In this document: one piece after another, positions 1 to 5,490 of the stretch
Position numbering within the stretch: position 1 is the first letter of the stretch
Layout: every line of letters begins with the position of its first letter
Translations under genes and position numbers: made by a program
Source: a virus
Taxonomy: Duplodnaviria; Heunggongvirae; Uroviricota; Caudoviricetes
Length of the DNA: 5,490 nucleotides
IMG/VR virus record: IMGVR_UViG_2703718772_000017
Direction: 5' to 3' (one strand)
The notes under the pieces: generated by a model
Seen by the model: only the letters and a program-made list of their open reading frames with translations
Database searches by the model: none
Told to the model about the DNA's origin: nothing

Positions 1-233
1 TGACGGCGACGCCGCCCTGACAACATCATAATGTTTAAATGTCATTATTCCTCCCGGCCGGGATAGTGTATTAAATCAGATATGGAGTGGGCTGGCTGTA
101 GTCCGGAAGCCTGAATGACACTCGGGGACTACAGCCCAAGAAATGAAAAAAGGCCACGCAGTTGCGCAGCCTGATAAACCCTGGTTAAAATCCACACGAT
201 AACAACACAACAATATCAGTATCTCATGCTATT

Positions 234-258
234 GCCCGAACCCATTCGGGCATTTTTT
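234..258 (+). terminator. Rho-independent terminator for a rightward transcript entering from the left
   Basis: Stem GCCCGAA (234-240), loop CCCA, stem TTCGGGC (245-251), followed by ATTTTTT (252-258). Confidence 0.6.
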
Positions 259-264
259 ACCCAT

Positions 265-289
265 AAAAAAAGCCCCTCCGGAGAGGGGC
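265..289 (-). terminator. Rho-independent terminator ending the leftward replication-module operon
   Basis: On the minus strand: stem GCCCCTC (283-289), loop of 4 nt, stem GAGGGGC (272-278), then a T7 run (plus-strand A7 at 265-271). It lies back-to-back with the plus-strand terminator. Confidence 0.65.
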
Positions 290-492
290 ATGTTTGCATG
301 CACATTCTTTTTCTTGCATGGTGCCGGGTGCCTCCCGGTGAATTCAGTATCAGCACCTGAATCCGCGATTATCACATATACCTGGTTGCTGATTGCCCCT
401 CCGCACAGGGGGATTCACCATGCAGTAGTATTTTTAATAAACAGCAAATAAAAAAATCAAGCATTATGCAGGCTGTTTCTTTTTATCACCGG

Positions 493-624
493 CTACAGCA
501 ATACCACAATGCCGCAGACCAGCACCCCATCCGCCAGCACCGACATGATTCTGCTGGTGAAATCCACCATCACCACCAGAAACAGCAGGAGTGCAGCCAC
601 AGCCAGGCGCAGTTTTACCGTCAC
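493..624 (-). CDS. Small hydrophobic peptide (43 aa), predicted membrane protein, function unknown
   Basis: Not in the ORF track (short, GTG start). GTG at 624-622 is preceded by GGAGA with a 7-nt spacer. It overlaps the upstream frame's TGA stop as GTGA. Translation is MTVKLRLAVAALLLFLVVMVDFTSRIMSVLADGVLVCGIVVLL, with two hydrophobic stretches. Stop TAG at 495-493. Confidence 0.35.
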   Translation of the reverse strand: MTVKLRLAVAALLLFLVVMVDFTSRIMSVLADGVLVCGIVVLL

Positions 625-1066
625 TGGTGATTCTCCAGACGAAGACCCAGAACACCGGCAATCTCTTCCAGCACCTTGCGCTCTTCCGGCTCAATTATTT
701 CTGACGTAAACGCGGACAGCGCAGGCTGATTACGCAGTACCTGTTCGATCTTCGATTTCTAGGAAGCCTCACATTCACCATCTGCACAGGCCACCAGGTA
801 GGCAGCATTAATAACCGCCTGTGCCAGATTTTGCGGGCATTTTGCCAGTCCTTTCGTGCCTGTTCAGACGGGAATAACCCGTAGCCGGAGTTGTATACAT
901 AACCACTGGCAACCAGCTCTCTGGCAAGAATGCTCATCAGATATCTTGTCGCACCTGTTTTAGCTTCCAACTGTCGTAATGTCTCGCGACCGCTCTGGCG
1001 CACAAGTTCGACCACCTGCTCTTTAATTTTTTTCCCGCTCTTCCTGTGTAAAAACTTTTGCCACAA
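621..1066 (-). pseudogene. Disrupted gene: N-terminal part in one frame, C-terminal part in another frame with an internal amber codon
   Basis: The 695..1066 ORF starts with TTG. Its N-terminal half (KIKEQVVELVRQSGRETLRQLEAKTGATRYLMSILARELVASGYV...) is protein-like, but its C-terminal half is W/R-rich and not protein-like. A different minus frame over 621-863 reads TGTKGLAKCPQNLAQAVINAAYLVACADGECEAS*KSKIEQVLRNQPALSAFTSEIIEPEERKVLEEIAGVLGLRLENHQ, which is protein-like, with TAG at 761-759 and stop TGA at 623-621. The frame switch appears to fall near a direct repeat ATTTTGC-GGGC-ATTTTGC (plus 827-844). Confidence 0.35.
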
Positions 1067-1104
1067 GTCCTCCTTAAAATTACCTCATGACCTGAAATCA
1101 ACAC

Positions 1105-2070
1105 TTATCCCCTGAAACCAGGCGGAATTTCTGTATCCGGTTCAGAAATATGATTCACACAACGCTGTACAGGTGAACGTCCCAAGCGGATGACCAGTTC
1201 GTCCCATTTTTCGCGGAGTTTTGACGGGCTCATGATGTTTTTTACCCAGAATGGATCTCGCTGTACCCGACCAAACATTTCGCAAATTTGTCTGTGGCTT
1301 CTGCCATCCAGCATCCGCATTGTGCGCACGTCATTGGCCCAGGCTGTCCAGTTAGGCTCTTTTGGTCGCATGATCTCTCCATCGTCGCTGGCAGCCTGTT
1401 CGTAAAGGTTCACGATCCGCCCCCAAATCCACTGCGCACACGCCAAATCCTCCCTGCTACCCCACTGGCGTTTTTTCGCACTAAACACAACCGCGTCGGG
1501 GTTCCGGATTAAAAAATCCTGTTCAGCGGTCTGCGGGTCCGGTTGCGAAGCTTCCGGACGAAAAGTGTTTTTATTCTCTGTAGTAATCTCTGTTGTATTC
1601 TCTGTAAGATCATCAGGCCATTTTGACCCGATGACATTGGGTCGTTTTGAACCAATGGAGCGTTTCATTTTGACCTCTTCCATCGTGTCATTTTGACCTG
1701 ATGGAGCGGCGCATTTTGAACCGATGGATTCGTTCAATTTGCCACCATCTAAAAGCTCGTTCCCATAGTTGATCGTGTAGAAATTGGTCATATCGCGCTT
1801 TGATTTATTGAGCTTTTCACAACGCAAAAGCCCCAGCGTTTTCAGACTTGCAAACGCGCGCTTTAACGTTGACTCTGACCAGAATGGGAACTGTTCCAGC
1901 CATTGTTCCGTTGTGTTGTAAATCCAGCGAACACCATCACATTCCATGCCGGAATTGGTATCTCTCAACCAGTAATGCAACTGCTGCAACACAATGGCTT
2001 CATTTAAGCCAATCTTCATCGCAAGCTGTGTGTTTATAACCAGTGGGCGTTCAGCAAAAAGAAGGCTCAT
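1105..2070 (-). CDS. Phage replication initiation protein, lambda O-like architecture with DnaT-like C-terminus
   Basis: ORF-track frame 1105..2124 begins with TTG; the first ATG is at 2070-2068 (MSLLFAERPLV...). A repeated SIGSK/IGSK linker is encoded exactly over the DNA iterons. The C-terminus ...HISEPDTEIPPGFRG resembles the C-terminus of primosomal protein DnaT as recalled from memory. The gene sits downstream of the cro-like and cII-position genes. Confidence 0.8.
   Translation of the reverse strand: MSLLFAERPLVINTQLAMKIGLNEAIVLQQLHYWLRDTNSGMECDGVRWIYNTTEQWLEQFPFWSESTLKRAFASLKTLGLLRCEKLNKSKRDMTNFYTINYGNELLDGGKLNESIGSKCAAPSGQNDTMEEVKMKRSIGSKRPNVIGSKWPDDLTENTTEITTENKNTFRPEASQPDPQTAEQDFLIRNPDAVVFSAKKRQWGSREDLACAQWIWGRIVNLYEQAASDDGEIMRPKEPNWTAWANDVRTMRMLDGRSHRQICEMFGRVQRDPFWVKNIMSPSKLREKWDELVIRLGRSPVQRCVNHISEPDTEIPPGFRG
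1561..1612. other. AT-rich tract adjacent to the iterons (putative DNA-unwinding element)
   Basis: AT-rich stretch containing TTCTCTGTA at 1574-1582 and 1598-1606 and a variant at 1586-1597. It lies immediately downstream of the iterons in the gene's direction, as in lambda ori. Confidence 0.5.
1617..1757. repeat. Origin iterons inside the replication gene (putative ori)
   Basis: Five to six direct repeats at about 23-bp period with core (T/G)CATTTTGA(A/C)C, starting at 1619, 1643, 1666, 1689 and 1712, plus a degenerate copy at 1735. Confidence 0.7.
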
Positions 2071-2572
2071 AATTCCATCCAGCTTTTTGTTGGTATTGCT
2101 GTCGATACGCAAGTTTGAAAGCAATTGCTTTTTCTATAAGTTCGTCAGTTTCACGATCCACTACGGCAGGATCAGCAAAAAGCAGTCCGGACTCCACCAC
2201 ATCGCCATATTCTTTGTTTAACCCGGCGATCATGTACGTGATGCTTTTTCCGTCACTAATTTCACGATACAACCTGAAATCATTAATCCGGATAGCCTCC
2301 ATAATTGCAGGCACTAGCGCCGTGAACTTTTCACGCTTATCCCTAGTGTCGATAGCCTTCCAGCGTTCGAATATCTTCACTCGATTAACGCCAAGCGCTC
2401 GCTGATCAACCGCGCCACCTTCATCTGTGACACGCTGAACATCGATGTTCGGGCGCTCTTTCAAAGCCCAGAATGATTCAGTGATTAATATCGTCGCCTG
2501 CTCCTGTGTCATTCCTGGTCGACATATCCAGGCATCCAGAGCCTCACGAGCCTGTTCAGGAGTGATTTTCAT
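2051..2572 (-). CDS. Hypothetical protein in the cII position (173 aa), possibly YdaT-like
   Basis: ATG at 2572-2570. The start overlaps the dicC-like stop by 17 nt and the stop overlaps the replication gene start by 20 nt, indicating one operon. The segment REKFTALVPAIMEAI resembles my recollection of YdaT; this is unverified. Confidence 0.6.
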   Translation of the reverse strand: MKITPEQAREALDAWICRPGMTQEQATILITESFWALKERPNIDVQRVTDEGGAVDQRALGVNRVKIFERWKAIDTRDKREKFTALVPAIMEAIRINDFRLYREISDGKSITYMIAGLNKEYGDVVESGLLFADPAVVDRETDELIEKAIAFKLAYRQQYQQKAGWNYEPSFC

Positions 2573-2783
2573 TGTTCAACCGCCCCGCCCGCTTCGTCTT
2601 ACGATATTCGTCATAAACCTTGGGATCATACAGAAGCTCGCCGCCAGATGCCTCCTGTAGACGCATCGCGCGACCTTCAGGAACCAGCTCTTGCCATTGA
2701 GAAACAGCAGATGGGTCAACGCCAGCAGCTTTCGCTACTTTGGCTTTCGTACCGTAAAAATTAATTACGTCTGATTTAAACAT
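2556..2783 (-). CDS. dicC: DicC-like Cro-type regulator (75 aa)
   Basis: ATG at 2783-2781 with GGAGGT 3 nt upstream is preferred over the ORF-track TTG at 2810. It is divergent from the dicA-like gene. The sequence ...LVPEGRAMRLQEASGGELLYDPKVYDEYRK... is consistent with DicC as recalled, and the length matches about 76 codons. Confidence 0.75.
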   Translation of the reverse strand: MFKSDVINFYGTKAKVAKAAGVDPSAVSQWQELVPEGRAMRLQEASGGELLYDPKVYDEYRKTKRAGRLNNENHS

Positions 2784-2860
2784 CGCACCTCCAATATTGA
2801 GTTTTCTCAAAGCTAATCACTCAAGGAATCTCAAGTCAAGGGTTATTAAGATATCTAAAT
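2784..2860. promoter_or_regulatory. Divergent dicC/dicA promoter-operator region
   Basis: Palindrome TTGAG-TTTT-CTCAA at 2797-2810. CTCAAG direct repeats at 2820-2825 and 2830-2835. Minus-strand -35-like TTGACT (plus 2835-2840). dicA ATG at 2861 has no convincing Shine-Dalgarno sequence. Confidence 0.5.
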
Positions 2861-3268
2861 ATGAACGAGAAAACTTTAGGTCAACGCATTAGAGAAAGAC
2901 GTAAGCAGGTAGGCTTAAGTCAAAACGGTTTAAGCAAAGCTGCTGGCGTATCTGGCTCATCAATTTCATTATGGGAAAGTGACCATACAGCCCCGCGTGG
3001 GCAAAATTTGCATCGCCTCGCCGAGGTATTGCAATGTTCACCAACCTGGATACTGTTTGGCGACGAGGACAAAACACCAGCTCCCCCTGTTTCACTCGAT
3101 AGTGCCTTAGACTTATCGGAAGATGAGTTAGAGATGCTGCGTTTGTATCGCGCACTTCCTAAATCAGAGCAACAAGCACAACTCAGCGAACTCCGCGCCC
3201 GCGTTGAGAATTTTAATCGCCTGTTCACCGAGCTATTAGAGGCTCGCAAACGCAACAAGCATCAATAA
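2861..3268 (+). CDS. dicA: DicA-type HTH (XRE family) repressor, 135 aa
   Basis: N-terminal HTH (LGQRIRERRKQVGLSQNGLSKAAGVSGSSISLWESD). The sequence VLQCSPTWILFGDEDK and the exact length of 135 aa match DicA as recalled. Divergent from the cro-like dicC. Confidence 0.85.
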   Translation: MNEKTLGQRIRERRKQVGLSQNGLSKAAGVSGSSISLWESDHTAPRGQNLHRLAEVLQCSPTWILFGDEDKTPAPPVSLDSALDLSEDELEMLRLYRALPKSEQQAQLSELRARVENFNRLFTELLEARKRNKHQ

Positions 3269-3329
3269 TCATCCCTTCACAAAATTTTAAAGCCTTACAT
3301 TTCAATGTATTGGCTTTATCTTGCGCCAA

Positions 3330-3385
3330 TACTTGAGTTTTCTCATCAAAAAATCTTGACGAAAAATAATGAGAAAACTAAATTA
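3330..3385 (+). promoter_or_regulatory. Putative dicB-operon promoter flanked by operator copies
   Basis: TTGAGTTTTCTCA at 3333-3345 is identical to 2797-2809. An inverted copy of the 10-mer AGTTTTCTCA lies at 3370-3379. Between them is -35-like TTGACG (3355-3360) and, 18 bp downstream, -10-like TAAATT (3379-3384). Confidence 0.5.
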
Positions 3386-3460
3386 CCTCCATCAACACAC
3401 CGCACGGTGTTCTCAGCAAACAGTTCCGCTACCCCGGCGTTAAGGGGAAATGAGGTCAGC

Positions 3461-3613
3461 ATGGATACTATCGATCTTGGCAACAGCGAATCTCTGGTAT
3501 GTGGCGTGTTCCCCAACCAGGACGGTACGTTCACCGCGATGACATATACCAAAAGCAAAACGTTTAAAACCGAATCTGGCGCGCGTTGCTGGTTAGCCAG
3601 AAACACTGACTGA
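3461..3613 (+). CDS. ydfA: YdfA-like small protein (50 aa)
   Basis: Internal ATG at 3461 of the 3305..3613 ORF, with GAGG 5 nt upstream. MDTIDLGNSESLVCGVFPNQDGTFTAMTYTKSKTF... matches Qin YdfA as recalled. It is the first gene after dicA, as in Qin. Confidence 0.75.
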   Translation: MDTIDLGNSESLVCGVFPNQDGTFTAMTYTKSKTFKTESGARCWLARNTD

Positions 3614-3624
3614 TGAGGCTGACG

Positions 3625-3990
3625 ATGGAATTTAAAGATTTACCGTCTGATGTACAGAAAACAGCAGCTCATACATTGCATTCTGTGCTGCGAGAAATCG
3701 GGAAAGATATTGCAAGCGAGCCAGCAAAAGATCTGGCCCGGAAAATCAAGACCGCTTTCGTTGAGCTTTATAATGTTGGCACTGACTCTGAAACTGTCGA
3801 GACCAAGACCGTAAGTTCACCAATATTCTCACTTGAGCCAGGCGTATTAGCAGGTGAAATGTGCACCGAGATTTCCAGCGAACTGCTTCCGGTAATACGA
3901 GAAGCAATTTGCCGTCGCGGTTTGGATGGAAGTTACGATCATGACGTCCTGCAAGTTCTCAGGACAATGGTGACTTCACTGGGGATTTGA
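3625..3990 (+). CDS. Hypothetical protein (121 aa), possibly an unsplit YdfB/YdfC-like protein
   Basis: ATG at 3625 with GAGG 6 nt upstream; the ORF-track ATG at 3613 overlaps the ydfA stop and has no SD. Position between ydfA and dicF corresponds to ydfB plus ydfC in K-12 (about 42 and 72 aa as recalled). Confidence 0.6.
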   Translation: MEFKDLPSDVQKTAAHTLHSVLREIGKDIASEPAKDLARKIKTAFVELYNVGTDSETVETKTVSSPIFSLEPGVLAGEMCTEISSELLPVIREAICRRGLDGSYDHDVLQVLRTMVTSLGI

Positions 3991-4159
3991 TCCCTGCGTC
4001 CTCTAACCTTTTGATATAGCGGTCCTCCAAGAAGCGGTAAATTTTGTCGAAATCATCTTTCCCCTCTGGTTTATTCAGAGGATTACAGGACCCGTAAGTA
4101 GCGGCATACATTTCAACCGTTTTATCAAAAATATAAGAGACAAATTCTTCTTTAGTCAT
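3959..4159 (-). CDS. Hypothetical small protein (66 aa) encoded antisense within the dicB operon, in an AT-rich island
   Basis: ATG at 4159-4157 with AGAAGGAAA 7 nt upstream. Translation is MTKEEFVSYIFDKTVEMYAATYGSCNPLNKPEGKDDFDKIYRFLEDRYIKRLEDAGIKSPVKSPLS. A 96-codon open frame in AT-rich DNA is unlikely by chance. The 3' end overlaps the convergent ydfBC-like gene by 32 nt. Confidence 0.4.
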   Translation of the reverse strand: MTKEEFVSYIFDKTVEMYAATYGSCNPLNKPEGKDDFDKIYRFLEDRYIKRLEDAGIKSPVKSPLS

Positions 4160-4434
4160 ATAGATTTCCTTCTTGGTTATTCGGAATAAGAAGGATACCA
4201 CCTCGCCTGACGTGGTTAAAAGCAGGCACACAACACGAAAGCGCACGGCGAAGTTCGTCTCACTGTACGGTGTCGTTAAATTTAATTCGACCGTGCGCTT
4301 CCGGTTGTGGCAACCCGCGAAATGGCGCGGCGGTAAGTATGGCGGGGTTATTCCTTCCCCGTTGAGGACACCGGGTTGTCAGGTTGACCATACGCTTAAG
4401 TGACAACCCCGCTGCAACGCCCTCTGTTATCAAT

Positions 4435-4492
4435 TTTCTGGTGACGTTTGGCGGTATCAGTTTTACTCCGTGACTGCTCTGCCGCCGTTTTT
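4435..4492 (+). ncRNA. dicF: DicF small RNA (ftsZ-targeting sRNA) with intrinsic terminator
   Basis: TTTCTGGTGACGTTTGGCGGTATCAGTTTTACTCCGTGACTGCTCTGCCGCC followed by a T-run matches DicF as recalled. Terminator stem GGCGG (4451-4455) with CCGCC (4482-4486), then TTTTT (4488-4492). It lies immediately upstream of dicB. Ends are approximate. Confidence 0.75.
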
Positions 4493-4661
4493 AAAGTGAA
4501 TTTTGTGATGCGGTGAATGCGGCTAAGCGCACGCGGAACAGTTAAAACCAAAAACAGTGTTATGGGTGGATTCTCTGTATCCGGCGTTAATTGTTAACTG
4601 GTTAACGTCACCTGGAGGCACCAGGCACTGCATCACAAAATTCATTGTTGAGGACGCGATA

Positions 4662-4850
4662 ATGAAAACGTTATTACCAAACGTTAATACGTCTGAAGGT
4701 TGTTTTGAAATTGGTGTCACTATCAGTAACCCTGTATTTACTGAAGATGCCATTAACAAGAGAAAACAAGAACGGGAGCTATTAAATAAAATATGCATTG
4801 TTTCAATGCTGGCTCGTTTACGTCTGATGCCAAAAGGATGTGCACAATGA
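4662..4850 (+). CDS. dicB: Cell division inhibitor DicB (62 aa)
   Basis: ATG at 4662 with GAGGA 7 nt upstream. MKTLLPNVNTSEGCFEIGVTISNPVFTEDAINKRKQERELLNKICIVSMLARLRLMPKGCAQ matches DicB as recalled. It follows dicF. Confidence 0.85.
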   Translation: MKTLLPNVNTSEGCFEIGVTISNPVFTEDAINKRKQERELLNKICIVSMLARLRLMPKGCAQ

Positions 4851-5038
4851 ATTCAGCATTTGCGCTTGTTCTGACAGTTTTTCTTGTTTCCGGAGAGCCA
4901 GTTGATATTGCAGTCAGTGTTCACAGGACAATGCAGGAGTGTATGACTGCAGCAACCGAACAGAAAATTCCCGGTAACTGTTACCCGGTCGATAAAGTTA
5001 TTCACCAGGATAATATCGAAATCCCGGCAGGTCTTTAA
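4847..5038 (+). CDS. ydfD: YdfD-like small lysis protein (63 aa)
   Basis: ATG at 4847 overlaps the dicB stop as ATGA, indicating translational coupling. MNSAFALVLTVFLVSGEPVDIAVSV... has a hydrophobic N-terminus and matches YdfD as recalled. Confidence 0.8.
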   Translation: MNSAFALVLTVFLVSGEPVDIAVSVHRTMQECMTAATEQKIPGNCYPVDKVIHQDNIEIPAGL

Positions 5039-5131
5039 AACAGTTCCGTAATAAATATCCGGTTTCATTCTTATATGCCAGCAATGGCAGGGATTTGTTC
5101 ATCCTTAAATCTGTCATGAGGTTAAAACAAA

Positions 5132-5490
5132 ATGAGTAAAGTCTTTATTTGCGCCGCTATTCCTGACGAACTGGCAACAAGGGAAGAAGGCGCTGTGGCT
5201 GTAGCCACAGCCATTGAAGCTGGCGACGAACGCCGTGCTCGAGCAAAATTTCACTGGCAGTTCCTGGAACATTATCCGGCTGCTCAGGACTGCGCTTATA
5301 AATTTATTGTCTGCGAGGATAAACCTGGCATACCCCGCCCTGCCCTCGATTCATGGGATGCTGAATATATGCAGGAAAACCGCTGGGATGAGGAATCCGC
5401 TTCCTTTATTCCGGTCGAACCAGAATCCGATCCGATGAACGTCAATTTTGACAAGCTGTCCCTTGAAGTACAGAACGCGGTCCTGGTTAA
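5132..5490 (+). CDS. ydfE: YdfE-like protein, 5' portion (continues beyond the window end)
   Basis: ATG at 5132 (MSKVFICAAIPDELATREEG...) is open to the end of the window. The assignment rests on synteny after ydfD, not on sequence recognition. Confidence 0.5.
   Translation, partial: MSKVFICAAIPDELATREEGAVAVATAIEAGDERRARAKFHWQFLEHYPAAQDCAYKFIVCEDKPGIPRPALDSWDAEYMQENRWDEESASFIPVEPESDPMNVNFDKLSLEVQNAVLV

Follow-up and report, generated by a model that had tools for sequence, protein, structure and literature searches.

The DNA that we analyzed, a stretch of 5,490 nucleotides referred to here as the window, carries near one end a short open reading frame (ORF) on the minus strand, flanked on one side by gene remnants and on the other by small RNA (sRNA) genes. 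The features on which the analysis turns are as follows.

493 to 624, minus strand: truncated tciB/DUF3927 ORF, with a GTG start at 624-622, 43 sense codons, and a premature TAG at 495-493.
633 to 636, minus strand: GGAG, a Shine-Dalgarno-like sequence 8 nt 5' of the GTG, within the last codons of the TerB frame.
457 to 492, minus strand: leftover 3' part of the ancestral tciB frame (PVIKRNSLHNA and TGA), behind the premature stop, placed by alignment with and translation of the O157 gene.
621 to 829, minus strand: remnant of a TerB-family (tciA-like) gene, whose TGA at 623-621 overlaps the tciB GTG, placed by translation and alignment to the O157 gene.
830 to 1066, minus strand: 5' fragment of a DUF977 gene, fused to the TerB remnant and the last early-operon gene that can be recognized (Pfam DUF977, E = 7e-8, residues 11-78).
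259 to 449, minus strand: STnc100 sRNA gene, directly 3' of tciB (Rfam RF02076, 143 bits versus a gathering score of 47).
197 to 258, plus strand: AgvB, an anti-GcvB sRNA (Rfam, 96.5 bits), convergent with STnc100.

The peptide encoded by the 43-codon ORF, MTVKLRLAVAALLLFLVVMVDFTSRIMSVLADGVLVCGIVVLL, contains two hydrophobic stretches, at approximately residues 5-20 and 26-43, separated by the sequence DFTSR. The 11-residue Kyte-Doolittle means of the two stretches reach 3.3 and 3.1, and the GRAVY of the whole peptide is 2.0. The GTG start shares bases with the TGA that closes another frame, producing the sequence GTGA. The initial annotation had described a GTG start with a Shine-Dalgarno sequence, a GTGA overlap, and a 43-residue product with two hydrophobic stretches, and each of these elements is confirmed on the minus strand, reading from 624 to 493. 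Pfam DUF3927 (PF13064) matches the peptide with 45.6 bits (cut-off, 25 bits; E = 6.8e-12) over profile positions 2-41 of 53, and PHROG 1470, which is labeled [quoted passage not shown] matches with an E value of 1.6e-21 over positions 1-43 of 54; NCBIfam contains no model for the 43-aa peptide. The ORF had been taken to be unannotated, but the exact 43-aa protein has a RefSeq entry (WP_001344632.1, "DUF3927 family protein"), and homologues are annotated as TciB in P1 and other phage records. By homology, the 43-codon ORF is thus more than a chance reading frame; it is a nonsense-truncated tciB gene belonging to a family (Pfam DUF3927, PHROG 1470) that had already been catalogued.

A DUF3927 profile search of 1.84 billion representative proteins identified 118 clusters, nearly all of which comprise proteins of 50-58 aa. 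Three long hits (P0158, P0194, and P0200) were rejected as chimeric or frameshifted calls. Among 36 diverse members, all of which match DUF3927 and none of which consistently matches any other Pfam family, Asp21 and Ser28 are invariant and Phe22 and Asp32 are present in at least 90% of sequences. Also common are Gly33, a basic tail, and a W/F-P pair that follows the second hydrophobic segment; the proline after this segment and the basic residue that follows it are retained in most members, with tryptophan or phenylalanine preceding the proline. Pairwise dN/dS, calculated for 15 intact genes (65 pairs), has a median of 0.26 and reaches 0.63 at most, indicating that at the family level DUF3927 is a real coding gene under purifying selection. 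The distribution of charges, with Lys4 and Arg6 at the N terminus, a net-neutral DFTSR in the middle, and lysine or arginine at the C terminus, is consistent with a hairpin that has both termini on the cytoplasmic side (N-in/C-in). An AlphaFold2 model of the 55-aa form as a monomer comprises one continuous helix spanning residues 2-54 (pLDDT 90, pTM 0.49), and a profile search of the PDB returned no solved relative of TciB. PADLOC yielded no match for the 55-aa protein; for TerB, its sole hit was weak and partial (PDC-S48, E = 0.005, 35 residues), which provides no link to a catalogued defense system. In the searchable literature, we found DUF3927/TciB in annotation tables and transcriptome lists only and no functional study of the family.

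To place the window copy within this family, we aligned it to strain FORC 064 and to E. coli O157:H7 strain 1130, in which the locus (L003) is intact. Codon 44 is TGG in the intact O157 copy and TAG in the window. Translation of the O157 gene gives an ancestral length of 55 codons, and the TAG removes WPVIKRNSLHNA, which includes the conserved W-P pair and the basic tail, and leaves a second hydrophobic segment of only ≈16-18 residues. Translation through the premature stop is identical at all loci that carry the 43-aa allele. The start codon, the Shine-Dalgarno sequence, and the invariant family residues Asp21 and Ser28, as well as Phe22, Asp32, and Gly33, all persist in the 43-codon ORF, so that the peptide retains the core residues of the family and lacks its full-length features, namely a size of 50-58 aa, the W/F-P pair, and the basic C-terminal tail. 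Homologous prophages and phages keep the reading frame and extend it further. The refuting observation named with the initial annotation, a frame not conserved in homologous prophage regions, is therefore not borne out, and the gene is, as that annotation held, a genuine one for a small hydrophobic prophage protein.

The gene immediately upstream is damaged as well. In O157, the intact protein (142 aa) matches Pfam TerB (E = 4.8e-14) and the TerB structure 2JXU in the PDB (E = 2.8e-7), and more weakly DUF533. The remnant in the window has three lesions relative to this gene: an in-frame TAG at 759-761 where O157 has GAG, an in-frame deletion of 156 bp (junction 697/696), and the loss of its 5' end at approximately position 829. 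RefSeq likewise flags the remnant as a pseudogene with an "internal stop." We considered whether the 156-bp deletion had occurred between GAAATT repeats and dropped this idea, as the junction (GAAAT|AATTGAG) contains no exact microhomology. Behind the TAG, the TerB frame runs for 46 open codons, in which the sole start codon is a GTG 17 codons before the end. Because the frame is closed by the TAG and has no usable start, the translational coupling proposed in the initial annotation cannot operate in the window copy, in which the downstream ORF is itself nonsense truncated; of the pairing with an intact TerB gene, only the GTGA overlap remains.

The 43-aa allele is not restricted to the window. 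It occurs on at least 992 contigs, in several different prophage backgrounds, and twice within one genome; identical copies of the 55-aa form are found on at least 966 contigs. In each of 10 sampled genomic contexts of this allele, the same TAG is present in the TerB gene, and 4 of the 10 also carry the 156-bp deletion. That the two nonsense mutations travel together in every context suggests that a module already in decay has spread among prophages. We consider it most likely, with a probability of roughly 80%, that the window copy is a non-functional relic that gives rise to no functional product, since the conserved tail has been lost, the partner gene is dead, and the native transcription context, described below, is gone. 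The best surviving alternative is that translation from the Shine-Dalgarno sequence and GTG of the ORF still yields the 43-aa peptide, which would act alone in the membrane, for instance as a weak toxin, by depolarization, or by modulating a host membrane protein; such an activity would explain why the allele is so widespread. The intact start with GGAG at 8 nt, the high hydrophobicity, the retention of all invariant family residues, and the abundance of the allele across backgrounds are all compatible with such an activity. The allele, however, is always linked to the nonsense TerB gene, as would be expected of neutral decay hitchhiking with the neighboring sRNA and esterase region in clonal and heavily sequenced Shiga toxin-producing E. 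coli (STEC). The peptide also lacks the W-P pair and basic tail and has a shortened second hydrophobic segment, and a scan of window positions 1-1200 found no promoter-like site. We therefore regard a solitary function as unlikely and favor the relic.

To understand how intact copies are organized, we examined 14 loci from different Enterobacterales species, drawn from a narrower alignment than the 36-member set. At 11 of these loci, an intact TerB gene of ≈141 aa shares 1, 4, or 8 nt with the start of DUF3927 (TAATG, TGATG, or GTGA), and the TerB proteins of the paired loci fall into two subtypes that are ≈40% identical to each other. One more locus has a TerB remnant, and the two that lack TerB altogether (L020 and L026) have degenerate DUF3927 frames. 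Locus L016 has no usable upstream ORF and a decayed-looking DUF3927 frame. Overlap of the start codon with the stop codon of the upstream gene is thus a conserved trait of the family. The closest TerB-type loci (L003, L027, and L021) share with the window the ctggag motif that contains its GGAG, in place of which most of the others have ctggaa or ctggat. A search for a stable TerB-TciB fusion, with the two proteins concatenated as the query, gave two candidates only (P0262 and P0264), both of which we rejected as frameshift products because their junctions are scrambled.

We extended the survey to phages using the TerB protein as the query in place of the small peptide. A tblastn search with the peptide itself had returned 13 phage records, with matches in the C-terminal half only, because low-complexity filtering hides the hydrophobic segment nearer the N terminus. 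TerB homologues are present in 131 phage records, of which we opened ten. A DUF3927 gene directly follows TerB in P1, in JLK-2012, in the N4-like phages Pollock and SP-058, and in the Actinobacillus phage pPE4 (hmmsearch E values of 1e-23 to 1e-27). In the Erwinia jumbo phage Asesino, the gene after TerB encodes a divergent protein of 60 aa that likewise has two hydrophobic segments. The Vibrio phage D491 and the Sinorhizobium phage phiM5 have no small membrane ORF after TerB, from which it follows that TerB can work without TciB. The pair, tciAB, occurs in both temperate and virulent phages and is located in lytic-cycle transcription units, namely the ban operon controlled by the C1 operator in P1 and the region downstream of Q in lambdoid phages. 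In Pollock and SP-058, tciB lies among dUTPase and ATPase genes, and the stretch shown contains no lysis genes. The names tciA and tciB are given "by homology" in the P1 record, and a CRISPRi screen of P1 found tciA, tciB, and tciC to be non-essential, with no defect in lytic growth upon knock-down (PMC10695390).

Two Pseudomonas phages show a different arrangement. In AF (L031, 1914-2135) and Holyagarpour (L036, 1934-2137), TerB is followed by a membrane protein of 67-73 aa that has one hydrophobic segment and is unrelated to DUF3927. The two proteins share the motif YG(Y/W)QTERET(R/K)YA, and their genes overlap TerB by 4 nt in AF and follow it after a gap of 4 nt in Holyagarpour. This protein may be an analogous partner of TerB.

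In lambdoid prophages, the intact pair belongs to the late region, in the order Q, tRNAs, TerB, DUF3927, STnc100 sRNA, esterase, holin, and lysozyme. We found this order in the O157 prophage, where the module follows Q-like genes and tRNA-Ile/tRNA-Arg, in phage JLK-2012, where the two genes are annotated as tciA and tciB, and in those contexts of the 43-aa allele that still contain a Q gene. The Q genes upstream of the pair belong to three different Q families. The interval between the tRNAs and TerB contains a terminator-like hairpin, and a scan of this interval found no promoter-like site. Between DUF3927 and the holin lies a 1.85-kb gene for a 616-aa esterase with DUF1737, SASA, and DUF6645 domains. 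Copies are numerous: a search of 5,426 complete E. coli genomes located tciB in 839 of them, at a median of six and a maximum of ten places per positive genome. This late slot is presumably the one in which Stx phages carry stx, the order of the 933W map being Q, tRNAs, stx, the nanS-p esterase, and lysis genes.

Genes for tRNAs directly adjoin tciA-tciB in four phage backgrounds that are not otherwise related: P1 (L028; Asn/Thr and Ile), JLK-2012 (L029; Asn/Thr/Gly), the O157 prophage (L003; Ile/Arg), and Asesino (L030; Trp/Cys). This recurrence suggests that the tRNA genes and tciAB travel as one cargo block.

The proximity of the module to the lysis genes raises the question of whether DUF3927 might be a membrane protein concerned with lysis timing or toxicity, either similar to class II holins or antiholins or similar to Hok, with TerB as its regulator, and not cargo. 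Two hydrophobic segments and a short basic C terminus do recall small holins, and the gene lies upstream of the lysis cassette in lambdoids and directly before two holin genes in pPE4. None of the 36 members, however, matches a Pfam holin or HOK_GEF, the peptide has no match to a PHROG holin, and an Rfam search of the window, which recovered STnc100, AgvB, and DicF, found no Sok RNA, in line with the initial annotation, in which no Hok-like motif was recognized. The lambdoid holin is also set apart from DUF3927 by the esterase gene and the sRNA, and neither the ban operon of P1 nor the dUTPase/ATPase neighborhood of Pollock and SP-058 fits a role in lysis. The broader idea of a toxin, lysis, or exclusion factor is likewise unsupported, the sole experiment that we found being the knock-down showing that P1 can dispense with tciB in lytic growth (PMC10695390). 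A lysis-timing or toxin role thus seems very improbable.

The position of the ORF in the window differs from that of its intact relatives, which follow Q, tRNAs, and TerB and do not stand at the end of a replication operon. In the window, the TerB remnant adjoins the 5' fragment of a DUF977 gene that RefSeq describes as "frameshifted; incomplete." In the O111 genomes that we checked that match at 100% (L001, L006, and L010), a 1.3-kb IS1203 element is located exactly at the position corresponding to window 829/830; its flanks show no clean target duplication, and the window itself contains no IS1203 there. Not one of the 5,426 complete E. coli genomes contains the junction of the window in contiguous form. 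The IS1203 site and the absence of the contiguous junction from complete genomes indicate that the nin/Q/tRNA region was lost by deletion or in an IS-associated rearrangement that placed the remnant after the DUF977 fragment. As for the IS-free junction, either the source strain lost the element or the element was removed during preparation of the window. The DUF977 ORF ends at a TAA at 697-695 that was created beside the 156-bp deletion junction. That the peptide should be the last cistron native to the replication (early right) operon, coupled to the preceding gene, is scarcely credible. It does share a strand with the cro-like, ydaT-like, O-like, and DUF977 genes, with one weak terminator-like hairpin only (917-905) found in between. 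The overlapping frame, however, belongs to a TerB remnant and is closed by a TAG, and the DUF977 frame terminates 71 nt before the ORF. In every intact relative, the gene comes after TerB, whether in the late region or within another operon, and never after replication genes, and the adjacency in the window coincides with the IS1203 site and with a junction seen in none of the complete E. coli genomes. The operon placement in the initial annotation is therefore an artifact of rearrangement, the native partner being TerB and the native location the late region downstream of Q and the tRNAs.

Several other features of the window merit description. The 123-codon ORF at 695-1066 (minus strand) is a chimera that encodes DUF977 residues 11-78 and then continues out of frame through the TerB remnant. 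A 339-aa ORF at 1105-2124 (minus strand), in the position of a replication protein, has no Pfam match at E ≤ 0.01; its relatives are named "hypothetical protein," "phage replication protein O," or "phage replisome organizer" in RefSeq. The DicF sRNA is encoded at 4436-4487 (plus strand, 72.5 bits) in a Qin-like immunity region, upstream of dicB and ydfD. A "dicF-like region" (L028, 1050-1151) is annotated in P1 within the same ban operon as tciABC.

Downstream of the ORF, the operon terminator that had been proposed corresponds in part to what we observe. A strong terminator-like hairpin is present at 289-272 on the minus strand, but it forms part of the STnc100 sRNA. The adjacency of tciB and STnc100 also holds in the intact O157 locus. 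The sRNA starts 8 nt past the ancestral tciB stop in the window and 5 nt past the tciB stop in O157, and with so short a distance STnc100 could derive from the 3' UTR of the tciAB transcript or arise from it by read-through.

Taken together, the conserved overlap, the pairing with TerB, and the hydrophobic segments permit a model for the intact module. Ribosomes finishing TciA would start TciB at the overlapping codon, such that both proteins would be made together. TciB would insert into the inner membrane as an N-in/C-in hairpin and might hold or regulate the cytoplasmic TerB-domain protein, serving as an anchor in trans. The pair would be produced with lytic-cycle transcripts, from the Q-dependent late transcript in lambdoids and from the C1-repressed ban operon in P1, and might act as a dispensable accessory that alters the membrane physiology of the infected cell. 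We infer the anchor role of TciB toward a TerB-fold protein by analogy: in DjlA and in YebE/DUF533, the TerB-like domain has a membrane anchor in cis, and TerB pairs with TerC in ter operons. Against the hairpin and the anchor stand the continuous helix of the AlphaFold2 monomer, the lack of a stable TerB-TciB fusion among the sequences found, and the TerB genes of D491 and phiM5 that no small membrane ORF follows. A bolder proposal combines two ideas, that TerB-TciB is a two-protein membrane module shared by P1, lambdoid, N4-like, and jumbo phages that conditions the inner membrane of the infected cell to withstand, for instance, pore-forming colicins, superinfection, or abortive-infection effectors that act on the membrane, and that the 43-aa allele persists in STEC by virtue of a newly gained, TerB-independent activity. 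We consider this combination a long shot.

The window ORF, as an annotated family member in a decayed state, is of little consequence in itself. The useful outcome is a correction, in that the gene belongs to the late-region tciA-tciB (TerB and DUF3927) accessory module. What interest remains attaches to this module as a whole, which is named by homology alone despite its conservation in temperate and virulent phages and the purifying selection on it, and an intact copy is the sensible object of study.

Comparison with known systems helps to define what tciB resembles. Like Hok/Gef toxins and class II holins, it encodes a small hydrophobic peptide carried by prophages, but it differs from both in having no sequence match to them, no Sok RNA, an obligate pairing with TerB, and a location outside the lysis cassette. 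The resemblance to TerB-TerC, DjlA, and YebE lies in the encoding of a TerB-fold protein beside, or fused with, a membrane element. TciB nonetheless has no detectable similarity to TerC, places two hydrophobic segments within ≈55 aa, and is not accompanied by other ter genes.

Phage P1 provides a member of the same family in the tciA-tciB-tciC genes of its ban operon, with P1 TciB matching the DUF3927 profile built here at E = 5.6e-24. The two proteins share a size class, two hydrophobic segments, the DFTS...S...DG motif, and a position after TerB with a start/stop overlap. Unlike P1 TciB, the window copy ends prematurely, at codon 44 of 55, beside a TerB partner reduced to a pseudogene, and no tciC follows; the lambdoid module is also situated in the late region, in contrast to the C1-controlled early operon of P1. 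A closer counterpart is the intact 55-aa DUF3927 protein of lambdoid prophages in E. coli O157:H7 (for example, WP_000216636.1), whose 168-nt gene differs from the window sequence by a single nucleotide, the G to A change that creates the TAG (99.4% identity). STnc100 and the esterase lie downstream at both loci, whereas O157:H7 retains TGG at codon 44 and an intact 142-aa TerB (WP_001303509.1).

Follow-up and report, generated by a model that had tools for sequence, protein, structure and literature searches.

A probable lambda-type replication origin within its own initiator gene in a lambdoid prophage of Escherichia coli O111

The initiator gene, its domains and its operon

The window, i.e. 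the whole stretch of 5,490 nucleotides that was analysed, belongs to a lambdoid prophage in the Qin position of E. coli O111. On its minus strand lies a replication initiator gene for a protein of 321 amino acids (1105..2070, with the ATG at 2068-2070 and the stop codon at 1105-1107), which is present in the open reading frame listing and in the RefSeq annotation of identical DNA. The protein (RefSeq WP_000054483.1) is annotated as "hypothetical protein" there, as it mostly is across database records. It matches PHROG 391, "replication initiation O-like", at an E-value of 1.9e-92, and no Pfam family was found for the whole initiator at E<=0.01.

The initiator is predicted to begin with a winged-helix DNA-binding domain (residues 10-103; 1762..2043, minus strand), in which residues 66-78 form the predicted recognition helix and the codon of the specificity residue Ser67 lies at 1870-1872. 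The structure model has a low overall confidence (mean pLDDT 57) and its fold matches are generic winged-helix matches, the RepA N-domain structures 5kbj, 4pql and 4pta being among the better ones. A replisome-organizer domain, as the first-pass annotation had suspected for this part of the protein, was not recovered; for the N-domain no relevant Pfam family appeared even at E<=10, with PF09681, PF04492 and RepA_N all absent. The domain is also not of the lambda O type. PF04492, the Phage_rep_O N-domain family, recognized lambda O with 123 bits and gave no match to the N-domain of the initiator at E<=10, and an hhalign profile comparison of this domain with lambda O returned a probability of 0.4%, i.e. 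no relation.

This domain is followed by an inter-domain linker (residues 108-177; 1540..1749, minus strand) that is predicted to be disordered, with AlphaFold pLDDT values below 50, block means of 26-44 and values of about 27-33 where the repeats fall, and that is flanked by two folded domains. The second of these is the C-terminal helical domain (residues 183-296; 1183..1524, minus strand), which tblastn and blastp identify as homologous to the C-terminal domain of lambda O. It is about 37% identical to many O proteins of lambda and Stx phages in tblastn, and a blastp alignment of the initiator with lambda O reaches 34% identity over 148 amino acids (E 2e-28), corresponding to lambda O residues ~170-290. 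The protein ends with a tail (residues 301-321, VQRCVNHISEPDTEIPPGFRG; 1108..1170, minus strand) that resembles the flexible C-terminal tail of the host protein DnaT in NCBIfam and PDB alignments.

Upstream in the same operon lies a YdaT/CII-like gene (2051..2572, minus strand; PF06254, PHROG 163, RefSeq), which shares 20 nt with the beginning of the initiator gene and whose PHROG family is described as "CII-like transcriptional activator". The first gene of the operon encodes a Cro/DicC-like regulator (2556..2783, minus strand; Pfam P22_Cro, E 4.5e-16, and RefSeq). Divergent from it is the gene for a DicA-like repressor (2861..3268, plus strand; Pfam HTH_3, RefSeq), which corresponds in position to K-12 dicA and is assigned to the immunity control of the replication operon. 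The initiator gene thereby occupies the position that O has in the cro-cII-O order of the early operon of lambda. A consensus scan found no consensus sigma-70 promoter in 1000-2950, and no RNA family of Rfam overlaps the region. After the initiator follows a DUF977/Ren-like pseudogene, in the place of which relatives have DUF977, PerC, Dam or RusA genes; a helicase gene or a loader gene of the P, DnaC or DnaB type was found beside the initiator neither here nor in the relatives examined.

Two repeat arrays in the linker-coding region

Both repeat arrays of the locus lie inside the linker-coding DNA. The first is an array of six 23-bp iterons (1611..1749), recognized by repeat detection, by a motif search and by its conservation in homologues with covarying arms. 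Its units are found at 1611-1633, 1635-1657, 1658-1680, 1681-1703, 1704-1726 and 1727-1749, so that the five to six tandem repeats of this length that the first-pass annotation had placed in the linker-coding part of the gene are borne out in number as well as in location. The cores of the units (1619-1625, 1643-1649, 1666-1672, 1689-1695, 1712-1718 and 1735-1741) read CATTTTG, CGTTTTG or CAATTTG on the plus strand, the core on the gene strand being CAAA(A/T)TG. Repeat detection returned 23-nt repeat families at the first five units, from 1611-1633 to 1704-1726, with a spacing of 23 or 24, and Tandem Repeats Finder reported an array of period 23 at 1645-1728 with 3.7 copies. The motif CATTTTGAMC, with at most one mismatch allowed, matches in the window only at 1619, 1643, 1666, 1689 and 1712, all on the plus strand, where 1.46 matches scattered over the window are expected. 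These form a chain of five sites at 22-24 bp spacing, and a chain of even two was obtained in none of 2000 first-order Markov surrogates. The sixth site (CAATTTG, 1735-1741) is weaker and keeps the 23-bp register.

Each unit is an imperfect palindrome, which on the gene strand reads (C/G)ATC-NGGT-CAAAATG-ACCN-GAT(G/C). The units 1611-1633, 1635-1657 and 1681-1703 are good palindromes, and those at 1658-1680, 1704-1726 and 1727-1749 are half-site-like. Under a strict palindrome criterion none of the sites of this lineage reaches at least 3/4 arm pairs, and as this criterion thus misses the lineage's own sites, it is the relaxed core search that should be trusted for the window.

In the direction of the gene, the iterons are followed by an AT-rich stretch of low stability (1557..1616, from GC content and duplex stability), which encloses three direct 12-nt repeats at 1572-1583, 1584-1595 and 1596-1607. 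Repeat detection revealed these 12-mers, which are the proposed DNA-unwinding element; on the plus strand they read TATTCTCTGTAG, TAATCTCTGTTG and TATTCTCTGTAA, on the gene strand ACAGAGAWTACW, and the encoded peptide is TENTTEITTENK. The GC content is 27.5% at 1560-1599 and about 45-55% around it, and 1569-1613 is the least stable duplex within the gene (z about 2.5), the stretch containing the gene's least stable window at 30, 45 and 60 bp alike. The window has several less stable stretches between its genes; the tract is short and moderately unstable. The AT-rich tract that had been noted beyond the iterons is thus real, and its description as AT-rich falls short of what is found there, namely conserved 12-mers.

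As both arrays lie in DNA that encodes a disordered linker, it has to be considered whether the repeats are simply a low-complexity protein linker with SIGSK and TENTTE peptide repeats and without any function of the DNA, all the more as a period of 12 nt keeps the reading frame and homologues retain the peptide TENTTEITTE. However, the core DNA of the iterons is translated in all three frames, as GSK, GQN and VKM, since a period of 23 does not keep the frame; the iterons are therefore not a peptide repeat. The 12-mers in turn show frozen synonymous sites. At 47 loci with the peptide motif TExTTE, which served to delimit the tract, glutamate is encoded by GAG in 141 cases and by GAA in none (437/517 in the rest of the genes), and threonine by ACA or ACT in 232 cases and by ACC or ACG in none (380/475 in the rest of the genes). 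These counts, as well as those of the covariation described below, come from related sequences, and because of this relatedness their p-values overstate the independence of the observations. Moreover, one copy of the 12-mer occurs in another frame, as R-D-Y, at five loci, and at nine Bacillaceae loci the 12-mer tract is non-coding and lies 204-304 nt upstream of the gene, so that the 12-mer outlasts both a change of frame and a non-coding location. As the palindromic arms of the iterons also covary with a predicted DNA-binding residue, a mere peptide repeat is very improbable, and we rejected it on the frame, codon, non-coding and covariation data. Going by these sequence patterns, the 12-mer array is conserved in sequence and subject to a constraint at the DNA level that goes beyond mere AT-richness.

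Conservation of the array and covariation with residue 67

The array is kept in place, with a spacing of 22-24 bp, at about 80 homologous loci that range from Enterobacterales to Firmicutes and Bacteroidota. The phage and genome homologues of these groups, and those of Pseudomonas and Campylobacterales, possess two to seven sites with a CAAAWTG core, 22-24 bp apart, which start directly after the region encoding the N-domain. In about 400 kb of these loci, the density of core sites is 4.19 per kb in the zone after the N-domain and 0.025 per kb elsewhere. The first-pass annotation had held that homologues keeping the protein and lacking the repeats would speak against an origin. The homologues do not bear this out, as those without the array inside the gene, some Bacillaceae, have the 12-mer tract a short way upstream of it instead.

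While the core is shared, the arms of the iterons vary from lineage to lineage (GGT, GGG, GGA, GTG, GAT, TGC and others) and are palindromic in each. Among 54 non-identical sequences, the arm base that flanks the core partitions with residue 67 of the initiator without a single exception. The base is T where this residue is S (27 sequences) or A, M or N (one each), G where it is D (17), A where it is K (5) and C where it is H or R (one each). Near-identical domains from Pantoea are instructive in this respect, since a switch from D to K is accompanied there by a switch of the arm base from G to A. From this covariation we infer that the base pair beside the invariant core is read by residue 67, which lies in the predicted recognition helix.

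Phased direct repeats also form plasmid centromeres, which leaves room for the idea that the array is a cis site of another kind, for partition, packaging or recombination. Against this idea, no partition, terminase or recombinase gene adjoins the array, and across phyla the array is tied to the N-domain of the initiator and covaries with it. We hold such a function to be next to inconceivable here, and the centromere and the packaging site were both rejected, for want of matching neighbour genes and in view of the N-domain covariation.

Another possibility is that the array does bind the initiator but serves control, be it autoregulation, a transcriptional roadblock or copy control of the handcuffing type, with the true origin being located elsewhere in the phage. 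Plasmid iterons also serve copy control, and those Bacillaceae homologues that have the 12-mer tract outside of the gene fit this possibility as well; because of them, the position inside the gene is not obligatory. Yet no second array was detected within +/-2.5 kb at about 80 loci, against the low background of core sites given above, the array always stands beside a conserved 12-mer tract of low stability, and the layout is that of lambda ori, element for element. We regard a purely regulatory role as unlikely.

Known origins, a proposed mechanism and its implications

We think that the region 1557-1749 is likely the cognate vegetative replication origin of this lambdoid prophage, located inside the gene of its own initiator. 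The likeness to lambda ori, which had been proposed at the outset, is well supported, as design and spacing of the iterons are the same and the C-terminal domains are homologous. In lambda as here, the linker-coding DNA of the initiator gene holds the iterons, and beyond them, in gene direction, come a purine-rich AT tract and then the region encoding the homologous C-domain. The lambda iterons likewise consist of dyad arms around an A-tract core, CCCT-CAAAACG-AGGG and CCCT-CAAATTG-GGGG, at 22-23 bp spacing. The sequence features of a lambda-type origin are found here, i.e. at least four dyad repeats with an A-tract centre that are about two helical turns apart, an easily melted AT-rich tract directly past the iterons, and the linker-coding location. 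There are also differences to lambda: six units are present instead of four, the N-domain is of another type as described above, sequence-conserved 12-mers make up the proposed unwinding tract, the initiator gene is not followed by a gene for a P helicase loader, and a DnaT-like tail is appended to the initiator.

Similar arrangements are known from plasmids and the chromosome. In the RepA_N initiators of plasmids such as pSK41 and pTZ2162, the winged-helix N-domain of RepA binds iterons in the middle of its own gene and a separate C-domain recruits host factors, and the origin of these Gram-positive plasmids lies within the rep gene, as is proposed for the present case. The 13-mers of oriC and of iteron plasmids (RK2 oriV) are three to four tandem repeats of 11-13 nt that form the least stable stretch and adjoin the initiator sites, as the 12-mers do here, whereas ACAGAGAWTACW is unrelated to them in sequence, is conserved across phyla and is usually found within a coding region. 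Literature searches on TEITTE, the 12-mer DNA, GGTCAAAATGACC, DnaD-like initiators, replisome organizers and DnaT-like phage proteins retrieved no description of the present origin.

Close counterparts in the literature are the "O-only" modules, which have been reported for phage LLS, mEp460_4F5 and altogether 34 of 314 lambdoid phages (PMC12315714, Genome Res 2025). As here, these modules possess a single gene for an O homologue and neither helicase nor loader. According to that study, no work has been done on any O-only phage and the way they replicate is not understood; it describes gene content alone and no origin for these modules (PMC12315714). The initiator of the O-only phage mEp460_4F5 is 71% identical to the present one, and the same iterons and 12-mers are found there.

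A mechanism can be proposed as follows. Dimers of the N-terminal winged-helix domain would bind the palindromic 23-bp iterons, as the protein-DNA covariation suggests, and the six sites, about two helical turns apart and with central A-tracts, could by analogy give rise to a wrapped complex similar to the "O-some" of lambda. The resulting strain would then open the adjacent least stable stretch with its three ACAGAGAWTACW 12-mers. Finally, in what is the least certain step, the lambda-O-like C-domain and the DnaT-like tail may recruit the helicase-loading machinery of the host, as no P, DnaC or helicase protein comes with the module. Transcription of the dicC-ydaT-initiator operon traverses the origin, like pR transcription in lambda.

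For the C-terminus, the first-pass annotation had suggested a search for a DnaT domain, and the similarity turned out to be confined to about the last 20 residues, as the NCBIfam DnaT model NF002770 is matched only at its positions 160-179 (16.2 bits, the cut-off being 201) and the DnaT chains 2ru8, 6aep and 9zbt of the PDB align only at the last 21 residues. The initiator tail matches about the last 20 residues of E. coli DnaT (primosomal protein i), SEPDxxIPPGFRG, and it resembles neither the N-domain of DnaT nor its three-helix ssDNA-binding domain. Hence the name "Primosomal protein I", which the initiator bears in phage records, is misleading as far as sequence comparison goes. The tail is shared by 26 distinct homologues from Enterobacterales, whose C-domains differ from one another. 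In DnaT itself, it has been described as conserved and flexible (PMC5778457), and its contacts are not given in a 2026 preprimosome structure paper or in reviews. A copy of the DnaT tail may dock the origin-bound initiator onto the host partner that normally engages the tail of DnaT, conceivably PriA/PriB, which belong to the restart primosome, or else DnaB-DnaC. It is a rather doubtful though conceivable idea that O-only initiators load the helicase by such a mimicry of the DnaT tail and that the 12-mers, which are shared from Enterobacterales to Firmicutes and Bacteroidota even where they are non-coding, serve loading or priming as a specific landing site on the single strand and not just as DNA that melts easily.

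As the surrounding prophage is degraded, the origin might look intact and nevertheless be dead, either through the loss of a partner that it requires, for instance a helicase loader, or through the decay around it. There is a DUF977 pseudogene, no Q gene occurs in the arrangement of the window, and the junction with IS1203, which is found at the same spot in the closest genomes, further attests to the decay; the missing loader gene and promoter consensus may be added. On the other hand, the repressor, cro-like, cII-like and initiator ORFs are all intact, and the live phages mEp460_ev081, PhiR42_1 and HannyBb, which share the loader-less arrangement, carry a module that is 98-99% identical in initiator and origin, with only 5 of 301 bases differing from mEp460_ev081. 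Furthermore, an initiator with 69% identity is the sole replication gene of a circular phage replicon of 43.7 kb. A dead origin thus seems improbable to us, if somewhat less so than a purely regulatory array, and the lambda-type origin that is conserved here is, by its sequence, probably still usable. The intact initiator and the potentially functional origin, as proposed at the outset, are in line with these comparisons, and so is the claim that the K-12 counterpart is defective, given that K-12 Qin lacks 1105-2292 of the window entirely and has thereby lost initiator gene and origin.

The kind of element is already familiar, as a lambdoid origin inside an O-like gene is what phage biologists would expect. 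What is gained are the exact coordinates of the probable origin, along with a model open to testing, for a module that roughly one in three complete E. coli genomes contains (the origin stretch occurs in 1862 of 5426) and that belongs to the loader-less lambdoid type, the replication of which is not understood according to PMC12315714. The rule of one residue and one base (S/T, D/G, K/A, R-H/C) provides a mutational test of the recognition between initiator and origin, and it could predict replicon compatibility among prophages. If the mimicry of the DnaT tail is true, a phage origin would be fired via the replication-restart machinery of the host and not via a phage-encoded loader. Given that initiator and origin look intact while the rest of the prophage has decayed, the origin could fire in situ upon derepression, and in Shiga-toxin-producing O111 the loss of the DicA-like repressor could thus lead to a local over-replication of the chromosome.

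An iteron array within the initiator gene

The gene of the 321-residue initiator (1105-2070, minus strand) probably contains its own cognate origin. A 23-bp periodicity was detected by Tandem Repeats Finder, by repeat detection and by motif search, and the tandem array reported in the first-pass annotation is correct, with six units at 1611-1633, 1635-1657, 1658-1680, 1681-1703, 1704-1726 and 1727-1749, the cores of which start at 1619, 1643, 1666, 1689, 1712 and 1735 (spacing 24, 23, 23, 23 and 23 bp). Surrogate sequences, 2000 in all, did not give a single pair of such sites 22-24 bp apart. On the gene strand, a unit reads roughly CATC-NGGT-CAAAATG-ACCN-GATG, and three of the six are good palindromes, the other three being half-site-like. 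A period of 23 bp is not divisible by three, so that the core is read as differing peptides (GSK, GQN or VKM), and the repeat is therefore a feature of the DNA and not of the protein.

The AlphaFold model of the initiator (mean pLDDT 57) has four parts, namely a winged-helix-like N-domain (residues 10-103, pLDDT 62-79), a stretch predicted to be disordered (residues 108-177, pLDDT about 27-33), a helical C-domain (residues 183-296) and, C-terminal to it, a disordered tail. The disordered stretch corresponds to 1540-1749, so that the iterons and the 12-nt repeats beside them both fall precisely within the part coding for the linker, as had been proposed.

Arrays are found in the same place in all of the phage relatives mEp460_ev081, mEp460_4F5, Klebsiella ST147-VIM1phi7.2, Hafnia yong2, Providencia PSTCR8lys, Erwinia PEp14 and Pantoea AH07. 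A scan with the N-domain alignment as query and one genome per species yielded 80 loci from Enterobacterales, Pseudomonas, Campylobacterales, Bacillaceae, staphylococci, lactobacilli, Bacteroidota and others, with N-domains 48-99% identical to that of the window. Most of these loci possess 2-7 sites directly 3' of the N-domain coding DNA, with an invariant core CAAA(A/T)TG and a spacing of 22-24 bp or multiples thereof. In the zone after the N-domain, strictly palindromic sites of this kind reach a density of 4.19 per kb, versus 0.025 per kb elsewhere in the approximately 400 kb fetched. The four bases on each side of the core, the arms, are palindromic within a lineage and differ from lineage to lineage: ggtCAAAATGacc in the window, gggCAAATTGccc in Pantoea and Erwinia, ggaCAAATTGtcc in Hafnia, gtgCAAAATGcac in Campylobacterales, gatCAAAATGatc in one Limosilactobacillus and tgcCAAAATGgca in one Bacteroidota genome. 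In the Shigella flexneri SFBU0723 locus (L080), the initiator gene is a pseudogene with 11 gap positions in the alignment to the window gene, and its frame is broken in the iteron region (…GSKMRRSIRSK*).

Among 54 non-identical N-domains, residue 67, at the head of the predicted recognition helix (S-T-x-K-R, residues 66-78), is the alignment column most informative on the arm class. It partitions the arm base adjacent to the core with zero exceptions: T goes with Ser (27) or with Ala, Met or Asn (1 each), G with Asp (17), A with Lys (5), and C with His or Arg (1 each), where the counts are not independent events because the sequences are related. The Ser/T pairing recurs in E. coli and Staphylococcus and the Asp/G pairing in Pantoea, Pseudomonas, Comamonas, Acinetobacter and Campylobacterales, and between near-identical Pantoea domains a change from Asp to Lys coincides with one from G to A. 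Several of the pairings agree with the usual contact preferences between amino acids and bases. We consider this covariation the strongest evidence available short of experiment that the N-domain would read the iterons.

The 12-nt repeats downstream of the iterons

Three 12-nt repeats (1572-1607) lie downstream of the iterons in the gene's direction, in a stretch of 27.5% GC that is the least stable duplex in the initiator gene, but not in the whole window. The AT-rich tract noted in the first-pass annotation is thus present, but it is also an array conserved in sequence, and ACAGAGAWTACW occurs in 2-5 copies right after the iterons in nearly all relatives. For codon counts, the tract was delimited in 47 loci by the peptide motif TExTTE, so as to avoid circularity. 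Its glutamate codons are GAG in 141 cases and GAA in none (437/517 in the rest of the same genes), and its threonine codons are ACA or ACT in 232 cases and ACC or ACG in none (380/475 in the rest). In five loci, one copy stands 11 nt from the next, out of frame, and is read as Arg-Asp-Tyr. Judged from these sequences, the constraint on the tract acts on the DNA and not on the protein.

Nine Bacillaceae homologues (loci L058, L059, L060, L063, L067, L068, L076, L079 and L088) are without an array in the gene, a case that had been named as one that could speak against the origin. In these, the same 12-mer tract (CAKAGATTACTWCAKAGATTAC) stands 204-304 nt ahead of the gene, on the gene's strand, and the CAAAATG-core sites in its vicinity number one at most. 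In the five loci in which the upstream DNA was translated, it has stops in all three frames. The element has therefore been moved and not lost, and the Bacillaceae origin appears from its sequence to have been relocated upstream.

The number of 12-nt copies varies from 2 to 5 among otherwise close relatives (L012, from a MAG labelled Veillonella, L021, L022 and L049), L012 having one ACAGAGAATACA unit more than the window, which suggests slippage inside the tract.

Kinship of the initiator and helicase loading

The lambda origin has the same design, with four iterons whose arms surround CAAAACG or CAAATTG cores at 22-23 bp spacing; after these come, in order, a purine-rich AT tract and a domain homologous to the C-domain of the initiator (34% identity to lambda O over 148 residues, E 2e-28). 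The N-domain, however, is of a different type than that of lambda O, as PF04492 was unmatched and profile comparison gave a probability of 0.4%. A lambda-like origin, as read in the first-pass annotation, is supported by the conserved array, the residue-67 covariation and this layout, whereas a replisome-organizer N-domain was not recovered, the Pfam search of the initiator giving zero family matches. Among generic winged-helix fold matches were the N-domains of staphylococcal RepA_N plasmid initiators, with scores too weak for membership. These staphylococcal initiators likewise have origins inside their own rep genes.

Neither in the window nor in relatives is the initiator followed by a P gene, a DnaC-like gene or a helicase gene. 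A 2025 survey (PMC12315714) counts such O-only modules in 34 of 314 lambdoid phages, all of which it describes as unstudied, with a mode of replication that is not understood. The last approximately 20 residues of the initiator (…SEPDTEIPPGFRG, 1108-1170, minus strand) are a copy of the C-terminal tail of host DnaT, which is conserved and flexible (PMC5778457). The likeness to a DnaT C-domain that had been suspected is thus found in this tail, but DnaT outside its tail gave no match to the initiator. The tail ([IVT]PxGF[RK]G) ends 26 distinct homologues including that of the window (among them loci L004, L005, L009 and L017-L054), all from Enterobacterales and with differing C-domains, and three other replication families, PHROG 3729, 18526 and 1701, match the initiator at the tail only. 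The tail has the look of a short portable motif that would serve to contact a partner in the host. In the DnaT literature consulted, no binding partner of this tail is stated, and it is therefore a tentative and rather doubtful hypothesis that the tail mimics DnaT and would recruit the host restart or helicase-loading machinery.

The module in prophages and phages

All 5490 bases of the window are found at 100% identity in a lambdoid prophage adjoining rspAB in E. coli O111 genomes, at the site that the cryptic prophage Qin occupies in K-12. A DicA-like repressor (2861-3268, plus strand) faces a divergent minus-strand operon of a Cro/DicC-like gene (2556-2783), a YdaT/CII-like gene (2051-2572), the initiator gene (1105-2070) and a frameshifted DUF977/Ren-like gene, and ydfA, DicF, dicB and ydfD occupy the right part. 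The initiator is named 'hypothetical protein' in RefSeq and matches PHROG 391 'replication initiation O-like' (E 1.9e-92).

Several neighboring features were also noted. The DicF sRNA (4436-4487, 72.5 bits), dicB (4661-4850) and ydfD (4847-5038), all on the plus strand, have been preserved intact, with about 97% identity to K-12 Qin, and the cell-division-inhibition cassette is retained beside the replication module. The prophage sRNAs AgvB (anti-GcvB; 197-258, plus strand, 96.5 bits) and STnc100 (259-449, minus strand, 143 bits) were found with Rfam back to back at the left end, and the AT-rich spacer that separates the repressor gene from ydfA contains a 13-bp tandem repeat AAAAATAATGACG (3349-3381, 2.6 copies). 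Inside the DUF977 pseudogene, approximately 770 bp from the origin, is a lone palindromic site with an iteron-type core and GGC arms (836-850, gene strand CTGG-CAAAATG-CCCG), and the E. ruysiae locus L011 carries it too; away from origins, sites of this kind are a rarity (0.025 per kb). At 829-830, within the same pseudogene, two flanks are joined exactly that in the closest genomes have IS1203 (1.3 kb) between them, or else 3.6 kb with two IS copies and the Q antiterminator gene, and among the matches listed, the best-matching complete genomes all match in at least two pieces across this junction or only from 829 onward. Contigs of loci L012, L013 and L061 (genome_contigs records), filed in metagenome bins named Veillonella parvula, Bacillota and Collinsella, are 98-100% identical to the E. 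coli prophage module and most likely represent mis-binned E. coli phage DNA.

Phages mEp460_ev081, PhiR42_1 and HannyBb have initiators 98-99% identical to that of the window and origin stretches about 97-98% identical, mEp460_ev081 differing at 5 of 301 bases. In a complete 43.7-kb circular phage replicon, a 69%-identical initiator is the sole recognisable replication gene, and the origin stretch is present in 1862 of 5426 complete E. coli genomes. K-12 Qin has wholly lost 1105-2292 and keeps dicC, ydfX and ydfW alone; the remark that the K-12 counterpart is defective therefore holds. The O111 prophage is decayed around the replication module, and its intact origin and initiator would at most permit in-situ over-replication upon derepression.

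The first-pass annotation is corrected in four points: the 12-mer array, an N-domain of no described family, a likeness to DnaT confined to the tail, and a missing loader gene. An iteron origin embedded in its own initiator gene is, as a type, already textbook knowledge; the origin of the window would be an undescribed yet widespread member of this type, tied to an unstudied loader-less module.

Follow-up and report, generated by a model that had tools for sequence, protein, structure and literature searches.

The dicA repressor gene in this stretch of viral DNA is flanked on both sides by copies of a 13-bp sequence, TTGAGTTTTCTCA. This raises the question of whether the copies are operators, through which one repressor controls both the divergent immunity promoters and the promoter of the dicB operon. 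The first-pass annotation had proposed such an operator set. We analyzed the repeats in the window, the whole stretch of 5,490 nucleotides. A sequence search located the 13-mer exactly at 2797-2809 and 3333-3345, both on the + strand, and this pair is the sole exact direct 13-mer repeat in the window. The first copy is part of a palindrome, as had been noticed: the A at 2810 gives the 14-bp TTGAG-TTTT-CTCAA. The inverted copy of a 10-mer core is also present, TGAGAAAACT at 3370-3379 being the exact reverse complement of AGTTTTCTCA. When the whole 13-mer is flipped, it matches 3370-3382 on the - strand with one mismatch. A full-text literature search for the 13-mer gave no matches.

An AT-rich 13-mer might recur by accident, and without function, in two AT-rich spacers. 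Across the window, some exact direct 13-mer pair is present in 23% of dinucleotide shuffles, and the 14-bp pattern has 6 matches against a shuffle mean of 3.1, which alone is not significant. A local test covered only the intergenic regions on either side of dicA, 77 and 192 nt in length (269 nt together). The longest word that they share is 13 nt, and a shared word of at least 13 nt appeared in 2 of 2000 local shuffles. Of the six matches to the pattern, five are located in these 269 nt, where TTGAGNNNNCTCAA with up to two mismatches has a shuffle mean of 0.18; five matches were reached in 0 of 5000 shuffles. In addition, the sites are invariant beside varying bases, are retained in Buttiauxella, and are positionally homologous to annotated operators of phage P22. 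The repeated 13-mer is real and non-random. Accidental recurrence is effectively refuted by the local shuffles and the conservation, and we give it next to no weight.

In the window, each of the genes around the repeats is intact: dicA, dicC, ydfA, dicF, dicB and ydfD. The operon transcribed from the dicB promoter (dicBp) contains ydfA, dicF, dicB and ydfD in this order, and Pfam DUF1482 is also matched in it. The annotated features are as follows.

2556-2783, - strand: dicC-like cro gene, 75 aa (RefSeq CDS in an identical O111 sequence)
2861-3268, + strand: dicA-like repressor gene, 135 aa (RefSeq CDS)
3461-3613, + strand: ydfA (DUF1391), first gene of the dicBp operon (RefSeq CDS; Pfam DUF1391)
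4436-4487: dicF (Rfam DicF, 72.5 bits)
4662-4850: dicB (Pfam DicB)

Both regulators resemble those of P22. DicC matches Pfam P22_Cro (E=3e-16) and is 47% identical to P22 Cro (BLASTP E=3e-19). Residues 1-72 of DicA are 47% identical to P22 C2 (BLASTP E=1e-20), and the solved structures that match it best are 1adr and 2r1j, both of the P22 C2 N-terminal domain. The recognition helices differ by N32G, V33S and Q37L from C2 to DicA. The similarity ends at residue 72. Unlike P22 C2, the window repressor, 135 aa long, has a DicA-type C-terminal domain. Pfam matches are to HTH_3 and HTH families only, and the S24 peptidase domain, the LexA-like C-terminal autocleavage domain that marks classical CI/C2 repressors, is absent. 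DicA should therefore not be RecA-inducible. This absence places the protein in the DicA subtype and has no bearing on the operators. In K-12, a repressor of this subtype is derepressed by the antirepressor Rem (PMC10448788).

Sequence comparison indicates that the functional unit is an 18-bp pseudo-palindrome of the P22 type, not the 13-mer. Its 14-bp core, TTGAG-N4-CTCAA, corresponds to positions 3-16 of the P22-type site. There are three such sites in the dicC/dicA spacer (OR) and two clear ones upstream of ydfA (OL). The earlier reading lacked two of the spacer sites, at 2821-2834 and 2846-2859. The cores are listed below.

2797-2810 (18-bp site 2795-2812): OR1, core TTGAGTTTTCTCAA, a perfect palindrome that holds the first 13-mer
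2821-2834 (18-bp site 2819-2836): OR2, core TCAAGGAATCTCAA, 8/10 pattern match, aligns with P22 OR2 ACTAAAGGAATCTTTAGT
2846-2859 (18-bp site 2844-2861): OR3, core TTAAGATATCTAAA, 8/10 pattern match, aligns with P22 OR3
3333-3346 (18-bp site 3331-3348): OL2, core TTGAGTTTTCTCAT, holds the second 13-mer, aligns with P22 OL2 ATTTAAGTTTTCTTCAAA
3369-3382 (18-bp site 3367-3384): OL1, core ATGAGAAAACTAAA, holds the flipped copy, aligns with P22 OL1 ATTAAGAAGTCTTAAATT

OR1, OR2 and OR3 are spaced by 24 and 25 bp, and OR3 abuts the dicA start codon. The interval between OL1 and OL2 is 36 bp, or about 3.4 helical turns (35 bp in P22 and K-12), and phasing for cooperative binding is not obvious. Four of the five operator centres contain A/T only. 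The ‘inverted copy’ is simply another operator, its non-contacted A-tract centre flipped.

The 13-mer could instead be an asymmetric direct-repeat unit, as for the P2 C repressor, and not a palindromic site for a dimer. The two exact copies are indeed in direct orientation and have the same non-palindromic TTTT centre. However, the outer bases are dyad-symmetric and the third copy is flipped. The centres of OR2 and OR3 differ (GAAT and ATAT), yet their dyad arms are the same. The helix-turn-helix of DicA is also a close homologue of that in P22 C2, a repressor whose dimers bind symmetric 18-bp sites. The P22 repressor contacts positions 2-7 and 12-17, leaves the central 4 bp uncontacted, and prefers an A/T centre (PMC4267663). 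A direct-repeat unit is hardly credible in light of this evidence, and we treat the sites as dyads.

The dyads are interwoven with promoter elements. A promoter scan of 2700-3500 found one sigma-70-like site, on the + strand and facing ydfA. The remaining elements in the following list were located by reading the sequence and by comparison with P22.

3356-3384, + strand: dicBp (PL-like), TTGACG at 3356-3361, a 17-nt spacer and TAAATT at 3379-3384
2834-2839, - strand: -35 of the dicC (PR-like) promoter, TTGACT (AGTCAA on the + strand), identical to the annotated P22 PR -35
2810-2815, - strand: predicted -10 of the dicC (PR-like) promoter, TAGCTT, at the position of the annotated P22 PR -10 GATAAT
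2824-2829, + strand: predicted -35 of the dicA (PRM-like) promoter, AGGAAT, within OR2, the P22 PRM -35 hexamer in the same place
2847-2852, + strand: predicted -10 of the dicA (PRM-like) promoter, TAAGAT, identical to the P22 PRM -10

The downstream copies had been described as bracketing the -35 TTGACG and overlapping the -10 TAAATT. The bracketing stands. The overlap of the 10-mer core amounts to just one base (3379), and that of the full 14-bp core at 3369-3382 to four. The dicBp transcript is predicted to start at A3391, the first base of ATCAAC, because the corresponding ATCAGC in the P22 PL region marks the start of a feature annotated as similar to lambda early left RNA. OL2 spans -58 to -45 and OL1 spans -22 to -9 of dicBp. 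At the other locus, OR1 overlaps the -10 and the predicted start of the dicC promoter, which is placed near 2803 on the - strand. The majority allele of this -10 is TAGCAT, and the window allele has A at 2811. GTCAA at the dicC -35 is invariant in a four-sequence alignment of the window type, Buttiauxella, K-12 and P22. The dicA mRNA is predicted to be nearly leaderless, starting near 2858. No Shine-Dalgarno sequence is visible upstream of the dicA start at 2861, and the annotated P22 RM transcript has just 4 nt ahead of the c2 ATG.

The annotated OR1-3 and OL1-2 of P22 align element by element with the five sites. P22 immC likewise has divergent repressor and cro genes, three spacer operators at 23-25 bp intervals, and 18-bp dyad sites whose A/T-rich central 4 bp are not contacted. 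Its PR -35 (TTGACT), PRM hexamers (AGGAAT and TAAGAT) and PL -10 (TAAATT) are identical to those in the window, and its PL -35, TTGACC, differs from TTGACG by one base. In both, the offset from OL2 to the PL -35 is 23 nt, and OL1 is located over the spacer and -10. The two loci differ in the half-site, TTAAG in P22 and TTGAG in the window, where position 5 changes from A to G. They also differ in the leftward operon, which is ydfA-dicF-dicB in the window and gene 24 and following genes in P22, and in OL3, which is present in P22.

The locus thus has the features of a P22-type OR/OL system. Three dyad sites separate divergent repressor and cro genes that are homologous to those of P22, and a second cluster is located at a PL-like promoter. 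By sequence and P22 homology, the sites overlap the core elements of PR, PRM and PL, and OR and OL change together with specificity. It is very probable that the window contains an immC-like immunity module, which belongs to a lambdoid prophage found in O111-type strains of E. coli, with five P22-type operators bound, by homology, by the DicA-like repressor and the DicC-like Cro. The annotation had drawn the analogy to lambda OR and OL. The logic is indeed the same, and homology to P22 immC is the closer tie. In lambda, too, a three-part OR separates divergent genes, a second operator cluster is located at the leftward early promoter, and the switch is bistable. The repressor mRNA, with no leader or almost none, comes from a weak promoter that the repressor itself activates. 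However, the lambda operators are 17 bp long with another consensus and no detectable sequence homology to those in the window. Lambda CI is RecA-cleavable, and its DNA-binding domain belongs to a different subfamily from that of the window repressor.

Additional operator candidates were considered and rejected. A weaker 2866-2878 copy on the - strand, in dicA codons 2-6, has an exact 9-mer in common with the operators. It is off the 24-25 bp register, is lost in Buttiauxella, and is probably a coding coincidence. By eye, in a comparison of the window, K-12, Buttiauxella and P22 sequences, no convincing OL3 was found 21-25 bp upstream of OL2 in the window. At the expected place the window has no more than a weak left half, TTGGC, and Buttiauxella and K-12 have nothing. 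A conserved block upstream of OL2 is better explained by a hairpin at 3288-3318 than by OL3. For the dicBp leader, an RNAalifold analysis of five types found no pairs with two-sided compensation. An extension of the operator by CCAATA, located upstream of both 13-mers, was discarded; it is offset by 1 nt and is among the most variable bases in relatives. The CCAATA at OR adjoins the dicC ribosome-binding site.

Conservation was analyzed in 59 distinct sequences of the same immunity type, whose DicA has 95% identity or more. Among these relatives, which are related by descent, 5 of 70 operator core positions vary (6 minor-allele instances). The 8-bp operator flanks are variable at 34 of 62 positions, with 181 instances (Fisher p=2e-9 against the cores, the samples being non-independent), and of all other intergenic positions 55 of 199 vary (p=2e-4 against the cores, with the same shared descent). 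OR1, OR2 and OR3 are invariant in the 59 relatives, and both flanks of OR1 vary. OL2 has four minor-allele instances at 3 of 14 positions between highly variable flanks, and OL1 has two. Compared with the bases next to them, the operators are under purifying selection.

The sites are also kept in more distant loci. In Buttiauxella, where DicA is 74-76% identical, TTGAGTTTTCTCAA is kept at OR1 and OL2 and TTGAGAAAACTAA at OL1, and much of the remaining spacer sequence has diverged. One Buttiauxella locus (L005) retains OR1 and has a perfect TTGAGTTTTCTCAA at OL2. OR3 is invariant in the Buttiauxella and C. braakii loci too. The motif thus recurs in relatives of the same immunity type and in Buttiauxella, but the half-sites of K-12 Qin are different. 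The scan of one genome per species gave 8 loci only, and IMG/VR supplied most of the diversity. Most of the module is carried by about 776 of 5426 complete genomes.

These data bear on whether the operators are relics of an ancestral phage, in a copy whose switch has decayed and now regulates nothing. Many elements that carry dicA and dicB are cryptic, and a few cryptic copies have operator substitutions (L015, L085, L086, L088 and L090). The A at 2811 weakens the predicted dicC -10 in the window, from TAGCAT to TAGCTT. However, the six genes of the module are intact, and the constraint footprint extends across the 59 distinct copies. The module also occurs in HannyBb, an isolated and complete phage, whereas K-12 Qin is a cryptic prophage. 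The HannyBb repressor is 100% identical to the window DicA, and the operator cores are identical to those in the window. Furthermore, derepression of dicB and dicF is toxic (PMC10448788), so that selection for repression continues. Decay of the switch is very unlikely.

K-12 Qin has the same gene order: dicC, dicA, ydfA, dicF, dicB, ydfD. As cited in later work (PMC3441716, PMC10448788), this architecture was published by Bejar in 1986 and 1988, and three operators are described in the K-12 literature; the switch was also treated by Yun et al. 2012 (PMC3441716) and Ragunathan et al. 2023 (PMC10448788). K-12 DicA binds the operator Oc, TTGTTAGTCATAACTAACAA, and binding is abolished by one base change (PMC3441716). 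DicA represses dicC and dicB (PMC3441716; PMC10448788). A DicC ChIP-seq peak is located on the dicA/dicC promoter, with a palindromic motif TT(A/C/T)G...C(G/A/T)AA, and DicC sites are also found at promoters transcribing dicB and dicF (PMC11430063). Oc occupies the position of OR1 in the window and in P22, and in K-12, as in the window, the dicBp -35 has a site on either side of it, the two being 35-36 bp apart.

The specificities differ. The K-12 operator is TTAGT-N4-ACTAA and the window operator is TTGAG-N4-CTCAA, and the K-12 immunity specificity, Oc with matching recognition helices, is not found in the window. DicA is 56% identical to K-12 DicA overall, with differences concentrated N-terminally, and DicC is 71% identical to K-12 DicC, with an identical C-terminus. 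The C-terminal parts of both are conserved, whereas the HTH regions of both have diverged. Since both operator sequence and HTH have diverged from K-12 Qin, the two should be heteroimmune. The arrangement itself is already known from the Qin system described in 1986-88; the window is a heteroimmune allele of it and involves no new mechanism.

To compare specificities more widely, OR and OL regions of five to seven immunity types were analyzed in a matrix of longest shared words. Picking operators by palindrome score in seven types chose wrong registers and was replaced by this matrix. In each type the longest word common to OR and OL is its own operator: TTGAGTTTTCTCA in the window, a 16-mer in Buttiauxella, TTTGTTGAGTTT in C. 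braakii, TAAGTTTTATCAACAA in L100 and TGTTAGTCAT in K-12. OR and OL share 9-16 nt within a specificity group and 6-10 nt between groups. K-12 Qin, P22 and two other types have different half-sites, each common to its own OR and OL. The recognition helices vary in parallel, with SGSSISLWESD in the window, SHVSVSQWERG in K-12 and SNVAISQWERS in P22.

This co-variation helps to distinguish operators from promoter or host-factor elements, such as an UP element, -10/-35 context, or an IHF or Fis site, whose similarity would result from duplicated promoter architecture. OL2, with its A/T-rich centre, is located at -58 to -45, where UP elements usually occur, and the predicted dicA -10 falls within OR3. 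When K-12 DicA was assayed in vivo, Oc was the only site bound, and isolated Om and Oa were unbound (PMC3441716). However, the conserved outer bases form the dyad TTGAG/CTCAA, which neither promoters nor UP elements need. The dyads change with the repressor and Cro recognition helices across types, whereas the promoter hexamers TTGACT, TTGACN and TAAGAT are constant. OR1 also occupies the position of Oc, at which a single-base change abolishes DicA binding. Such elements are thus a highly improbable explanation of the conserved blocks as a whole. For individual sites, the conservation of OR3 could reflect the dicA promoter -10 instead of protein binding, and OR2 and OR3 may be Cro-only or promoter-constrained. 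The reading as a repressor operator set is supported by the lambdoid OR/OL positions, the constraint relative to flanks, the co-variation at both loci, and the alignment with P22 C2 operators.

From sequence comparison, we infer which protein binds which site, the order and cooperativity of binding, activation from OR2, and the transcription starts. Dimers of the DicA-like repressor would bind the five sites through the P22-C2-like helix-turn-helix, and the DicC-like Cro would bind them too. On OR1, over the -10 and start of the dicC promoter, the repressor would block dicC transcription. OR2 would overlie the weak -35 of the PRM-like, nearly leaderless dicA promoter. From the corresponding position, the P22 and lambda repressors activate their own synthesis. 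OR3, over the -10 and start of the dicA promoter, would mediate autorepression or a Cro-type shut-off of dicA. Occupancy of OR2 and OR3 by DicA may need cooperativity, because K-12 DicA bound Oc only (PMC3441716). At dicBp, OL1 would occupy the spacer and -10, with OL2 just upstream of the -35. Repressor at OL1, probably aided by OL2, would deny RNA polymerase access to dicBp and so silence the ydfA-dicF-dicB-ydfD operon.

The practical value of these results is modest. At single-base resolution, they give the likely sites from which the repressor silences dicF/dicB, a toxic operon of division inhibitors. The prophage type that carries it occurs in hundreds of sequenced E. coli genomes, O111 EHEC among them. 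The location of DicA at K-12 dicBp was still listed as unknown by a 2020 study (PMC7567609). Homology predicts two K-12 sites, at 1880-1893 and 1915-1928 of L002, corresponding to 1648379-1648392 and 1648414-1648427 of NC_000913.

Heteroimmune operator/repressor pairs on the P22 C2 scaffold are usable for the study of recognition specificity. We tentatively propose, with slightly less than even confidence, that the DicA allele (G32, S33 and L37, compared to N32, V33 and Q37 in P22) has a distinct half-site specificity, for G and not A at position 5. It would join P22 (TTAAG), Qin (TTAGT), C. braakii and L100 in a natural specificity-switch series on one HTH scaffold. In several types OR1 and OL2 are identical, including the TTTT centre that is not contacted. 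Such identity would point to selection on indirect readout, by which the affinities of the two key sites are matched.

Prophages of E. coli O111 strains match the central 1.2 kb of the window at 100% identity, and most of this segment occurs in about 776 of the 5426 complete genomes of the species. The isolated Escherichia phage HannyBb carries an identical repressor and the same operator cores.

Genes and dyad sites in the window
2556-2783, minus strand: dicC-like cro (Pfam P22_Cro)
2797-2810: dyad site, OR1
2821-2834: dyad site, OR2
2846-2859: dyad site, OR3
2861-3268: dicA-like repressor, 135 aa (HTH_3 only)
3333-3346: dyad site, OL2
3369-3382: dyad site, OL1
3461-3613: ydfA (DUF1391)
4436-4487: DicF RNA (Rfam)
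4662-4850: dicB (Pfam DicB)
after dicB: ydfD (Pfam DUF1482)

The 13-mer that the first-pass annotation reported on both sides of dicA, TTGAGTTTTCTCA, occurs exactly at 2797-2809 and 3333-3345. The first copy lies in the palindrome TTGAG-TTTT-CTCAA, completed by A2810. The 10-mer core is present as its reverse complement, TGAGAAAACT, at 3370-3379, and 3370-3382 on the minus strand matches the full 13-mer with one mismatch. Searching with the dyad pattern TTGAGNNNNCTCAA (two mismatches or fewer) located five sites in the 269 nt of intergenic DNA flanking dicA, with TTTT, GAAT, ATAT, TTTT and AAAA, in order, as the central four base pairs. The sole sigma-70-like site in a promoter scan of 2700-3500 is TTGACG (3356-3361) and TAAATT (3379-3384) on the plus strand, with a 17-nt spacer. 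These are the -35 and -10 facing ydfA described earlier; the overlap noted between the 10-mer core and the -10 amounts to one base only.

The TTGAGTTTTCTCA pair is the only exact direct 13-mer pair in the window. Such a pair arose in 23% of whole-window dinucleotide shuffles and is unremarkable on that scale. The relevant test was taken to be local, covering the intergenic regions of 77 and 192 nt on either side of dicA. These share a 13-nt word, a length reached in 2 of 2000 shuffles. The dyad count of five compares with a shuffle mean of 0.18, and five sites were reached in none of 5000 shuffles of the 269 nt. A fourth partial copy of the repeat, TAAAGTTTTCTCG, with three mismatches and an exact 9-mer AGTTTTCTC, is found at 2866-2878 on the minus strand, in dicA codons 2-6. 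It was rejected as an operator, being out of register with OR1-3 and not conserved in Buttiauxella, and is probably a coding coincidence.

Selective constraint was analyzed in 59 distinct sequences, obtained from 80 loci with a DicA identity of 95% or more.

Variation among the 59 sequences
Five 14-bp operator cores: 5 of 70 positions variable, 6 minor-allele instances
8-bp flanks: 34 of 62 positions variable, 181 minor-allele instances
All other intergenic positions: 55 of 199 variable

The contrast between the cores and adjacent flanks is sharp. Fisher's test gave p=2e-9 for cores versus flanks and p=2e-4 for cores versus other intergenic positions, values that are descriptive because the sequences are related by descent. 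OR1, OR2 and OR3 do not vary, and few positions vary more than the bases flanking OR1. Two Buttiauxella genomes (DicA 74-76% identical) keep TTGAGTTTTCTCAA at OR1 and OL2 and TTGAGAAAACTAA at OL1, with much spacer sequence diverged around them. The motif, which had been suggested for a search of Qin-like prophages, is present in close relatives (OR1 in 59 of 59) and in Buttiauxella; K-12 Qin has a different half-site. Single substitutions in OL2 or OL1 (TTGAGCTTTCTCAT, TTGAGTTTTATCAT, ATGATAAAACTAAA, ATGAGAAAACCAAA) are found in a few prophage copies (loci L015, L085, L086, L088, L090; equivalent to window 3333-3382). Such changes may be naturally occurring operator-down variants, or they may reflect decay of cryptic copies.

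The sites are homologous to those of P22 immC, whose record annotates OR1-3, OL1-3, PR, PRM, PL and the RM transcript start. With the repressor gene on the plus strand in each, the OR region of P22 reads cro - ATTAAAGAACACTTAAAT - tatct - ACTAAAGGAATCTTTAGT - caagttt - ATTTAAGATGACTTAACT - ATG(c2). That of the window reads dicC - TATTGAGTTTTCTCAAAG - ctaatc - ACTCAAGGAATCTCAAGT - caagggt - TATTAAGATATCTAAATA, the final base of TATTAAGATATCTAAATA being the A of the dicA ATG. The PR -35 TTGACT (AGTCAA on this strand), PRM -35 AGGAAT and PRM -10 TAAGAT are the same in sequence and position. The OL region is ATTTAAGTTTTCTTCAAA - aatacac - TTGACC - attta - ATTAAGAAGTCTTAAATT in P22 and ACTTGAGTTTTCTCATCA - aaaaatc - TTGACG - aaaaat - AATGAGAAAACTAAATT in the window. 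The 23-nt offset from OL2 to the -35, the PL -10 TAAATT and the CATCA after it at the expected start are also shared. By this alignment, the 13-mer spans positions 3-15 in a P22-type operator of 18 bp. The P22 repressor makes its contacts at positions 2-7 and 12-17, leaving untouched the central four base pairs, where A/T-rich sequence is preferred (PMC4267663). The 'inverted copy' is simply an operator with its non-contacted centre flipped. The half-site consensus is nTTGAG in the window, TTTAAG in P22 and TGTTAGT in K-12. Over residues 1-72 the window repressor shares 47% identity with P22 C2, and the recognition helices differ at positions 32, 33 and 37. Among solved structures, its best relatives are 1adr and 2r1j.

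The annotated start of the P22 RM transcript lies 4 nt upstream of the c2 ATG, and in the window dicA lacks a preceding Shine-Dalgarno sequence. The dicA mRNA is therefore probably nearly leaderless too. Homology to c2 places the true dicA start at 2861. A2811 is T in most relatives, which creates an in-frame upstream ATG; because of this T the HannyBb repressor is annotated as 152 aa (2950-3408 in its locus, L091). With A2811, the predicted dicC -10 also becomes TAGCTT instead of TAGCAT.

DicA and DicC of K-12 Qin are 56% and 71% identical to those of the window. Most of the differences fall in the N-terminal helix-turn-helix portions, with almost identical C-terminal portions, a mosaic expected of a heteroimmune allele. 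A 1988 paper reportedly described regulation of dicB by the Qin lambdoid-type immunity locus. According to earlier papers, as cited in PMC3441716 and PMC10448788, the dicA/dicC spacer of K-12 holds three operators (Oc, Om and Oa), and dicBp has a PL-like set. K-12 DicA binds Oc (TTGTTAGTCATAACTAACAA) in vivo; Oc is at the OR1 position, overlapping the dicC -10, and one A-to-C change in it abolishes binding (PMC3441716). DicA represses dicBp ~22-fold, and DicC contributes to the bistable switch (PMC10448788). For DicC, the ChIP-seq peak falls on the promoter of dicA/dicC and has the palindromic motif TT(A/C/T)G...C(G/A/T)AA; the promoters that drive dicB and dicF also have DicC sites (PMC11430063). 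A 2020 study still gave the precise position of the DicA site at dicBp as unknown (PMC7567609). A full-text search for the window 13-mer matched none of the papers covered.

Across all types compared (K-12 Qin, a Citrobacter K-12-type locus, the C. braakii type, a further type, that of locus L100, and P22), the architecture is the same and the half-sites are different. The operator in each type is the longest word common to its own OR and OL regions. Shared OR/OL words are 9-16 nt within a specificity group versus 6-10 nt between groups. It is very improbable that the conserved blocks are promoter or host-factor elements, since the dyads change between types while the promoter hexamers are constant. 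Constraint, co-variation and P22 homology instead argue for the original proposal of repressor operators serving the divergent immunity promoters and dicBp. The set of sites belongs, as a heteroimmune member, to the well-known P22/Qin family of immunity operators.

These comparisons show that the sites exist, are constrained, co-vary and have P22 homologues; which sites are filled and in what order, whether binding is cooperative or activating, and where transcripts begin are inferred. DicA dimers at OR1 would block dicCp. The likely site of self-activation is OR2, over the weak -35 of the dicA promoter. OR3, over the -10 and start of that promoter, would mediate autorepression or Cro shut-off. 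At dicBp, OL1 (-22 to -9) would block RNA polymerase, and OL2 (-58 to -45) would probably stabilise OL1 occupancy. DicA may or may not occupy OR2 and OR3, since isolated Om and Oa are unbound by K-12 DicA (PMC3441716). DicA has no S24 domain (Pfam); induction is therefore expected by antirepressor or repressor instability, as in K-12, not by RecA cleavage.

No third OL site (OL3) was found in the window. The OL1-OL2 interval is 36 bp, without obvious helical phasing, and 35 bp in P22 and K-12. Just past the dicA stop, a hairpin at 3288-3318 (AAAGCCU-UACAU-UUCA-AUGUA-UUGGCUUU; dG -11.3 kcal/mol, z -3.3) lies inside a block, 3269-3320, with little variation among the 59 relatives. The hairpin is a candidate terminator for dicA and might account for the absence of a visible OL3 there. 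The predicted dicBp transcript (3391-3447) starts ATCAAC, and the P22 PL region has ATCAGC at that position. Its leader contains small predicted hairpins, ACACCG-CA-CGGTGT (3397-3410) and CCCC-GGCGTTAA-GGGG (3432-3447), which may act as a 5' stabiliser or nut-like element. At the places of these stems the sequences of other immunity types differ, and RNAalifold found no two-sided compensatory pairs among the types compared.

The two arms of an exact 14-nt inverted repeat, ACGCCAGCAGCTTT / AAAGCTGCTGGCGT (2719-2732 and 2936-2949), specify K-A-A-G-V with the same codons and lie in the helix-turn-helix of the two divergent genes. It reflects either coincidence or exchange between the dicC and dicA HTH-coding segments. 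An exact 15-nt inverted repeat, TGAATTTTGTGATGC / GCATCACAAAATTCA (4497-4511 and 4630-4644), lies between DicF RNA and the start of dicB. Pairing of its arms could give the polycistronic transcript a long-range stem, which is a candidate structure for processing or translation control. At the left window end, two prophage sRNAs, AgvB (197-258, plus strand, 96.5 bits) and STnc100 (259-449, minus strand, 143.3 bits), score above the Rfam gathering score.

Follow-up and report, generated by a model that had tools for sequence, protein, structure and literature searches.

A conserved 66-codon gene antisense to the dicB operon of a Qin-like prophage, a probable accessory gene in a sieB-type position

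In E. coli K-12 the DicF RNA is processed out of a polycistronic operon transcript whose start lies upstream of ydfA; no internal promoter was found, and the genes downstream (DicF, DicB, YdfD) are toxic (PMC10448788). The question addressed here is what a short open reading frame on the opposite strand of such an operon may be doing. The DNA analysed (5490 bp, hereafter the window) comprises the immunity and early region of a Qin/mEp460-like lambdoid E. coli prophage (Table 1) and thus belongs to a well-studied regulatory neighbourhood, that of the DicA/DicC switch, DicF and DicB. Between its early genes and DicF it carries an antisense ORF of 66 codons, ORF66, which is probably a moron-type accessory gene of lambdoid phages in the position where lambda carries sieB. 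ORF66 is already known as an annotated hypothetical protein and as a PHROG, and it is ordinary as a kind of thing. Modestly new are the recurrence of its slot and orientation in four lineages, the converging domain that travels with it, and its presence in REL606 and BL21. Current concepts would be unchanged by these results, which would add one member and one two-gene cassette.

Table 1. Positions of features in the window
Feature	Position	Strand	Remarks
Cro-like gene	2556-2810	-	
DicA-like repressor	2861-3268	+	HTH_3
dicBp-like promoter match, upstream of ydfA	3356-3384	+	Pattern match only; presumed source of the sense transcript across ORF66
ydfA (DUF1391)	3461-3613	+	
Mosaic block replacing K-12 Qin ydfB-ydfC	3605-4217 (613 bp)		BLASTN boundaries
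121-aa partner ORF of the dicB operon	3625-3990	+	PHROG 33007; "Ybl81" in one UniRef entry
3' overlap of the convergent genes, 32 nt	3959-3990		Partner TMVTSLGI and stop opposite ORF66 PVKSPLS and stop
ORF66 (66-aa antisense gene)	3959-4159	-	ATG 4159-4157, stop ends 3959; WP_000159335.1, PHROG 34441
Shine-Dalgarno (SD) region	4167-4174	-	AAGAAGGA on minus strand, core AAGGA 4171-4167; 3' arm of inverted repeat
Anti-SD arm	4188-4195	-	UCCUUCUU on minus strand, 5' arm of repeat; overlaps last 4 nt of candidate -10
Candidate extended -10	4192-4200	-	TGGTATCCT (TGnTAnnnT), 33 nt before ATG
Small hairpin ACCAC-N10-GUGGU	4197-4216	-	Directly upstream of anti-SD arm; in window type and L003/L006, not L004
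DicF sRNA, downstream of cassette on operon strand	4436-4487	+	Rfam RF00039, 72.5 bits, E 4e-15
dicB	4662-4850	+	
ydfD	4850-5038	+	

The antisense gene and its product

The original prediction described an antisense ORF of 66 codons that begins with ATG behind a good SD at a spacing of about 7 nt, and it is present as described: the SD context on the minus strand reads AAGAAGGAAATCTATATG, with AAGGA ~7 nt before the ATG. The ORF listing also includes a longer GTG-start form of 95 aa, but both the conservation and the PHROG profile start at the ATG. The window contains 65 ORFs of at least 30 aa, and a length of 66 codons alone lies within chance, so the status of ORF66 as a gene rests on conservation. 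Loss of the frame in related prophages, which would have spoken against the prediction, is rare. Every pairwise comparison gave a dN/dS of 0.06-0.33 (Nei-Gojobori), the values for homologues of 54-91% identity being 0.1-0.3, and codons 1-55, which overlap no other ORF, gave an omega of 0.06-0.25. The homologues keep a length of 65-66 aa, the ATG and the SD, with an AAGGA or GGAGG core present in all lineages. Of 59 viral-contig loci, one is cut short by a stop at codon 65 and three carry IS1 after codon 15-16, and there are no other defects; these three (L067-L069) were considered to mark recombination breakpoints inside ORF66, a reading that was rejected once the insertions were recognised as IS1. 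To judge from its pattern of substitution, ORF66 is a real protein gene under purifying selection. That it arose by chance or is a functionless remnant in decay is very improbable, for although ORFs of its size are common in the window, and IS1 (3 of the 59 loci) or the late stop has interrupted a few copies, the dN/dS well below 1 effectively refutes this view, and the frame is intact at 54-100% identity in four lineages and ~390 E. coli genomes with its SD and ATG conserved.

The protein (MTKEEFVSYIFDKTVEMYAATYGSCNPLNKPEGKDDFDKIYRFLEDRYIKRLEDAGIKSPVKSPLS; 66 aa, 7.7 kDa, pI 5.3) is called by PGAP as the hypothetical protein WP_000159335.1 in O111 and in E. coli B REL606, and it matches PHROG 34441 (function unknown) from end to end with an E of 1.5e-50, its sole PHROG match. 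The database search proposed along with the prediction therefore returned a protein family and an accession but no functional family: nothing significant was found in Pfam or NCBIfam, PADLOC gave no match, the profile compared with PDB sequences gave only noise at E > 0.7, and no structure match in PDB or BFVD pointed to any activity. AlphaFold2 modeled ORF66 with a pLDDT of 81 as two helices (residues 3-22 and 31-54) followed by a less confident tail, so that the predicted fold is a generic two-helix hairpin. Proteins of the Rop/ROM type are likewise helix-turn-helix hairpins of ~63-66 aa, and dimerization of ORF66 to a four-helix bundle is conceivable. With a GRAVY of -0.68 and, on inspection, no long hydrophobic stretch, ORF66 is probably a soluble and not a membrane protein. 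Neither the literature nor a REL606 Ribo-seq supplement yielded anything on WP_000159335.1, on Ybl81/82 or on the REL606 locus tags.

Full-length ORF66 was found in 388-398 of 5426 complete E. coli genomes (~7%), nearly always at 99% identity or more, and the exact protein occurs on at least 1000 contigs. It is carried by the widely used E. coli B strains REL606 and BL21 and by pathogenic O111 lineages; window positions 3600-4660 recur at 100% identity in E. coli O111:H- 11128 and in many further strains, and the gene with its surroundings is also present in the viable phage mEp460_ev081. Further full-length homologues were observed in other enterobacterial prophages (86-91% identity), in Cedecea (73%) and in two metagenomic prophages (57% and 54%). 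An exhaustive HMM search of 1.84 billion representative proteins with the ORF66 profile returned 10 matches at E <= 1e-10, its sole addition being a more distant relative of 73 aa (P0022); three weaker matches are repeat proteins and were judged spurious. The family is very small and confined to enterobacterial lambdoid phages and prophages.

A mosaic cassette in a recurring position

Comparison with the Qin prophage of K-12, which had been recommended as a check, showed ORF66 to be absent there and the unrelated genes ydfB and ydfC to stand at its position. Homology to K-12 Qin covers window positions 3400-3604 (ydfA) and 4218-4700 (dicF precursor, dicF, dicB), and the 613 bp between these segments stand in place of ydfB, ydfC and a spacer. 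The block shows no BLASTN homology to ydfB/ydfC and gives no BLASTP alignment with their products. The K-12 genes fill the same interval of the dicB operon, from ydfA to the dicF precursor region, and are both encoded on the operon strand; K-12 has no antisense gene there. ORF66 had been placed between a ydfBC-like gene and dicF, and this is right as regards an upstream gene and DicF, but the upstream 121-aa ORF has no similarity to YdfB or YdfC by BLASTP.

Homology to L010/L066-type prophages is confined to positions 3625-4246, that is, to the 121-aa ORF, ORF66 and ~87 nt upstream of ORF66, and these prophages are without ydfA, the dicF precursor region and dicB. DNA homology spans 3966-4215 in L003 and 3868-4181 in the Cedecea prophage L004. 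Such sharp boundaries, differing from one relative to the next, argue that the unit is a mobile cassette and is not specific to the dicB operon.

The insertion of moron type that had been proposed thus fits the mosaic block, its sharp boundaries and the absence of ORF66 from K-12 Qin, but the event is a replacement of 613 bp and not a simple insertion. The AT-rich island was only marginally recovered: ORF66 has a GC content of 40.8%, ~6 points below the window as a whole (46.9%) and to be compared with flanks of 45.8% and 53.6%, but dicB is lower still at 36%.

Four diverged lambdoid lineages carry the ORF66 gene, and in each it runs antisense to an early operon and converges on an early gene beside a repressor-controlled promoter. 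The L003/L006 homologue comes immediately after a CI-type (S24) repressor and a 129-aa ORF; it runs against the early-left genes and has a 56-nt overlap with the 129-aa ORF. The L071 homologue follows the repressor and a first early gene of 63 aa, with an overlap of 35 nt. The Cedecea prophages L004/L005 have it antisense between cro and a cII-like gene, in the early-right (pR-type) operon.

This arrangement resembles that of lambda sieB (34482-35036, plus strand), which lies inside the pL operon convergent to and abutting N (complement 35037-35438). Lambda sieB is reportedly transcribed from a promoter of its own and active in the prophage state. The ORF66 gene is likewise convergent to the first early-left gene in the window, L003, L006 and L071, whereas in L004/L005 the pR operon takes the place of the pL operon. 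The likeness is one of position, in that ORF66 and SieB gave a BLASTP E of 1.2, belong to different PHROGs, and ORF66 has no Pfam match; SieB has ~190 aa, and ORF66 is a 66-aa hydrophilic protein predicted to form a helical hairpin. The recurring antisense slot suggests a general docking site for cargo expressed in the lysogen, as lambda uses it for sieB.

Taken with the variable presence of the gene between sharp mosaic boundaries, this position makes it probable, in our estimation, that ORF66 is an accessory gene of moron type. Genes that lie opposite lytic genes and are active in the lysogen form a typical class among the accessory loci of prophages (PMC7067206). Like STMMW_20121 of ST64B (Owen et al. 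2020, PMC7067206), ORF66 is a small, independently placed gene opposite a lytic operon, and it shares with accessory loci of the ST64B type the mosaic joints at its borders and its variable presence among related prophages. In classical morons a promoter and a terminator can be recognised and the composition deviates clearly, whereas for ORF66 there is a candidate promoter only, no terminator was seen and the GC content is ~6 points off. The earlier suggestion of accessory cargo agrees with a conserved gene in a mosaic block, less so with its slight deviation in base composition. If the gene is expressed from the repressed prophage, its product would join the small prophage proteins that affect the host or other phages.

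Candidate expression signals and the repeat over the ribosome-binding site

The candidate extended -10 of ORF66 reads TGGTATCCT or TGATACCCT in the window type, L010/L066, L003/L006 and L004/L005, and the sole upstream element conserved in these same groups is G(T/A)GGTG(G/A)TA(T/C)CCTT. A weak -35-like TTAACC (4219-4214, minus strand) is situated 16 nt upstream of the candidate. The pattern TGNTANNNT has only three matches on both strands of the window, one of them at 4200-4192, and a standard promoter scan reported no promoter at that site. L071 has instead a perfect TATAAT ~60 nt upstream of its ATG. Control of ORF66 by the repressor was considered and dropped, as sequence inspection revealed no DicA-type half-sites (TTGAG...CTCAA) upstream of the gene; such operator half-sites were seen at 2797-2810 and 3333-3346.

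We propose that ORF66 would be transcribed from this weak promoter of its own while the repressor silences the early operon, and that its protein would be made mainly in the lysogen. When dicBp or pL fires, head-on transcription and the 32-nt RNA overlap would shut ORF66 off; conversely, the ORF66 transcript may damp leaky early transcription, so that the overlap may act reciprocally. The protein itself probably binds another protein and would be neither an enzyme nor a DNA binder.

A different view of the leader region comes from the near-palindrome that had been predicted over the SD at 4166-4196, which is present with coordinates right to within 1 nt. In this inverted repeat TCCTTCTT (4167-4174) pairs with AAGAAGGA (4188-4195), with an inner TTATTC-G-GAATAA at 4177-4189. 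Folding of the 5' untranslated region, also recommended at the outset, gave for the ORF-strand RNA a stem of 8 bp in which the SD is buried (-9.8 kcal/mol, z -1.9, 6 of 200 shuffles equal), a modest result. The repeat might accordingly be read as a leader hairpin that sequesters the SD and gates translation of an mRNA starting upstream of 4196, for example beyond the small hairpin at 4197-4216. In all window-type variants and in L003/L006 the SD is predicted to be paired with a probability of 0.83-0.86, and some substitutions speak for the pairing: UCCUUC/GAAGGA of the window corresponds to UCCUUU/AAAGGA in L003 (C-G to U-A), the changes in the stem of L010/L066 are one-sided G-U changes, and a U-G pair in the L003 stem would be a C-A mismatch on the opposite strand. 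The SD palindrome is, however, kept in only two of the four lineages, with a single compensatory change; the pairing is not formed in RNA folds of L004/L005 (z +1.0) or L071, the z-scores are only -1.2 to -2.5, and the inner stem contains a mismatch in the most frequent E. coli variant. Moreover, the 5' arm of the hairpin runs into the only -10-like motif that is conserved, and further upstream within the cassette no conserved promoter was found. Because of this overlap, a promoter of its own and an SD-sequestering leader are incompatible as drawn: with TATCCT as the -10, transcription would begin within the repeat, and no SD hairpin could form. We regard translational gating by the leader as a possibility to be taken seriously, although not as the likely one. 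A boxB/nut-like reading of the 4197-4216 hairpin was dropped, its loop being 10 nt and the structure not being conserved in L004.

The convergent partner and the dicB operon

The best candidate for a protein that ORF66 would bind is encoded on the opposite strand. The converging ORF of the window has an N-terminal domain (residues 1-55) that is distinct and common to other phage families, and a C-terminal domain (residues ~71-121, window ~3835-3990) that co-occurs with ORF66. This domain of ~50 aa, with the pattern GE.LP.(I/V)..AI...G..G.Y......V...M..SLG, is common to the converging ORFs of the window type, L003/L006 and L004/L005; tblastn detected it with E values of 4e-17 (L004), 8e-5 (L003) and 1.4e-5 (L006), in each case at the convergent position. 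A search with the isolated C-domain gave no match, probably from a limitation of the word index, whereas one with the full-length partner succeeded. The converging ORF of L071 has no relation to the partner profile (hhalign probability 0.1). The C-domain thus accompanies ORF66 in three of the four lineages, which argues that the two genes travel as one cassette. As far as the genomes allow us to judge, the pairing is frequent and not obligatory, since the converging gene of L071 is not detectably related. The partner has nothing significant in Pfam, NCBIfam or PADLOC, and its AlphaFold2 model is poor (pLDDT 59), too poor for a fold search; in this low-confidence model the mosaic joint coincides with a predicted disordered linker, residues 52-78.

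These observations raise the question of whether ORF66 and the partner C-domain form a dedicated two-protein module, of the antagonist/target or toxin-antitoxin-like kind, in which an early product acts on induction and is neutralised by ORF66 protein made in the lysogen, or the reverse. Their co-occurrence in the window type, L010/L066, L003/L006 and L004/L005 despite differing N-terminal fusions and operons would agree with this, as would the prediction of a helical hairpin for both proteins and the location of the mosaic joint in the disordered linker of the partner. On the other hand, the L071 homologue of ORF66 has an unrelated converging gene, and neither protein matches a toxin-antitoxin or defence family. 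Linkage also need not be functional, as overlapping 3' ends are hard to separate by recombination, and the physical overlap alone could explain the joint travel of the two genes. Nor do the last 7-8 residues of the partner (TMVTSLG) count as separate evidence, since their codons lie opposite those of the ORF66 tail PVKSPLS; ORF66 codons 56-66 have zero synonymous changes among E. coli-type variants, which is consistent with dual constraint. We therefore consider a dedicated module unlikely. The narrower proposal that the ORF66 protein acts by binding the co-inherited helical C-domain of the convergent early protein is offered tentatively, as a rather doubtful one, and that the pair constitutes an unrecognised two-protein switch in the sieB slot appears less likely again. 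If there were such a switch, the 66-aa protein made by the lysogen would check an early lytic protein or sense the copy of a superinfecting phage, and a new module of exclusion or lysis-lysogeny control would be carried also by REL606 and BL21.

It remains to consider the operon that ORF66 opposes. The window retains the dicBp-like promoter match, ydfA and the dicF precursor region, and a scan found no terminator-like site between 3300 and 4700, ORF66 end included. Since DicF is made from a long transcript by homology to K-12 (PMC10448788) and no terminator intervenes, the operon transcript that yields DicF and DicB must cross ORF66 antisense, as the original prediction held; likewise, a transcript of ORF66 would extend antisense into the 121-aa gene. 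The head-on placement could influence leakage of DicF and DicB. Lambdoid phages without dicF/dicB carry the cassette as well, in one case in a pR-type operon with cro on one side and a cII-like gene on the other, so the cassette has no specific tie to DicF/DicB control. From this distribution, any effect of ORF66 on DicF or DicB would be a consequence of geometry and not a dedicated function.

The main function might nevertheless lie in RNA or transcription, with the peptide secondary: an antisense roadblock or cis-antisense RNA would limit leaky early read-through into the toxic DicF, DicB and YdfD (PMC10448788), much as in the OOP/cII pair of lambda. The convergent, 3'-overlapping geometry is common to all lineages, ORF66 comes next after the first early genes, at the place of tL1/tR1 in lambda, and its unterminated transcript should run into the partner. 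We find this improbable, since the omega of codons 1-55 indicates that the protein itself matters, and since the cassette occurs also where no dicF/dicB follows. In lambda OOP/cII the transcripts are likewise convergent with a 3' overlap of tens of nt, which could trigger cleavage of the sense mRNA by RNase III; OOP, however, is a non-coding RNA of 77 nt, whereas the ORF66 frame has the substitution pattern of a protein gene under purifying selection.

The cassette in E. coli B, and IS1 insertions in viral-contig loci

ORF66, the 66-aa gene antisense to the dicB operon, is present in identical form in E. coli B strains REL606, BL21, NEBExpress, C2566 and Rosetta2, together with its convergent 121-aa partner, and standard expression and evolution-experiment strains therefore carry the cassette. 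In three viral-contig loci (L067, L068 and L069) ORF66 is broken after codon 15–16 by IS1, recognized by its InsA/InsB ORFs; these loci retain the first 46 nt of ORF66 and the region of its putative promoter.

The 121-aa partner looks like a fusion protein. Its residues 1–55 match several other PHROG families of differing lengths, and residues ~71–121 correspond to a separate short ORF in Cedecea (L004), which has no stop nearby and reads through the entire ORF66 homologue in antisense, giving 109 aa.

Surroundings of the dicA-like and cro-like genes

Repeated TTGAGTTTTCTCA(A/T) motifs lie on either side of the dicA-like gene and are probably operators of the dicA-like repressor; within the window, no copy of this motif was found near ORF66. 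Left of the cro-like gene, the sequence of the window (695–1066, minus strand) is not the same as that of O111 strain 11128 (L001, 4575–4973). In the window this region contains a YdaT-like gene that is intact, along with a replication-type gene (1105–2572), whereas the O111 copy has pseudogene fragments, so the same immunity module is housed by prophages at differing stages of decay.

DicF flanks and small RNA matches

The region upstream of DicF, which starts exactly where the ORF66 cassette ends, is ~91–95% conserved relative to K-12. A 190-nt DicF species is the product of an RNase III site (PMC10448788), and this site should lie within the upstream region. Since a second STnc100-like match, below the gathering score of 47, spans the dicF–dicB spacer from the dicF 3' end to the dicB start, this spacer may have ancestry or structure in common with STnc100.

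Coordinates of features (window positions unless a locus is named)
Feature	Position	Strand	Remarks
AgvB (anti-GcvB sRNA)	197–258	+	Rfam, 96.5 bits, strong
STnc100	259–449	−	Rfam, 143 bits, strong
TTGAGTTTTCTCA(A/T) motif	2797–2810	+	dicC–dicA spacer
TTGAGTTTTCTCA(A/T) motif	3333–3346	+	upstream of dicBp-like promoter
121-aa partner	3625–3990	+	
DicF upstream region	4218–4435	+	GC-rich (53.6% GC); self-complementary by eye
Second STnc100-like match	4485–4694	+	34.5 bits, E 7e-5
Short ORF, Cedecea	L004 3733–3897		
IS1 insertion	L067 ~4017		
IS1 insertion	L068 ~5046		
IS1 insertion	L069 ~2002		
ORF66, REL606 (L074)	NC_012967.1 1624621–1624821		

The AgvB and STnc100 matches at the window's left end are prophage-borne sRNAs with no relation to the ORF66 finding; they directly adjoin each other on opposite strands.
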